In this document: positions 1 to 55,360 of the stretch, one piece after another
Layout: every line of letters begins with the position of its first letter
How positions within the stretch are numbered: position 1 is the first letter of the stretch
Source: an uncultured virus (IMG/VR IMGVR_UViG_3300042363_000446)
Lineage: Duplodnaviria; Heunggongvirae; Uroviricota; Caudoviricetes
Length of the DNA stretch: 55,360 nucleotides
IMG/VR virus record: IMGVR_UViG_3300042363_000446
Reading direction: 5' to 3' (one strand)
Notes under the pieces: model-generated
Database searches by the model: none
What the model was told of the DNA's origin: nothing
The model's input: only the letters and a program-made list of their open reading frames with translations
Program-made: the position numbers and the translations under genes

Positions 1-1069
1 TAAATAATCCTACCGGTACTTCAGAAAATACGCCATCACCGAAAATATAAGTAACTTGATCGTTAAATCTAGAATTTACTGAAAATATTTTTTTGTCAGA
101 AAACTCTGTTTGTAGGTATGCGTCTGCATAAACGTTGTCAACTTTTCTCCAAAGTGTTCTATCACCATTGTTATTGTTTAACTGATATAACCACGTGTCT
201 GTATTATTAACACCTTGAATACTACCTATATCTACTGTTTGATTTGATATTTGTTGTTCTAAATTAAAATCAAAGTTTTGTAGTGTCCCTTGTTTGAAGT
301 AGAAAAAGAATCCAGTTTCAGGACTACCGTATCCCAACTTGTCATTACGATATAAAATGTTAAATCTACTACTAGGGTCAGGTGGAATTTCGTATATATA
401 ATCTTCACCTAAACTAGTTACAGATACTAACTCAAAACTCATGTTCTGTCCATCTACTGAAGAAGTAAACGGAGCAATGGGCAAACTATTATCAGGAATT
501 TTTATTGAATATTCGTTTGTTGTTACATTCACTATGTCAGTAGAATTACCCGGTCTACCTATGCGTTGAGTATCAACTAGAGTAGCATTGATAATAGTGT
601 TGAATTGTTCTAACCAATTTGGATTTGCTGGGTCATTCCAAAGTATAGGTATATTATTTAAATTAACACCATTGATGTCTAAAAGATTTTGTGTAGTTTG
701 GATACTAGTAACTTTCAAATAACCTTGAGCGGCTAAGTTTCTTTTAGGAGTATAGCTTACTAAGTTTGCTAACTTGATTACTGAGTCTCTGCGTTCAGCA
801 GTGTCAATAAAGTTTTCACGAGAGTTTAAGTCGTTTCTAAAAGCAAGACCCTGACCCATATAAGCCATAACGTCAAGCAGAGCAATAAACTCTGAACTTT
901 CAATATAGTCGTTAAAAGTTTCAGGATAATATAATTGCAAATAGTCTATAAAACTCTTTCTAAGAGTTTCATAGTCATAGCTTCTAAAATCCGCTTCTCT
1001 GAATGTCTGGTAAATCTGCTTCCAGTCATTGACTCCAAAAAGTCCGCTTTGTCTAGATGATGTTGCCAT
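1..1069 (-). CDS. gp6: Baseplate wedge protein, T4 gp6-like (5' part; runs off window start)
   Basis: Not in ORF track. Manual translation from ATG at 1069: MATSSRQSGLFGVNDWKQIYQTFREADFRSYDYETLRKSFIDYLQLYYPETFNDYIESSEFIALLDVMAYMGQGLAFRNDLNSRENFIDTAERRDSVIKLANLVSYTPKRN, matching the gp6 N-terminal pattern; adjacent to gp25. Confidence 0.85.
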   Translation of the reverse strand, partial: MATSSRQSGLFGVNDWKQIYQTFREADFRSYDYETLRKSFIDYLQLYYPETFNDYIESSEFIALLDVMAYMGQGLAFRNDLNSRENFIDTAERRDSVIKLANLVSYTPKRNLAAQGYLKVTSIQTTQNLLDINGVNLNNIPILWNDPANPNWLEQFNTIINATLVDTQRIGRPGNSTDIVNVTTNEYSIKIPDNSLPIAPFTSSVDGQNMSFELVSVTSLGEDYIYEIPPDPSSRFNILYRNDKLGYGSPETGFFFYFKQGTLQNFDFNLEQQISNQTVDIGSIQGVNNTDTWLYQLNNNNGDRTLWRKVDNVYADAYLQTEFSDKKIFSVNSRFNDQVTYIFGDGVFSEVPVGLF

Positions 1070-1094
1070 AATAAGTCTCGGTTAATATATACTA

Positions 1095-1102
1095 TATTTA
1101 TC
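1095..1102 (-). promoter_or_regulatory. T4-type late promoter (GATAAATA)
   Basis: Minus-strand GATAAATA ~26 nt upstream of the gp6 ATG; the same TAAATA core precedes most structural genes. Confidence 0.65.
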
Positions 1103-1132
1103 ATTTTGAAAAACCGAGAGTTTTATGATTTA

Positions 1133-1582
1133 TTAAATTCTAGAGGCTACACTAGTATCTTGATTAAAAAATACATTTAAAACTAATGCTTGATTGAATG
1201 GAGTTACTGCCATTTCTACTTCTATTAGTATACCGTTGTCACGAGGATAAATATTTACATAGTTAAGTTGAAGTCTTGGATCTAAACTAGCAACTCTTCT
1301 GACTTCAGTTTCTAACTGCTGCTGCGTATCAAAATTATTAGGCTCAAATACAAAACTCCAAAGAGTAGTTCCATATCCTGGTTGTCCTACTTTTTGTCCT
1401 AAGGGTATATTAAGTGCATTTATAAAGTCTTGAATAACTAGTTGACTATCCACCATTCTAAACTTTTTACCAAATACGATAGGATCAGTTATACCGCCGG
1501 TGCCGGCATCACTACCGGGCCTAGCGTTAGTAGTTTTTGGTTTGTCTGCATTTATTGTACTGAATCCGATGTATGTTGGCAT
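1133..1582 (-). CDS. gp25: Baseplate wedge subunit, gp25-like
   Basis: IPLGQKVGQPGYGTTLWSFVFEP...DPRLQL fits the gp25/GPW family; baseplate context. Confidence 0.85.
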   Translation of the reverse strand: MPTYIGFSTINADKPKTTNARPGSDAGTGGITDPIVFGKKFRMVDSQLVIQDFINALNIPLGQKVGQPGYGTTLWSFVFEPNNFDTQQQLETEVRRVASLDPRLQLNYVNIYPRDNGILIEVEMAVTPFNQALVLNVFFNQDTSVASRI

Positions 1583-1597
1583 GATGTATTTATTCTT

Positions 1598-4500
1598 TTA
1601 TTGTTGGTTACTTATTGCGTCTATTCTTGCTTGATAGTCTCTTTTCTTAGCAAATAGTGCATCAAGTTTTGCTTGTACTTCATCTTTTTTACGTTTAACT
1701 TCGGGATCGCCGGCTGGAGAATTTTGCTCTTCTGTTAATACAGCTATACCCTCTGTTTGTTTTACCCTTAATATTTGTATATTTACACCCTGTATCTTTT
1801 CTCTAAGATCAATTATTTCTCTGTCCACTCGTCTTATATCAGTTAAGCTTTGTACAGCCTGTCTAGAAACTTCTCCAGTAAAAGTTGGATTAGGTATTCC
1901 TGGATCTCCTAACAATGAAACTGTTTTCTGATTGATAGATTCTCTGTTAGTAGTGTTTACTGCAACTGATAATGTTCTAGATTTTCCTTTGCCGCCAAAC
2001 AATGATTTTACAGCAGAAATAGCAGACATTGCACCAGCAATAGATCCTATCGGCAATCCTGAAAGAGATTTTGCTAGTCCACCTGATAATCCACTAGTTA
2101 TACCTCCTAGTCCACCTGTTAAGCTACTAGTTATACCTCCTAGTCCACCTGTTAAGCTACTAGTTATACCTCCTAATCCGCCTGTTAAGCTACCGGTTAT
2201 ACCGCCTAGTCCACCTGATAATCCGCTAGTTAAACTGCTCAAGTCACCTGGTAATTTTGGAAGAGGTAAATTATTCATTGCAGAGCTAAAAGATCCAGTG
2301 ACTAATGACGATATTTGACCAGATCCGGGAATGCTAGTTAAATTTGGTAATGCTTTATCAGTAAAAGATGCAATTGATTTCAATCCACCGGGCATATTGA
2401 TTATCCCGCTAGCTATATTAGTAGATTCCAAGAGTGAAGTGCCAGTGAATCCCTGTAATGCTTGAGCACCTAACGAACTAACGGGATTTAATTTACTAAT
2501 AACATCTGCGCTAGCTTGCCCTACTACATTAGAAAGTGAATCAGAAACTATTTGCTGACTACTAACCGAAGTACCTAAATTAGTAGCTACTCCAGCTCTG
2601 AAAGAAGGGAATGACAAGTTTATTGCAGAAAATGTAGAGCCCACAATACCGGTATTACTTGCTATCGGGCCACTAATACTTGGTGATATAGACATCGCAT
2701 TTACTGCTTGTGAAATTCCGCCGAAGCCTTCTATTGTGTTTGTTGCTTCTGTCACAGATGCGGTAGCTAAACCTATGTCTCTTAGTACAGAAGAATCAGT
2801 AGTATTTTTATTAACTACAGTTCTTACTGTAGTTACTGTGTTACTTAAACCAGAGTTAACACCTGAAAAAACCACTCCTGCTATTTGACCTGATGTTTCT
2901 CTTCCTGTAATTACACCCGTATTAGTTAACGCTGTTTGTGATTGTCGCAGTGTTGTAACAACCGTGTTAGTTTGAGATTGTATTTGTCTAGTATAGGTAC
3001 TTAAATTCTCTGCACCAGAGTTACCAGTAAACAATGTACTTGGCATAGCCTGCGTAATATTAGCCCCTGAACTTACTAATGAATTAATTAGCCTATCTGA
3101 TCCCGGTTTCAAGACACCAGCACTTGCTAGTTGCGCCGGGCTTTGTGCAAATGCTCCTATCGCAGCGATTCTTGACGAACCCACATTTACTACGGATGCT
3201 CCTCGTTGTATAGCCGAAGATAGAGGTCCTGAAGCTGCTTGCTGAGCAGTAGCACCTATTAGTGCAGTAGTAGCTGAACTGTTTAAAGATTTGCTAATGG
3301 CTCCGGCAGTAGGCGAGGACAATGCAGTTGCTAGTCTTGCCGGCACAGCACCTGTTCTAAGTCCTGCTTGTACTACATTAGATAAAGCTGAACTAGGACC
3401 CTGAGGTAGTTGTGAAGAAGAACTTAGATCAACCTTTATGTCTACTCCTTGACCTGCATGAGCCCATGGCGCGTGAGCAGGTGCCCTAGATGTTACACTC
3501 ATCAACTTACCAGGCGCTGCGGTAAATCCCTTTTGATTATCAAAAAGAGTATCAGTGTGCGCTATTAAAGGAGTAGGTGCTGCATCTAAAGGAATAATAG
3601 GAGATTTACCTGTGTTTAAATTTATTAGTCCTCCGTTTATAAAAGTTAATGCAGTACTTGAGAATGAAGCTATACCGGTAGCTTGAAGACTCATTGCTCC
3701 TAAAACTTTAGTTGTAACCATTCCTAAAGCAGAAGTTATTAAGTTCATACCTATAGATTGTGTTAATGATTTATCAGTGGCTATATTCATGTTTTCTGCA
3801 TGAATATTTAAATTTTTAGCCGCGTGTATATTCAAGTCATTGTCAGCGTGTAAATTTAGATCACCGTGAGTTCTTAAGTTAATGGAATTTGTAGAGTAAA
3901 TGTCTACTGTACCTTCTTTACCTAATTCTATATACGATTGTCCGTTGGAGTGTAGAACCATTAATGTTTGTCCGTCATCACTCATAAGTATTTGATGACC
4001 TTTTGCTGTTCTTATTCGGACTAACTGATCTCTACCTATAACATCACCGTCATCCATTACAATAGAATGTCCGCCGCGTCTAGATATCACTCGTAATTTT
4101 TGATCAATGTTTGTTGGGTTATTTTTTATATTTTCAGCAATTGTTTCATCATCAAAACCTCCTTCATATATAGGTCTACCGGGTGTGCTTACTCCCCATC
4201 CCACTCTACTAGAAGTTTCTCGTTGTGCGCTTGATGATATCGGACCTCTCACTGGATCTCTTATTATACCTTGCTGTTCCATGATAGCCGCTGTATAACT
4301 ATGTACTGGTTTGGTTGCAGTTATAAAACCCGGCTTGTTAGATTCAGCTTGGTTATTTGTATTCATATTTGTAGTAGGTAGTCTGGGCGCCCCTCCGTAA
4401 GTAGAACCCTCGCTATCATTATTGAATGATACATTTTCTTGTTGATCGGTAAAAGTTGCACCAATAGCAGGAACCATATGTAAAGTTTCTGGGTCCGGTA

Positions 4501-4876
4501 CGCACCCTATGTAAAAACCATAGTTTACATCCCCGTTAACAAAAACACAAATTACAGTAGTTCCTATATCGGGAGGGGCGTGCCACTCACCATATGACGA
4601 TGGATTGTGTTTAAAATCTCCAGAACCCTCACTACTTGAAGTTGGTCTAACACTTCCAAAAAAGTTAGTCATATATCTCACAGTTACCCAACCAGAAGAA
4701 TTCTCTGGATCTAAACTGTTTAAACCGGATATGTAAACTTTAAGCCTACCTGCCCTGACAGGGTCAATATTATCTTTTACTATACCAAACACAGGAGAAG
4801 ACCTGATAAATGCTCCACCTGAGTCAGGTTTATATGCGTTCAATGTTCCTCTAGGTTTGAATACGTTTTCAGCCAT
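1598..4876 (-). CDS. Baseplate central spike, gp5/VgrG-like, with long low-complexity C-terminal extension
   Basis: N-terminal OB-fold motifs (DPVRAGRLKV, PPDIGTTVICVF), GHSIVMDD/GHQILMSDD beta-helix region, GGLINLN spike end; no lysozyme domain seen. Confidence 0.75.
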   Translation of the reverse strand: MAENVFKPRGTLNAYKPDSGGAFIRSSPVFGIVKDNIDPVRAGRLKVYISGLNSLDPENSSGWVTVRYMTNFFGSVRPTSSSEGSGDFKHNPSSYGEWHAPPDIGTTVICVFVNGDVNYGFYIGCVPDPETLHMVPAIGATFTDQQENVSFNNDSEGSTYGGAPRLPTTNMNTNNQAESNKPGFITATKPVHSYTAAIMEQQGIIRDPVRGPISSSAQRETSSRVGWGVSTPGRPIYEGGFDDETIAENIKNNPTNIDQKLRVISRRGGHSIVMDDGDVIGRDQLVRIRTAKGHQILMSDDGQTLMVLHSNGQSYIELGKEGTVDIYSTNSINLRTHGDLNLHADNDLNIHAAKNLNIHAENMNIATDKSLTQSIGMNLITSALGMVTTKVLGAMSLQATGIASFSSTALTFINGGLINLNTGKSPIIPLDAAPTPLIAHTDTLFDNQKGFTAAPGKLMSVTSRAPAHAPWAHAGQGVDIKVDLSSSSQLPQGPSSALSNVVQAGLRTGAVPARLATALSSPTAGAISKSLNSSATTALIGATAQQAASGPLSSAIQRGASVVNVGSSRIAAIGAFAQSPAQLASAGVLKPGSDRLINSLVSSGANITQAMPSTLFTGNSGAENLSTYTRQIQSQTNTVVTTLRQSQTALTNTGVITGRETSGQIAGVVFSGVNSGLSNTVTTVRTVVNKNTTDSSVLRDIGLATASVTEATNTIEGFGGISQAVNAMSISPSISGPIASNTGIVGSTFSAINLSFPSFRAGVATNLGTSVSSQQIVSDSLSNVVGQASADVISKLNPVSSLGAQALQGFTGTSLLESTNIASGIINMPGGLKSIASFTDKALPNLTSIPGSGQISSLVTGSFSSAMNNLPLPKLPGDLSSLTSGLSGGLGGITGSLTGGLGGITSSLTGGLGGITSSLTGGLGGITSGLSGGLAKSLSGLPIGSIAGAMSAISAVKSLFGGKGKSRTLSVAVNTTNRESINQKTVSLLGDPGIPNPTFTGEVSRQAVQSLTDIRRVDREIIDLREKIQGVNIQILRVKQTEGIAVLTEEQNSPAGDPEVKRKKDEVQAKLDALFAKKRDYQARIDAISNQQ
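2074..2232. repeat. 33-bp tandem repeat (~5 copies) encoding GGLGGITSSLT in the gp5-like gene
   Basis: Unit ctagtccacctg... recurs at 2074, 2107, 2140, 2173, 2206. Confidence 0.9.
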
Positions 4877-4887
4877 TTTTTTAACCT

Positions 4888-7008
4888 TTAATCATCTGTT
4901 GTTGATGTTGTACCGAGTCTAAACGGTATTTGTATAGTAGATTCAGCAGGAACTGGATTAATTTGTGGTACTATATTAGTTACTAAGTTCTTAATAAATC
5001 CAGTATTGGACGTAGTTACATTACTGTTTGTTGTAGTGGGACCTGTTCCGGTAGTTTTAGGACCTATAGTAGAGTCAGTAAACTGGTAAGTCATTTTACA
5101 TGTTAACACTTGTTTGAATACTCCTCCTGAAAAAGTACTGTCTACGTTTACTACTTGATAACTTATTCCTTTAATATTAGCTGTTTCCGGATAGTTCCAA
5201 AATCTAATTTGATCATTAATAGAAAGAGTGCCTGTATTGTAATTATAATCTTTTGCTTCTCTAAAATCTAATTCTATAAAAACTTGTCCGCCGTTAGCAC
5301 TAATAGTAAAGTTGTTTGCTCCATAAAATTGATTGTAAACTTGATTAGGGCTATCTATTGTGTCTTCCATTAAAAAGTCCGGGTCGCCTAATATTGTTAT
5401 CTTTGCCTCAGCAAAACTTTTAGGATCAGATAAATCAGTTAATACACTGTTTTCAGCAGCAAGGTTCGTATCTGTAGGGGCCCCGGTGTTATCTCCATTA
5501 ACCGATTGAGTACCAAGAATACGAGGAGTTTCTGGTGCTATACCTGGACCTGAATTTTCATTTATATCCGGAAGATTATTTGGATTAAATATTATCATAA
5601 AATAATTGTTATCCAATCGCTGTTCGTATTCAAGCACTTCAGAATTTTGACCAGTATACCAGTATTCGTATCGTTTACTAGGTCCATAATATCCTATGCC
5701 AGGATTAGCTAACGGATTAATAATAACAGGGGTATCATACTTTTGTAGTACGTATGTTATGATATAAGCATAGTCTTTTATTTTAGGATCCCATATACCA
5801 CCAGAAACACGGGCGCTTAATGTATACCAAGAAAAGCTTTTACTAGAATTTGATATAATCCTTCTGTCGCGTTTAGTTGGATCAGGTTCAAGATCGGTAG
5901 TTTGTATTTGTCTTAACGCATCTGTCAGATAACTGCTTTGTTTTATTATTTGACTTATTCCTTGCATTATAGAAATTTTTTCAAAAGTAAACTCTTTTTT
6001 AGTAGGATCATATGCTGCTCCCTGGCGTTCATTTACCTGATTGACAGTCAGAGCACCACTACCTGATGTTCTAAGTTTCTCTATATCACTATCATTAACT
6101 ATAGATGCTTTTGCTATAGGATTATCTGTTGAATTTGGTGAATCCGGAAATCCATGGTATTCTAGCCTATAAAGAGTTGGCTTTATGTCATTATTATATT
6201 CTAATCTAAGTTGCTCATTATTAAGACCGTCTATTAGTTGTTGTAACGATTCCCCTACTGTACTTGCAGAAATAGAAACAGCATTATTTATAAATCCTTT
6301 TTTTGTGCCGAATCCGGTGTTTTGATCTATAGGGCTTGCTATAATATCATAAACAGTTGCTTTTCCGTCAATTTTAAATTTTATGTTTGTAATAGTTAAA
6401 AAGTAATACCTATTAAAAAGTCTGTTACTATCATTATTAAAATCTAGCGATACATCATCATATTGTTGATTACCCGACATTAAGTTTCCATTCTTATCAT
6501 ACCCTAAAAACCCAACACTTAACACAAAAGGCATTCGTGTGGGATTATTAGGAAATGAAGTAGCAACAGCAAAACTATCTCTAGCTTTTTTTAAATTGCT
6601 TATAAAAGAAAATCCATATGGTTCTATAATCTTAAATGAAATATTAGTTACATTAGTAAATGTATGATTTGTTGCACCGGTTTTATTTTTTATTACTAAG
6701 TCATCTATATAATAATCTAGTTCAAATCCCGGTGCTGTATTAGAAGTAGTATTGTTTATGCCGCCGTTTTGTGCTACTAAGTAAGCGGTATTAGTGTCAT
6801 TCAAAATAGTACCGTCTTTTGCATTAGTTGACCTAAACAAATCCATTCCGGTTGGTGTTACTAAGTATAAGCCAATTTGATAATTATAACTAGAATAATA
6901 ACCTAAAGGATTTTTAGTTCTTCTACCTGGTTTATTTTCAATATTAGGAGGTGTAACATTATAAAATCTAAATTCATCAGATGAATCATCATTTACTGTA
7001 TTTGTCAT
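4888..7008 (-). CDS. Probable baseplate hub/tail protein (gp27-like)
   Basis: Directly upstream of the gp5-like gene; AKITILGDPDFL...YQVVNVDSTFSGGVFKQVLTC is typical of hub-fold C-termini. Confidence 0.55.
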   Translation of the reverse strand: MTNTVNDDSSDEFRFYNVTPPNIENKPGRRTKNPLGYYSSYNYQIGLYLVTPTGMDLFRSTNAKDGTILNDTNTAYLVAQNGGINNTTSNTAPGFELDYYIDDLVIKNKTGATNHTFTNVTNISFKIIEPYGFSFISNLKKARDSFAVATSFPNNPTRMPFVLSVGFLGYDKNGNLMSGNQQYDDVSLDFNNDSNRLFNRYYFLTITNIKFKIDGKATVYDIIASPIDQNTGFGTKKGFINNAVSISASTVGESLQQLIDGLNNEQLRLEYNNDIKPTLYRLEYHGFPDSPNSTDNPIAKASIVNDSDIEKLRTSGSGALTVNQVNERQGAAYDPTKKEFTFEKISIMQGISQIIKQSSYLTDALRQIQTTDLEPDPTKRDRRIISNSSKSFSWYTLSARVSGGIWDPKIKDYAYIITYVLQKYDTPVIINPLANPGIGYYGPSKRYEYWYTGQNSEVLEYEQRLDNNYFMIIFNPNNLPDINENSGPGIAPETPRILGTQSVNGDNTGAPTDTNLAAENSVLTDLSDPKSFAEAKITILGDPDFLMEDTIDSPNQVYNQFYGANNFTISANGGQVFIELDFREAKDYNYNTGTLSINDQIRFWNYPETANIKGISYQVVNVDSTFSGGVFKQVLTCKMTYQFTDSTIGPKTTGTGPTTTNSNVTTSNTGFIKNLVTNIVPQINPVPAESTIQIPFRLGTTSTTDD

Positions 7009-7009
7009 C

Positions 7010-7327
7010 TTAAATGCCTAACACCTGTTTTAATGTGCTCATTTTAGGTATATAAATTGATATACCTGCAACAAAGTCAAAATATGGATCGTAACCTAGT
7101 TTGTTGGGATTGCGTTCAGCAAATACCCACCATAATCTAGAATCACTATATAAGTCATAGGCTAGCATATCAGGCCTAAATTCATAAACTTGAGGTATAA
7201 TATATAATACATCAGAAGCTAACTTAGGTATAGGTCTGTACCTCAATGTATCTAGATACTTATCATCATTAATATCTGTCAGATAATAAGGACTTGTTGC
7301 AGGATATATACTATTTGACATTACCAT
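7010..7327 (-). CDS. Baseplate wedge protein, gp53/LysM-like (start may be 7321)
   Basis: YEFRPDMLAYDLYSDSRLWWVFAERNP...IYIP motif of the gp53/tail X family. Confidence 0.75.
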   Translation of the reverse strand: MVMSNSIYPATSPYYLTDINDDKYLDTLRYRPIPKLASDVLYIIPQVYEFRPDMLAYDLYSDSRLWWVFAERNPNKLGYDPYFDFVAGISIYIPKMSTLKQVLGI

Positions 7328-8214
7328 ATACCTTTTGTAGTTAAACTACCGTTAGCATATTGTTCTAAACTAAATTTGTCTCTGATGTCATTTCTAGAAA
7401 CAACTGGATATGCTGTTAACTGTATTTGTATCTGTGTAGGAACATATGTTGCGTCAGTAAATTTACCCGGTCTCGGCGGAGAGAATACTGTAGGTGGTGC
7501 TTCTCCGCCGGGCAATAAAGTTAACCCTAGTCTGGCTATTCGCTGTATTATTGTGGGCTCTTTTGCTTGTGTTCCTTCTTGAGCACCGGTTGGTGGCTCG
7601 TTATTTGGAACCGGGGACGGAGACTCAAGTTGCGCCCTTATATAATCTACTTTATCAGGTAGACTATAGTTAAAACTAGTAATTACTATAGGATGATTAT
7701 TGAACTGATAAGTGCCTAACCCTGATAGAAAACACAACGGGGGAGGAGTACCGTTCACTGGCATTTGATCTCGACCATAAAACATTTTAGTAACTGATTT
7801 AAAAAAGTGTATAACTGCTAACATATAGTTGGCTTCTTCAGTATCTTGCGCTGTAAAGGTAGCAGTTATTGAAATTTGATCTACACTACTGTTTCTGTAC
7901 TGATAAATTTTATAATTAGAATGAACAGGTTCTGTAGGTTCATAGTTTGCAGCATAACTTACCTGAATTTGTGGTGTGTAAGGGAATATCACACCTTTAG
8001 TGCCGTTAAGGGGTTTAAGTATACCTGGCTTTGATGCTTTATATAAATATGTTGCATCCGGCGCTAGGCTTAGTCGCACTCTCCAGTCATTCTGCGCCTG
8101 TTCAAATTGATTGTTAGTTGCAGATTCTTGTGTGCGAGTTATATCCCCAGGCAAGCCGGCAAGCTTGCCAAGACCTTTTCTTATTAGACTTTGTGTAAAC
8201 GGACTTATTGCCAT
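7321..8214 (-). CDS. Baseplate tail-tube initiator/cap-like protein (gp48/gp54-like)
   Basis: FPYTPQIQVSY...ISITATFTAQ...PPPLCFLSGLG...VITSFNYSLP tube-fold motifs; first gene of the baseplate operon. Confidence 0.55.
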   Translation of the reverse strand: MAISPFTQSLIRKGLGKLAGLPGDITRTQESATNNQFEQAQNDWRVRLSLAPDATYLYKASKPGILKPLNGTKGVIFPYTPQIQVSYAANYEPTEPVHSNYKIYQYRNSSVDQISITATFTAQDTEEANYMLAVIHFFKSVTKMFYGRDQMPVNGTPPPLCFLSGLGTYQFNNHPIVITSFNYSLPDKVDYIRAQLESPSPVPNNEPPTGAQEGTQAKEPTIIQRIARLGLTLLPGGEAPPTVFSPPRPGKFTDATYVPTQIQIQLTAYPVVSRNDIRDKFSLEQYANGSLTTKGIW

Positions 8215-8226
8215 TGATTAATTCCT

Positions 8227-8257
8227 ATGATAAATAGTATCTCATTGTATTTATCAT
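8227..8257. promoter_or_regulatory. Face-to-face pair of late promoters (ATGATAAATA-N11-TATTTATCAT)
   Basis: Perfect 10-bp inverted repeat, each half a late promoter core, between the divergent baseplate operon and gp55. Confidence 0.65.
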
Positions 8258-8287
8258 TCAAAAAATCGCCAAATTTTCCCTTTGTAC

Positions 8288-8316
8288 TTGATATAAGTGC
8301 ATGATTTGTATATAGT
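8288..8316 (+). promoter_or_regulatory. Sigma70-like promoter upstream of gp55
   Basis: TTGATA-N17-TATAGT. Confidence 0.55.
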
Positions 8317-8344
8317 TTAACTTCTACAATTACTAAGAGGTATT

Positions 8345-9250
8345 ATGATTACAACTATAACAGCTACACCAAAGAAAGTTAATTATTTAAATAACAAAGA
8401 TATTTTAAAACAAATACACGAAAGCAAAACATCATATTGCGCATTTACAAACAAAGACTATCATAGATATGATTTGATTATTGACAAACCCACAGAAAGC
8501 ATAGAACAAAGTTTAGATCATGCTTATTTACCTGAACAAATTCAACAAGCAAAAGAAGTTAGAGCAGCAAGACTATCACATGAGCTAGGTGAAAAGATTC
8601 TTCCTGAAAGTATACAACAAACTGATCTCGTATTTAGAGTTATGACTTGGGATCATATTCCTGTTGCAGTTAAACAACCTAGAAAAACAGTAGTAAAAAA
8701 ATCAGCCAAAGACTTAATTTTGTTTGACGATCATGAAGGTTTAGACGCTTTTGCTGACTTAGAAGATCCGGTAACAAAAGTTGAAGTAGACGATATGGTA
8801 CATGTAAAGGTAAACTTTCCCCCATTTCAGCATTTTAAATTAGATGAAAACAACAGCTTTATATGCGTGGGCAAGTCGCATTGGAAAGGTGACTTACAAA
8901 CCGGAGAGTTTTCCAAAGAGCACGGAAAGATTACTGACAAGTTAGCTAGAATGTATATTATGCTTTGCGAAAAGTATGCTATGAAGTTTAACTGGCGCGG
9001 ATATACTTATAATGATGAAATGCGTGGTGCAGCCATTTTACAACTAACTTATGTTGGCTTAAGATTCAATGAAGCGAAATCAGCTAATCCATTTGCTTAT
9101 TACACTGCTGCTATTACCAATTCTTTTTGTAGAGTTTTAAATACCGAAAAACGAGTACAACACATTAGAGATGATATATTAGAAGCTAATGGGTTAGCCC
9201 CAAGTTGGACTAGACAGGGTGAAAACTCTGATAAAGATTATCAAGGGTAA
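8345..9250 (+). CDS. gp55: Late-transcription sigma factor, gp55-like, with large internal insertion
   Basis: NYLNNKDIL and KFNWRGYTYNDEM...RFNEAKSANPFAYYTAAITNSF match T4 gp55 blocks; gp55-gp47-gp46 synteny. Confidence 0.8.
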   Translation: MITTITATPKKVNYLNNKDILKQIHESKTSYCAFTNKDYHRYDLIIDKPTESIEQSLDHAYLPEQIQQAKEVRAARLSHELGEKILPESIQQTDLVFRVMTWDHIPVAVKQPRKTVVKKSAKDLILFDDHEGLDAFADLEDPVTKVEVDDMVHVKVNFPPFQHFKLDENNSFICVGKSHWKGDLQTGEFSKEHGKITDKLARMYIMLCEKYAMKFNWRGYTYNDEMRGAAILQLTYVGLRFNEAKSANPFAYYTAAITNSFCRVLNTEKRVQHIRDDILEANGLAPSWTRQGENSDKDYQG

Positions 9251-9264
9251 TATTACCTTTCTAG

Positions 9265-9293
9265 TTGATCTCTTTCTATTAACATACTATACT
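9265..9293 (+). promoter_or_regulatory. Sigma70-like promoter upstream of gp47 (probably leaderless mRNA)
   Basis: TTGATC-N17-TATACT ending 7 nt before ATG 9301; no SD sequence. Confidence 0.5.
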
Positions 9294-9300
9294 ACGGTTT

Positions 9301-10320
9301 ATGACTAATAATTTATTTAAAAAAGCAGCAGTTTTTACCGATATTCACTTTGGAAATAAGAGCAACAGCACAATTCACAATCAAGATTGTTTAGACTTTG
9401 TTGAATGGTTCATTCAAAAAGCTAAGCAAGAGGGTTGTGAAACTTGTTTTTTCTTGGGTGATTGGAATCATCATAGAGCAAGTATCAACATTCAAACGCT
9501 ACAGTTTGGCTTAAAAGCATTAGAGAAAATGAACGATGCGTTTGAAAAAGTCTACTTTATTCCAGGCAACCACGATTTATACTACAGAGATCGTAGAGAT
9601 ATTAGCTCAGTAGAATGGGCTAAACATCTACCCAATATTATAATTGTTAACGATTGGTTCAAGCATGAAGATGTTGTTATTGCTCCTTGGTTGATCGGAG
9701 ATGACTTTAAAAAGCTTTCTAAAATGAAGGGCAAGTATTTGTTTGGACATTTTGAACTACCCAACTTTTTTATGAATGCGGCCGTGCTGATGCCAGATCA
9801 CGGAGAAGTTAGTGATACTCATGTAAGTGGGTTTGAAAAAGTATTCTCAGGGCATTTTCACAAGCGACAAGCTAGAAAAAACATTTGGTATATTGGAAAT
9901 GCATTCCCTCACAACTATGCAGATGCTGGTGATGATGCTAGGGGAATGATGATTCTAGAATGGGATCAAGAACCTGAGTTTCATGCTTGGCCTAAACAAC
10001 CTACATTTAGAGTGTATAAGCTAAGTGAAATCTTAGATAACCCTGATGGTTTGCTATTATCTCGCTCACATGTTAGAGTACATCTTGATATTGATATTTC
10101 ATATGAAGAAGCTAACTTTATCAGAGAAACATTGATTCCTCAATATAATTTAAGAGAAATGACTTTGATCCCAATGAAGGGTGACAGTGTTTCACAAGAC
10201 AATGCTCAAACTGAACTAAAATTTGAGTCAGTGGATCAAATTATTTTACAAGAAATCACTAACATTGAAAGTGATTTTTATGATACAAAGACCCTATTAG
10301 AGTTATACAAAAATCTATGA
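9301..10320 (+). CDS. gp47: Recombination nuclease subunit (gp47/Mre11/SbcD)
   Basis: Metallophosphoesterase motifs DIHFG, GDWNH, GNHD, GHFE, SGHFH. Confidence 0.92.
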   Translation: MTNNLFKKAAVFTDIHFGNKSNSTIHNQDCLDFVEWFIQKAKQEGCETCFFLGDWNHHRASINIQTLQFGLKALEKMNDAFEKVYFIPGNHDLYYRDRRDISSVEWAKHLPNIIIVNDWFKHEDVVIAPWLIGDDFKKLSKMKGKYLFGHFELPNFFMNAAVLMPDHGEVSDTHVSGFEKVFSGHFHKRQARKNIWYIGNAFPHNYADAGDDARGMMILEWDQEPEFHAWPKQPTFRVYKLSEILDNPDGLLLSRSHVRVHLDIDISYEEANFIRETLIPQYNLREMTLIPMKGDSVSQDNAQTELKFESVDQIILQEITNIESDFYDTKTLLELYKNL

Positions 10321-12392
10321 TCGTACTAAAGAATTTAACAATTAGAAATTTTCTTTCTGTTGGAAATGTTACCCAAGCAGTAAACTTTGATAACAAAGAC
10401 TTAACACTTATTCTGGGCGAAAACTTAGACTTAGGGGGCGATGGTGCCAGAAATGGTGTTGGTAAAACAACAATGATTCAAGCAGTATCTTACGCAATGT
10501 TTGGTTCTCCAATTAATAACATCAGAAAAGATAATTTAATTAACCGTACAAATGGAAAGGGTATGTTAGTTACTCTTGACTTTAATGTTAATGGTACTGA
10601 GTATAAAATAGAGCGCGGTAGAAAGCCCAATCTTTTGAAATTTTACATAGGCGGAGAAGCAGTAAAAGACAGTGAAGACTCTGCACAGGGTGAAAATAAA
10701 GAAACTCAGGTACAAATAGAAAAAATTATAGGTATGAGCAATGATATGTTTAAACATATTATTGCTTTGAATACTTATACTGAACCGTTTTTGTCTATGA
10801 AAGCAGCAGATCAGCGTGACATTATTGAACAGTTAATGGGTATCACACTGCTATCCGAAAAAGCTGAAAAGCTAAAAATCTTGGCTAAAGAAACAAAAGA
10901 TCAAGTACAGTTAGAAGAATTTAAAGTAAAAGCTATTGAAGAAGCCAATAAGCGTGTACAAGAACAAATAGACAGTTTGATACGCAGACAAAAACTTTGG
11001 ACAGCTAAGCATGATGAAGATGTAACTAATTTGGCTGTTACATATGATGATCTTAGTAAAATCAATATTGAGCAAGAATTACTAACCCATAAAGAATTGG
11101 CTTTGTATTTTGAGCGTAAGAAAAAACAAGATGCTTATGAAGCATTACTTGCTAGACAAACTGCTTGGAAAGAAAAGAACGAAAGTGAAATTGCTGTTCT
11201 TTTAAAATCCTACGACCAACTAAGTCATATTGATATTAGTGCTGAACTACAAGCACACAAAGATTTAACTAGCCATCAAAAGAAAAAAGCAGAACTAGCT
11301 CTTTTAAACAAAACAATTGTTTCATTACAAACTACACTAGCCAAAGAAGAAAAGCTAGTAGACAAACTATTAAAAGAAGTTGAAACTCTTAAAGATCATA
11401 AATGCTATGCTTGTGGACAAGATTTACATGATACAAAGCATGATGAAGTTTTAGGTCAGAAAGAAGCTTTGTTAGCATCAGCACAAGGAGATGTTGCCCA
11501 AACCCAAAATGAATTAGAAAAAAATAAAAATTCTATTTTTGAATTGGGTTTGGAACCTAACACTTATTACGATACTGAAGCAGAAGCGTTTAAGCATAAC
11601 TCTGAACTAGAAAGTATCTTAAACATGATTCAAGCTAAGCAAAATGAAACTGATCCATATCAAGAACAAGTTAGTGAACATGTTGTTGAAACTTTAGGTA
11701 CTATGCCCAAAACTCATTACGATACTGAACAAGAAGCTATTGAGCATAAAAGTAAAGTTAGCAATTTGCTAGAACAATTAGAAAAGAAAGCTAACGAAAT
11801 TGACCCTTATATTGATCAAATTGCAGACATGAAAAAAGATGCACTACAAGAAATCAAATTTGATACGATCAATGAACTTAGTAAAAAAGCTGATCATTTG
11901 AAGTTCTTGGTTGAATTGTTAACCAGTAAAGACTCATTTGTTCGTAAAAAGATTATTGATCAGAACTTGTCGTATCTTAACAGCAGATTGACACATTATC
12001 TTGACAAGATTGGATTGCCTCATCAAGTTGTGTTCAAAAATGACTTGAGTGTAGAGATTACTGAACTTGGTAGAGAGTTAGATTTTCATAATCTTAGCCG
12101 CGGAGAAATGAACAGACTGATATTAGCATTGTCTTGGGCGTTCCGCGATGTATGGGAAAACTTGTACTCTCCAATCAATGTATTGTTTATTGACGAATTG
12201 TTAGACAACGGTACTGATAGTGTTGGTGTTGAAAACTCATTGTCAGTATTAAAAGATATGAACAGAACTAGAAATAAATCTATTTGGTTGATTAGTCATA
12301 AAGATGATCTAGTCAATCGTGTAACTAGCGTACTGCGAGTAGTTAAAGAAAACGGATTTACAACCTTTGCTACTAGCAGTGAAGATGTATGA
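10317..12392 (+). CDS. gp46: Recombination ATPase subunit (gp46/Rad50/SbcC)
   Basis: Walker A NGVGKTT, coiled coil with CYAC zinc hook, signature LSRGE, Walker B LFIDE, ISH. Confidence 0.92.
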   Translation: MIVLKNLTIRNFLSVGNVTQAVNFDNKDLTLILGENLDLGGDGARNGVGKTTMIQAVSYAMFGSPINNIRKDNLINRTNGKGMLVTLDFNVNGTEYKIERGRKPNLLKFYIGGEAVKDSEDSAQGENKETQVQIEKIIGMSNDMFKHIIALNTYTEPFLSMKAADQRDIIEQLMGITLLSEKAEKLKILAKETKDQVQLEEFKVKAIEEANKRVQEQIDSLIRRQKLWTAKHDEDVTNLAVTYDDLSKINIEQELLTHKELALYFERKKKQDAYEALLARQTAWKEKNESEIAVLLKSYDQLSHIDISAELQAHKDLTSHQKKKAELALLNKTIVSLQTTLAKEEKLVDKLLKEVETLKDHKCYACGQDLHDTKHDEVLGQKEALLASAQGDVAQTQNELEKNKNSIFELGLEPNTYYDTEAEAFKHNSELESILNMIQAKQNETDPYQEQVSEHVVETLGTMPKTHYDTEQEAIEHKSKVSNLLEQLEKKANEIDPYIDQIADMKKDALQEIKFDTINELSKKADHLKFLVELLTSKDSFVRKKIIDQNLSYLNSRLTHYLDKIGLPHQVVFKNDLSVEITELGRELDFHNLSRGEMNRLILALSWAFRDVWENLYSPINVLFIDELLDNGTDSVGVENSLSVLKDMNRTRNKSIWLISHKDDLVNRVTSVLRVVKENGFTTFATSSEDV

Positions 12393-12430
12393 AAATAAAT
12401 TGGACAGTTTGAAACACGATAATTAATGAT

Positions 12431-12964
12431 ATGACATCACCACAAAAAGCAAAAGGTAATTCTTGGGAAAGAACAGTCGCTATATATCTTAGCGACTTAT
12501 ATCAATCCAGCTTTCATAGAATCCCTAATTCAGGAGCTTATGTTGGTGGAAAGAATTCTGTAAGAAAAGAATCTCTTGACACGAACCAAGTAAAGTCTTT
12601 TAAAGGTGATATAGCTGCTCCAGATTCATGGGTTAACTTCAATTGTGAATGTAAATCTTATGGAGACTTCCCGTTTCATCAAGTTCTAGCAGGTAGCTGT
12701 AAACAACTTGATGGATGGTTAGAACAGTTAATGGCAGTAGCAGATAAAGACGATCTAAACATTTTGTTTGTTAAGATCAATCGCAAAGGTAAGTTTATCG
12801 CTGTTCAAACTAAGTACACATGGGTTACTGACCAGTTTATGTACTATACATCTAAAAATCAGGGTGATTGGATTCTCGTTGACTTTGATCATTTTTTTAA
12901 TCATAATAAAGACCTTCTTAAAGTATATTCAAACTCTAATTCTCAACCCGACACCAAGTCATAA
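12431..12964 (+). CDS. Holliday junction resolvase-like PD-(D/E)XK nuclease
   Basis: KAKGNSWER...GDI...ECK pattern of Hjc-type phage resolvases. Confidence 0.7.
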   Translation: MTSPQKAKGNSWERTVAIYLSDLYQSSFHRIPNSGAYVGGKNSVRKESLDTNQVKSFKGDIAAPDSWVNFNCECKSYGDFPFHQVLAGSCKQLDGWLEQLMAVADKDDLNILFVKINRKGKFIAVQTKYTWVTDQFMYYTSKNQGDWILVDFDHFFNHNKDLLKVYSNSNSQPDTKS

Positions 12965-12974
12965 TTATTAACAA

Positions 12975-13455
12975 TTCGTTTAGTCGGGATAGCCCGACTC
13001 TCCTTGAGACTGCTAGCATAGTGCTATTGCCGTTGGATTCTGGAGTAAGCGTACAATCTAGTAGTAATTGATTGTACGGAACACCGACAGGGCTCTCGTT
13101 ATGTGTGCGAACCCTGAATGAGTCTATATTTTATTCTATCTTGCGGATATAGAACATGCGTTGCTGAAGCGATAGTGATTTGTTCACTATTAGTCTTCAA
13201 CTACAGTCCCAGCAAACCTTACAGAGCAACCGGTGGCGTTAGGTAGCTAAACGGCTAACTCTAACGGGGAACAGATGGCAAAGGCGAGAGGCCGCAAGGA
13301 ATCTTAACCAGTGGTAGTGCTGTTTAGCACTACCATGGCTTCAAGACTGCAATGATTTAAACCCCAGATATAATTTAATCAATATGATACCGAAATGAGT
13401 ATGAGCAAAGCGAATACGAATGAGTGTATCAGTTGTCCGTAAGGACAACTTTTAA
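12975..13455 (+). ncRNA. Candidate large structured non-coding element (RNA and/or ssDNA)
   Basis: ORF-free ~490 bp, ~47% GC by hand count over 12981-13350, at least 9 hairpins with G-U pairs and GNRA loops on the + strand; family not recognised. Confidence 0.65.
13431..13453 (+). terminator. Probable intrinsic terminator at 3' end of the structured element
   Basis: AGTTGTCC-GTAA-GGACAACT followed by TTT. Confidence 0.55.
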
Positions 13456-13461
13456 TATAGA

Positions 13462-13689
13462 TTAAAAGAATGGAAGTTTAGATTTCTTTGTTGTTTCTAA
13501 GTTGGATTCAATTAGTTCACTTACTAATTTTCTTTCCGGTGCAGATAAATTAAGGGCGTCTGTATATGACAGTCCGCCCCTAGAATACCATGAAAAAGAA
13601 AGTGCTTGTCTTTTTATCTCAATACATTCTTTTTCTAGCTGGTCAATCAGGCTCTTTATATCCTCAGGGGCTAAACTAAGGAGCCTCAT
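13462..13689 (-). CDS. Baseplate hub assembly protein, gp51-like
   Basis: SWYSRGGLSYTDALNLSAPER; overlaps and follows the gp26-like gene. Confidence 0.55.
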   Translation of the reverse strand: MRLLSLAPEDIKSLIDQLEKECIEIKRQALSFSWYSRGGLSYTDALNLSAPERKLVSELIESNLETTKKSKLPFF

Positions 13690-14519
13690 CCGAAAAAATC
13701 GGATACATTCAACGTAAATGGTTGTTGATATTGGTGATTACATTCACCGCATTGTAATGCCAAAGGTTTTAAGTTAGTTTTTTCTTTTAAGTTAGCGTTA
13801 TGCTCTTTGATTGCATTAAAAGTATCTCTAGAACAGTTTCTTAAAAAGTCTTCAATAAACTCTTTATTATCTACTCTATGCCCATCAGGAGTTTCAACAT
13901 ATTCTATAGTTTTAGCTATAAGTTTAATTGATAACTCTGTAATAGTTTTTAACCCTTCTTGAGATTTTTGTTCTTTTATTGAAGCATCTTTTTCTTGTTC
14001 AACGGACAATAGCAACCTTTGTAAATCAAATTGTGCTAAATTAGCTTGATTGATGTCATTATAATCCAAAGGATTAAACTTTAACTTTAGTTCAAGAACT
14101 TCTAATTTTTCTTCATAGTCAGGTGACGTTAGCCCACTTAGTACAAAATTTAGATCAATTGCATAAGTTGCTTTATTCTGGCAAGCAGGGCACTGTGAAT
14201 CTAGTTCTAAACTATTTCCAGTAGAAGCTACTTTGATTCCAATCAATATAGTGTCTAAATCAATATTGTTTATTTTCCATGGATCTTTGATATCAGGTAT
14301 ACAACTTTTTATAAGATCAACTATTACATTACCGTTAAACAATGCATCGGGTGTTTTTGTAGTAATTTCATCAATCGCTGTCATAGGATAAACAGGTATT
14401 TCTTCTGTTTCTGGATAATTTAAAACATCAGGAGTATAATATTTACCCTTGGATGGTAGCTTGATATAGATAGCTGGTCTTCTAAAGTATTGCTTTAGTG
14501 GGTTATTAGATGTACTCAT
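13686..14519 (-). CDS. gp26: Baseplate hub assembly chaperone, gp26-like
   Basis: IKLPSKG...PMTAIDE...DLDTILIGIKVASTG...CPAC and C-terminal CGECNH. Confidence 0.75.
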   Translation of the reverse strand: MSTSNNPLKQYFRRPAIYIKLPSKGKYYTPDVLNYPETEEIPVYPMTAIDEITTKTPDALFNGNVIVDLIKSCIPDIKDPWKINNIDLDTILIGIKVASTGNSLELDSQCPACQNKATYAIDLNFVLSGLTSPDYEEKLEVLELKLKFNPLDYNDINQANLAQFDLQRLLLSVEQEKDASIKEQKSQEGLKTITELSIKLIAKTIEYVETPDGHRVDNKEFIEDFLRNCSRDTFNAIKEHNANLKEKTNLKPLALQCGECNHQYQQPFTLNVSDFFG

Positions 14520-14549
14520 TTGATATCCTCATATTTTGGAGTTATTCAT

Positions 14550-14578
14550 TAACACTAAATAGTGTTAGTATATTTATG
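14550..14578. promoter_or_regulatory. Face-to-face late promoters between gp26 and the tape-measure-like gene
   Basis: CTAAATA (+, 14555-14561) inside dyad TAACACT-AAAT-AGTGTTA, and CATAAATA (-, 14571-14578). Confidence 0.6.
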
Positions 14579-14604
14579 TACCAAAAATAACCGGAATAAA
14601 AAAA

Positions 14605-17600
14605 ATGGCTTTAAATTTAGATGAATTACAAGATCAAATTAATGAATTTACTCAACAATTAGCCGATGCTAATATAAAAAGAGTTCAAGAGATCCGTACA
14701 ACTGGCCAAGTATCCACCCAGCTTGATGACCAAATTAAAGATTTAACTGTTAAATTAAAAAATCTTACTGATACTCAAAAAAAGCTGGATGAGCTAACAA
14801 AAACTCTTACTACTAGCTTCATGAGTCTTGGATCCACGTTATTAAACGTGTCAAACGATATAACTAAATTTTCTCCTGTAGTTAAGGGTGTAGTAAGTGG
14901 CGCCGGCACATTAGCGTCAGGTTTAGCCAGTGCGTCAAATGCGTCGCCTATATTTGTTAAGTCCATTGAATTTGCTACCAAAGCAGCAGAAATATTTGCA
15001 GATAGCTTAGTAAAGTACACTGGAACTATCATAAAAACATTTGATTCTGTTGCTACTATAGGGGGAGCAGCAGGATTAACAGCCACTGAGCTAGAGCGTT
15101 TAGGAAGAGAATCAAGATTTTCAGGTGATGATTTACAAGTTTTTGGTGATATAGTAAAAAAGCAAGGTAGCACCTTAGTAGCACTTGGTGGAGGAGTTGC
15201 GGGAGGTGTAGAAGCTTTTGCTAGTTTTGTTCATGTAGGAGAAGATCAACTTAAAAAGTATAGAATGTTGGGTATATCTCAAACACAACTAGCTGAATAT
15301 CAAGGTCATTATGCTAGTAGTTTGTTACGAAGTGGTATATCTTTGGATAGAAGTGAGAGCGGACAAAAAAAATTACAAGAAGCCTCACTTCAATATAGAG
15401 ATGTTTTGTATGCTTTAAGTACTTTATCAGGAGATACGTTAGAGCAGCAACAAAAAGCTATGGAATTTCAACAACAACATGCTAACTTTCAAGCGTTAAT
15501 GACAGATAGAGATATAGAACTAATAAGAATGGAGGAGGAGTTATCAGCAAAAAAATCTACATTAAGTCAGGAAGAAATAGCAACAAGAGAAGCTGACATC
15601 AATCGTATGAAACTTGTGAATCAAGTATTAATGATAACAGCAACTAGTATTAGTCCTGAAAAAATGGGTGTCAAACAAGCTGCTGATGCGATGACATCCT
15701 TAGCAACACAAGGCATGGCTTTTACTGAAGGTATAGCTTCTATAGAAATGGGTTTTAATCAAGCTGGATTGTCATTTGTGGGAAATGTTCGTGAGTTATT
15801 TAACTTTGAGGGATCGTTAGAAGAAGCTGCGGTACTTGTTGCAAATTTCACAAAAGATTTACAAGTTTCATCCGATGCAATAGTAGACAATAGTAACGGT
15901 CTTGCAGCACTTTTAGGACCAGAATATTTAGAAGTATATGGAAGTTCAGTTGAAAGATTGGGAGCATCTGCTGTAACTAGAAGACAAACTGAAGAAGAAA
16001 GATTAGCTTTGATTACGGCAGCATTCGCAAAGATAACAGAATCAGCAGATGGCACAACAGATCCAGTAATGAATTTGCAATCAGAATTGGAAGAATTGGG
16101 TAGAAACTTTAGAGAAGTAGTATCTACTATTAGTGCAAATGTACTTCCAAGTCTGACTAACTTTGCATCAAAAACACTTGAAACAGGTAATGCTCTTTAT
16201 GAGATAATAACAGGTGTATCTAAAGAAGAACGCAATAATGAAGTATCAGGTGCGGGTATTTCTGGATTAGGAGCAGCAGTAATTGGAGCCTTAGGTGTAA
16301 TCTTAGCACCAAAAATAGTAACTAGTCTTGCGAGACGAGTGTTAGGGGGAACACCCGCCGGTACTGCTGCCGCCGGTACTGCTGCTGCTGCTGCCGGTAC
16401 TGCTGCTGCTGCCGGTACTTCAACCAGTTCTACAATTCGTCAACAAGTAATGAGATCGGGACAAATAAGACCTACATGGCAAACTGTGTCTAATTCAAAT
16501 TATACTCCGCCATCAACACCAAGTCCGACACAGGCAGGATCCTCAAGATTCAGTCAATTCCTTCAAAAGGTAAGCACTAAATTAGGACCTAGAGTAGCTG
16601 GAAAATTGGCTTTGTCAGCAGGTTTACTAGTTGTGCCGGGCCCTGGTTGGATTATGGCGTTAATTAACTTAGGTCTTAATGCATCTACAGCCTGGGCTGT
16701 ATACCAAATTTGGAAAGAATTTAGCGGAAGTAGTGATACTGAAACTCAAGAAGAAGAAGCAGTTACCGGAAACATATCTTCTGCTTTTGGTACCGCGACA
16801 CAGGATTTAGCTCAATCATTATCTCAATTAACCGGTGATGATACAACTGTAGGTAAAATACCTACACTAACAAACTCGTTTGATGATTTAGTATCTACTA
16901 CTGATTTACTAATAGAAGCATTTGGATCATTAAGTATAGCAGTTAGATCACCTGACTCTGAAAATACAAATTCTCAAACTACACCTGCTCCGCAAGTTAG
17001 TACAGCAACAGATACAGGAATAACTTCTACTACACCTGCTCCGCAAGTTAGTACAACAACAGATACAGGAATAACTTCTTCTACATCTGCTCCTCAGGTT
17101 AGTATAGCAAGAAATACAGGAACTAATGTATCTGACCAACAAGCAAAAGATTTTATAATAAACAATGAAGGTATAAGATATGAACCATATCAAGATACTT
17201 TAGGTAATTGGACTGTTGGAGTGGGGCATTTAATCGGTAGTAATTTGCCGCCTGAAATGAACAGAAGATTTAGTCATGATGAAGTAATGGATATGTTTGA
17301 TCAAGATTACATGCATCATAAAACGGCGGCACAGAGCATACCTAGATTTAATCAGTTAGATGGATTAGGGCAAACAGCATTAACAGACTTAACATTTAAT
17401 ATGGGTCCAAATTGGCTAAGTGGGTGGCCTAACTTATCTAACCAACTTAATGAAGGAGATATAGGTTCTGCTGCTGATAATTTACGAAATAGTAGATGGT
17501 ATGATCAGGTAGGCGGAAGAGGGCCAAGAGTTACAAACATGTTAGACTCAGCAACGATATCAGCAGCTACCGGCGGTATAGCATCAGGCCCTGAAACCGG

Positions 17601-17850
17601 ATACTTAGGAAAGTTACATGGAACTGAGTTAATACAACCTATTAATTCGGACTCAATACTTTCTAGATTAGCTACTACTCCGGACAATCAACCAACTGAA
17701 ATTAACAATGACTCACAATCAAGATTAGCCGACTTGTACAGATCAAACATGTTATTAGTAGAAACATTAAATTCTAAATTAGACAACATGATTTCTAAAT
17801 TGGGTGAAAGTAATTATATTCAAGAAAGAATATTAAGTAATACTGTATAA
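14605..17850 (+). CDS. Tape-measure-like tail protein with C-terminal GH24 lysozyme domain
   Basis: Long helical Ala/Gly-rich body with hydrophobic segments; NEGIRYEPYQDTLGNWTVGVGHLI (E-x8-D-x5-T triad), FNMG, SRWYDQVGGRGPR. Confidence 0.8.
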   Translation: MALNLDELQDQINEFTQQLADANIKRVQEIRTTGQVSTQLDDQIKDLTVKLKNLTDTQKKLDELTKTLTTSFMSLGSTLLNVSNDITKFSPVVKGVVSGAGTLASGLASASNASPIFVKSIEFATKAAEIFADSLVKYTGTIIKTFDSVATIGGAAGLTATELERLGRESRFSGDDLQVFGDIVKKQGSTLVALGGGVAGGVEAFASFVHVGEDQLKKYRMLGISQTQLAEYQGHYASSLLRSGISLDRSESGQKKLQEASLQYRDVLYALSTLSGDTLEQQQKAMEFQQQHANFQALMTDRDIELIRMEEELSAKKSTLSQEEIATREADINRMKLVNQVLMITATSISPEKMGVKQAADAMTSLATQGMAFTEGIASIEMGFNQAGLSFVGNVRELFNFEGSLEEAAVLVANFTKDLQVSSDAIVDNSNGLAALLGPEYLEVYGSSVERLGASAVTRRQTEEERLALITAAFAKITESADGTTDPVMNLQSELEELGRNFREVVSTISANVLPSLTNFASKTLETGNALYEIITGVSKEERNNEVSGAGISGLGAAVIGALGVILAPKIVTSLARRVLGGTPAGTAAAGTAAAAAGTAAAAGTSTSSTIRQQVMRSGQIRPTWQTVSNSNYTPPSTPSPTQAGSSRFSQFLQKVSTKLGPRVAGKLALSAGLLVVPGPGWIMALINLGLNASTAWAVYQIWKEFSGSSDTETQEEEAVTGNISSAFGTATQDLAQSLSQLTGDDTTVGKIPTLTNSFDDLVSTTDLLIEAFGSLSIAVRSPDSENTNSQTTPAPQVSTATDTGITSTTPAPQVSTTTDTGITSSTSAPQVSIARNTGTNVSDQQAKDFIINNEGIRYEPYQDTLGNWTVGVGHLIGSNLPPEMNRRFSHDEVMDMFDQDYMHHKTAAQSIPRFNQLDGLGQTALTDLTFNMGPNWLSGWPNLSNQLNEGDIGSAADNLRNSRWYDQVGGRGPRVTNMLDSATISAATGGIASGPETGYLGKLHGTELIQPINSDSILSRLATTPDNQPTEINNDSQSRLADLYRSNMLLVETLNSKLDNMISKLGESNYIQERILSNTV
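16355..16418. repeat. Short tandem gccggtact(gct)n repeats (AGTAAA)
   Basis: Four gccggtact units separated by gct runs. Confidence 0.8.
16978..17124. repeat. 51-bp tandem repeat x3 (TTPAPQVSTxTDTGITS linker before the lysozyme domain)
   Basis: Directly visible; third copy degenerate. Confidence 0.9.
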
Positions 17851-17885
17851 TAAACTAAATACACTATTAACTAAGTAGATTAATT

Positions 17886-19667
17886 ATGTCATATAAAAAG
17901 AAATTTTTAAACAAAAGCGGTATATCTAGTCCGATTTCTGGTGTGAATAGCAATCTAGGCGCCTGGAATGGTTCACCTGGACAAAACGGATCATCTACCG
18001 GCGGGTGGAATAATCATGACATGGGCTATAAAAACTACATGTCAAGATTACCTGAAGTATATACTGGACATCCAAATAGAATAGAACGTTACAATCAATA
18101 TGAAATGATGGATGTTGATGCTGAAGTTAACGCATGTTTAGATATCATTTCAGAGTTTTCTACTCAACGTAATGAACACAATAAAACTCCTTTTGATGTA
18201 GAATTTACTGAAGAACCCACACCGCACGAAATAGAAATGATTAAAACTCAGTTACAACAATGGTGTAAACTTAATCAATTTGATACTAGAATATTTAAGA
18301 TTTTTAGAAACACGCTAAAATACGGTGATCAAGTATTTGTAAGAGATCCAGAAAACTTTAAGCTTTATTGGATAGACATGACTAAAGTAGTCAAAGTTAT
18401 TGTAAACGAAAGTGAAGGTAAACAACCAGAACAATATGTAATCAAAGATATTAATATCAATTTACAAAACTTAACCGTAGCCCAAAAGACTAATACAGAC
18501 TTTGCTGCTAATCCTGCTACTGGATCGGGAGGAACAGGTGGCGGTGGTGCTGGAGGAGGATATACGGTTCCTGCAATGCCTTACAATACTACTGGTTCAA
18601 GATTTACTTTAGGACAAAGTGAAAGTGCTATTGATGCTAAACATATTGTACATCTTAGCTTAACTGAGGGATTAGACAGATTTTGGCCTTTTGGTCAATC
18701 AATTTTAGAAAACATTTTTAAAGTCTACAAGCAAAAAGAATTGCTTGAAGATGCGGTTCTTATCTATCGTGTTCAACGCGCTCCTGAACGTAGAATGTTC
18801 AAAATTGACGTTGGTAATATGCCAAGTCATTTGGCTATGGCTTTTGTAGAAAGAATTAAAAATGAAATTCATCAACGAAGAATCCCTTCAGCACACGGTG
18901 GAGGATCAGTAGTAGATGCTACATATAATCCACTAAGTATGAACGAGGATTACTTCTTTCCGGTAACTGCTGATGGTAGAGGTTCTTCAGTTGAAGTATT
19001 ACCTGGTGGACAAAACTTAGGTGAAATTGATGACTTGCGTTATTTTAATAACAGACTTGCTCGTGGTTTAAGAGTACCAAGTTCATATCTACCAACTGGT
19101 CCTGATGATAATACTACTCCATTAAGTGATGGTAGAGTAGGTACTGCAATGATTCAAGAATTTAGATTCAATCAGTACTGTGAAAGATTACAAAATTACA
19201 TGTCAATGAATCTTGATGAAGAATTTAAACTGTTCATGAGATGGAGAGGTTTCAACATTGACTCAGGATTATTCACGTTAAGATTCAATCCACCTCAGAA
19301 CTTTGCTGCTTATCGTCAAAGTGAACTAGACTCAGCTAGAGTTAGTACATTTACTACAATGGAAGCAGTGCCTTATATATCTAAGCGTTTTGCATTAGAA
19401 AGATTCTTGGGCTTGAGTGAAGAAGAAATTGCTAAAAACGAAAAGCTTTGGGAAGAAGAAAATCAAGAAGAAGTATATAGCGATCCTGCAGGTAGTGACT
19501 TACGTAACGTGGGTGTTTCAACCGGAGACTTTCAAACTGATCAAACTACTGCCGATTCAATAGAAGCAGGTGAAGAAGCAGGCGCCGAATTGGGACCTGA
19601 GGTAGCTGGTCCGGTAGGTGGAGGAGAAGCTGGTGGAATACTACCAACAACTCCTCCGGCGGGCTAA
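17886..19667 (+). CDS. gp20: Portal vertex protein
   Basis: LEDAVLIYRVQRAPERRMFKIDVGNMP, EDYFFP, LPGGQNLGEIDDLRYF; late promoter CTAAATA at ~17856. Confidence 0.95.
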   Translation: MSYKKKFLNKSGISSPISGVNSNLGAWNGSPGQNGSSTGGWNNHDMGYKNYMSRLPEVYTGHPNRIERYNQYEMMDVDAEVNACLDIISEFSTQRNEHNKTPFDVEFTEEPTPHEIEMIKTQLQQWCKLNQFDTRIFKIFRNTLKYGDQVFVRDPENFKLYWIDMTKVVKVIVNESEGKQPEQYVIKDININLQNLTVAQKTNTDFAANPATGSGGTGGGGAGGGYTVPAMPYNTTGSRFTLGQSESAIDAKHIVHLSLTEGLDRFWPFGQSILENIFKVYKQKELLEDAVLIYRVQRAPERRMFKIDVGNMPSHLAMAFVERIKNEIHQRRIPSAHGGGSVVDATYNPLSMNEDYFFPVTADGRGSSVEVLPGGQNLGEIDDLRYFNNRLARGLRVPSSYLPTGPDDNTTPLSDGRVGTAMIQEFRFNQYCERLQNYMSMNLDEEFKLFMRWRGFNIDSGLFTLRFNPPQNFAAYRQSELDSARVSTFTTMEAVPYISKRFALERFLGLSEEEIAKNEKLWEEENQEEVYSDPAGSDLRNVGVSTGDFQTDQTTADSIEAGEEAGAELGPEVAGPVGGGEAGGILPTTPPAG

Positions 19668-19696
19668 AAGATAAATAGCATATAAAGGAAATTCTA

Positions 19697-19924
19697 ATGA
19701 AGTTACTAGAAATGTTTGATACGCCCGTTGCGGGAATGCAAGATGTTGATCAAGACAACTCTAAACCTACCTGGAAAGCTTCTAGAAAAACTAAATTAAC
19801 ACTTAAACAAATCAGAAAATTACGTAAAATGCTTGACGTTAGACAGTATGAACGCCAACAACATTTGAAAAAAGTAAGAAAGCAGTATGGAGCAAAAGCA
19901 GAAGATGGTGTTCCAAGTATCTAA
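19697..19924 (+). CDS. Small basic hypothetical protein of the head module
   Basis: Late promoter GATAAATA at 19670 and SD AAGGA; lies between portal and core genes. Confidence 0.7.
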   Translation: MKLLEMFDTPVAGMQDVDQDNSKPTWKASRKTKLTLKQIRKLRKMLDVRQYERQQHLKKVRKQYGAKAEDGVPSI

Positions 19925-20046
19925 TAAGATTGTGAATTTTTCATAAATCTTGTCAAAAATGTAAAAAATACACACTTAATGACTAGTTTTTTATACTATA
20001 GTCTAAATAACTATAAGACAAAGCCATTCTATTCAGGAGACTAATA

Positions 20047-20802
20047 ATGGATAACAAAAAATTTGAAAAGTTGATTGATCTTATCATCAACGAAAATACA
20101 GAACAAGCTAGTGATTTATTTCATGATATCGTAGTAGAAAAATCCCGCGAAATTTATGAATCTATCATGGAAGAAGAAATGATGGATGACGACATGTATG
20201 ACGAAGGCATGGGCGGTGAAGTAGGTGATCTTTTAGACGAAATTCAATCTGAAGAACATGGTATGATGGAAGATGAAGAAGATGTAGAAGCAATGGACGA
20301 TGAAATGGACATGGCTGACGCTGATGACTCTTTTGACTTAAACGATGAGGATTTCGGTGACGAAGAATCAGGTGAAGAAGTAGAAGATGCTGTAATCAGA
20401 ATTGAAGACAAACTAGACCAGCTAATGGCAGAATTTGAATCAATCATGGGCGGCGACGCTGACATGGATGATGCTGAAGAAGTAGAAGTAGATGCTGAAG
20501 AAGATTCTGAAGAAGTTATGGAAGCAGTACAACTTCAAAAAGTATCTGTAACTCACGGTGACAATGGTGTACAAACTAAGTCAACTGTAGCTGCAAACTC
20601 AGGTCAGCGCGGAATGGCAAGTAAGCCAGTAGCAGCAAGTACTACTACTGAAACAGGTCGTACAGCACCAACTACTAAAGATTTAAAAGGCGCAGGAAGT
20701 TTTAAAAATGCTCCTGGACAGAAAAAGCAAGATTTGAGTGCTGCTCCTAAGCCAGTAACTAAAGACGGTTCATCAAACGACCGTAGTCCAGTTGCTAAGT
20801 AA
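20047..20802 (+). CDS. Acidic prohead core protein-like
   Basis: Very D/E-rich; position equivalent to T4 gp67/68; SD CAGGAG and late promoter at ~20003. Confidence 0.6.
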   Translation: MDNKKFEKLIDLIINENTEQASDLFHDIVVEKSREIYESIMEEEMMDDDMYDEGMGGEVGDLLDEIQSEEHGMMEDEEDVEAMDDEMDMADADDSFDLNDEDFGDEESGEEVEDAVIRIEDKLDQLMAEFESIMGGDADMDDAEEVEVDAEEDSEEVMEAVQLQKVSVTHGDNGVQTKSTVAANSGQRGMASKPVAASTTTETGRTAPTTKDLKGAGSFKNAPGQKKQDLSAAPKPVTKDGSSNDRSPVAK

Positions 20803-20883
20803 AAAATCTGAGACAAATGGCTTTGTTACTCAGTAACAGCAAAAAAGGGGATCGTAAGGTCCCCTTAAACTGAGAAGTATAAT

Positions 20884-21537
20884 ATGCATAATAAATCAGT
20901 ACTACAAGAATATTTAAACCCTTCACTAGCTAAAACTAATGTTATGCTAGAAGAAGGTACAGATGCATTTGGAAACAAAGCTAAAAATATGTACATGGAA
21001 GGTATATTCATCCAAGGCGATGTAAGAAACGCAAATGGAAGAGTATATCCAAAGAATGAAATATACAAAGCAGTACAAACTATACAAGAACAACTTAAAA
21101 GCGGTATTTCTATTTGCGGAGAAGTTGATCATCCAGATGATTTAAAAATCAACTTAGATCGTGTTAGTCATTGTATTACTAGTATGAATGTAGATGGTTC
21201 TAACGGTACTGGTAAATTAAAGATTCTTCCTACTCCAATGGGTCAGCTTATTAAAACTATGCTAGAAGCAGGAGTAAAGTTAGGTGTATCATCAAGAGGT
21301 TCAGGCAACGTTAACGATATGAATGGTCATGTTAGTGACTTTGAAATCATTACTGTAGATATCGTAGCACAACCTTCAGCACCTGATGCTTATCCAAAAG
21401 CTATTTACGAATCATTAATGAATTATAAGAACGGTAGTTACATCAAAGAAGGTTTACAAGAGTCGTTAGAAGTAAAGAAGTTTCGTGCTTCTTTGCAAAA
21501 AGATATTACAAAGTTTATTAAAAACTTAAAATTATAA
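20884..21537 (+). CDS. gp21: Prohead core protease
   Basis: GIFIQGDVRNANGRVYP, GEVDHP, GVSSRGSG, DIVAQPSAPDAY. Confidence 0.93.
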   Translation: MHNKSVLQEYLNPSLAKTNVMLEEGTDAFGNKAKNMYMEGIFIQGDVRNANGRVYPKNEIYKAVQTIQEQLKSGISICGEVDHPDDLKINLDRVSHCITSMNVDGSNGTGKLKILPTPMGQLIKTMLEAGVKLGVSSRGSGNVNDMNGHVSDFEIITVDIVAQPSAPDAYPKAIYESLMNYKNGSYIKEGLQESLEVKKFRASLQKDITKFIKNLKL

Positions 21538-21620
21538 AGAATTTATCAAAGTAGGAATTCCTACTTTGTGTTAACTCAAGCACTAGAGTATAAACAGGCA
21601 ATAAGAGAAGGGGAATAGAT

Positions 21621-22724
21621 ATGCTAGACGCTATCAAACCATTGTTAGAAAGCGGATTAATTAACGAAGATATTGGGCAGCAGATTAATGAAGCCTGGGA
21701 AGCTAAGTTACATGAAGCCAAAGAACAAGTACGCGCAGAACTTAGAGATGAGTTTGCAAACAAGTATGAACACGATAGAAGTGTTATGGTTGAAGCCCTT
21801 GATAAAATGGTAACTGAAAGTCTTTCTGAAGAAATTAAAGAATTCTATCAAGAAAGACAAGCAATGAACGAAGACCGCGTTAAAGCCAGACAGCAACTAA
21901 GCGAATCTGCACAAAAATTCAATAACTTTATGGTTCAAAAATTGGCTGAAGAGTTAAAAGAATTAAGAACAGATCGTAAAGTGCAAATGGAAAATCAACA
22001 AAAGATTGAAAAGTTTATTGTACATGCTCTTGCTAAAGAAATTAAAGAGTTTGCACAAGACAAGCAATCAGTTGTTGAAGCTAAGGTTAAGTTGGTTGCA
22101 GAAGGTCGTGCTCAATTAGAAAAACTTAAAGCTAAGTTTGTTGCTGAAAGTGCTAAGAAAATTAACGCGATTGTTACTACACACATCAAAGGTGAAATGT
22201 CACAACTTAAAGAAGACATTAAACTTGCCAAAGAAAATAACTTTGGTAGAAAAATTTATGAAGCATTTGCTGGCGAGTTCTCTGTAACTTATCTTAACGA
22301 TAAAGTAGAAACTAAAAAGCTTATGAATTCATTGATTGAAAAGGATACAAAATTAGCCGAGTCTTTTGAAAAACTTCAACAAGCACAAAAACTAATTGAA
22401 ACAAGGGATCGTGAAGTTCGCATTATCAAAGAATCTACTCAACGTTCTAAAGTACTAGATGATTTAGTATCTACTTTAAACGAAGAAAAGGCTCAAGTAA
22501 TGAAATCTTTACTAGAAAGCGTACAAACATCAAAATTGAAAGTCGCTTTCGACAAATATTTACCCGCAGTACTGAACACAGGTAATCAGTCAAGAACAGG
22601 GAAATCTGTAATTACTGAAAGTCTAGTAGAAGTAACAGGTAATAAATCTGCCAAAAACAATAAAGAAGTTGATATGTCTGATAAAGACAATGTTATTGAC
22701 ATCAAGCGTTTGGCAGGGCTTTAA
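21621..22724 (+). CDS. gp22: Prohead scaffolding protein
   Basis: Coiled-coil E/K-rich protein between gp21 and gp23. Confidence 0.8.
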   Translation: MLDAIKPLLESGLINEDIGQQINEAWEAKLHEAKEQVRAELRDEFANKYEHDRSVMVEALDKMVTESLSEEIKEFYQERQAMNEDRVKARQQLSESAQKFNNFMVQKLAEELKELRTDRKVQMENQQKIEKFIVHALAKEIKEFAQDKQSVVEAKVKLVAEGRAQLEKLKAKFVAESAKKINAIVTTHIKGEMSQLKEDIKLAKENNFGRKIYEAFAGEFSVTYLNDKVETKKLMNSLIEKDTKLAESFEKLQQAQKLIETRDREVRIIKESTQRSKVLDDLVSTLNEEKAQVMKSLLESVQTSKLKVAFDKYLPAVLNTGNQSRTGKSVITESLVEVTGNKSAKNNKEVDMSDKDNVIDIKRLAGL

Positions 22725-22751
22725 TAGACATAGATCAGGAGAAAATATCAC

Positions 22752-23948
22752 ATGTCAAAAATACTCTTAGAAAGCCGTTGGGACGAGACCAAAGAGGCCC
22801 TGTTAGAAGGCTTGAAAGGCACTCGCAAATCAACAATGGGTGTTATCTTAGAAAACACCAAGAAGCAACTACTTGCTGAATCTTCAGCTGGTACAACAAC
22901 TGCAGGCAACATTGCTACTCTTAACCGCGTAATTCTACCGGTTATCCGTCGTGTAATGCCAACTGTTATTGCTAACGAACTAGTTGGTGTACAACCAATG
23001 ACTGGTCCCGTTGGTCAGATCCACACGTTACGTGTACGTTACGCTCAGTCATTGACTGATACTTCAGCAGCATCAACTTCTGTTACTGCTGGTGAAGAAG
23101 CACTAAGCCCGTTCAAAATTGCACAGGCTTATTCTCGTGTAACTAATGCTGCAACTACTACTGATCAGTACACTGGTGCTAACACTGCTACTTTAGAAGG
23201 TAACGGCGGTAAGCAAATTTCCGTGCAAATCTTAAGACAAGCTGTTGAAGCTAAGTCACGTAAGTTGCAAGCACGTTGGACTTTTGAAGCTGCTCAGGAC
23301 GCACAGTCACAGCATGGTATTGATGTAGAAGCAGAGATCATGGCTGCTCTTGCACAAGAAATCACCGCTGAAATAGATCAGGAAATTCTATTGTCATTGC
23401 GTACTCTTGCTTCAACTGAGTTCACTTACAACCAAGCTACTGTATCAGGTACTGCTACTTACGTTGGTGACGAACACGCTGCTTTAGCTGTGTTGATCAA
23501 CCGCGTTGCAAACTTGATTGCACAGCGTACCCGTCGTGGTGCTGGTAACTGGGCTGTTGTATCTTCAGCAGCATTGACTGTTCTACAGTCTGCAACTACT
23601 TCAGCATTCGCACGTACTACTGAAGGAACTTTTGAAGCTCCAACTAACACTAAGTTTGTTGGTACTTTAAACGGTGCAATGCGCGTATTCGTTGACTCTT
23701 ATGCTCCAGACACTACTCCGGTATTGGTTGGATATAAAGGTTCAAGCGAAACTGACGCAGCAGCATTCTACTGCCCATACATTCCATTGATGAGCAGCGG
23801 TGTTGTACTTGATCCAAGTACTTTCGAACCAGTAGTTAGCTTTATGACCAGATATGGTTATATTGAATTGACGAACACTGCATCCTCGTTTGGTAATGCG
23901 GCGGATTACGTTGGGGAAATTGCGGTCCAGAACTTAACATTCCAATAA
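22752..23948 (+). CDS. gp23: Major capsid protein
   Basis: VGVQPMTGPVGQI, AKSRKLQARWTFEAAQD, FYCPYIPL, FMTRYG; strong codon bias. Confidence 0.96.
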   Translation: MSKILLESRWDETKEALLEGLKGTRKSTMGVILENTKKQLLAESSAGTTTAGNIATLNRVILPVIRRVMPTVIANELVGVQPMTGPVGQIHTLRVRYAQSLTDTSAASTSVTAGEEALSPFKIAQAYSRVTNAATTTDQYTGANTATLEGNGGKQISVQILRQAVEAKSRKLQARWTFEAAQDAQSQHGIDVEAEIMAALAQEITAEIDQEILLSLRTLASTEFTYNQATVSGTATYVGDEHAALAVLINRVANLIAQRTRRGAGNWAVVSSAALTVLQSATTSAFARTTEGTFEAPTNTKFVGTLNGAMRVFVDSYAPDTTPVLVGYKGSSETDAAAFYCPYIPLMSSGVVLDPSTFEPVVSFMTRYGYIELTNTASSFGNAADYVGEIAVQNLTFQ

Positions 23949-23989
23949 AATCTCACTTTTCAGTGATTTTTTGAATGTAATTCAAAAAC

Positions 23990-24025
23990 AGAAAGGGCGC
24001 TTAGGCGCCCTTTCTTATTGCTTTT
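23990..24025 (+). terminator. Intrinsic terminator after gp23
   Basis: AGAAAGGGCGC-TTAG-GCGCCCTTTCT followed by a T-rich tract. Confidence 0.85.
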
Positions 24026-24065
24026 TATCTAGGTATGATAAATAATATCACTGAAAGGTGAAATT

Positions 24066-24836
24066 ATGTTCAACAACACAAAATATACAAAGCTTTACTA
24101 TCAAATCATAACACCAACTCTGAACAGAGAGTTGAATACATATAAAGAACTACATCATATTATTCCACGATCATTGGGTGGAACCGATGACAAAGATAAT
24201 CTTACATATCTAACCGCTAGAGAACATTTTATCTGTCATTGGCTTTTGGTAAAGATGACTGAAGGACAAGCTAGAAGTAAAATGATCTATGCGCTACAAG
24301 GTATGAGAGCACAAAATGATAGTCAGCAGCGTTACGAAACAAAGATAACCTCTAGAGTATATGAACACTATAGAATAGAACACGCTAGAATACATTCTGA
24401 AACAATGAAAGGAAAACCTGCTTGGAACAAAGGCAGAAAACTAGAAGGCGATGAACTAGAAAGACAAAGAGAAAGAACTAGAAATAGAAAGATAGACCCT
24501 GTCAAACAAGCAGAAGGTCAGCTAAAGAGAATTGCGAAAGTTACTGGAAGAAAAGATTCTGAAGAGACTAGGTTAAAGAAAAGTACCGCACATAAAGGTA
24601 AATCAAACGGTCCTATGAGCGAAGAAGAGAAGTTAAAACGATCAGTTGCTAATAAAGGAAAATCTAAACCGGAAGGATTTGGTGATAAAGTTGCTGAAAG
24701 AATGAGAGAAGAGTTTTCTTACAATAATCCTAATAGAAGAGCCGACCTTAAGAAAGTTTGTGAGCATTGTGGAATTAAAACTGGACCTAGTAATTATACA
24801 CGCTGGCACGGAAACAACTGTAAAGAAAAAACCTAG
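24066..24836 (+). mobile_element. Free-standing HNH homing endonuclease with NUMOD3-like DNA-binding repeats
   Basis: ELHHIIPRSLGGTDDKDNLTYLTAREHFICHWLL; DSEETRLKKS/MSEEEKLKRS repeats; C-terminal CEHC...RWHGNNC; own late promoter at ~24037. Confidence 0.88.
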
Positions 24837-24863
24837 CTAAATAATAGAGAAGAGGTACTCGTT

Positions 24864-25157
24864 ATGATAGCTAAAGACAGTCAAGTAGTTGAAGTATTAG
24901 AAGATGGCACTTTTTATGCATTTGACTTAGAAGTGTGTGATCGTGAAGCAGAAAAAGCATTAAAAAACTTACTGAAAAAAGAAGGCAAACTGTTTAACTA
25001 TGATTATGGTATGACAGTGTTTACTCTATTTGTGTATTGTGTTCATATCTTGCGTGAAGCGGGTTGGGAAACAGAAGAACTAGTTAACGAAGTATTAGAT
25101 CATACTGCAATATATGACGGTACTGATGATGACGATGACGAAGATAACGAAGAATGA
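24864..25157 (+). CDS. Hypothetical acidic protein
   Basis: ORF with SD GAGG and late promoter CTAAATA at ~24837. Confidence 0.65.
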   Translation: MIAKDSQVVEVLEDGTFYAFDLEVCDREAEKALKNLLKKEGKLFNYDYGMTVFTLFVYCVHILREAGWETEELVNEVLDHTAIYDGTDDDDDEDNEE

Positions 25158-25849
25158 AATTATTATTAGGTCCTGAAAATTTACAAACTGAACTTGACTT
25201 CACTCTTTTTAAAAAGAAGGGTCCATTTTATATAGTTAATAATACAATATCTGCTCATGTAAAAAGAATTGGTGTTTACGTATCAGGTGGATTAGATTCT
25301 ACTGCTCTTTTGTGTTTGATATTAAGTGAGTTGAAAAGTATTGACAAGTTACATGAAATAGAAGTAGTTTGTTTTACTATAGAAAAAAGCGATGGTCCAA
25401 CTTATTATGCAACACAAGTTATTGAACAAGTAGAAAAGCATTTTAATGTTAAGCTAACACATATTAACAACATAAAAAATGATCCTATTCCAGACTTAAC
25501 TGGAAATATTGGACCAACGCCTATAAAAGAAATTAGAGATTACGATCCCAACAATATGATTATATTCATGGGTATTAATCGTATGGCTCCTCCTGAATTA
25601 AAAACTTATACTTATCCATTGAAAATAGATTATGGATATCAAACTCAAGGGTATCATTATAATTCACCATTTTTGTTCTTACATAAACCACAAATACTAG
25701 ATATCTATTATAAGTTAGGTTGTGAAAATATTATACCCTATACGCATACCTGTACTCAACTTGAAGTGGGCCAATGCGGTATTTGTTACTCTTGTGAAGA
25801 AAGAGCTTGGGGTTTTGAAATGCTCGGTAAACAATATGTTATATCCTAA
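25154..25849 (+). CDS. QueC-like PP-loop ATPase
   Basis: VSGGLDST PP-loop and C-terminal TC-x7-CGICYSCEER zinc motif. Confidence 0.65.
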   Translation: MKLLLGPENLQTELDFTLFKKKGPFYIVNNTISAHVKRIGVYVSGGLDSTALLCLILSELKSIDKLHEIEVVCFTIEKSDGPTYYATQVIEQVEKHFNVKLTHINNIKNDPIPDLTGNIGPTPIKEIRDYDPNNMIIFMGINRMAPPELKTYTYPLKIDYGYQTQGYHYNSPFLFLHKPQILDIYYKLGCENIIPYTHTCTQLEVGQCGICYSCEERAWGFEMLGKQYVIS

Positions 25850-26207
25850 AGCTATCACTGTCTACTGTAACATTTAATATAGATTTTTTATCTGATTTTG
25901 ATTGTTTTCTATGTAATCTGCTGCAATTAGCGCATAGTGTTAATAAATTGGTTGTATCTTTGTTATTTTTATCTGCGTCTTTGTAAACCAAATCAAGTTG
26001 ACATTTATCTTTTGCTACGAATCCGCAATGCTCACAAATTAGTTTTTTATCTAATATATGTTTGTATTTGTCGTTATAAATTGCTTTAGCACAATCACTA
26101 CAAAATTTGTGCCATAGTTGAAATCCATACTTACTTTTGCCATTTTTTTTAGCTAAAGATAGCTTACAATGTTTGCATCTGGGGCGGGGTTTTTGTTTTG
26201 TTAACAT
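25839..26207 (-). CDS. Cys-rich zinc-binding protein with degenerate HNH fold
   Basis: Four CxxC pairs; QLDLVYKD...NLLTLCANC aligns to HNH without the catalytic His; minus-strand late promoter at ~26213. Confidence 0.6.
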   Translation of the reverse strand: MLTKQKPRPRCKHCKLSLAKKNGKSKYGFQLWHKFCSDCAKAIYNDKYKHILDKKLICEHCGFVAKDKCQLDLVYKDADKNNKDTTNLLTLCANCSRLHRKQSKSDKKSILNVTVDSDSFRI

Positions 26208-26305
26208 CTTTTATTTATCAATAAAAAAGATATTTAGGGTGCTTAATTAGAGCACTCAGAATAAAAGTTTTAGATAAATACTATATCAGATAATGGAATA
26301 TTTTC

Positions 26306-28192
26306 ATGGCATCAGAACTTTTTAATTCAATAAGCGGATATTCAACAGGAATACCGCCTAAACAGGTTATAGATTCTACTGGCAACGTAGTAACTAACGT
26401 AAATGCCCCTACTTCAAACGTTACTGCAAACACAGTTTATGCTAATACGTACAGATATGCTAATGGTGTTTTATTTTCTTCCAATGCCGGCGGAAATAAT
26501 ACTCAGTTACAGTTCAATAATAACGGAGCTTTTGGTGGAATACCCAATGTTACTTGGAATGGTAATATTTTATCTTTGGGTAATGTTAATACTGTTTCTA
26601 TTACTGGCGGAGAAAACGGATACTTTTTACAAACAGACGGTAGCGGTGGATTAACTTGGTCTCCTGCACAAGGTGGTAATGGAGGCAACGGCAACCCAGG
26701 TGGTGCTAACTCACAAGTCCAGTTTAATGATGCTGGTGTTTTCGGTGGTGATTCAGGTTTTACTTATAATAAAGTTACTAATACTCTTACTGTAGACACT
26801 GTATCATCAGCAAATGCAAACATAACTAATGTTTCTGCTGAAACCGTTACTGCTAACTTCTTTATAGGCGACGGATCGCAGTTAACAGGTATATTACCTA
26901 ACAATGCTAACTTTGTTATACAGCCAACGCAATCTAATATAACACAAGTGGGGACATTAACTCAGTTAACTGTGTCGGGCAATGCAGGTTTTCAATCTAA
27001 TGTAAATTTAGGGTCAGTATCAAATATACAAATAAGTGGTGGAATTCCCGGGTATGTTTTAACTACTGACGGTACCGGAAATGTTTCTTGGCAAATTCCC
27101 GGAGCTGGTGCCGGCGCCCCCGGTGGATCCAATACAAGTATTCAGTTCAACAATAATGGAAATTTTTCAGGCACTACTGCGTTTACATTTAACAATGTGT
27201 CAAATGCAGTTAACTTAACTGGAAACTTGGCTATACAAAATTTAACTGCAAACAATGCAACCAATTATGGTAATATCATTGCAACAGGAAATATAACTGC
27301 TAATGGATTATTTTTTGGAGATGGTAGTTACCTAACAAACGTACAAGCTAATGTAGCAAACACCGTAGCAGTTTCAGCACAGCCTAATATTACCTCAGTT
27401 GGAACATTAGTAAATTTATCAGTAACAGGAAACATAGCAACATCACAAACAGTAAGTGCAAGCGGGTTTCAAACTTCAGGTAATGCTAATGTCGGTATTT
27501 TGCGTGTATCAAATACTGCTACTATAACAGGAAATTTAACTGCTAACGGAAATGTGAATTTTTCTAATTCTGCAAACATTAATTTGGGATCAGTAGCTAA
27601 TATACGAATTTCCGGGGGACTAAACGGATACGTACTATCAACAGACGGATTGGGTATTTTATCATGGGTGCCCCAAGGCGGCGGTGGAAACACATCATCT
27701 CCCGGTGGCGCTAATACAAATATTCAGTATAATAAAAATAACGAGTTTGCGGGTAATGCATTCTTTACTTACAATGATACAACTAACACAGTGCAAATAG
27801 GCGGTCTGATGATTGCTAACACTTTCCAAGTTGGTTCAGGTGCTTACAAGTTCGGTACTTCATCAGTATATTTTGCAGTAACAGCATCACCGATTAAACA
27901 AGTGTTGTATTCTATTCCGGTGTCAGAAGTTTCTGGTGTAGATTTTGAAATTATAGGAACAGACTCAGTAGGACAAAAAAGACAAGCAGTAAAGATTTCG
28001 TCTGTTTATTATGCAGGCATTGTTCAATATAACGAATATGCCGGACTATATGTTAACGGAGGAGTCGGGACTTTTATTGTTGAATATAATCCAGGAGATG
28101 TAATAAATCCGCCATCTTTAGATTTAAGTGTAACGCCTGATACTTCAAACAATACGGTATATAAAATGTTAATCACGATATTAGCACCGTGA
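26306..28192 (+). CDS. Fibre-like virion structural protein 1
   Basis: N/G/T-rich; repeated GGxNTxIQFNN and GYVLxTDGxGxLSW fibre modules; late promoter at 26273. Confidence 0.7.
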   Translation: MASELFNSISGYSTGIPPKQVIDSTGNVVTNVNAPTSNVTANTVYANTYRYANGVLFSSNAGGNNTQLQFNNNGAFGGIPNVTWNGNILSLGNVNTVSITGGENGYFLQTDGSGGLTWSPAQGGNGGNGNPGGANSQVQFNDAGVFGGDSGFTYNKVTNTLTVDTVSSANANITNVSAETVTANFFIGDGSQLTGILPNNANFVIQPTQSNITQVGTLTQLTVSGNAGFQSNVNLGSVSNIQISGGIPGYVLTTDGTGNVSWQIPGAGAGAPGGSNTSIQFNNNGNFSGTTAFTFNNVSNAVNLTGNLAIQNLTANNATNYGNIIATGNITANGLFFGDGSYLTNVQANVANTVAVSAQPNITSVGTLVNLSVTGNIATSQTVSASGFQTSGNANVGILRVSNTATITGNLTANGNVNFSNSANINLGSVANIRISGGLNGYVLSTDGLGILSWVPQGGGGNTSSPGGANTNIQYNKNNEFAGNAFFTYNDTTNTVQIGGLMIANTFQVGSGAYKFGTSSVYFAVTASPIKQVLYSIPVSEVSGVDFEIIGTDSVGQKRQAVKISSVYYAGIVQYNEYAGLYVNGGVGTFIVEYNPGDVINPPSLDLSVTPDTSNNTVYKMLITILAP

Positions 28193-28221
28193 TATTATAA
28201 GGAATAAAATAGGAAAATACT

Positions 28222-31200
28222 ATGGCATTAAAACCATTTAATTCAGTAGCCGGGTTTTCAGTAGGCGAAATACCCGCACTTAATATAATATTAGCAAACG
28301 GTGATATCACTGCGTCTAATGCTACTCTTACTGGCAATTTGGTTATATCAAATGCTAACGCTAGTTGGGGCGTACTAACAAATAATCTTTATTACGCCAA
28401 TGGTGTACCGTGGGATTTACAAGAAGCAGCAGGCTCAAATAATCAAATTCAGTTTAACAATAATAACAATTTTAGTGCTAGTGCTAACCTAACATTTGAC
28501 CCAGCTACTAACTTACTTACTGTAGCAGGAAACTTAAACGCTACCGGAGTGACTGCAAGCACATTAACATCAAATGTTGCAGTAGGTACTGCACCAATAA
28601 CAGTTACATCCACAACTAAAGTAACAAACTTAAACGCTGACTTGCTTGATGGTTATGATTCTTCTACAAGTAATACTGCTAATACAGTAGCAGTGCGTAA
28701 CGCTGATGGTAATTTAACTGCAAATTATTTTATAGGTAACGGATCACAGCTAACTGGCATTGATGCTACTAGCATTCAAAATGGAAATAGTAACGTAAAA
28801 GTAGCAGCTAACGGTAATGTTTCTATTAGCGTTACGGGAACTTCTAACGTAGTTATTGTTACTGATACCGGTATGAACGTAGCAGGCTACATAAATTCAA
28901 CCGGCAATGTTACTGTCAACTTAGAATTTCAGGCTAATACTGCAAACTTTGATGGCAATGTTACAATGGATAGTTGGTTATCGGTTGCAAACACAGCCAA
29001 CGTTGGTAATTTACGTACTGATAATCTATTGTATGCAAACGGCGTGCCATGGGACATGCAAGAAGCTGCAGGCAGCAACAATGAAATTCAATTCAATATC
29101 AATGATAATTTTGCAGCAAGTGCAAATCTAACTTATAATGATACTACACAACAGTTTACTGTTTTGGGTAATAGTCAGTTTAATAATGCAAATTTAGGCA
29201 ACATAGCAACTGCTAATTTTGCTAACATTGCAAGTAATGTAACTACAAGTAATGCAACAGTTAACTTAGAACTTGCAGGTAATACAGCAAACTTTACAGG
29301 TAACATAGCTGCTTTAAACACAAATGCAGGCAATTTATTAACTGCAAACTTTGCAAACTTTGCAAGTAATGTAACTACAAGTAATATAACGGTTAACTTA
29401 GAACTTGCTGGTAATACAGCAAACTTCAGTGGTAATGTTATTGCCGCAAACTTTACGGGTGCTTTAGCTAACGGCAATAGTAACGTAAAAGTATACAGCA
29501 ACTCAAACGTAGAAATCAGTACAAACGGTGTCGCAAACGTTGCAACATTCTCTGGTAATACATTATTAGTTGTAGGTAATATACAATCAACATCAGGCAA
29601 CATGCTTGCTAATGGTAACATAAGCGCAAATGGTTTCTTGAATGGCGGAAATGCAAATGTAACCGGTGAAGCAAAACTAGGTAGTGTATTGACATCAAAT
29701 ATCACTTCAAACGGTAGTTTGACAATCACTGCATCTGGCACAAATGAAAATATCATTCTTGTACCTGCGGGCACTGGTACAATCAATGTTAGTTTAAAGA
29801 ACATCACACAAGTTGCTGCTCCAGTCAATCCAAATGACGCAGCAACTAAAGAATATGTTGATAGCACAGCACAAGGTTTAACAATACACACAGCAGTTCG
29901 TACAACAAGCGTAACTAACCTGAACGCTACTTACGCAAACGGTGGCAGCGTATTGACTACAATCGCAATTACCGGCGGCACAACAATACAGTTTAGTGCT
30001 GCTCACGGTTTGAGTGTAGATGACGAACTTGCATGGGATAACAGTTTCAATGGTATAATCAACAACGATTCATACTTTGTATTCAGCATACCAGCACCCG
30101 ACACTATCACAGTGAAAGCAGGATATTTCGGTGCTGAAGTCACAACATTGACTAACGGCACTGGCTTATCACAAACTGCAAGAGCAAACACTGGTGTTGG
30201 TGCAACATTAACAAACGCTGGCGCGAATGCGGCAATCAGTATTGATAGCATCGCACTAGCATCAACAAATAGAGTTCTTGTTCAAGGCCAAACAAACCAG
30301 TCTGAAAACGGCGTCTATACTGTAACAACTGTGGGCGATGGTTCAACAGCGTGGGTACTAACAAGAGCAACAGCCGAAGATACATATAGCCCAGTAGACA
30401 CATCGGCACTAGGTTATGGAGACTACTTCTTTGTTCAACAAGGTACTAGTTATGCCGGTAGTTCTTATGTACTAACTACACCGGTTAGTGAGATACTATT
30501 TGGTTACACAAATATATTATTCAGTCAGTTTAGCGCAGCAGGTAGTTTCACTGCGGGTAACGGTATTGCTATTACTGGTACAATTATCAGTGCAAACGTT
30601 GACGGAGTAACAACAGACATTGTTGGCGGCAATATTGTTGTTAAATCAAGTGCAAACTTGACTACACCAAATTTGGGCGATGCAACATTTAGCAGTTTGT
30701 CATGGAATAATCAAAGCAACGGTAATGTCACAGCTAATAACTTGAGTATTGGTAACATTGCAAATATTACTCTTGATTTAACAGTAGGCGGTAATGTTCA
30801 GGTCAGTGGTAACATTGACAGTAATGCTAACATCTATAGCAATAATTCAGATGTAAGTAACTTCTTGACTGTCGGCGGAAACACAACGTCAAACAACATT
30901 ACATCCAACAATTGGTTGAACACAGCAAATGCAAATGTAAGTGCTAACCTCATTACAAGTAATGCAACAGTTAACTTAGAACTTGCAGGTAATACAGCAA
31001 ACTTTACAGGTAACATAGCTGCTTTAAACACAAATGCAGGCAATTTATTAACTGCAAACTTTGCAAACTTTGCAAGTAATGTTGTAACAAGTAACTTAAC
31101 TGTTAACTTAGCTTTATCTGGTAATACAGCTAATTTTACTGGAAATATTATAGTCGCTAACGCGAACTTAGGTAACTTAGCAACTGCGAACTTCTTTACC

Positions 31201-31737
31201 GGTGTATTGATAAATGGCACAAGTAATGTAACGGTTGATAATAACAGTAATGTTAATTTAACCGCTAATGGTAACACTACACTTGTAGTAACTAGCACCG
31301 GTGCTAATATTACTGGATATGCAAACATCACGGGTAGTGTGACTGCAAATAACGTTACTATAACAAATAACTTATCTGCTAGCATTGCTAATATCGCTAC
31401 TAGAATAGATTTAGGTAATACTGATATAGGATGGGATACTGTAACAACAACATCAATATCAGCCAATCAGACTATTTCTACTTACGCAGTTTCAGGAATT
31501 ACTGGAATAGAATTCTTAGTAAAAGGGGTAGATGCTACCGGAGGTAAATATAGTGTAGCTACTGTTCAAGCAGTTTCAAACGGAACAAGTGTTGATTATG
31601 CAACATTTGCTACTGTAAACTTAGGCGGATTAACCGGTGTATTAGCTGTCAACATTGTAGGTAGTAACGTAGCACTTCAAGTTTCACCTAGTAGTGCTAA
31701 TTCAACGATATGGACAACACAATATAGGACTATCTAA
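28222..31737 (+). CDS. Fibre-like virion structural protein 2
   Basis: N/A/T-rich beta repeats, DAATKEYVD motif, NRVLVQGQTNQSENGVYTV...WVLTRA domain common in phage tail fibres. Confidence 0.72.
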   Translation: MALKPFNSVAGFSVGEIPALNIILANGDITASNATLTGNLVISNANASWGVLTNNLYYANGVPWDLQEAAGSNNQIQFNNNNNFSASANLTFDPATNLLTVAGNLNATGVTASTLTSNVAVGTAPITVTSTTKVTNLNADLLDGYDSSTSNTANTVAVRNADGNLTANYFIGNGSQLTGIDATSIQNGNSNVKVAANGNVSISVTGTSNVVIVTDTGMNVAGYINSTGNVTVNLEFQANTANFDGNVTMDSWLSVANTANVGNLRTDNLLYANGVPWDMQEAAGSNNEIQFNINDNFAASANLTYNDTTQQFTVLGNSQFNNANLGNIATANFANIASNVTTSNATVNLELAGNTANFTGNIAALNTNAGNLLTANFANFASNVTTSNITVNLELAGNTANFSGNVIAANFTGALANGNSNVKVYSNSNVEISTNGVANVATFSGNTLLVVGNIQSTSGNMLANGNISANGFLNGGNANVTGEAKLGSVLTSNITSNGSLTITASGTNENIILVPAGTGTINVSLKNITQVAAPVNPNDAATKEYVDSTAQGLTIHTAVRTTSVTNLNATYANGGSVLTTIAITGGTTIQFSAAHGLSVDDELAWDNSFNGIINNDSYFVFSIPAPDTITVKAGYFGAEVTTLTNGTGLSQTARANTGVGATLTNAGANAAISIDSIALASTNRVLVQGQTNQSENGVYTVTTVGDGSTAWVLTRATAEDTYSPVDTSALGYGDYFFVQQGTSYAGSSYVLTTPVSEILFGYTNILFSQFSAAGSFTAGNGIAITGTIISANVDGVTTDIVGGNIVVKSSANLTTPNLGDATFSSLSWNNQSNGNVTANNLSIGNIANITLDLTVGGNVQVSGNIDSNANIYSNNSDVSNFLTVGGNTTSNNITSNNWLNTANANVSANLITSNATVNLELAGNTANFTGNIAALNTNAGNLLTANFANFASNVVTSNLTVNLALSGNTANFTGNIIVANANLGNLATANFFTGVLINGTSNVTVDNNSNVNLTANGNTTLVVTSTGANITGYANITGSVTANNVTITNNLSASIANIATRIDLGNTDIGWDTVTTTSISANQTISTYAVSGITGIEFLVKGVDATGGKYSVATVQAVSNGTSVDYATFATVNLGGLTGVLAVNIVGSNVALQVSPSSANSTIWTTQYRTI
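29244..31082. repeat. Identical 129-bp direct repeat (29244-29372 and 30954-31082)
   Basis: Copies compared base by base; offset 1710 bp (in frame). Confidence 0.9.
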
Positions 31738-31804
31738 TGATAGCTTATGTGTTAAAATATGTGATTGCGAAGTACGTATTAAATATGGCTAAGGTATGGA
31801 GTAA

Positions 31805-33802
31805 ATGGCAGAAACAAAATTAAATTCTATACAAGGCTTCTCGGTAGGACCTAATAGCGTAGCTGTAATAGATATAAATTCTAATGTAGCGGCAGCTGCT
31901 ATTACTGCCAATGGGAATGTTACCTTTACTGGATCAAATGTATCTTTAGGTAATGTTTCTAATCTTCATATATTAGGCGGTAATGCTAATCAAGTTTTAT
32001 CTACAAATGGATCAGGTAACTTATCGTGGGTTGATCCAACCGCCGGAGGTGGAAATGCTATTGTTACGATCAGTACTACTCCTCCCGGATCTCCGGTTAA
32101 TGGGCTACTTTGGTGGGATAGCGAGGATGGTAATAGCTACATAAGATATGATGACGGTAATTCAACGCAGTGGGTTTTATTTGCTAGTTTAACTGCTACA
32201 ATAGGCGCTACTGGTATAACAGGTGCTACTGGTATAACAGGTGCTACTGGTGCCTCGGGTGCTACAGGTATTACTGGTGCTACTGGATCAGGCGCAACTG
32301 GTGCTACTGGCTTAACAGGTGAAGTAGGTGCCTCGGGTGCTACAGGCCCAACTGGTGCCACTGGATCAGGCGCAACCGGTGCTACTGGCTTAACAGGTGA
32401 AGTAGGTGCCTCGGGTGCTACAGGCCCAACTGGTGCTACTGGATCAGGCGCAACTGGTGCTACCGGATTAATAGGTGCTACCGGCATTCAAGGAACTCCA
32501 GGAGGTGCTACCGGGGCTACCGGCGTAGGTGCCACTGGTGCTACCGGTGTTCAAGGAGAAACAGGTGCCACTGGAACAGGCGCTACTGGTGCTACTGGCT
32601 TAACAGGTGAAGTAGGTGCCTCGGGTGCTACCGGCGTAGGTGCCACTGGTGCTACCGGTGCTACCGGCATAGGTGCCACTGGTGCTACCGGTGTTCAAGG
32701 AGAAACAGGTGCCACCGGATCAGGCGCTACTGGTGCTACTGGCTTAACAGGTGAAGTAGGTGCCTCGGGTGCTACAGGTATTACTGGTGCTACCGGTGTG
32801 GGTGCCACTGGTGCTACCGGATTAATAGGTGCTACCGGCATTCAAGGAACTCCGGGAGGTGCTACCGGTGCAACTGGACTCAATGGAGTAGACGGAGCTA
32901 CCGGCGCTAGCGGACCTGCAGGTAGCCCCGGCGGGGCTACAGGTGCTACCGGTGCAACTGGACTCAATGGAGTAGACGGAGCTACCGGCGCTACTGGATT
33001 ATCCGGATCCAGGACGTATAATGTAACAAATAGTGGAGCTAGTGCATTTACAATTGATGGTTCAAATAACCCTGCACTGTATTTGTTACGAGGATTTACA
33101 TATGTATTTTCGGTAAATGCAAGCGGTCATCCATTTTGGATAAAAACTACACCAGTTACTGGTACAGGCAATGCTTATTCTAACGGAGTAACAAATAACG
33201 GCACTGCTGTCGGAACTATAACGTTTGCAGTTCCTTATGATGCACCTAGCACTTTATATTATATATGTCAATTTCACTCAGCAATGCAGGGTGTAATTAA
33301 CATTAGTGACGTAGGACCAACCGGAGCAACAGGTGCTACTGGACCGATAGCGGGTAGCAACACTCAAATAGTGTTCAATGATGCCAGCACTGCAAATGGT
33401 AGTGCTAATTTAACTTTCAACAAAACAACTTCAGTATTAACGGTTACAGGCAATATTAGCGTTGCAAATATAACATCTTCTTCTTATTCTATTGCATCAG
33501 TGGGAACAGGAATTTCAGCGGCAGGCACTGTACAATCAAATGCAACCGGGCTTACAACACAATTTAATGTAGTATCAACTGTAGCTTCAAGTGAAGGAGT
33601 TAGATTACCAAACGCTATTGCCGGCATGAGAATAACAATCTTAAATACGAGTGCTAATTCGTTATTAGTTTATCCAGAATCCGGCGGTATAATAAATTCA
33701 CAATCAGCTAATGCTGCGTACTCTCAACCAGCCGGCGCAAGACTAGATTTTATATCTACTACTACTACTCAATGGTATACTTTGAATGCTACATATAGTT
33801 GA
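31805..33802 (+). CDS. Collagen-like fibre protein with cupredoxin-like domain
   Basis: Long interrupted G-A-T collagen tract followed by GHPFWI...[13 protein letters not shown]. Confidence 0.75.
32204..33005. repeat. Collagen-coding (Gly-X-Y) repeat tract with larger duplicated blocks
   Basis: ggtgctact-type 9-mers; block ggcttaacaggtgaagtaggtgcctcgggtgct occurs four times. Confidence 0.9.
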
Positions 33803-33832
33803 TAAATATAAAGACAAAGAGAGACTCTTATT

Positions 33833-34171
33833 ATGGCGTTAAATTTTCCAGACAATCCTACAGTAGGGCAACAATATATAGATCCTAACGGAAACACATG
33901 GGAATATACCGGTGTCGTTTGGAACATATTAATTAGTATTGAACCCGGCGCTACCGGACCAACTGGTGCTACTGGACCAACTGGTGCTACTGGATTAACA
34001 GGGGCAACTGGCCCAGCACCTACTTTTGATTTAGATCCTATTACGGCTGCAATCGTTTTTGGTGGTGGAGGATTAGATGAAGCAGGATTAAATCGGTCAT
34101 CTCAGCGAGTTGCTGAATTGGAAGAACAAATAAGGGCATTAGTAGCACAACTAGGAAATACACAATATTAG
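33833..34171 (+). CDS. Short collagen-containing structural protein
   Basis: MALNFPDNPTVGQQY...TWEYTGVVW N-terminus, GATGPT repeats; late promoter at 33801. Confidence 0.65.
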   Translation: MALNFPDNPTVGQQYIDPNGNTWEYTGVVWNILISIEPGATGPTGATGPTGATGLTGATGPAPTFDLDPITAAIVFGGGGLDEAGLNRSSQRVAELEEQIRALVAQLGNTQY

Positions 34172-34209
34172 TGATATAAAATTTTATAAAACTCACTAAC
34201 GAATTAGAG

Positions 34210-34250
34210 ATGTAAGATAAATAAAGATAAATAAATAATAGATATAAGTA
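34210..34250 (+). promoter_or_regulatory. Cluster of tandem late-promoter cores
   Basis: GATAAATAAAGATAAATAAATA followed by TATAAGTA upstream of 34268. Confidence 0.55.
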
Positions 34251-34267
34251 ACATTTGAGAAACAAAT

Positions 34268-34588
34268 ATGCCAACAACATTCACTAATGCAATAGCAAAC
34301 AACGTAGGTACAACCGACGTAGAAGTTTATACTGCACCATCTAAATCAATCGTAATAGGATGTAGTGTTAGCAATTTATTATCTAGTACTGTACCTATTA
34401 CAATAAAAACACGCAGAGCATCAACTGATACTTTTATATACAAAGATAATCGTATAGAAGCAGGTGACCCCTCTGCATTAATGCAAGGCAACAAATTAGT
34501 GTTATTAACCGGTGATAAGTTAGTAGTATCAGCGAAGGTAGCGGCTAGTATTGATGTGATGTTTTCAATTTTACAAGGAGTATCATAA
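34268..34588 (+). CDS. Small beta-rich virion/fibre-associated protein
   Basis: VYTAP...SIVIGCSVSN...KLVLLTGDKLVV pattern common next to phage fibre genes. Confidence 0.6.
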   Translation: MPTTFTNAIANNVGTTDVEVYTAPSKSIVIGCSVSNLLSSTVPITIKTRRASTDTFIYKDNRIEAGDPSALMQGNKLVLLTGDKLVVSAKVAASIDVMFSILQGVS

Positions 34589-34818
34589 TGGGCGGATTTT
34601 ATACCGGTACTGACTTAGCCGATAAAGTATTTTACGGTTTCAGGCTTACACCAGACGACGGAAATTTAGATATAGAAGTGTTGGACGGTGATCTTCCAGT
34701 TTCATTACCAGTACCTTACATAATTGATAAAAATGATTATAAACAATGGATTTGGTCTAAAGATACTATTGAGTTTCTTTGGGGTACTAACGGTCATTTA
34801 CTTATGAGGTTAGTGTAA
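34588..34818 (+). CDS. Hypothetical protein
   Basis: TAATG translational coupling with the upstream gene, SD AGGAG. Confidence 0.6.
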   Translation: MGGFYTGTDLADKVFYGFRLTPDDGNLDIEVLDGDLPVSLPVPYIIDKNDYKQWIWSKDTIEFLWGTNGHLLMRLV

Positions 34819-34819
34819 T

Positions 34820-37800
34820 ATGAGTCAACTAATTGATTTAGGAAAATTACGATTTTATTGGGCCGGTACATATAGCTCTGTAACTCAGTATGAATTAAAT
34901 GACGTAGTGCGCTACGGCGGTAATGTTTATGTTTATATAAATGTTGTAAAAACTAACGGCAACGAGCCTACTGATCCAGCCTACTGGGCTTTAATGGTAG
35001 AAGGTATTAACTTTCTTGGTACTTGGAACAGTGCAACACAATATTACATTGGCGATGCAGTTGCATATGGTTCTACTGTATATGTTGCTCTTGATGACAA
35101 CCTTAACAAACAGCCAGATTTGTTCCCGCTTGTTTGGTCTCAATTCGTTGAAGGCATTCAATTTGAGGGGGAATACAGCAGTGTCACAACTTATCAAGCA
35201 AATGACGTAGTTACTTACGGTCCCTCAACATATATTGCTAAAGGTACTACTAATAATAACTTACCAACAAACGCAACATATTGGGATCCTTTTGTTGAGG
35301 GTATTTCTCCTGAAGGCGTATATAATGGCGCTACAGCTTATGTCCCGGGCAATATTGTAGCATATGGTGCAAATCTTTATGTTGCTATAGCCAACACTAC
35401 TGGTAATATACCAACAAATGCAACTTATTGGACTCTATTTATAGAATCGTTTGATAACAGAGGTGCATGGGCAACCGCAACTCTTTATTATGTAAATGAT
35501 TTAGTACAGTTTGGTGCTAATAGCTATGCATGTGAAATACAAAACACTTCAGGGGTGTTTGCAACTGACTTAGCTGCCGGTAAATGGTCTTTGTTTGTTT
35601 CAGGTTTACGCAATCGCGGCCCCTGGACTACTGCAACATTATATCTTCCTTATGATATTGTTGTATACGGCGGAAATACTTACTCATGCTTAATACAAAA
35701 TAATTCAGGAGTGTTTGCAACTGATTTAGCTGCTGGTAAATGGGAAATATTTAACGGCGGTATTCGCTGGAGAAATGAATGGACTTCTGCTACTCCATAT
35801 TTGACTAATGATATTGTTCGCAATGTAGGATCATCTTATATTGCTACAGAAGATTTTACTTCTGGAGGTAACTTTAATACTGAATTTGTTGCTGGCAAAT
35901 GGGAGTTCTTTGCACAAGGTGCTGATGATGTACTTCCTATCATAGGTGTAGGTGAAGAAGGATATTCTTTAACAGTAAATGCTGATGGTGCCACAATTGA
36001 CTGGATCAATGCTACTGGATCACCTAATGTATTTTATGTTTCTCCGGACGGAAATGATAGTAACCCAGGTACTAGTTTAGCATTACCGTTTGCTAGTATA
36101 CAAGCTGCTGTTGCCGCTGTTACTGTTGGACAAATGTCTACAATCTTTGTCAAGACTGGTACATACCAAGAAGCTGCGCTTCCTATTGTTGTACCTCCTA
36201 ACACTGCTATTGTAGGTGATAATCAACGTACTGTTATTGTTACTCCAGCAGCTGGTTTAGCTGCTGACGGAGTTACACCAAACAATCAATCCATGATGTG
36301 GCAAATGTCTAATGCGTCTATATTAAACTGCATGACATTTACTGGTATGACCGGCTGGGTTGCTGGATCTACACCAGCTGACATTACTACTTCTGTTATT
36401 AAAGGGGTGTTTGTTGGATTTAATCCTGCGTCCCCGGTTACTAGTAAGTCACCTTACATTGTAGAATGCTCTGCAATATCCCCCGGCGGTGTTGGTGGTT
36501 ATGTAGACGGATCTGCTCATGCATCCGGTAACAAGTCAATGCTTTTCCATGCATTTACTATTATTAATGATTTGGGTATAGGATATTATGTTAGAAATCA
36601 AGGTAAAGCTGAAATAGTTTCTTGCTTTACATATTTTTGTTATTTTGGATACGCTACATCGGGCGGCGGAATTATACGAGCACTAAATGGTAATAACTCA
36701 TACGGTGTTTGGGGTGTCGCTGCTCGCGGGTTTGATACTACTGAAGTACCTCTGTTAGGTGCTCTTTATGGTACACAACTTACTGTTACTACTGACCCTA
36801 TCACTACAGGGTTCACGGCGGGATTAACAGCCACTGGAGTAACATCCGGCGCCACTGCAATTATCACTAATAGACAGGCTAACGCCGCTAAACTTTATAT
36901 AAAATATACAGGTGGATCACCTGTATTTGTGCAAGGAGAAGATATTACTGACGGAACAGGGAATACTCTAACTATTGTTAATAACGCTAGCGGTGTTACT
37001 GGTCAAAAAGGTGTATTACTCGTAATGAACGGTCTAAGTGCTGAACCATTACCGGGAGCAAGTATACAATTAACAGGCGATGCGTTTTCATATGTTATTC
37101 AGTCAGTATCCGGTACTTATGTTAATAGCTCAAGCATTATGATTATAGCATTAGCTCAAGAAAAACCAGATGCGTCTCCAGACGGCACAGTAGTAACAAT
37201 ACGCTATAAGTATTCACAGATCCGATTAACAGGACACGACTTTTTAAGCATAGGAACGGGCGGTATAGCTACTACTAACTATCCTAACACTCCACTTCAA
37301 CCGCCTGCCCAAGGTCAAGAGGTTGAAGAAATATTCCCGGGTCGTGTTTATTATGTATCTACAGACCAAGACGGTAACTTTAGAGTAGGTGAATACTTTA
37401 CAGTTGATCAGGGTACGGGTACAGCAACACTAAACGCAAATGCGTTCAATTTATCAGGATTAACATCGTTACAACTTGGTTCTATCGGTGCTCAGTTAGG
37501 GGAAACAATTAATGAGTTTTCTTCTGATGTTACTATGGGCGGCGCCTCCCCAACTAACTTAGCCGTTCCCACTGAGTTTGCGGTTTCAGGTTTCGTGCAA
37601 GCAGAAATAGCAACACAACAAGCATATGTTGATAACCGAGTTCCGCAAGCTATTCCAACGGCAGTAGGTGAAACTGGTAAGTACCTGCTTAGTAATGGTT
37701 CTATTCCTACATGGTCCGCTCTTAGTTTAAATGAGATTGTTGGAGCCAGTTCAACATTTGCAAGAACGGGTACGGCTGCTACATATAGTTATTCTATTTT

Positions 37801-39166
37801 TTCAAACACGATTCTAACTCCTGCGACTTGGTCGCTATCTGGCACAGTTCCTTCTGGTATATCAATAAACTCCTCTACTGGTGTACTGACTATAGGTTCA
37901 TCCGTATCAACCGGGTCATACTCGTATACTATTAATGCAGTTGGTGCTGAGAGTACTGGTACTCTCACTGAAACTATTTCAACAGTTGTCGATCCTGCTT
38001 ATCCAGTGTTTAGTTCAACTGTTTTGCCTTCAGCAGTTACTCCGTCTTCAGCTTTTACATCTACTGCTACACAAGCAACGGCATCATCCGGTACGGTAGT
38101 ACATACGCTCACTGGAGGAACTCTTCCATCATGGGCGTCACTAAGCTCTGCTGGAGTGCTTTCAGGAACTGCCCCGGCAAGTCCTACAGGATTTGCCGGT
38201 CCGTATACCTTTACAGTAACAGCTACTAACGGAATTTATGTTGCTGTTAAGGCCTTTACTTGGACTTATTACTTAGGGTTGATTCAAGGTCAAAACTTAT
38301 ATAACTCTTCTGGTACTTACTCATGGACAGCACCAACATCAGTTACTTCTGTTTCTGTAGTAGCTATAGGTGGCGGCGGAGCCGGCCAAGACAACTGGGC
38401 TAATCCAGCTGGCGGCGGAGCTGGATTAGGATGGAAAAACAATATTACAGTTGTTCCCGGTACTGCGTACACTGTAGTAGTTGGCGGAAGGGGAATTAGT
38501 ACTAGTAGTAGTGGCGCTACACAACTGAAAGGCGGTGACTCTTACTTTATCTCTTTAGCTACTGTTTCAGGATACGGTGGCGGTAACAATTCTGGCTCTG
38601 GTAGTTATGCTACCGGCCCTAATGTTCGAGGTAATACCGGCGGTGGTTATGTAGGTGACGGAGGCGGACCAGGTGGACAGGCTAACAGTTCCTGGTCAGG
38701 TGGCGGCGGCGCCGGGGGATATTCTGGAAGAGGCGGTGATGTTAATGAGACTTGGAATTACCCTACAGTTCGCGGCGCTTATGGCGGATCCTCTTATAGT
38801 TCTACTTACGGTACTGGCTCAGGCGGAGGAACAGGCGTTCTAGGCGAAACCAGTTATCCTAGTTCAGGTAATGCATTCTACAATCCGTTTACTGGCTACA
38901 CCAACGTAAGTAGTTACGGAAGCGGCGGCACGGGCTTTAGTGGTGGCGGTAACGGAATGTATGGTGAAAATCCATTCAGCGGCTCGGGACAAAGTTCAGA
39001 CAACATTCAAGGCGGAGATTACGGTGGTGGCGGTGGCGGTCCGGGCACTAGTTGGCCATCTTCATCTGGAAATGGCGGACTAGGCGCAGTACGTATTATA
39101 TGGGGATCCGGCCGAGCATTCCCTAGTACAAATACCGCAGACGTTACACCTAGCGGCCCGGCTTAA
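34820..39166 (+). CDS. Large multidomain tail fibre/receptor-binding protein
   Basis: N-terminal W/Y-rich repeats (Y..NDVVxYGG..Y, carbohydrate-binding-like), FYVSPDGNDSNPG...TIFVKTGTY beta-helix start, Ig-like LPSWASLSSAGVLSGT repeats, Gly-rich C-terminal domain ending GAVRIIWG. Confidence 0.75.
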   Translation: MSQLIDLGKLRFYWAGTYSSVTQYELNDVVRYGGNVYVYINVVKTNGNEPTDPAYWALMVEGINFLGTWNSATQYYIGDAVAYGSTVYVALDDNLNKQPDLFPLVWSQFVEGIQFEGEYSSVTTYQANDVVTYGPSTYIAKGTTNNNLPTNATYWDPFVEGISPEGVYNGATAYVPGNIVAYGANLYVAIANTTGNIPTNATYWTLFIESFDNRGAWATATLYYVNDLVQFGANSYACEIQNTSGVFATDLAAGKWSLFVSGLRNRGPWTTATLYLPYDIVVYGGNTYSCLIQNNSGVFATDLAAGKWEIFNGGIRWRNEWTSATPYLTNDIVRNVGSSYIATEDFTSGGNFNTEFVAGKWEFFAQGADDVLPIIGVGEEGYSLTVNADGATIDWINATGSPNVFYVSPDGNDSNPGTSLALPFASIQAAVAAVTVGQMSTIFVKTGTYQEAALPIVVPPNTAIVGDNQRTVIVTPAAGLAADGVTPNNQSMMWQMSNASILNCMTFTGMTGWVAGSTPADITTSVIKGVFVGFNPASPVTSKSPYIVECSAISPGGVGGYVDGSAHASGNKSMLFHAFTIINDLGIGYYVRNQGKAEIVSCFTYFCYFGYATSGGGIIRALNGNNSYGVWGVAARGFDTTEVPLLGALYGTQLTVTTDPITTGFTAGLTATGVTSGATAIITNRQANAAKLYIKYTGGSPVFVQGEDITDGTGNTLTIVNNASGVTGQKGVLLVMNGLSAEPLPGASIQLTGDAFSYVIQSVSGTYVNSSSIMIIALAQEKPDASPDGTVVTIRYKYSQIRLTGHDFLSIGTGGIATTNYPNTPLQPPAQGQEVEEIFPGRVYYVSTDQDGNFRVGEYFTVDQGTGTATLNANAFNLSGLTSLQLGSIGAQLGETINEFSSDVTMGGASPTNLAVPTEFAVSGFVQAEIATQQAYVDNRVPQAIPTAVGETGKYLLSNGSIPTWSALSLNEIVGASSTFARTGTAATYSYSIFSNTILTPATWSLSGTVPSGISINSSTGVLTIGSSVSTGSYSYTINAVGAESTGTLTETISTVVDPAYPVFSSTVLPSAVTPSSAFTSTATQATASSGTVVHTLTGGTLPSWASLSSAGVLSGTAPASPTGFAGPYTFTVTATNGIYVAVKAFTWTYYLGLIQGQNLYNSSGTYSWTAPTSVTSVSVVAIGGGGAGQDNWANPAGGGAGLGWKNNITVVPGTAYTVVVGGRGISTSSSGATQLKGGDSYFISLATVSGYGGGNNSGSGSYATGPNVRGNTGGGYVGDGGGPGGQANSSWSGGGGAGGYSGRGGDVNETWNYPTVRGAYGGSSYSSTYGTGSGGGTGVLGETSYPSSGNAFYNPFTGYTNVSSYGSGGTGFSGGGNGMYGENPFSGSGQSSDNIQGGDYGGGGGGPGTSWPSSSGNGGLGAVRIIWGSGRAFPSTNTADVTPSGPA

Positions 39167-39180
39167 TTTAGGAGAGTTAA

Positions 39181-39636
39181 ATGTTTTATATTAAATTAGA
39201 TGAAAATAATAATCCAATGAATCATCCAATGTCAGGAGACAATCTCAAAGACGTACTGGAAGTAGCTTATTTGGACGATAATGTTTTAAAAGAATTTGGA
39301 TATGCAAAATTTGAACGTTTCAAAGACGCACCAAATGCAGTGACCATTCACACAACTGATTATTACATGGATACAGACGGAGTAGTCAGAAATCGGGCGT
39401 CTGTTCGTGAGTTTACACAAGAAGAGCTTATTGATCAGTTTATTAGAAGGCGCCGCAGTTATTTACTAGCAGCATGTGACTGGACTCTAGCAGTAGATAG
39501 TCCTTTATCTGCGGAGAAAAAAGAAGAATGGGCAAATTACCGTCAAGCTTTGCGAGACCTTACATCGGTTTATAGCACAGCACAGTCGGACAGTGATGTT
39601 ATTTGGCCTACTGAACCAACCAAGGGTAATTCATGA
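39181..39636 (+). CDS. Tail fibre assembly chaperone
   Basis: RRRSYLLAACDW...WANYRQALRDL...VIWPTEP motif; directly after the fibre gene. Confidence 0.8.
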   Translation: MFYIKLDENNNPMNHPMSGDNLKDVLEVAYLDDNVLKEFGYAKFERFKDAPNAVTIHTTDYYMDTDGVVRNRASVREFTQEELIDQFIRRRRSYLLAACDWTLAVDSPLSAEKKEEWANYRQALRDLTSVYSTAQSDSDVIWPTEPTKGNS

Positions 39637-40277
39637 GTACTTTTTTAAGTGGAATTTTTGCAACACCACTACTTATTGGAAATAGTCACGATATTGATAT
39701 TCGTGAAAAAATTTGTGCGCTGGCGTTACAGTTTAGAGAGAATGCACACGATGCAAAACTAGTGTCTGAAGGATGGAATTACGGAAGATCATCTTCTTCT
39801 CAGGAAGATTTTAATCAATACGGAGTTACATCTTTTAGTTCACAGTCTCTTTTGGACGATCCTGACTGGAAAGATGTAATGACTTTTTTATATGACTTTG
39901 CTAATGCAATGATCGCCAGTGTAAATAATACAACCGGTGTTATGTCGTTTGTTAATAGCTGGGTTACGATATATCCACCGGGCACGTATATACCAGAGCA
40001 TATTCATTCAAATTCAATGTTGAGTGGAGTGTTTTATGCAAAAGTACCTGAGAAAGCGGGTAACCTTTTATTTAAAGATCCTTCTGCTGTGGCTAAAACT
40101 ATGTACACTCGTCACTATAATGATTTTCCTACAGTGCCTACTATACACACTCATGTAGTGGAAGAAGGGCAAATGATTATTTTTCCTTCTTGGCTTCCTC
40201 ATATGACTGAGATCAACAAGTCCCAGGATAATCGGATTATGGTAAGTTTTAACATTAATATGATTGATCCTGAGTAA
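39633..40277 (+). CDS. 2OG-Fe(II) oxygenase (TIGR02466-like)
   Basis: SWV...HIH...LSGVFY...IIFPSWLPH...RIMVSFN. Confidence 0.85.
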   Translation: MSTFLSGIFATPLLIGNSHDIDIREKICALALQFRENAHDAKLVSEGWNYGRSSSSQEDFNQYGVTSFSSQSLLDDPDWKDVMTFLYDFANAMIASVNNTTGVMSFVNSWVTIYPPGTYIPEHIHSNSMLSGVFYAKVPEKAGNLLFKDPSAVAKTMYTRHYNDFPTVPTIHTHVVEEGQMIIFPSWLPHMTEINKSQDNRIMVSFNINMIDPE

Positions 40278-40374
40278 TAAAAATTAAATCACGGTTTCAT
40301 TATTACTAAATAAAAAACAATCAACTAGTGTTTGGTTGTTTAACTAAGACGTAACTTTTTACCGGAGATTTTAA

Positions 40375-40920
40375 ATGTTTAACGATGCTTACTGGGCATG
40401 GGACGGTGTATTAGACAAAGCTTTTTGCGAGTATGCACTTAACCGGCTTGACTGGGATAAAGCTGACGAAGCACGAGTACGAGAGACCGGAGTCCCGGCA
40501 GATCCTTCAGTCCGAATCACGCAAGTTTTATGGGAAGAATACACTTCTCCTATTGCAGCAGTTGCTTTTTACTATACTCATCTTGCTAATAAACTAGCAG
40601 GTTGGAAATTTCAAATTGATTACCCTCAACAAGTGCAAATAGGACGGTACGCAAAAGATGGTCACTATGACTGGCATATTGACGCTCAATTACCTGATAC
40701 TGAGGGGTTTCAACGTAAGCTAAGTTGTTCTATTCTATTAAATGATGCTTCAGAATACGAAGGAGGAGATTTGGAGATTAGAGGAGTTAAAATAGCACCA
40801 CCTAAAACACGCGGCACAGTTATTGTATTTCCGTCTATACTAGAACATCGTGTTCTTCCAGTGACGGAAGGTGTTAGGTATTCTGCTGTTTGTTGGACTA
40901 TGGGGCCTGCTTTTACGTAA
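40375..40920 (+). CDS. 2OG-Fe(II) oxygenase (PKHD/prolyl-4-hydroxylase-like)
   Basis: YDWHID...RKLSCSILLN...YEGGDL...FPSILEHRVLPVTEGVRYSAVCW. Confidence 0.88.
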   Translation: MFNDAYWAWDGVLDKAFCEYALNRLDWDKADEARVRETGVPADPSVRITQVLWEEYTSPIAAVAFYYTHLANKLAGWKFQIDYPQQVQIGRYAKDGHYDWHIDAQLPDTEGFQRKLSCSILLNDASEYEGGDLEIRGVKIAPPKTRGTVIVFPSILEHRVLPVTEGVRYSAVCWTMGPAFT

Positions 40921-41026
40921 CAGACTCTAGCTATAAGTATTAGGGCACTAGAAAAGAAAGTATCAAACGATATACGAAGATAACTATACGAAAAGAACAC
41001 TGAAAATACATAGAGAAAAATGTAAC

Positions 41027-41566
41027 ATGACGTTAAAAGAACAAACTAAAGATTTACACGAAATAGCAGAAAAAAATCCATTTGCTCAACGACTTCTTTC
41101 AGGTAATATATCTAACACCGAATATGCATGTTACTTAACTAACCTAGAACCTATTTATAATGCAATTGAAAATTTAGCAGAAAACAGTGGCATACTTATT
41201 GATGGCATAGTTCATATAAAGAGAACAGAACTAATTCGTGAAGATTTAGCAGAATTAAAGCAACTAGGAGCAAATCATTACGTAATATTTGAATCTACTT
41301 GCAGGTATGTTGATTATCTTAATCAACTTGATAAAGGTAAGATACTTGCTCACTTATATACCAGACACTTTGGTGATTTATACGGCGGGCAAATTTTAAA
41401 AACTAAAGTTCCGGGTAAGGGAAAAATGTACGAGTTTGTTGAGCGAAAAGCATTGATTGATAAAACACGTATGATGCTTAGCGATGATCTTGGACCCGAA
41501 GCACGAATAGCATTTCAATATGCGATATATCTTTTTGAGGAACTTACTAATGAGTTTAATATTTGA
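41027..41566 (+). CDS. hemO: Heme oxygenase
   Basis: LKEQTKDLHEIAE (proximal His) and AHLYTRHFGDLYGGQIL distal helix. Confidence 0.9.
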   Translation: MTLKEQTKDLHEIAEKNPFAQRLLSGNISNTEYACYLTNLEPIYNAIENLAENSGILIDGIVHIKRTELIREDLAELKQLGANHYVIFESTCRYVDYLNQLDKGKILAHLYTRHFGDLYGGQILKTKVPGKGKMYEFVERKALIDKTRMMLSDDLGPEARIAFQYAIYLFEELTNEFNI

Positions 41567-42218
41567 TAAATTGTTACAACACGCAAGTGAATTTCAAACT
41601 ATACTAAATACATTAGACCGATCTGACGAAGTACATGAGTTTCCTTGGGACAATTTGGTTTATACTTCTAAGTATATTAGGCGGGCCCACTTAGACATAG
41701 TAGACAAACGAGAAGATCGTAAATTGCTAATGATGCATTTATGTGTTTTTCCTCATACTGACTCAGATGCACCTATATACGGGTTTGATCTAATTGCGGG
41801 TCCTAATAAAGTTACAGGAGCATTTCATGACTTTAGTCCTTGTACTAATAACAACTCTTCTCATCCTCTTAGTGAATTATTTGCTGGAGAAGTAAAAAAA
41901 TATTCATGGTCAAAACAGCGTGAACTGCCTGAATGGGCTAAAAAAATATTTAGTCCTTGGATGGTTGCAGCAGGTAATATTAAAGATATTGACGAACTTT
42001 CTGAAGTACTTGAGCTATCTAAAAATAATTTGATTTCATATATTGAATGGATGAAAACTAACTATGCTACAAGTGATCAAGACTATACACAACAACAAAA
42101 CAATTATTGTATTAATCAAAAGCAAAATCCGCATACTCCTCGTGTAATGGAAAGTTTAGGTTATGATCCAGATACTGTCCAAAAGTTTATACAAAATTGC
42201 CTTTTTCCGGAAGTTTAA
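41550..42218 (+). CDS. pcyX: Ferredoxin-dependent bilin reductase, PcyX-type
   Basis: RRAHLDIVD...MMHLCVFP...PIYGFDLIAGPNKVTGAFHDFSP...QKQNPHTPRVM; likely start ATG 41550 after SD GAGG, overlapping hemO. Confidence 0.82.
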   Translation: MSLIFDKLLQHASEFQTILNTLDRSDEVHEFPWDNLVYTSKYIRRAHLDIVDKREDRKLLMMHLCVFPHTDSDAPIYGFDLIAGPNKVTGAFHDFSPCTNNNSSHPLSELFAGEVKKYSWSKQRELPEWAKKIFSPWMVAAGNIKDIDELSEVLELSKNNLISYIEWMKTNYATSDQDYTQQQNNYCINQKQNPHTPRVMESLGYDPDTVQKFIQNCLFPEV

Positions 42219-42275
42219 CAATCAGCATAAACACTTCTTATATAGGGTAACTTATATCAAGATAAGTAATATGAT

Positions 42276-42719
42276 ATGAATGCTTTTCAACTTGAATTTT
42301 ACACTAGACTTAGAGCTTGGAACAACCTAAGAACTGACCTAATACATTTGCCACTGCACGAAAAATGTGTTGAAGTAGATAAGTTTTGGCAACAGTGTCC
42401 AGAAACAACACATTATTTACATCCAGCAGATATAAAATCATGGCCTGATCCATGGCAGTTATTAGATGATAATATGTATTGCCCATATGCTAGAGCATTG
42501 GGCATAATTTATACTTTAATTTTATTGGGAATAACCGACATTGACTTAGTAGATGCTATTGATTATAATAGTGTATCTGTGGTATTAGTCATGGTTGATA
42601 GCGCAAAATATGTACTTAATTACTGGCCCGGCACTGTAGTAAATAATAAACTCAGCGACTTCACTGTAGTTAGACACTATGACATAACACCCATCATTCA
42701 AAAAACAGGAACACTATGA
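42276..42719 (+). CDS. Hypothetical protein coupled to nrdA
   Basis: ATGA overlap with nrdA; GATAAGTA late-like element just upstream. Confidence 0.65.
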   Translation: MNAFQLEFYTRLRAWNNLRTDLIHLPLHEKCVEVDKFWQQCPETTHYLHPADIKSWPDPWQLLDDNMYCPYARALGIIYTLILLGITDIDLVDAIDYNSVSVVLVMVDSAKYVLNYWPGTVVNNKLSDFTVVRHYDITPIIQKTGTL

Positions 42720-45034
42720 AGATTTACGTTACTAAAAGATCAGGGAACACAGAGCCCTTGACCATTGAAAAATGGCAACAGCAAATAGCTACTATATGCA
42801 AAGGAACAGCAGATGTAAGTCAATCAATGATTGAAATCAAAGCGCAGCCGCACTTTTTTGATGGTATTACAACAAGCGACATTGATGAAATAACACTAAG
42901 AGCTATCGTAGACTTAATTGATGTAGAAAATAACCCAGACGTTGGGCACACAAACTATCAGTATGTAGCTGGTAAGCAACGTTTATCAATGCTAAGAAAA
43001 GATGTTTTTGGTCAATATCAACCTCCCCACCTTTTTGAAATTGTAAAAAAGAATGTAGCCACTGGGTTGTATACACCAGAATTATTAGAATGGTATACAG
43101 AAGATGATTGGAATAAGATGAATGATATTATTGATCATGAGAAAGATGAACAGTATTCTTATGCCGCCATTGAACAATTGATTGAAAAGTACTTAGTAAA
43201 AAACCGCGCTACAAAAGAAATATACGAAACACCTCAGATCAGATACATGATCGCAGCAGCTACAGTATTTCACAAAGAAGAACCCAACTCAGCAAGAATG
43301 CGATACATTCGTGAATACTATAACGCTTCTAGTGACGGCTTGTTTACACTAGCTACTCCAGTATTAGCAGGATTAGGCACTCCAACTAAGCAGTTTAGTA
43401 GTTGCGTATTGATTAAAACAGACGATGATCTTGACAGTATTTTTGCTTCTGGTGAAATGATGGCCAAGTATGCTAGCAAACGCGCAGGCATTGGGTTAGA
43501 AATTGGTAGACTTAGACCTTTAGGTTCTCCGATCAGAGGAGGTGAAGTCATGCACACTGGTATGATTCCTTTCTTGAAAAAATGGTTTGGTGATCTTAGA
43601 TCCTGTTCACAGGGAGGAATCAGAAATGCTTCCGCCACTATCACATATCCGATTTGGCACTATCAGTTTGACGATCTTATTGTACTGAAAAACAATCAAG
43701 GCACAGAAGAAACTCGCGTAAGACACATGGATTACAATGTAGTCTTATCAGCATTCTTTTGGAGACGATTTAAGAACAAAGAAAATATTACATTCTTTGA
43801 CCCCAACGAAGTACCTGATCTTTATGAAACTTTTTACAGCGATACTAAAAAGTTTGAAGAACTGTATGTAACGTATGAAAAGCGTAAAGACTTGCGTAAA
43901 AAAACAATGAATGCTGAAGATGTATTCAAAAGTGGTATTCTTAAAGAACGCACAGACACTGGTAGAATTTATTTAACCTTTATTGACAACGTACAAAATC
44001 AAGGACCGTTTGATACCAGTTATCATACGATTTATCAATCTAATCTTTGTCAAGAAATCTTGTTGCCTACTAAGTCATTTAAACGATTAGATGATGATAA
44101 GGGCCGAATCGCCTTATGCACCTTGGGCTCAATTAATTGGGGAGCATTTAGAAATCCAGAAGATATGCGCAGAGCATGTAGAATTCTTCAGCGTAGTTTA
44201 TGTAATATTCTTGACTATCAGGATTTCTTGTCTATTCAGTCTAAATTAAGCAATGATGAAATTCAACCTCTTGGTATTGGTGTTACTAATTTAGCATATT
44301 GGCACGCTAAACGTAGTTTTAATTATGGTGAACAAGACTCTTTACAAGAAGTTAAAAGCTGGATGGAACATCAAGCATTTTATCTAACTGAAGCAACTGT
44401 AGAACTTGCTAAAGAACGAGGCAAGTGTGTAGATTCAGATAAAACTTGGTATGGTCAAGGTATATTTCCCTGGGAACGTAGAGCTAAAGGTGTTAACGAA
44501 TTAGCAGACTTTACTCCCGAATTAGATTGGGAAGCACTTAGAGAACAAATGAAAACATATGGTGTTAGAAATGCTACTCTAATGGCAATTGCTCCAGTAG
44601 AAAGTTCGTCTGTTGTAATCAATAGTACTAATGGTATTGAAATGCCCATGAGTTTGATTACAGTAAAAGAATCTAAAGCAGGTAGTTTTATTCAAGTTGT
44701 TCCAGAATATCACAGATTGAAAAACAAGTATCAGTTAATGTGGGATCAAACTAATTGCGTTGACTACTTAAAAACAGCAGCAGTCTTACAAGCTTATGTG
44801 GATCAAAGCATAAGTACTAACACGTTTTATAACCCAGCACACTTTGCAGACAGAAAAGTACCTACAACAATGATTGCTGCAAACTTGATGTTGTTTTATT
44901 ACTGGGGCGGAAAGACACTTTATTACAGCTTGATTAATAAAGCAGGATCTAAAGCTGATGCAGAAGAATTACCCCAGATGTTAGAACCCGTTAATTACGA
45001 TGAAGAAAGTGATTGCGAATCATGCAAATTATAA
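42716..45034 (+). CDS. nrdA: Ribonucleotide reductase class Ia alpha subunit with ATP cone
   Basis: VTKRSG ATP cone, QFSSCVL, CSQGGIR, SNLCQEI, C-terminal CESCKL. Confidence 0.96.
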   Translation: MKIYVTKRSGNTEPLTIEKWQQQIATICKGTADVSQSMIEIKAQPHFFDGITTSDIDEITLRAIVDLIDVENNPDVGHTNYQYVAGKQRLSMLRKDVFGQYQPPHLFEIVKKNVATGLYTPELLEWYTEDDWNKMNDIIDHEKDEQYSYAAIEQLIEKYLVKNRATKEIYETPQIRYMIAAATVFHKEEPNSARMRYIREYYNASSDGLFTLATPVLAGLGTPTKQFSSCVLIKTDDDLDSIFASGEMMAKYASKRAGIGLEIGRLRPLGSPIRGGEVMHTGMIPFLKKWFGDLRSCSQGGIRNASATITYPIWHYQFDDLIVLKNNQGTEETRVRHMDYNVVLSAFFWRRFKNKENITFFDPNEVPDLYETFYSDTKKFEELYVTYEKRKDLRKKTMNAEDVFKSGILKERTDTGRIYLTFIDNVQNQGPFDTSYHTIYQSNLCQEILLPTKSFKRLDDDKGRIALCTLGSINWGAFRNPEDMRRACRILQRSLCNILDYQDFLSIQSKLSNDEIQPLGIGVTNLAYWHAKRSFNYGEQDSLQEVKSWMEHQAFYLTEATVELAKERGKCVDSDKTWYGQGIFPWERRAKGVNELADFTPELDWEALREQMKTYGVRNATLMAIAPVESSSVVINSTNGIEMPMSLITVKESKAGSFIQVVPEYHRLKNKYQLMWDQTNCVDYLKTAAVLQAYVDQSISTNTFYNPAHFADRKVPTTMIAANLMLFYYWGGKTLYYSLINKAGSKADAEELPQMLEPVNYDEESDCESCKL

Positions 45035-45044
45035 GGATTATTAA

Positions 45045-45248
45045 ATGAAACAGAAAATTTTAAAAGCACTAGAAGCACATTTTGTAGGACATATTGAAAA
45101 GCATAAAATGAATATAGAGATTATGTTAGCTAATCCTTTAGCTATTCACGATCACACTGATCTTATGAGTGCTATTGAAAAAGAAATTCAACAATTAGTA
45201 GAATATCAAGACAAACTTGACGCACTTAAACAACATTTCGGGGATTGA
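45045..45248 (+). CDS. Small hypothetical protein
   Basis: SD AAGGA; fills the nrdA-nrdB gap. Confidence 0.65.
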   Translation: MKQKILKALEAHFVGHIEKHKMNIEIMLANPLAIHDHTDLMSAIEKEIQQLVEYQDKLDALKQHFGD

Positions 45249-45251
45249 TAA

Positions 45252-46352
45252 ATGTCAAAACAACAGTATAACTTAGAAACAAAAACAGATTACTTGTCAA
45301 GAAAGATGTTTTTAGATCCCGCAGGTCCGGTAACTATTCAAAGATTTGAAGAATTTAAGTATCCCAAAATTGCCAAGCTGGAAGAAACTGCTAGAGGCTT
45401 CTTTTGGATCCCCGAAGAAGTTTCACTAACGAAAGATGCACAAGATTTCAAAGATGCCAGTGACGCGGTCAAACATATTTTTACTAGCAATGTTTTAAGA
45501 CAAACTGCACTTGATAGTTTACAAGGCAGAGGACCCAGTCAAATCTTTACTCCTGTTATTTCACTACCTGAACTAGAAGCATTAGTTTACAATTGGACTT
45601 TTTTTGAGACAAATATTCATAGCAGAAGTTATAGTCATATTATTCGTAATATTTACAATGTACCAAAAGACGTTTTTAACACTATTCATGACACGCAAGA
45701 AATTATTGATATGGCGTCAAGCGTAGGTCAATACTATGACAAGCTACATGTGCTTAACTGTAAAAAAGAGCTAGGTCACAAGATTGACGAAAAAGAACAT
45801 ATCAAAGCTATTTGGATGGCACTAAACGCCAGCTATGCATTAGAAGCATTTAGATTTATGGTATCTTTTGCTACTTCATTAGCAATGGTTGAGAACAAGA
45901 TTTTTATTGGTAATGGAAACATTATTAGCTTGATCTTACAAGATGAAATTTTACACAAAGATTGGACTGCTTATATCATTAACCAAGTAGTAAAAGAAGA
46001 TCCAAGATTTGCTCAAGCTAAACAAGAATGCGAACAAGAAGTTTATGCTCTTTATATGGATGTGATCAGAGAAGAAAAAGCATGGGCGGATTACTTGTTT
46101 AAGAAAGGCCCGGTTATTGGCCTCAATGCTAATATTTTAAAAGAGTTCGTAGATTATACTGCTATGAATGCGTTAAAAGAAATAGGTATTAAGTATCAGT
46201 CTAGTGCTCCTAAGTCTACTCCAATTCCTTGGTTTAATAAGCACTCGTCAACAAGTAACAAACAAACTGCACTACAAGAAAACGAAAGCACAAACTATGT
46301 TATAGGAATTATGTCTAATGACGTAAACTATGATGAATTACCCGATTTATAA
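45252..46352 (+). CDS. nrdB: Ribonucleotide reductase class Ia beta subunit
   Basis: FFWIPEEV, ETNIHSRSY, LEAFRFMVSF, DEILH, QENESTNY. Confidence 0.96.
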   Translation: MSKQQYNLETKTDYLSRKMFLDPAGPVTIQRFEEFKYPKIAKLEETARGFFWIPEEVSLTKDAQDFKDASDAVKHIFTSNVLRQTALDSLQGRGPSQIFTPVISLPELEALVYNWTFFETNIHSRSYSHIIRNIYNVPKDVFNTIHDTQEIIDMASSVGQYYDKLHVLNCKKELGHKIDEKEHIKAIWMALNASYALEAFRFMVSFATSLAMVENKIFIGNGNIISLILQDEILHKDWTAYIINQVVKEDPRFAQAKQECEQEVYALYMDVIREEKAWADYLFKKGPVIGLNANILKEFVDYTAMNALKEIGIKYQSSAPKSTPIPWFNKHSSTSNKQTALQENESTNYVIGIMSNDVNYDELPDL

Positions 46353-46364
46353 AAGGAAAATATA

Positions 46365-47294
46365 ATGAATAAAATGTTAGTTATGTTAGGCATCACGGCA
46401 GTATTAGTAGCCTGTCAGCCAAACTCGTTAGAACAAAGTACTGGTCCAAAAACTGAAACACCCACATTTGACTTAGATTACAGTCAGAGTTGCACTGATA
46501 AAGGTGAACCCACTATTAGTGGTAACTCTGTATTTTTTGGATCAGGAGATCAATGTCAAGCAGGTAGAGTAGTATCTACGCAAAGTTATGCTAATATTAC
46601 TGAATTTAGAGCCACTGTGGATTTGAGCAATCTGACAAATGATTATGTAAATGCGTCTGTATACTTTATACAAAATCCAAACGATCCACAAACACAGCCT
46701 AAAGCAACCGCAGATCATACTGGATCATATTGTGACGCTGGTACAGGTGCCGATTCGCATCCTGAACGAAATTGCAGAGAAATTGATCTTATGGAAACAA
46801 ACGGCAACAAGTTGTTTCAAACAACATTGCATTTAGGCAATGGTGGAAGTTCAGCTCCTGAGCGTTTTGAATATGCATATGCAGCGCCTGCGTTAACTGA
46901 TTCTAACTTTAATGCTGCAAATATGAAGAATAGTCCTACAGTAGGATTACATGATATTACTAGTATTGATATGTCTAAGCCATTTGATATTATTGCAACT
47001 TTTACATATGATATACCTAGAATGGTTATGACCTATGAACAAGGTTCTATTAGTATCGTAGTATATGATACCGGTGATGGCTATGGCGCTAATGGCAGTC
47101 AAACACCTGATCTGTCTGATTTAGTTACTACTATGCAAAACGGTTACTGGATTGAGATTTCGTTTTGGCAAGGGTACAGTCCAGAAGGCCCTGGTAATAG
47201 TCCATGGTGGAATGGTTCTGATGGCTGGGGTGCATTGTGTAATAACACTGGCTCATACTGGAACATACGCAATATCCAAGTAACAACACTATAA
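46365..47294 (+). CDS. Lipoprotein, clan GH-B glycoside hydrolase (GH7-like)
   Basis: Lipobox LVAC; VDLSNL...NASVYF, YCDA, CREIDLMETN, IDMSKPFDIIATF, GYWIEISFW, IRNIQ. Confidence 0.7.
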   Translation: MNKMLVMLGITAVLVACQPNSLEQSTGPKTETPTFDLDYSQSCTDKGEPTISGNSVFFGSGDQCQAGRVVSTQSYANITEFRATVDLSNLTNDYVNASVYFIQNPNDPQTQPKATADHTGSYCDAGTGADSHPERNCREIDLMETNGNKLFQTTLHLGNGGSSAPERFEYAYAAPALTDSNFNAANMKNSPTVGLHDITSIDMSKPFDIIATFTYDIPRMVMTYEQGSISIVVYDTGDGYGANGSQTPDLSDLVTTMQNGYWIEISFWQGYSPEGPGNSPWWNGSDGWGALCNNTGSYWNIRNIQVTTL

Positions 47295-47325
47295 ATACAA
47301 GTATCACACTTAACCGGAGATTTAA

Positions 47326-47874
47326 ATGAAAAAACAACTTATGATTTTATTTTTAATATTTTTTAGCGTAACTGCACAAGCCGCTAGATACGAAGTATGT
47401 ACAGGACAATTTGCGTTCTGCGGAGCTTCAGGTGCTACCCCGACAGGAAAAACTATTACAGTAAATACACCTACTGGTACGGCTGAGTTTAATGAAGCTG
47501 TAGCTCAATGTCCAGTAATGACCGGATCTGCTGTTGCAGATGTACTCGGTGGTAATATGCAGGGTTCATGCGAACCTTTAGAATCAGGACATGTATGGTC
47601 TTTGTTTGCCCCGCTCGGTCAAGTTCCCATGGCCCCTACTTGGAGTGTACAAACAGCTACTCCAAGATTATACATTAGTAGCAAAGAAGCAAATAGCAGT
47701 AATATGTTTTCAATGGATTGTGTTTTAGGTAAAGTAATCAATGGAGTTCAGATTGCCGATTGTTATGGTCCTATCAATGAAAATCTTAGAGGCGGGTCTA
47801 TTCCTGACGGTACTACTATGTTAACTGAAGCTCCTCTCGATGTGACATTCCCGGTATCTGGCCCGTTGCCTTAA
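47326..47874 (+). CDS. Secreted Cys-containing hypothetical protein
   Basis: Signal peptide ending AQA, six Cys; late promoter TATAAATA at ~47290. Confidence 0.65.
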   Translation: MKKQLMILFLIFFSVTAQAARYEVCTGQFAFCGASGATPTGKTITVNTPTGTAEFNEAVAQCPVMTGSAVADVLGGNMQGSCEPLESGHVWSLFAPLGQVPMAPTWSVQTATPRLYISSKEANSSNMFSMDCVLGKVINGVQIADCYGPINENLRGGSIPDGTTMLTEAPLDVTFPVSGPLP

Positions 47875-47884
47875 GGATATCATA

Positions 47885-48112
47885 ATGCAAAAAGCAATTA
47901 TATGGAGTAAGTCAAACTGTAGTTATTGCGATCAAGCAAAGCAGTTACTAACCATGAAGGGAATAGTATTTGAAGAAAGAAAGATAGGTGCTGAATGGAC
48001 TAAAGAACAACTGTTAGAAGCAGTTCCTACAGCAAGAGCAGTCCCACAGATTTTTCTAGACGATCAATATGTGGGCGGATTTACTGAACTAAGACAAAAA
48101 CTTAACAACTAA
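47885..48112 (+). CDS. Glutaredoxin
   Basis: CSYC active site, VPQIF, YVGGFTEL. Confidence 0.9.
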   Translation: MQKAIIWSKSNCSYCDQAKQLLTMKGIVFEERKIGAEWTKEQLLEAVPTARAVPQIFLDDQYVGGFTELRQKLNN

Positions 48113-48120
48113 GGAAATTT

Positions 48121-48420
48121 ATGAATATTAAAGAAAATGAGATTTTTTCAATCAAGTTAAACTCAGGAGAAGAATTGATTACTAGAGTTAAAAAAGTAAC
48201 ACCTGAATATCTGATCATTTCAGAGCCAGTATCGGTAGCACCCGGGCCTCAGGGTATGGGATTAGTACCTAGTGTGTTTACTGCAAATCCAAGCGGAGAA
48301 TTTACGCTAAATAGAAATAGCATTGCAATTATATGCGAAACAGAATATAATATTAAAACCAAATATTCAGAAGCAGTTTCTGGAATAAAAGTACCAGAAA
48401 AGAAAATTTTAGTAGGATAA
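48121..48420 (+). CDS. Hypothetical protein (possible Sm-like fold)
   Basis: IKLNSGEELITRV pattern; SD AAGGA. Confidence 0.6.
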   Translation: MNIKENEIFSIKLNSGEELITRVKKVTPEYLIISEPVSVAPGPQGMGLVPSVFTANPSGEFTLNRNSIAIICETEYNIKTKYSEAVSGIKVPEKKILVG

Positions 48421-48430
48421 GGATTACGTT

Positions 48431-48700
48431 ATGAAACCGATTTGCAAAATGGGTGATATAAATACAGGTTTAGGAAAAGTTATAGCAACCTCTAGAACAG
48501 TGTATGTTAATTTTTTACCAGTAGCACTCATGGGTAATATGCTTACACCTCATATTAAGGGGCCCAGACATGCTGTATCAAAAATAATTACCGGTAGTCC
48601 AACAGTATTTGTTGAAGGTAGACCTGTAGCAAGATTAGGCTCAATATCTTCTTGTGGTCACAAAATGATTACTGGTAGCCCTAACGTACTTACATCATGA
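48431..48700 (+). CDS. PAAR spike-tip protein (gp5.4-like)
   Basis: GSPTVFVEGRPVARLGSISSCGHKMITGSPNV. Confidence 0.88.
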   Translation: MKPICKMGDINTGLGKVIATSRTVYVNFLPVALMGNMLTPHIKGPRHAVSKIITGSPTVFVEGRPVARLGSISSCGHKMITGSPNVLTS

Positions 48701-51700
48701 GTTTAACAGGAAAACAAAGTCCGTTAGGGGTAAATCTTCAGGGTGCTATACTGAACAATCAGGGCATGGGCATAAACTCTGTTGTTACCAATGTAGCAGG
48801 AATTTCTAAAACAAATAATGATTATGTTTTTGGGAATTTAGTACAAGACACTGTACTAAGATTACACACTTGGGGGATTAATGATGCTTATGTGCGAAAT
48901 TTGGTTAGTAGAACATCATCAACTGATACTTATGATAACCTAATAAACGTAGGAGCAAACTCTATTCCTTCGTTAGCCAACACTAAACCACCAACATATG
49001 AAGTAGAAGACCCTTCAGGCACTTGGACTACTCTAGCAGAAAACTATGGAGCACAAAAAGGAGTAGCACCTTCTTTGCCTGGGCCCGCTAACAGTGGATA
49101 TGCATTAACCGGCAACACTGGTCAAGGACAACAAGCATCATGGTTACCGTATACTGGTGTAGCCGCTACCAATCCAAATACATCTATAACACAATGGGGT
49201 CACGTTAGATTATATACACTACAAGCATGGAATGAATTTAATTGGAATGGCGGAGTAGTTAATCAAACTACTCCTGAATATAAAGAATTTTTAACTTCTT
49301 TTCTAAGTGCTCAAGCGTTTATGGAAAGTACTAACAAAAGTATATATGCTATGCACAACTCTAAAACTTTCTTAGAGGGAGTATATAGCAATATGAACGA
49401 CCTTATCACGGCTGAAATCGCAGGAGTTAGTTTAGCTACAAAAGACTTTGGAGCAGACTTAGTTAATTTAGGAAAAGCTATAGACCTAAACACAATAGAT
49501 GCTTTTGGATTACCATCAAATTTATTGCAAGTTTTATGTAACAACAGCGCACTTAATGAAGAATTAGTATATGCTTTGCTATCAGTAGGATTGTCAAGCA
49601 CTGAAATAAACAATATAGCATTCGGGGAAGTAGATACGATATCATTAAGAACTCAACAATTAATATACGGCAGTTTTTTATTGATAACTGATGAGCCGTT
49701 GAGAGATGTATTAGCATTACTACAGTGCGTCACACCAGGAATTCAAACTTTAGCTGATTTACTAAGCGTTAAAAAATTGTTTCCGAATAGCTATGAAACA
49801 TTAACTGTTCCCGTTTATAATATTAGCCCCGGACCTACTAATAGTAAAACTTATTATTTGTTATACGCAAATCAAGGTTTAAATGCACAATTAACTTCTC
49901 CTGCTATCATAGAACAAATAGGAACGCAGCTTCCGTTAAGTATCGCTATAATCAATGAAACTTTAGTTGAAGGTACTAACTATACAGCACCTTCGGAAGG
50001 TTTCGGTTCGTACTTATATAATATTATACCCCAAGCAGATGCAGTAGCAGCAGGTGCGTTCGCATACTCAATGCAACAAATAAGAAATATCCGATTTTGT
50101 GATTTTCAAACCTTTGCCCAGGCGGTTAGATCGTTAGAAATTGACACTGGTTTACAGCAAGTGAATGGTACTAACAAACCCACAGATGAAACTTTAGCAG
50201 ATGCAGGGTTATTACGAACAGCTTTAGGAAGTGGAGTACACGGTACTTACACTATGTCTGACTTTTTTGGGTGCATGACGGGACTTCCTTATCCCGGGTC
50301 TCTAGTAAGAAACAGAATTGATCAATTACAAACTACTAAACTACAAAACATTTACCGAGAAAACTTTTTAGCTATAACATGGGAAGGTGCTCAAGTAACT
50401 GTTCAGTATTCTACATCAGTAGTTGAGGATCCACCTGGCATATTCACAACTTACTACACTGTTACTGGAGTTACTCTTACCGGAGACGGTGGCGGCTATG
50501 GAAGAGGTAGTGCACCTGCTCCTGCTATAACTATTTCAGGCGGATCAGGAGCAACGGCTGTGTGTACTATCGGCACTAACGATAGTGACGCAGGCTCTAA
50601 CGGTACAGGAACATTTGGTCGTGTTACATCAATAACATTAACATCCGCAGGTTCTTCTTCAGTAACTATACCTACTATTACGATTGAATATCCACCTACT
50701 GCTACGTTAGCAGTACAAGCAAACGGAAGTGTGGCAACCGGTGGAACTAACACTGCCTCAGGCACGACAGGTTGGCCGTCGCCTATGAACGGTGTGGTAC
50801 AAGCGTATATTGATCAAGCAAATACTGAAATAGAAGCGATACAAGCATCTAATCCCATAGAAAGTAGAATTCTCAACACGTACTGGAACATCTGCGGTGA
50901 TCAACTGGCTAGAGAGCAACGTGCTAGATATATAGCAATCCCGCCGGTAGAAGTAATAGAGCCTGATTCAAGCAGCGTAGTACGCAAAGATTACTTTGCT
51001 AATCCGTATCCAGGAACTCAATCTGCGTTTACTGATTCGGTTCCGGAATTCGCACAAGATACTAGACCGCACATGACAGCGCAATCATTGGAAGCTATAG
51101 CAAATCTTTGTACTGCTGGTGGACAAAGTTTGATAGCATTAATGCGAGAAAGTAGAAATAATGTAAGACTACAACTAGCGGGAATCACGTTAGATAATAC
51201 TATACCTGATGCTATGTCAGATGAACAACTAAAACAGTTGACCACGAATGGTGTTCTTCCTAATCCCGGAATAGGCCCAGTATCTACTACTATACCAGCA
51301 TGGGCTAACACAATAGATTGTCAGACCGGAGAACTGATATATCCTATACCAAATGGTGTATTTGCTAATGGTCAATTTAATCAAACTAATGAAGTTGCGT
51401 TCGGTGATATTATTCCTATAATAGAAAATCAACTCAATCCCGTAGTAAGTACGTTAGTACCTGTAGGTCCTCAAATACAGCCCTCTATTGGAGGAGTTGG
51501 TATCGGAGGAACTGGTATCGGAGGAACTTCTATTTCAGGAGAAGGAGTACCCATTTCTGAACCATATATAATTGCAGTCCCTATACAAGTTAACCCAGCT
51601 ATTCCTCCGCAATTAGACACCCAGTATACAAGCAGCACGATGCTGCCAGCTAGTCCAACTATCCAAGAAGCAATTGATAAAGTAATAGAATGCAATTGTG

Positions 51701-51717
51701 ACTGTTGGGTAAATTAA
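48697..51717 (+). CDS. Large hypothetical protein, probably structural
   Basis: 1006-aa ORF coupled to PAAR by ATGA overlap; internal GGGYG..APAITISGGSGATA module; ends CNCDCWVN. Confidence 0.6.
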   Translation: MSLTGKQSPLGVNLQGAILNNQGMGINSVVTNVAGISKTNNDYVFGNLVQDTVLRLHTWGINDAYVRNLVSRTSSTDTYDNLINVGANSIPSLANTKPPTYEVEDPSGTWTTLAENYGAQKGVAPSLPGPANSGYALTGNTGQGQQASWLPYTGVAATNPNTSITQWGHVRLYTLQAWNEFNWNGGVVNQTTPEYKEFLTSFLSAQAFMESTNKSIYAMHNSKTFLEGVYSNMNDLITAEIAGVSLATKDFGADLVNLGKAIDLNTIDAFGLPSNLLQVLCNNSALNEELVYALLSVGLSSTEINNIAFGEVDTISLRTQQLIYGSFLLITDEPLRDVLALLQCVTPGIQTLADLLSVKKLFPNSYETLTVPVYNISPGPTNSKTYYLLYANQGLNAQLTSPAIIEQIGTQLPLSIAIINETLVEGTNYTAPSEGFGSYLYNIIPQADAVAAGAFAYSMQQIRNIRFCDFQTFAQAVRSLEIDTGLQQVNGTNKPTDETLADAGLLRTALGSGVHGTYTMSDFFGCMTGLPYPGSLVRNRIDQLQTTKLQNIYRENFLAITWEGAQVTVQYSTSVVEDPPGIFTTYYTVTGVTLTGDGGGYGRGSAPAPAITISGGSGATAVCTIGTNDSDAGSNGTGTFGRVTSITLTSAGSSSVTIPTITIEYPPTATLAVQANGSVATGGTNTASGTTGWPSPMNGVVQAYIDQANTEIEAIQASNPIESRILNTYWNICGDQLAREQRARYIAIPPVEVIEPDSSSVVRKDYFANPYPGTQSAFTDSVPEFAQDTRPHMTAQSLEAIANLCTAGGQSLIALMRESRNNVRLQLAGITLDNTIPDAMSDEQLKQLTTNGVLPNPGIGPVSTTIPAWANTIDCQTGELIYPIPNGVFANGQFNQTNEVAFGDIIPIIENQLNPVVSTLVPVGPQIQPSIGGVGIGGTGIGGTSISGEGVPISEPYIIAVPIQVNPAIPPQLDTQYTSSTMLPASPTIQEAIDKVIECNCDCWVN

Positions 51718-51780
51718 TAATCCTTTTTTATTGATTTTGATAAGTATTAATGATAATGTATAAATGTATTAACTCATAAC

Positions 51781-52341
51781 ATGGAGATTAACATGGAAAA
51801 TGTATTAAGAGCACTATCAAGCGTATTGGGTATTATCCTAGCTTGTATATTTGTGGCTAGTATTAGCAATTTCAAAATAAACGAATACAAGACCCAAGTA
51901 AGCACTTTATCTGAATATGATCACCCTACCGCAGGGCATATAGAAGAAGAGCTAGCCTGTATGGCTTTGAATATCTACAGAGAAGCAAGAGGCGAGCCTT
52001 TTGAAGGAAAAGTGGCTGTAGCACAAGTTACTATGAACAGAGTAGCACATGAGGATTTCCCTGATACAGTGTGTGCTGTGGTACATGAAAAAAACATTTT
52101 TATGAAACAAGTAGTTTGTCAGTTTAGCTGGTATTGTTCTAGTAGAAATCATGTAACACCTACTAACTCAGTAGCTTATGCTGAAAGTTTTGAAGTGGCT
52201 AAAAAAGTAATGTTAGAAGATTTTAGACTAGACAGCGTAAAAGATGCTATTTACTTTCATGCTGACACTATATCACCTAATTGGCGTTATCAGCAAGTAG
52301 CTAAAATAGGTGCCCATGTATTTTATCAGGATCGTAGCTAA
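51781..52341 (+). CDS. SleB-like cell wall hydrolase (Hydrolase_2), membrane anchored
   Basis: N-terminal TM segment; CMALNIYREARGE...VAQVTMNRV...CQFSW...IGAHVFY. Confidence 0.9.
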   Translation: MEINMENVLRALSSVLGIILACIFVASISNFKINEYKTQVSTLSEYDHPTAGHIEEELACMALNIYREARGEPFEGKVAVAQVTMNRVAHEDFPDTVCAVVHEKNIFMKQVVCQFSWYCSSRNHVTPTNSVAYAESFEVAKKVMLEDFRLDSVKDAIYFHADTISPNWRYQQVAKIGAHVFYQDRS

Positions 52342-52706
52342 TGGAAAATAATACCGAAATTAAAACTGATTATAAACTAATGATTAATGGAATCTATATG
52401 AAAGTAGTTGATTTTTTTAAAACCCAATTTAGTGATTTTACAAACTCAATCGCTAGAGTATCATCAGATACAGTAGAATGGGTAGGTGTCATAGCGTTAC
52501 ATGGCGCTACAATACCTACAATGTTAGGTTTAATGATGGGGTTAACCGATAACACTCCTCCGATTGATGTAGTACTAATTTTATGGGGAGCATTAACTAT
52601 GTTCTTTATAAAAGCAGTTATCAAAAAAGATATACTTAATATTATTACTATTGGTTTAGGATTTATAGGTCAAGCGGTATTAATGGCACTAATATTCTTT
52701 AAATAA
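52341..52706 (+). CDS. Small multi-pass membrane protein
   Basis: Three hydrophobic segments; TAATG-coupled to the hydrolase. Confidence 0.65.
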   Translation: MENNTEIKTDYKLMINGIYMKVVDFFKTQFSDFTNSIARVSSDTVEWVGVIALHGATIPTMLGLMMGLTDNTPPIDVVLILWGALTMFFIKAVIKKDILNIITIGLGFIGQAVLMALIFFK

Positions 52707-52728
52707 TAAATATAAATGAGGACAACTT

Positions 52729-53109
52729 ATGGCTTATTCTGAAAAAGTACTAGATCACTACAATAATCCACGTAATGTAGGAAAGTTTGATGATAATGAT
52801 CTAGATGTAGGTACGGGAATGGTCGGCGCCCCCGCTTGCGGAGATGTAATGCGCTTGCAGATAAAAGTAAACGAACAAGGAATAATAACAGATGCTAGAT
52901 TTAAAACGTACGGGTGCGGGTCGGCAATTGCTTCATCAAGTCTTCTTACAGAATGGGTCAAAGGGAAAACATTGGACGAAGCAGCAACAATCACAAACAC
53001 AAATATCGCACAAGAACTCGCACTCCCCCCAGTTAAAATTCACTGCTCAGTCCTCGCCGAAGACGCAATAAAAGCAGCAATCAAAGATATCAAGAATAAA
53101 AGAACATAA
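52729..53109 (+). CDS. iscU: Fe-S cluster scaffold IscU
   Basis: YSEKVLDHYNNPRNVG, GAPACGDVM, FKTYGCGSAIASSS, LPPVKIHCS. Confidence 0.96.
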   Translation: MAYSEKVLDHYNNPRNVGKFDDNDLDVGTGMVGAPACGDVMRLQIKVNEQGIITDARFKTYGCGSAIASSSLLTEWVKGKTLDEAATITNTNIAQELALPPVKIHCSVLAEDAIKAAIKDIKNKRT

Positions 53110-53113
53110 AATG

Positions 53114-53150
53114 GAATGGGCTAATAACCCATTCTTGTTGTTTTTCTTTT
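53114..53150 (+). terminator. Intrinsic terminator after iscU
   Basis: GAATGGG-CTAATAA-CCCATTC plus T-rich tract. Confidence 0.7.
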
Positions 53151-53248
53151 ATTTTGTTCGTAAAATGAAATATGTCAACCATGTTGACTAAATACTATTG
53201 ATGCCGGAATATTCTAGCACTACATTCACTATAGGAGGTGAACATTAA

Positions 53249-54187
53249 TTGAAAAAATTACTTAGTATCGCACTATTGGCACTAACTGTGCCCGCATTTG
53301 CAGGAGTTGATCCTCTAACCGAAGTTAAACCCGTTAGCTCAGAATGGTTCTATAATGGTTCAGAACCTGATTATGTTGTAGAAGTACCAAGCTTTACTGT
53401 CCCAGCAACAGGCGTAATTGACTATATTGATTCAGTTATACCTCTTGAGTTCGGTGAAGATCGTTGGGTGAAGGCAGTTCAATTTATACCCGGAGACAAG
53501 CGTGTTCTCCATCATCTATTATCTTATGTAGTAGCTGACGGACAAAACGCTTCTGATGGTATGATTGATGAAACTGTTAACGATAACCGTCGTGAATTTC
53601 TAGAAGGGTATGCACCCGGCAAAGAATACGCAACTGAGTTCCCAGCTAACACTGGTGTGTTTATGCCTGACGGCTCTGCACTGCGTATGAGCATCCACTA
53701 CACTTCTTTCGGTCAGGAAACTGCTGATAGTACTCGTGTAGGCCTATGGTTTGCTGATAAAGATGCTGAGCCAGAATATGAGTTTCATACTTACTCAGTG
53801 TCTACCCCAATGAACCAAATTCATATTCCTGCAGGACAAATGGAATATGCTTCTAATGCAACACACGTATTTGAAGACGAAATTACTTTGCACGGTTTCC
53901 GTGCTCACATGCATTATCGTGGCAAATCAATGGCTGCAAGAGTAATTTACCCTGACAATACAGTTGAAGACATTATAAATGTTCCTGATTACAACTTTGC
54001 ATGGCAACCTACTTATCGTATGGCAGAACCAATGGTTATTCCAGCTGGTTCACGTGTGGTAGTTGAAGGTCTATTTGATAATTCGCAATACAACGTAGGT
54101 AATCCAGATCCAAATGTTGATGCGATTGGTGGTTTACAATCATGGGAAGAAATGTTTATTGGATATTTCTCTTACACTACCAATTAA
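53249..54187 (+). CDS. Exported copper type II (PHM/DBH-like) monooxygenase
   Basis: TTG start after SD AGGAGG; signal peptide ending AFA; CuH-like VLHH + IHY, CuM-like HMH + EEM; YNFAWQPTY. Confidence 0.78.
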   Translation: MKKLLSIALLALTVPAFAGVDPLTEVKPVSSEWFYNGSEPDYVVEVPSFTVPATGVIDYIDSVIPLEFGEDRWVKAVQFIPGDKRVLHHLLSYVVADGQNASDGMIDETVNDNRREFLEGYAPGKEYATEFPANTGVFMPDGSALRMSIHYTSFGQETADSTRVGLWFADKDAEPEYEFHTYSVSTPMNQIHIPAGQMEYASNATHVFEDEITLHGFRAHMHYRGKSMAARVIYPDNTVEDIINVPDYNFAWQPTYRMAEPMVIPAGSRVVVEGLFDNSQYNVGNPDPNVDAIGGLQSWEEMFIGYFSYTTN

Positions 54188-54208
54188 AACGTAATTTTAA
54201 ATAACCCT

Positions 54209-54234
54209 AGCGGTAGAAAATCTGCCGCTTTTTT
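54209..54234 (+). terminator. Intrinsic terminator
   Basis: AGCGGTAG-AAAAT-CTGCCGCT followed by T run. Confidence 0.75.
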
Positions 54235-54250
54235 AATATGAGAAAAATAA

Positions 54251-54940
54251 ATGAAATTTTTAGTAACAATGTTTATGCTTTTATTGTCATCAATGTCTTA
54301 TGCGGGTGACTTTTCGCTTATAGATCAAAACGGTGTTCAGCATCAAATGAGTTGGTATGCAAGAACACCTGATTCAAAAATCGTAGTAGTTAGTTACGAT
54401 GGTAATTTGGAATTAAAAGAAAAAGTAGAAAAATTGCAAAGAGAAAATATGCAATCATATTACTTTTTTATCTATCCAGGAAATAATAGAGAGTTAGAAT
54501 CATCACTGATTCCTATTCTTATGGACGATACAAAACTTGTAACACAAGATTTAGGTTTGTATGCGCCGGGTGTTGCAGTAGAATTAAATACGAAAAATCT
54601 TTCAATAGATGCACAATATTTAATTCATGGATATACGTATGAATTTCCTGAATTTGTAAGAGAACAAACAACCCCCACGTATGTTAATGATGTTGCTCCT
54701 ATTATAGCAAAGAATTGTGCTGCTTGTCACAGAGAAGGTGGTATAGCTCCTTTTGCTTTTAATAGTAGTCAAATGCTTGTTGGATGGGCACCAATGGTTC
54801 GTGAAGTATTGCTTACTAAGCGTATGCCTCCTGGACAAATTGATCCGTATGTGGGTGAATTTAAAAACAGTATGACATTAACAATTGAAGAAACACAAAC
54901 GCTAGTAGATTGGATTGATGCTGGTACGCCAGTAAACTAA
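54251..54940 (+). CDS. Exported protein: degenerate redoxin-like domain plus c-type cytochrome
   Basis: Signal peptide; DFSLIDQNGVQH redoxin start; VAPIIAKNCAACHREGGIAPF (CxxCH) and RMPP distal Met. Confidence 0.78.
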   Translation: MKFLVTMFMLLLSSMSYAGDFSLIDQNGVQHQMSWYARTPDSKIVVVSYDGNLELKEKVEKLQRENMQSYYFFIYPGNNRELESSLIPILMDDTKLVTQDLGLYAPGVAVELNTKNLSIDAQYLIHGYTYEFPEFVREQTTPTYVNDVAPIIAKNCAACHREGGIAPFAFNSSQMLVGWAPMVREVLLTKRMPPGQIDPYVGEFKNSMTLTIEETQTLVDWIDAGTPVN

Positions 54941-54956
54941 AACAAGGAGAATAAAA

Positions 54957-55360
54957 ATGAAATACGCTATTGCATTACTATGTGCATTACTGACAAGTTC
55001 AGTGTATGCAACAGATCCATTGGCTGAACTAGTTTGGCCAGAAACTGAATGGGCATTTGGTGAACCCGATTACATCATTGAAGTACCAGAGCAATCAATC
55101 CCTGCAACTGGTGTGATGGATTATATTACATTGATGGTTCCAATTGACATTCCTGCTGACCGTTGGGTAAAGGCAAGTGAATATTTGCCTGGTGATCGTA
55201 CAGTTCTACATCATACACTGAATGCTGTAGTAGATCCAGGTACTCGTTTAAATCCTCGTAACATTTTAGGTGCTTCGGGTGGTGGTGACGGTCCTGAGAT
55301 TGCTGCTTATGTTCCCGGTGGATCACCAAGAATGATGCCAGAAAATACTGGTGGTTTGTT
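54957..55360 (+). CDS. Second exported PHM-like copper monooxygenase paralog (runs off window end)
   Basis: Not in ORF track. Manual translation: MKYAIALLCALLTSSVYATDPLAELVWPETEWAFGEPDYIIEVPEQSIPATGVMDY...DRWVKASEYLPGDRTVLHH...AYVPG...ENTGG, colinear with ORF 53249; SD AAGGAG. Confidence 0.8.
   Translation, partial: MKYAIALLCALLTSSVYATDPLAELVWPETEWAFGEPDYIIEVPEQSIPATGVMDYITLMVPIDIPADRWVKASEYLPGDRTVLHHTLNAVVDPGTRLNPRNILGASGGGDGPEIAAYVPGGSPRMMPENTGGL

Follow-up and report, generated by a model that had tools for sequence, protein, structure and literature searches.

The locus and its surroundings

The window analysed here is a stretch of 55,360 nucleotides from an uncultured virus (IMG/VR record IMGVR_UViG_3300042363_000446), and the phage that it represents is a T4-like jumbo phage. 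A late sigma factor and a gp47/gp46-like nuclease pair are encoded upstream of an ORF-free gap at 12965-13461 (497 nt), which follows the gp55-gp47-gp46-nuclease block. The features that flank this slot are:

12431..12964, + strand: PD-(D/E)XK nuclease gene (RusA-like resolvase; PHROG 244, E 3e-17; Pfam PDDEXK_15), last of the gp55-gp47-gp46 block
12879..12907, + strand: sigma-70-like site inside the resolvase gene (10/12 matches; position not conserved among homologues)
13462..14519, - strand: convergent baseplate-hub chaperone genes of 75 aa and 277 aa, bounding the slot

An earlier reading made from the letters alone (hereafter the sequence-only reading) singled out this gap as the sole long ORF-free one, richer in GC than the others and filled with stems. 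This description was borne out. In the part of a near-identical record (G002) that covers window positions 1-52,703, it is the only ORF-free stretch of at least 330 nt; its GC content is 0.468 over 12981-13350 as compared with 0.22-0.36 in seven other gaps; and every inverted repeat that had been proposed as a stem is present in the place named.

Several further features were observed around the slot. Late-promoter-like ATAAATA boxes stand at the starts of gene blocks (8230 (+), 8254 (-), 14577 (-), and 19671, 24038 and 26274 (+)); one precedes gp55, and none lies directly before the RNA described below. A GACAC word is found near the nuclease stop (window 12948-12959 and homologues) despite a variable protein tail, with variable spacing to the RNA, and 86/86 homologues have a T6(C/T) run close to where the 75-aa gene starts (window 13686-13700, - strand, where this gene and the 277-aa gene overlap). 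A QueC-like gene (25154-25849) and a gene with a copper monooxygenase domain (53249-54187) are placed amid the structural genes of the window. Upstream of the window, G002 contains 5 kb without a complete ORF (206942-211946), probably a piece of a very long gene that the locus boundary truncates.

Conservation of the element

A DNA pattern built from the last RNA hairpin (P11, below) matched at least 119 IMG/VR stretches. Among the matches listed, the nuclease was located just upstream in 72/80, ending no more than 435 nt before the last hairpin; in seven others a contig end truncated the sequence, and L094 carried an inserted endonuclease gene. The 75-aa gene was found downstream in 78 of the 80 matches listed. 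Protein-anchored searches, which involved no selection for the RNA, recovered the element behind the best nuclease matches wherever the sequence was long enough. The 110 distinct full intervals were reduced to 88 below 92% identity (class A), with a median identity to the window of 64%. Of the 72 pattern matches in a GTDB scan, none was accompanied by the RNA or by neighbouring genes, which left no clue to the host.

Some of 80 distant loci lacked the element in the 2 kb examined. The five of these genomes that were looked at further have genes directly after the nuclease, and in all five the core was found once, slightly further downstream. The RNA and the tail that follows it remain joined even where genes are inserted on both sides. 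In L094 (588-1031) and L095 (1681-2178) an endonuclease-like gene has been inserted immediately next to the RNA, on one side or the other, and in L094 a 15-nt word from the end of the nuclease gene is duplicated upstream of the RNA.

A folded RNA on the plus strand

Folding energy alone cannot assign the strand, as the folding z is more negative on the - strand (-5.72) than on the + strand (-3.15). The sequence-only reading had argued for a + strand RNA, and the pair counts agree: over 55 core pairs in 43 sequences, G-U occurred 72 times and A-C 5 times, so the folded strand is +. Covariation was assessed by mutual information on the 88 class-A sequences, and pairs were counted in 43 sequences (the window and every second of 85 anchored representatives). 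The following parts were mapped:

12970..12979, + strand: A-rich leader motif, conserved, directly 5' of hairpin P0; may be a -10 box; no -35 detected at a constant position
12982..12999, + strand: P0, variable 5' hairpin (inverted repeat and covariation analysis)
13000..13045, + strand: 5' domain with P1 (13000-03/13042-45; 100% paired), an internal loop with tandem G-A, and a variable hairpin; common to class-B relatives
13050..13078, + strand: P2, variable hairpin (GNRA in 26/76 loops)
13083..13234, + strand: P3, long-range helix 13083-86/13231-34 (100% paired; two-sided change in 2/4 pairs)
13088..13116, + strand: P4, hairpin with conserved internal loop (two-sided change in 4/5 outer pairs)
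13119..13156, + strand: P5, hairpin whose loop has two long-range contacts (two-sided change in 8/8 pairs)
13136..13278, + strand: pseudoknot 13136-41/13273-78 (two-sided change in 5/6 pairs) and 2-bp contact 13134-35/13205-06 (2/2); 98-100% paired
13157..13236, + strand: conserved core with UGCGUU, P6 (13160-65/13225-30), variable P7 (13166-98), ACUAC, UUACAG, AACCGG and P10
13207..13270, + strand: P9, pseudoknot helix 13207-10/13267-70 (two-sided change in 3/4 pairs), enclosing the P8 hairpin 13237-66 (4/5)
13292..13299, + strand: R1, direct repeat (GCAA word), varying jointly with R2 as an identical copy
13312..13335, + strand: P11, last hairpin of the RNA, flanked by R1 and R2 (98.8% paired; two-sided change in 1/8 pairs)
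13347..13354, + strand: R2, direct repeat and probable 3' end of the folded RNA

Two-sided (compensatory) changes were detected in 42/64 named pairs of the 43 sequences, as compared with 27.8 in shuffles (0/500 shuffles), and 90.8% of cells were paired, against 79.9% in shuffles and 34-45% in slid registers. Three of the 13 helices are out of register or in poorly aligned columns (71%, 40% and 66% paired); they were retained, which lowers the pair totals. P1, P3, P4, P5, P6, P8, P9, P10, the P5-loop pseudoknot and the 2-bp contact 13134-35/13205-06 are well supported. Covariation thus revealed long-range pseudoknots that the sequence-only reading had missed. P10 (13217-18/13235-36) crosses P6 and P3; covariation also supports equivalent crossing helices in class B and the 121Q family (both below). 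The conservation of P11 is partly ascertained, since this hairpin served as the search pattern.

Two of the stems proposed earlier have to be redrawn. TTCTAT/ATAGAA was in the wrong register, its loop 13134-13141 being paired with distant bases, and CC-GCAA-GG is not a conserved GNRA tetraloop: its closing pair is retained in 26/83, and the GCAA word is the direct repeat R1. A long-range pairing CUUGAG/CUUCAAG in the minimum free energy fold was without covariation support. An RNase P-like P4 pairing and a group I P7, judged by eye, were rejected because those bases covary with other partners. UGC at 13157-59 and GCA at 13349-51 could pair in 76.7%, with zero two-sided change.

R1 and R2 change together: both repeats were present in 50 sequences, neither in 19, and 16 were discordant (Fisher P 3e-7, in related sequences that are not independent evidence). 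As no complementary partner explains this joint change, the repeats may be recognized by a lineage-specific reader protein.

In Rfam, the window had no match at gathering level and only two chance hits at E<=10. The lack of hallmark motifs of tmRNA, RNase P and group I or II introns, noted previously, was upheld by the lack of Rfam matches, by ARAGORN (no tRNA or tmRNA) and by covariation helices that differ from theirs. The Rfam models of GOLLD, ROOL, OLE and raiA did not match the window or the relatives scanned. Positions 12982-13354 are a real + strand RNA without an Rfam family, kept in 88 distinct phage loci.

The tail module

The last ~100 nt had also been read as RNA. They form instead a separate module (13355-13450) that resembles single-stranded DNA signals:

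13355..13391, + strand: AT-rich, A-biased spacer (GC 0.24; A 1622, T 1004 over homologues), candidate unwinding element or RNA-to-DNA switch
13385..13431, + strand: GA hairpin of stacked tandem G-A pairs with a mini-hairpin tip, candidate single-strand initiation-like DNA signal
13431..13450, + strand: perfectly paired hairpin, most often capped by a C(GNA)G triloop, without a U-tract

The GA hairpin lies on the + strand in 85/87 homologues and on the - strand in 2. A strict form of its motif was found in 76/87 tails and 0/87 cores, and a loose form in 85/87; the background of the strict form is 4-5 matches per genome of 267-367 kb. Further matches in G002 and G005 fall within genes or tRNA regions. 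C(GNA)G loops cap the two tail hairpins in 50/85 and 56/85, and no GNA triloop was found among the loops called in the core hairpins P2, P7, P8 and P11. The last stem had been described as GTAA-capped and terminator-like; however, only 3/74 homologues have at least 5 T in the next 8 nt, and the usual loop is C(GAA)G (45/85). It has been reported that GCGNAGC mini-hairpins are unusually stable DNA structures, present at the phage G4 priming site and in an ssiA that the primase RepB' recognises, and that ssiA has a CCGAAGG mini-hairpin (PMC13037366).

The order of parts is fixed: RNA, repeat-hairpin-repeat, AT-rich spacer, GA hairpin, GNA hairpin. An extra TAAATGA motif was observed in 37/88 class-A tails (e.g., L038, L056 and L065, outside the window), and an ACCGTAA/TTACGG pairing in class-A tails could close both tail hairpins into a branched structure.

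Related RNAs in more distant phages

In more distant phages different RNAs occupy the same slot: class B (32 segments) and a marine class C (3 loci). The 5' domain of the window RNA begins 8/32 class-B segments (nhmmer E 3e-11 to 1e-4; none in reversed controls). Class B has a common core, CCGUUG...UAC.G..CAACCG, with two crossing helices that covary, and it shares the repeat-hairpin-repeat end; the tail is present in 27/32. In 4/32 class-B and 2/3 class-C loci the RNA is immediately followed by an additional GA hairpin, formed by the opposite strand. In the class-C loci (L304, L306 and L333, 2510-2940) the middle part differs, and the repeat-hairpin-repeat end and tail are retained; L304 and L333 had no Rfam match.

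The Rfam motif Polynucleobacter-1 (RF01718) was identified at the 5' end of same-slot RNAs in 7 loci, at 93-120 bits. It has been described as an orphan motif of unknown function (Weinberg 2010; PMC2864571). The model spans ~140 of ~400 nt and includes none of the shared core or tail; it has no match in the window, and its threshold of 37 bits was exceeded only in class-B relatives. The view that the window holds a large phage ncRNA of possibly undescribed class stands in part: the RNA is large, on the + strand and uncatalogued, as judged by covariation, but it is not wholly undescribed, since relatives in the same slot start with Polynucleobacter-1.

Other short conserved elements were seen after the nuclease. 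In L274, L275, L290, L297 and L301 (~2516-2640) a ~110-nt element with two stems lies between an ATAAATA late-promoter-like box and an ORF, and it may be a riboswitch or leader; Rfam gave no match for it in L274 and L275. A second short element (L277 2516-2650; L302 2492-2620), also without an Rfam match, separates the nuclease from a secreted-binding-protein-like gene.

Multi-copy elements in cultured jumbo phages

The gap of the window had no blastn match in cultured phages. Four of the eight cultured relatives viewed (121Q, GAP32, PA5oct and Phosso) keep a gene-poor gap of 800-1500 nt in the slot, with the nuclease inverted or replaced by endonuclease VII; the other four have no such gap there. 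In 121Q and GAP32 the gap contains an extended -10 promoter, a conserved region, a core, repeats around a hairpin with a G6 run, an AT spacer and GA/GNA hairpins. Their core has ACAGAGCAACC in common with the window. Two crossing helices were 100% paired in 9 copies of the 121Q family (two-sided change in 6/10 pairs), and the G6 run of the last hairpin is invariant in 9/9 aligned copies of the family; it is absent from the class of the window.

The 121Q-type element was matched in 71 cultured records; its carriers include 121Q, GAP32 and RaK2-like phages. Copies were located on one strand at 90, 193, 247 and 327 kb in 121Q, at 35, 99, 178, 262 and 341 kb in GAP32, and at 54, 129 and 315 kb in Muenster, surrounded by unrelated genes and each with a TGnTATAAT-type (sigma-70) promoter. 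They are spaced more regularly than expected by chance in GAP32 (P 0.0014) and in 121Q (P 0.026); in Muenster the regularity is not significant (P 0.23). PA5oct has three copies, at 12.9, 75.9 and 246.1 kb; Phosso has one, and searches for extra copies in G002 and G005 found only one in each.

The link between the cultured and the lake RNAs is weak: 1/32 class-B segments matched at E 6.5e-4 and 0/88 in class A, and the four best matches of the class-B core model fall on cultured cores, at E 0.055-0.45. None of the models matched the PA5oct and Phosso cores. The PA5oct element is a look-alike that may be homologous, as judged from slot and layout. Its copy at 246 kb coincides with the published ncRNA004 (246116-246734; 0.08% of phage reads early and 0.02% late); this transcript stops 18 nt past the second repeat, which leaves 57 nt to the GA hairpin. 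In Phosso both strands carry a tail (the second one is complete), and an RNase HI gene follows directly downstream. Some small "hypothetical" CDSs inside the element may be spurious, namely PA5oct gp338-341 (75.7-77.2 kb; L345 4479-5991) and 121Q gp516 (247.8 kb).

A possible replication origin

The RNA is always followed by DNA-type hairpins that resemble the enzyme-loading sites of plasmids, which points to an RNA-primed origin. With moderate confidence, we propose that the folded RNA and the downstream single-stranded-DNA signal make up one unit, most likely a transcription-primed replication origin that follows the logic of ColE1 and T4. Since tail copies on the opposite strand are unusable by the RNA, they count in favor of a signal at the DNA level. 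The origin is further favored by the C(GNA)G loops of the tail and their absence from the core hairpins called, by the single GA motif of ColE1 (below), by the joint retention of RNA and tail, by the evenly spread copies with promoters in GAP32 and 121Q, by the RNase HI gene next to the Phosso element, and by the end of PA5oct ncRNA004 ahead of the GA hairpin.

In the proposed mechanism, the RNA would be transcribed by the host RNA polymerase, by read-through from the gp55-46 block in the window and from its own sigma-70 promoter in the cultured relatives. The pseudoknotted 5' part would fold during synthesis, and the 3' part would stay hybridised to the template in the AT-rich spacer as an R-loop. 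The identical repeats R1 and R2 may be bound by a lineage-specific protein, which would hold the transcript or cut it. A primer 3' end could be generated by RNase H-type or other nuclease cleavage, or by stalling, and would be extended by the phage family-B polymerase. On the displaced + strand the GA and GNA hairpins would form; these would withstand SSB and act as loading points for helicase and primase in lagging-strand synthesis, a role modelled on ssiA behind the ColE1 and pAMbeta1 origins.

Five related records were screened for replication proteins. A family-B polymerase and a DnaB-like helicase were identified in 5/5, a 5'-3' nuclease in 4/5 and an endonuclease VII match in 1/5; the RNase H family was found in 0/5 of these lake-phage records, and a search for gp59 gave no match, with an uninformative control. 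The slot lies ~5 kb from the main switch of gene orientation and GC skew in both long records, but the genome-wide skew switch gives no support to an origin because it is explained by gene orientation. At fourfold sites, GC skew at the element is negative on the sense strand on both sides and shows no origin sign. The invariant, multiply knotted core also speaks against an origin, as it is more conserved than a primer might need. Further points against it are the single copy in G002 and in G005, the 0/5 result for the RNase H family, the lack of a G6 run and of a positionally conserved promoter in the class of the window, the weak statistical link to the cultured phages, the non-significant spacing in Muenster, and the four cultured relatives without a gap in the slot.

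A bolder version, which we regard as doubtful, is that jumbo T4-like phages of lakes, seas and enterobacteria start replication from a superfamily of pseudoknotted primer RNAs of 350-600 nt, of which Polynucleobacter-1 would be a fragment. The core would then make or license the primer 3' end as a ribozyme or RNP, the co-evolving repeats would provide lineage-specific initiator specificity, and evenly spaced copies would speed the copying of a 350-kb genome.

Alternative explanations

The strongest competitor is a large ncRNA acting in trans as a GOLLD/ROOL/raiA-like scaffold, a protein sponge or a counter-defence factor; the tail would then be a DNA signal in its own right, or a terminator that depends on a protein, and would happen to travel along. 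Size, an invariant core and several pseudoknots would suit such an RNA, as would the separate promoters of the cultured relatives and two identical repeats fit for binding by a dimeric protein. We consider it possible but rather unlikely: the DNA-type loops, the opposite-strand tail copies and the even copy spacing are left unexplained, and the PA5oct look-alike transcript is minor and early.

It could also be suggested that the element is a recombination, resolution or packaging site at the DNA level, where extruded hairpins are cut by resolvase or terminase and transcription merely opens the duplex. The slot adjoins gp46/47 and a resolvase of either family, and P11 and the last hairpin are perfect palindromes; however, the G-U bias, GNRA loops and long-range pseudoknots are those of an RNA fold, the GA hairpin forms on one strand only, and the extra copies are distant from gp46/47 and the resolvase genes. 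This explanation appears improbable.

A cis-acting 3' element of the gp55-47-46-resolvase transcript, serving stability, termination or as a barrier against the convergent late operon, would account for the short distance to the resolvase (no more than 435 nt upstream of the last hairpin in 72/80 among the matches listed), and no conserved promoter was found in the class of the window. It is quite improbable in view of the retention of the element, with its own promoter, where the resolvase is inverted, of copies between co-directional unrelated genes, and of the lack of a U-tract.

That the invariant core is a ribozyme that cuts or ligates RNA, e.g., its own 3' end, is very improbable. Invariant unpaired blocks are packed amid crossing helices, and there is a loose topological likeness, by eye, to group I cores, but no Rfam ribozyme, group I, group II or RNase P model matched, and covariation gives neither a G-binding P7 nor an RNase P P4 pairing.

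The idea of the sequence-only reading that the RNA guides or partners the PD-(D/E)XK nuclease, for which tight adjacency within the clade of the window speaks, is the hardest to believe, since RNA and tail stay together despite gene insertion on either side (genes separate nuclease and RNA in 5/5 genomes tested and in L094), cultured relatives that keep the gap have the nuclease inverted or endonuclease VII instead, further copies of the element sit among unrelated genes, and no variable guide-like segment stood out.

Novelty and significance

In the literature surveyed, largely open-access and mostly titles and abstracts, neither the RNA nor the multi-copy element was described, and no replication origin was reported for these phages. 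A catalogue of 8,495 IMG/VR motifs, each of at most 151 nt, has been published (Fremin 2023; PMC10690425), and fragments of the window RNA may be among them.

For the start of replication in T4-like jumbo phages, of which no description was found in the literature, the locus is a concrete candidate. Most large structured bacterial RNAs are without a known job, and the locus adds a new RNA family whose pseudoknotted fold has been mapped; it also suggests what the orphan Polynucleobacter-1 motif might do. Cultured phages that infect E. coli K-12 or P. aeruginosa PAO1 have related elements. Should the origin reading fail, there would still be a multi-copy RNA family, conserved in jumbo phages that are well studied, which went unnoticed or was annotated as small hypothetical genes.

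Comparison with known systems

The large bacterial RNAs GOLLD, ROOL, OLE and raiA are similar in size, in their occurrence in phages and in their many pseudoknots; in contrast to these, the element is not beside tRNAs and has a fixed DNA-type tail. The class-B RNAs that carry Polynucleobacter-1 resemble that of the window in core and tail.

T4 oriF and oriG consist of a promoter and a transcript that forms an R-loop in an AT-rich unwinding element, and there are several origins per genome. Their transcripts are mRNAs and are not known to have a large conserved fold or ssi hairpins. The element is likewise found in T4-like genomes, with a predicted transcript that runs into an AT-rich tract and with dispersed copies in the cultured relatives; the promoters here are of the sigma-70 type, whereas those of T4 depend on MotA.

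The likeness to ColE1 lies in a long folded RNA followed, on the same strand and ~50-150 nt on, by a GA-flanked hairpin of the GCGNAGC type. In all of ColE1 the strict GA motif occurs once, on the primer-sense strand, 134 nt behind the A5 run after a G6 stretch; we take this A5 run to be the RNA-DNA switch and the GA-motif site to be n'-pas. A G6 run near the 3' end is present in the 121Q family, and the class of the window is without it. Similarity to RNA II/RNA I was not detected, either by Rfam in the window or by class A and B HMMs on ColE1. The phage RNA further differs in being conserved by its pseudoknots, and the phage encodes its own polymerase and helicase. The layout recalls that of the transcript-primed origins of ColE1 and pAMbeta1 (PMC5778457): in ColE1, primer extension exposes ssiA (PMC3167613), and in pAMbeta1 a transcript-derived primer has ssiA downstream (PMC5703833). 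With pAMbeta1 and RSF1010 the element shares an ssiA-like downstream hairpin and, in some phage relatives, signals on both strands; it differs in that no Rep protein or iteron array was identified here, and the plasmid primer RNA has no large conserved fold. On this reading the element, which is not a member of any Rfam family, would work in the manner of ColE1 and T4 while belonging to neither.

Follow-up and report, generated by a model that had tools for sequence, protein, structure and literature searches.

Replication origins of jumbo phages are, to our knowledge, essentially unmapped, and we know of no functions for the large orphan RNAs that phages carry. The locus studied here, in a freshwater T4-like jumbo phage, raises a question that touches both: what is the job of a hairpin with repeated tandem GA mismatches in a gene-free gap, and could it belong to a replication origin primed by RNA, as a sequence-only reading had proposed? 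The window, the whole stretch of 55,360 nt that was analysed, is part of a 117-kb virus record and is near-identical to the end of a 267-kb record from lake water (G001). Its plus strand carries a run of genes for a late sigma factor, SbcD and SbcC (8345–12392), the last member of which is a RusA-like Holliday junction resolvase gene (12431–12964, +), followed by 497 nt without a gene. The neighbours on the far side are convergent, namely a small ORF of 75 aa (13462–13689, −) with no match in PHROG and a baseplate hub family gene (phrog_150; 13686–14519, −), whose end overlaps the small ORF at a conserved T-run (13686–13700, −). By their resolvase, the closest cultured relatives (the PA5oct group, SCTP-2 and Phosso) are only about 43% identical.

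Two hairpins behind a structured element

Hairpin 1 occupies positions 13385–13431 of the plus strand and consists of two symmetric GA/GA steps, one asymmetric GAA/GA step and a GC-AAA-GC cap. The pieces of the parse first proposed for it join exactly to the sequence, and all six GA dinucleotides stand in the Y-GA-R context that had been claimed for them. The same reading had overlooked a second hairpin, which abuts the first (13431–13450, +) and has a perfect 8-bp stem and a C-GTAA-G loop. With a strict threshold of at least two GA/GA steps and at least five Watson–Crick pairs, hairpin 1 was the sole match on either strand of its own 117-kb genome, and 10 Markov shuffles produced none. A looser scan of G001 gave it a score of 26, with a runner-up of 15.5 and scores of at most 20 in six order-3 shuffles. 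Contigs from two DNA runs that are not marked as possible sources of the record (X16 and X17) span the hairpin without any difference.

The claim that the sequence folds well only on the plus strand stood with RNA parameters, under which the plus strand reaches −10.7 kcal/mol (z −4.06) and the minus strand −6.9 kcal/mol (z −1.84). It did not carry over to the DNA parameters of ViennaRNA, under which neither strand stands out (z −0.97 and −0.47); this set leaves the GA steps open, so it is unable to test a strand-specific fold of DNA. The unremarkable DNA energy is what one would see if the hairpins were a chance fold or an assembly artefact, but hairpin 1 is unique in its genome, scores above all shuffles, is present in other runs and is conserved with covariation (see below), and we give this explanation practically no credence. 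Hairpin 1 is real, unique in its genome and far above chance.

Between the resolvase gene and the hairpins lies a conserved structured element of about 385 nt (12970–13354, +), a candidate primer RNA without an Rfam match that we assign to class 1. Its helices carry G-U pairs and contain fewer A-C mismatches on the plus than on the minus strand, as expected of a plus-strand RNA, and the element is probably RNA. An Rfam scan of the window gave no match at gathering score and one chance match (E 0.81), a scan of the window for tRNA and tmRNA found none, and blastn of the intergenic region against cultured phages returned only 27-nt chance matches. Sigma-70-like matches were not above chance (three found, 4.4 expected); one of them, inside the resolvase gene (12879–12907, +), is a possible promoter of the RNA. 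RNA runs yielded low-depth contigs only: a 236-nt contig from run X20 falls inside the RNA (13078–13313) and the others in coding DNA, while none is listed over the hairpins and none comes from run X23. As these contigs give neither strand nor ends, they are evidence neither for nor against.

The element is followed by an A/T-rich spacer (about 13352–13384, +). The A/T-richness noted earlier for 13352–13385 was borne out, at 79% A+T in comparison with 64% for the genome and 68% for intergenic sequence, but 4.4% of 34-nt windows are equally rich and the spacer is thus only moderately unusual. Class 1 spacers in relatives measure 23–116 nt, with a median of 50 nt and 76% A+T.

Conservation of the cassette and its upstream RNAs

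After identical sequences and loci with less than 600 nt of downstream sequence had been dropped, 171 non-redundant resolvase loci were compared; another locus comparison left out six incomplete or element-free loci. The slot behind the resolvase gene is shared by three large structured RNA classes, which were assigned by short motifs in 131 of the 171 loci (82, 42 and 7 loci for classes 1, 2 and 3, respectively). Examples of the other two are L025:3520–3880 for class 2 and L179:2510–2880 for class 3, and the profiles of classes 1 and 2 do not match each other. The strict top of hairpin 1 (GA, 2 bp, loop, 2 bp, GA) was found in 119 of the 131 loci with an RNA class, compared with 3 of the 40 without an assigned class, and most of the 12 failing loci show variants by eye. 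Hairpin 2 is present in 118 of the 119 strict-top loci and directly abuts hairpin 1 in 69. When the scan started from the cassette, an RNA class was found upstream on the same strand in all 75 loci (62 distinct) with at least 500 nt of flank. The hairpin thus always sits on the strand that an R-loop of the structured RNA would displace, in agreement with the earlier proposal.

Compensatory changes support the predicted pairing. The GA columns of the alignments are invariant, and the pairs flanking the GA/GA steps, which the earlier reading had linked to its proposal, change on both sides. Among 11 equal-length one-step cassettes, 11 of 16 pairs show two-sided changes (35 of 176 cells) and none a one-sided change; among eight two-step hairpins, two-sided changes occur in 8 of 10 pairs (21 of 80 cells), with one T-G. 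None of 500 shuffles gave covariation scores as high. Because the rows had been chosen beforehand for pairing and share ancestry, the scores show structure and are not to be read as probabilities.

G001, G005 and the complete 364-kb record G004 each contain a single cassette; G008 has none of this form. A pattern search of bacterial genomes for the cassette found none, and a search for the class 2 core found two MAG contigs, which are probably mis-binned phage DNA. In four loci (L189, L256, L172 and L207) hairpin 1 is branched or enlarged and has extra mini-loops, with the GA/GA foot kept. We also observed a late-promoter-like motif, TAAATGA(A/C)(T/C)A, on the plus strand at most 140 nt past hairpin 2 in 27 of 75 class 1 loci, where it points into the end of the convergent gene (for example in L042, L049 and L065); it is absent from the window.

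One of the RNA classes overlaps a known family. Of 26 loci scanned, eight, all of class 2 (L025:3526–3661, L139:2528–2663 and six more), have a match to the Polynucleobacter-1 motif (RF01718) that covers the first ~135 nt of the element. Judged by these matches, the orphan motif forms the 5′ portion of some longer jumbo-phage elements of class 2, and its presence may hint at betaproteobacterial hosts. RF01718, listed as a possible cis-regulator (PMC2864571), spans neither the class 2 core nor the cassette, and the class 1 RNA and hairpins of the window match no Rfam family. ARRPOF, GEBRO and PAGEV, structured motifs of plasmid replication regions (PMC5737381), form together with ROOL and GOLLD the comparison set for the phage RNA. 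Candidate RNAs upstream of RusA and resolvase genes are catalogued in the available part of PMC10690425, the supplementary models of which may include these phage RNAs.

Folding as DNA or as RNA

Tandem GA pairs are stable in RNA as well as in DNA, and the Y-GA-R context is that of sheared G-A pairs in DNA. In the cassettes, 109 of 114 GA/GA steps have this context on both arms. The 81 distinct loops of hairpin 1 comprise 33 GNA, 21 GNYA, 16 GNRA, 7 ANA and 4 other loops, so that 70 are of the GNA or GNNA type of DNA mini-hairpins, and 75 are closed by C-G. Hairpin 2 has GNA triloops in 40 of 55 distinct cases, with C-G closing 47. Outside the cassettes, GNA loops made up 5 of 258 local hairpins inside the RNAs and none of 56 terminator-like hairpins in four genomes. 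G-T pairs account for 4 of 431 pairs in hairpin 2; the share of G-U is 5.5% in terminator-like stems and 7.1% inside the RNAs by the class 1 alignment fold, or 18% by the detector used for the hairpins, a value inflated by chance hairpins. According to the available part of PMC13037366, DNA mini-hairpins form only with GNA triloops, GABA and GTTA tetraloops being accepted, and r(GCGAAAGC) melts at 39 °C, compared with 76.5 °C for DNA. The same part of this source describes mini-hairpins of the GNA type as binding SSB poorly and places them at the priming sites of G4 and RSF1010 and at N4 promoters.

A further mini-hairpin was found on the strand opposite the RNA. Just behind the RNA end, 30 of 107 distinct class 2 and class 3 spacers contain GCG-N(N)-AGC on that strand, against an expectation of 0.1; 25 of these have flanking GA/GA (18 clusters), and none was found on the RNA strand. 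An RNA transcribed from the plus strand could make no use of such a structure. In L374 and L451 the opposite-strand mini-hairpin is duplicated in tandem. Class 1, to which the window belongs, showed no excess, with 4 of 76 compared with 4.8 expected and, in a set of 75, one case before and three after.

The earlier suggestion of a single-stranded DNA fold is favoured by the loop types, the Y-GA-R context and the rarity of G-T; with the opposite-strand mini-hairpin added, we consider it probable that the cassette folds as single-stranded DNA and not as RNA. Some observations count against this: the window's own loops, AAA and GTAA (a GNRA loop), are the least typical of DNA, 12 of 29 hairpin-1 loops in class 2 are GNRA, and the z score of the hairpin is −4.06 as RNA and −0.97 as DNA, the latter from the parameter set that leaves the GA steps open. 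We also considered the minus strand as a source of UUCG loops, but only the CC-GAA-GG form gives UUCG, and this is out of register.

The hairpins could alternatively be the 3′ domain of the large RNA, whose stacked helices with sheared G-A pairs would shield the RNA end or serve as a binding site for a protein. Their constant position on the RNA strand and behind the RNA fits such a domain, as do the good fold with RNA parameters, the 16 GNRA loops of hairpin 1 and the GTAA loop of the window's hairpin 2. It is harder to reconcile with most loops being GNA triloops or GNYA, which breaks the GNRA rule, or with the near lack of G-U, unlike the RNA's own helices. The spacer between RNA and hairpins varies from 13 to 116 nt, one type of cassette stands behind three RNA classes without a mutual profile match, and the opposite-strand mini-hairpin is left unexplained. 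We regard an RNA domain as unlikely.

What is conserved in the spacer is an A-run at its end, present on the 5′ side of the foot of hairpin 1 in 109 of the 118 loci, and this A-run would also be explained by a terminator on the minus strand. The cassette lies between the resolvase and baseplate-hub units, which are convergent, and if it were a terminator there, the A-run would be the U-tract of the minus-strand transcript; 77 of 91 distinct hairpins have at least five T in the minus-strand tail, and on the plus strand a terminator scan accepts hairpin 2 of the window. However, at least five T follow hairpin 2 in only 11 (+) and 21 (−) of the 118 tails, and the hairpin before the minus-strand T-run has a median energy of −4.7 kcal/mol, compared with −10.3 kcal/mol for the terminator-like hairpins of the same genomes. 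The stable hairpin with a conserved U-tract that defines an intrinsic terminator was not found across the 118 loci. Moreover, GA/GA steps and GNA loops are meaningless on the minus strand, and the window itself has no A-run. Termination is possible as a side effect; it does not explain the rules followed by the plus strand, and as the purpose of the cassette we consider it quite improbable.

A candidate RNA-primed origin

Small plasmids offer the best-known cases of start sites opened by an RNA. The cassette itself, the covariation within it, its constant position behind an RNA of one of three classes and the DNA-type rules that its sequence follows lead us to propose an RNA-primed replication origin in which the hairpin pair is the strand-specific signal for loading or priming, a reading to which we assign an about even chance. 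From their sequence and placement, the hairpins likely mark the place where the upstream RNA opens the genome for copying. In this model, the RNA would be transcribed towards the cassette and stay on its template as an R-loop, in the manner of ColE1 RNA II. The R-loop, or the first extension of the 3′ end of the RNA, would open the A/T-rich spacer and displace the plus strand, on which the sheared tandem G-A pairs and the mini-loops closed by G-A (A-A in the window) would snap into two stacked hairpins. Such a pair would resist the single-strand binding protein and guide the helicase and primase encoded by the phage to their place on the lagging-strand template. Where the RNA is of class 2 or 3, the opposite-strand mini-hairpin would serve the other strand after the bubble has opened.

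The gene content of these phages gives the proposal its setting. A scan of 122 + 30 of the 291 ORFs of G001 found replication genes of the T4 type: polymerase B, a DnaB-like helicase, primase, SSB, a RecA-like protein, a UvsW-like helicase and a 5′–3′ exonuclease. Among five records, an RNase HI-type match was found in one and a PriA domain in none; at ColE1-type origins, RNase H cuts a primer RNA that has formed a persistent hybrid. The N-domain of gp59 was matched in T4 but, in the same search, in none of the five records and in neither PA5oct nor Phosso; the available part of PMC7824862 describes gp59 as present in only several T4-like jumbo phages.

The sequence-only reading had also pointed to skew around the locus, and here the data disagreed with it. 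In G001, G004 and G005, the GC and AT skews at four-fold sites show no switch at the locus, and raw skew tracks gene direction. The absent switch counts against a dominant two-way origin, though not against a one-way, recombination-dominated or early-only replicon. The gene strand in these records switches 5–6.5 kb from the cassette and not at it; in the window, the point from which the two main arms of genes run apart is 8214–8345, about 5 kb from the hairpins. Genes pointing away from a switch near the cassette are a weak hint of an origin, and as the three records share their gene order, the observations of the strand switch are not independent. In all three, the two long arms part at a point with the baseplate block on one side and the late sigma gene on the other. 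A 6266-codon virion protein is encoded at 193140–211937 of G001.

Hairpins folding as DNA could also serve another job, as an N4-type promoter, a substrate for recombination or for the resolvase or SbcCD, a packaging or genome-organising mark, or the stop of a regulatory R-loop. All the DNA-type evidence would fit such roles, the genes for an SbcCD-like nuclease and the resolvase are nearby, and GNA mini-hairpins are also known as N4 promoters (PMC13037366, available part). Against a promoter, no single-subunit RNA polymerase was found among the 122 scanned G001 proteins and the giant virion protein, and neither a promoter nor a resolvase site would be expected to show such strict linkage, in order and strand, to an upstream RNA. 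We think that a different role of this kind is rather unlikely.

Comparison with mapped systems bears on the origin reading. Look-alikes of the GA hairpin had been expected at plasmid initiation sites, and we found them in ColE1-type plasmids and also in phiX174. In ColE1 (NC_001371; L027), positions 1323–1351 of the RNA II strand form a hairpin that has two GA steps below a C-GTA-G cap; its top, GA-GC-GTA-GC-GA, also occurs in 7 of 119 phage loci. We take this stretch to be the primosome assembly site (n′-pas/ssiA), presumably located some 130 nt past the RNA-to-DNA switch. At least 5000 plasmid records, among them IncX1 and IncF plasmids, share the hairpin core as a conserved island, and four of five further plasmid stretches (L215–L219) score the same fold. 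In phiX174, the F–G intergenic hairpin (genome 2308–2351; L214:159–202), which we assume to be the mapped primosome assembly site, has one C-GA-A/T-GA-G step. The hairpins of the ColE1 family and of phiX174 share tandem GA/GA steps in Y-GA-R context.

As in ColE1 and pMB1, the long structured RNA of the phages has behind it, on its own strand, a hairpin with tandem GA steps in Y-GA-R context and a C-GNA-G cap. The likeness to n′-pas thus extends to both the tandem-GA hairpin and its position on the displaced strand downstream of a candidate primer RNA. A difference from ColE1 is that the phage RNAs bear no sequence relation to RNA II: the class 1 and class 2 profiles do not match L027, and there is no Rfam match. 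The phages differ also in having a second, abutting hairpin, an A-run without a GAAGCGG foot and their own T4-type replisome. GAAGCGG, which we take to be the consensus motif of PriA sites, is present in L027 and L214 and was found near none of the 119 phage cassettes, which we therefore do not file as PriA sites. If the model is right, the phage cassette would work like ColE1 RNA II and pas as an analogue and not as a member of that family. The phiX174 site differs from the phage cassette in its single step, its TTTA loop, the absence of an upstream RNA and its single-stranded phage.

The available parts of PMC3167613 and PMC3640518 describe the ColE1 primosome site and its mechanism, those of PMC4595007 and PMC4129139 the sites and mechanisms of ColE1 and phiX174, and that of PMC5778457 the phiX174 site as a PriA hairpin site; coordinates of the sites are given in none of these. 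In a search that left subscription journals and the classic pas papers largely outside, we found neither a published remark on tandem GA pairs in primosome sites nor a published description of the cassette. The rules for loops and closing pairs are shared with the DNA mini-hairpins GCGNAGC and GCGNNAGC of the G4, St-1 and alpha3 origins, RSF1010 ssiA and the N4 promoters; the phage cassette adds repeated GA/GA steps, a second hairpin, a large RNA and a double-stranded jumbo phage.

The R-loop origins of T4 consist of a promoter and an A/T-rich unwinding element. The phages studied here resemble T4 in their replication genes and in having a putative transcript followed by A/T-rich DNA. They differ from T4, where gp59 is the loader, in the missing match to the gp59 N-domain; we know of no ornate conserved RNA or GA hairpins at T4 origins.

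In some more distant phages (PA5oct, Phosso, L026, G008 and L211), the resolvase gene is preceded by a long non-coding element of another kind. At the far end of this element stand GA hairpins capped by G-TTTA-C, some of them on both strands (L108:1631–1706, −, and 1830–1865, +; L110:2120–2325; L026:2130–2330; G008, about 195010–195060; L211, about 660–690). In PA5oct the G-TTTA-C hairpin is directly adjoined by a second one whose loop is GTA, and the opposite strand carries a further GA hairpin; Phosso likewise has hairpins on both strands. An RNase HI gene adjoins the element in Phosso, where it is annotated, and in G003. The class 1 and class 2 profiles matched none of the elements of PA5oct, Phosso and G008, and a pattern search for the G-TTTA-C hairpin found no viral contigs. 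We regard elements of the PA5oct and Phosso type as likely analogues of the cassette, with an uncertain element strand. In the part of PMC7318152 available, the analogous region of PA5oct (NC_071039, ~75.7–77.1 kb) is absent from the listed four ncRNAs, promoters and 36 terminators, and expression values for it were not found.

Taken more generally, and only tentatively, a widespread group of T4-like jumbo phages without gp59 might start replication at a dedicated origin built from an exchangeable large structured primer RNA, an A/T spacer and sheared-GA hairpins on one or both strands, and tandem sheared G-A steps might be a primosome-site design shared by phiX174, ColE1 and jumbo phages. If so, the primer RNA of such an origin would be exchangeable among at least three unrelated classes, one of them containing Polynucleobacter-1, and the cassette would be among the few natural DNA structures with repeated non-Watson–Crick pairs backed by covariation. 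The short cassette and the look-alike in the cultured phage PA5oct make the idea testable with standard assays. An RNA-primed origin at this site would provide a locatable origin in a large group of phages and a job for several ornate RNAs.

Follow-up and report, generated by a model that had tools for sequence, protein, structure and literature searches.

A GH7-like gene in a phage ribonucleotide reductase operon

We analyzed a 55,360-nucleotide stretch of DNA from an uncultured member of Caudoviricetes (IMG/VR IMGVR_UViG_3300042363_000446), hereafter the window. It is part of a T4-like jumbo phage that encodes a portal protein, a prohead protease, gp23, a late sigma factor, tail fibres, and nrdA/nrdB, and a 267-kb IMG/VR record was identical to it over two compared stretches. 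On the forward strand, PHROG matches delineated nrdA, a 67-amino acid ORF, and nrdB (42716–46352), the ribonucleotide reductase operon that hosts the insertion of a GH7-like lipoprotein gene encoding the 309-amino acid protein P0001 (46365–47294). This gene starts 12 bases past the nrdB stop codon, with an AAGGA ribosome-binding site upstream, and adjoins nrd, away from the tail genes. It is followed on the same strand by a gene for a 182-amino acid exported Cys-rich protein of no known family (47326–47874) and by a glutaredoxin gene (47885–48112; Pfam PF00462) that closes the operon. The GC3 of the P0001 gene (0.26) agrees with that of neighboring genes (0.22–0.31).

The ORF call was backed by IMG/VR copies and by a confident structural model. 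As far as it was covered, the protein was identical in five IMG/VR contigs, one of them partial. Among 14 phage copies, Nei-Gojobori dN/dS values for the printed pairs ranged from 0.06 to 0.25, with dS partly saturated. The P0001 ORF is real and under purifying selection.

A preliminary description of the sequence had proposed that this lipoprotein carries the ordered motif set of GH7 cellulases. All of the blocks it quoted were found in P0001 in the given order, namely the lipobox LVAC, EFRATVDLSNL, NASVYF, TGSYCDAG, CREIDLMETN, TTLH, IDMSKPFDIIATF, MTYEQGS, MQNGYWIEISFW, and WNIRNIQ, and the placement of CREIDLMETN at 46773–46802 was exact. The pattern [YF]CD..C-x-E-x-D-x-x-E appeared in 0 of 20,000 shuffles of the protein, and P0001 alone among the 51 ORFs of the window carried the ordered motif set. 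The motif order is not due to chance. Moreover, YCD..CxExDxxExN-x9-H was intact in 79 of 80 viral loci, which represent 50 distinct C-terminal sequences; the remaining locus was truncated.

We examined the flanks of these 80 loci, up to 6 kb, for recurring neighbors. nrdB was present in 58/80, the glutaredoxin gene in 55/80, and nrdA in 52/80. The 182-amino acid protein was a frequent neighbor, occurring in 15/80 GH7-like loci. We rejected it as an obligate partner because it mostly occurs without the GH7-like gene, which was found in only 5/80 of its own loci, all five from this phage. It gave a poor structural model (pLDDT 58) with no fold match, and it is widespread in viral contigs, with at least 422 matches and, in the ESM Atlas, three viral clusters and one bacterial cluster. 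A conserved link to a TonB-dependent receptor was likewise rejected, as the receptor occurred in 1 of the 10 phage records tested, most of which are incomplete. Between these two candidates, no conserved partner gene was found. The nrdA-nrdB-grx region is itself an insertion hotspot, with split nrdA genes and extra ORFs of 200–540 amino acids (L006, L011, L012, L019, L020, L038, L054, and others). An octamer, TATAAATA, which we take to be the T4 late-promoter consensus, overlaps the P0001 stop codon (47290–47297), 29 bases ahead of the 182-amino acid gene, and is one of three on the forward strand of the window.

Sequence comparison with GH7 and GH16

Searched as a single sequence, P0001 matched no Pfam, PHROG, or NCBIfam family, and pairwise comparison with the PDB gave no match to any solved GH7 or to any other solved glycosidase of the clan. 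The Pfam Glyco_hydro_7 model (PF00840; cut-off 27 bits), which the preliminary description had put forward as a check, matched neither P0001 nor 62 close homologues; the only scoring protein was a distant relative, P0127, at 25.3 bits, under the cut-off. The GH16 models PF00722 and PF26113 also matched neither P0001 nor its homologues. In five genome records, a PF00840 search gave no match anywhere and, with the controls likewise silent, was uninformative.

We then collected relatives of P0001, obtaining 77 by word-indexed search and 45 among clusters at 50%, of which one was spurious. A 5,241-amino acid repeat protein (P0119) was dropped as a non-member, and a Treponema match (L086) was dropped as a true GH16. 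A profile of the 62 close homologues (alignment A1) gave a single PDB match at E ≤ 10, the GH7 structure 8POF (E = 2.9e-8). With a profile of 40 diverse relatives (A2), 10 GH7 sequences (1.5e-16 to 7e-5, 8POF being the best at 1.5e-16) preceded the first GH16 (0.0095). In hhalign comparisons, the phage-bacterial core profile gave 97% for GH7 (182 columns) and 76% for GH16 (57 columns), whereas the GH7 and GH16 profiles matched each other at 6%.

For domain-level comparison, we assembled 33 near-full canonical GH7 domains, found in 80 metagenome loci by a YCDAQ-type pattern, and 39 GH16 domains, bacterial only, from planctomycete-order genomes and one Treponema. The YCDAQ pattern biases the GH7 set and makes its YCD counts circular, while the PDB searches are not affected. 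The core profile scored 33/33 GH7 domains (median 6.2, maximum 24 bits) and 34/39 GH16 domains (median 0, maximum 16 bits). In the reverse test, 42/46 family domains scored slightly higher on the in-house GH16 profile than on the GH7 profile, all weakly (≤26 bits). We read this bias as a diverse, short GH16 profile catching the catalytic strand and a narrow, insertion-rich GH7 profile penalizing a compact protein; it still counts against simple GH7 membership. The motif CD..CxExDxxE was present in 46/46 family domains and 0/39 GH16 domains. YCD was invariant in A1 and A2 and occurred in 1/39 GH16 domains; the preliminary description had called the YCDA block GH7-like rather than GH16-like.

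Predicted fold and active site

We used AlphaFold2 to predict the structure of P0001. The model (mean pLDDT 89, pTM 0.86) shows a jelly roll, and VIA alignment to the GH7 8POF placed the predicted clan GH-B catalytic domain at residues 28–309 (46446–47291, forward strand), with Z 17.5–17.6, rmsd 3.4, 236 aligned residues, and 21% identity. In a wide VIA-align search, 8POF (17.5), 6SU8 (16.7), and 2RFW (15.2) scored above the GH16 entries VvEG16 (14.3) and 5NBO (14.0), and the top 28 rows were all GH7 or GH16 entries; the best GH16 Z across both runs was 14.3–14.8. In Foldseek, the first 46 ranks were all GH7 entries, and GH16 entered at rank 47. An ESM Atlas structure search gave TM 0.64–0.65 for GH7 and 0.53–0.55 for GH16, the Atlas feature search also favored GH7, as a lead only, and a BFVD fold search gave only weak lectin- or GH16-like matches. 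In this comparison by AlphaFold and Foldseek, which the preliminary description had proposed, the predicted model of P0001 is closest in fold to GH7.

We mapped P0001 onto TrCel7A, with numbering counted from the 1CEL chain and residue roles and the active-site list taken from passages and Table 1 of PMC8987026. All positions below are on the forward strand. Alignment rows equate R68, N96, and Y100 (46566–46664) with R107, N141, and Y145 of the minus subsites; they are kept in 34, 33, and 34 of 35 family rows and in 23/23 GH7 rows, and GH16 mostly has Trp at the N96 and Y100 positions. The segment Y122-C123-D124-A-G126 (46728–46742) corresponds to Y171-C172-D173-S-Q175, with Gln replaced by Gly. 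In the catalytic strand C137-R-E139-I-D141-L-M-E144-T-N146 (46773–46802), C137, E139, D141, and E144 are invariant in 40/40 sequences, and the E-x-D-x-x-E motif is intact as first described; the predicted roles are nucleophile for E139 (E212), assisting residue for D141 (D214), and acid/base for E144 (E217). T154-x-H156 (46824–46832) aligns with T226 and H228, the histidine being present in 35/35 family, 23/23 GH7, and 20/27 GH16 rows. S266-x-W268 (47160–47168) aligns with S365 and W367, kept in 34 and 32 of 35 family rows and 23/23 GH7 rows; GH16 has Asn and Ala. Nine residues of P0001 (R68, N96, Y122, C123, C137, N146, Q226, G260, and S266) each occur in 23/23 GH7 rows and are mostly absent from GH16.

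The GH7 active-site set Y145, D173, T226, H228, and W367 thus has its counterparts in Y100, D124, T154, H156, and W268. Q175 and W216 are not kept, with G126 and M143 in their place; across the family, the W216 position is Leu or Met. A candidate for the W376 platform, Y271, is aromatic in 31/31 sequences, but the alignment crosses a gap there and the equivalence is uncertain. The family has aromatics of its own at W281/W282. Between E139 and H156, P0001 has one residue more than GH7, and this extra residue, together with the absent Q175 and W216 equivalents, suggests that the specificity of P0001 may differ from that of GH7. In two AT-rich homologues, P0120 and P0122, the YCD block and catalytic glutamates are lost, and these may be non-catalytic derivatives.

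The protein is compact, with fewer cysteines than canonical GH7, as had been noted at the outset. The distance from C123 to E139 is 16 residues and that from D38 to R68 is 30, compared with 34–43 and 59–85 in canonical GH7, and the tunnel-forming loops of GH7 cellobiohydrolases are missing. These much shorter loops indicate an open cleft.

The best match by both profile and fold, 8POF, is RsSymEG1, a small GH7 endoglucanase from a termite-gut protist. It is similar in size (321 amino acids vs. 309) and shares colinear YCDA, CxExDxxExN, H, D-x-S-K-P-F, and SxW elements. RsSymEG1 has YCDAQ, whereas P0001 has YCDAG and no Trp in the catalytic strand; P0001 also differs in its prokaryotic lipobox and phage context, and the two show no pairwise match. 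With canonical GH7 (PF00840; Cel7A cellobiohydrolases and Cel7B endoglucanases), P0001 shares the predicted fold (Z 15–17), the catalytic triad, and equivalents of R107, N141, Y145, Y171, C172, D173, C210, T226, H228, S365, and W367. However, it is about 60–130 residues shorter than fungal and animal GH7 structures, lacks the tunnel loops, has far fewer cysteines, has lost Q175 and W216, falls below Pfam detection, and sits on a separate tree branch. GH16 enzymes (laminarinases, lichenases, EG16/XTH, and agarases) share the clan GH-B jelly roll (Z 12–14), a compact open cleft, and, in bulged subfamilies, the E-x-D-x-x-E motif; they are frequent in bacteria and have also been reported from viral structure libraries. 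Yet they have no YCD, no Cys ahead of the nucleophile strand, and no S-x-W, are separated by a long branch, and have W-P-A-F-W where the P0001 family has N-A-S-x-Y.

Overall, the idea of a GH7 relative rather than a GH16 held in the PDB profile searches, profile-profile comparison, predicted fold, and trees, but did not extend to formal membership: PF00840 and pairwise searches against solved GH7 were silent, and single sequences favored the GH16 profile. We consider it highly likely that the P0001 family is closer to GH7 than to GH16. In view of the Pfam result and the two active-site residues, it is best filed as a GH7-like sister lineage and not as a formal GH7 member.

Export signal and cysteines

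P0001 begins with a signal peptide (46365–46412, forward strand) whose lipobox, L13-V14-A15-C16, follows a hydrophobic stretch. This is the sequence signature of a bacterial lipoprotein, and lipidation itself is predicted. Consistent with this, LPAM_1 gave weak, sub-cut-off matches in 33/62 homologues, and the lipobox pattern was present in 69/75 full-length viral copies, one of them probably false. Of the six viral copies without it, four still start with a hydrophobic segment and two do not. The proposed envelope anchor is thus found in P0001 and most phage copies but is not universal across the family. The residue at lipobox position +2 is Gln, not Asp, and under the Lol rule this residue is the basis on which we predict sorting to the outer membrane. 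Giant-virus-type copies (L087:6001–6921; P0099 and P0100) have a common basic N-terminal extension in place of a signal peptide.

P0001 contains six cysteines, including that of the lipobox. C181 and C286, found in most relatives, were lost jointly in 5/5 cases in A1, P0001 among them, and in 6/7 cases in A2, as two cysteines joined by a disulfide in an exported protein would be. In P0001, we infer a C123-C137 disulfide, presumably equivalent to the 172–210 disulfide of TrCel7A.

Distribution of relatives

In IMG/VR, 116 stretches encode a relative of P0001, of which 80 were kept for analysis. Most of these loci belong to related T4-like phages, in which the gene occupies the nrd operon, either between nrdA and nrdB or behind nrdB, and others are in unrelated jumbo phages; L073–L080 are presumably Bacteroidota phages, an impression from gene style. 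One relative comes from a giant-virus contig, where it neighbors genes for a eukaryote-type RNA polymerase subunit and an eIF4A-like helicase. Neither annotated GenBank phages nor plasmids contained a match to P0001.

GTDB genomes yielded five member loci, four in Halioglobus/Haliea MAGs and one in a planctomycete; a sixth match was GH16. The Halioglobus/Haliea copies have a lipobox and are surrounded by ordinary chromosomal genes, and the planctomycete copy carries dockerin-like repeats. Members are rare, occurring in 5/301 Haliea-family genomes and 1/301 genomes of the planctomycete's order. One relative, P0123, is a fusion with FG-GAP repeats. Among the members from eukaryotes are a dinoflagellate and a thraustochytrid cluster. 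A second compact group (P0112, P0166, P0121, P0126, and P0127), partly from protist transcriptomes, bridges the phage family and canonical GH7; P0126 was sought in viral contigs and not found. The family is accordingly prokaryotic and viral as first suggested, through jumbo phages, Halieaceae, and a planctomycete, but it is not confined to phages and has protist members too.

Phylogeny and origin

We built two trees, both without 8POF and without eukaryotic GH16, and with GH7 rows picked by the YCDAQ motif. Tree 1 (MAFFT alignment, LG+G4, 155 columns) comprised 85 rows: 35 from the family, 23 of the 33 GH7, and 27 of the 39 GH16. GH16 (support 100) and canonical GH7 (99) each fell on one side of a branch, with the family outside both, and the median path from P0001 was 3.4 to GH7 and 4.9 to GH16. 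Tree 2, with 46 of these rows under the LG+C20 mixture model and rooted on GH16, again separated GH16 (100/99) and canonical GH7 (100/99). The phage/bacterial/giant-virus clade branched first with weak support (88/42), and the compact protist/AT-rich group (P0112, P0166, P0121, and P0126) joined canonical GH7 (95/83). The clan GH-B phylogeny proposed in the preliminary description therefore places the family outside GH16, here a bacterial sample, and on the GH7 side. A better fit nested within GH16 was sought in a constrained tree and not found: forcing the core together with four laminarinase-type GH16 was weakly rejected (p-AU 0.04). Forcing the family together with two deep GH7 rows was not rejected (p-AU 0.545, the constrained tree scoring higher, and 0.108).

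These results suggest that P0001 probably belongs to an undescribed and compact group of clan GH-B glycoside hydrolases, sister or stem to canonical GH7, that is found mainly in jumbo phages and some bacteria. More tentatively, the lineage may be a surviving prokaryotic/viral GH7 stem, an active small endo-beta-glucanase between GH16 and GH7. If so, the GH7 active site would have been born in bacteria or their viruses and passed through compact protist forms, with the loops of fungal cellobiohydrolases added later.

A eukaryotic source seems less likely than such a stem. Here the family would be a reduced GH7, derived from a compact protist endoglucanase such as RsSymEG1 and carried by giant viruses and phages into bacteria. 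The p-AU values of 0.545 and 0.108 for a family inside GH7, the nearest solved structure being a small protist GH7 (8POF), the patchy bacterial members (5/301 and 1/301 genomes), and the existence of protist and giant-virus members all fit this origin. However, canonical GH7 formed one clade without the family in both free trees (99; 100/99), and the family is nearer to GH16 than GH7 is, both by profile and by tree distance (4.6 vs. 5.2), which fits a stem better than a shortened descendant. A divergent GH16 subfamily with convergence around E-x-D-x-x-E is very improbable and largely refuted: 42/46 single sequences prefer the GH16 profile, the size is GH16-like, and PMC6827312 describes the bulged motif as common in GH16, but the match to GH16 is confined to 57 columns around the catalytic strand, CD..CxExDxxE is in 0/39 GH16 versus 46/46 family domains, GH16 is cut off at 100% support, and nesting of the family with the four laminarinase-type GH16 gave p-AU 0.04.

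The chief cellulases of fungi and of industry are GH7 enzymes. P0001 may indicate how the ancestor of the industrial ones looked, and may also be a GH7-type scaffold able to fold in bacteria. A small, bacterially secreted relative with a GH7 active site would make the GH16-to-GH7 transition testable by assay and structure. P0001 is also a new carbohydrate-active phage gene candidate missed by Pfam, PHROGs, and NCBIfam alike. PMC7443863 and PMC3490864 state that bacteria lack GH7, and within clan GH-B, PMC6827312 and PMC12323267 use GH7 and GH16 each as the outgroup of the other. The literature searched, which left CAZy and most subscription journals outside, contained no account of a GH7 from prokaryotes or viruses; virome CAZyme tables could list such proteins.

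Predicted function

P0001 is predicted to work like a small GH7 endoglucanase, and is probably a retaining, open-cleft endo-beta-glycanase in the envelope of the infected cell. By analogy with T4, its operon position suggests that it would be made during infection together with nrdA, nrdB, and grx. Because of the lipobox and disulfides, it is expected to be lipidated at Cys16 and sent to the outer membrane, folding with disulfides in the periplasm. Because the chemistry of clan GH-B is established, P0001 would cut a beta-linked glucan-type polymer mid-chain by retaining double displacement, with E139 as nucleophile and E144 as acid/base, acting non-processively in its open cleft. It is very likely to be catalytically active. 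The substrate is reasonably predicted to be a beta-glucan. Most likely, the enzyme would attack a beta-1,4 or mixed-linkage glucan of the infected cell's envelope or surrounding matrix and thereby loosen this layer. That it acts on the host's own envelope or matrix, and not on outside food, is an evenly balanced prediction.

If it acted on outside food, P0001 would be the product of an auxiliary metabolic gene, degrading algal or plant beta-glucan beyond the cell and feeding the infected host. We regard this role as doubtful. The cellular relatives with a name, Halioglobus, Haliea, a planctomycete, and marine protists, all come from aquatic groups; planctomycete-type copies bear dockerin-like anchors, and a matching phage record contains a TonB-dependent receptor. 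Yet that receptor is siderophore-like and was present in only one of the 10 records, and no sugar-uptake gene was recognised among the recurring neighbors.

Less probable still, the GH-B machinery may have an envelope glycan other than a glucan as its substrate, or work as a transglycosylase, and remodel or mask the host surface against superinfection. The changes of Q175 to Gly and W216 to Leu/Met, the family-specific W281/W282, the GT1, GT2, and nucleotide-sugar epimerase genes in the phage record, and the transglycosidases described among GH16 in PMC6827312 are compatible with it. Nevertheless, conservation extends to the other residues that line the −2 to +1 subsites of GH7, and a common polymer would account for the spread of the family across unrelated phage lineages, bacteria, a giant virus, and protists more readily than the capsule of a single host. 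We favor an envelope-directed beta-glucanase, with the other two roles as live rivals.

Other features of the phage genome

Several further genes in the phage genome were of note. A tail fibre with CBM5/12 and Ig-like matches (34820–39166) places a carbohydrate-binding module in the receptor-binding apparatus. A heme oxygenase and a ferredoxin-dependent bilin reductase (pcyX-like) form a pair at 41027–42218, and the phage's other genes suggest a non-cyanobacterial host. At 52729–54940, an IscU/NifU scaffold, a copper type II monooxygenase C-terminal-like protein, and a possible c-type cytochrome lie in a row; the phage IscU shares about 80% identity with Pseudomonadota proteins, which hints weakly at the host. 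In the matching phage record (G002), a forward-strand island from L259:13868 to L260:3488 encodes DUF1552 (HXXSHH), the siderophore-type TonB-dependent receptor, GT2, and a metallophosphoesterase. Among the 117 of 202 ORFs scanned in this record (L253–L262), host-like genes included SOD, ClpP, ClpX-like and ClpB-like ATPases, DnaJ, and UvdE, as well as IMPDH/GMP reductase, GTP cyclohydrolase I, a carbamoyltransferase, a sugar aminotransferase, and epimerases.
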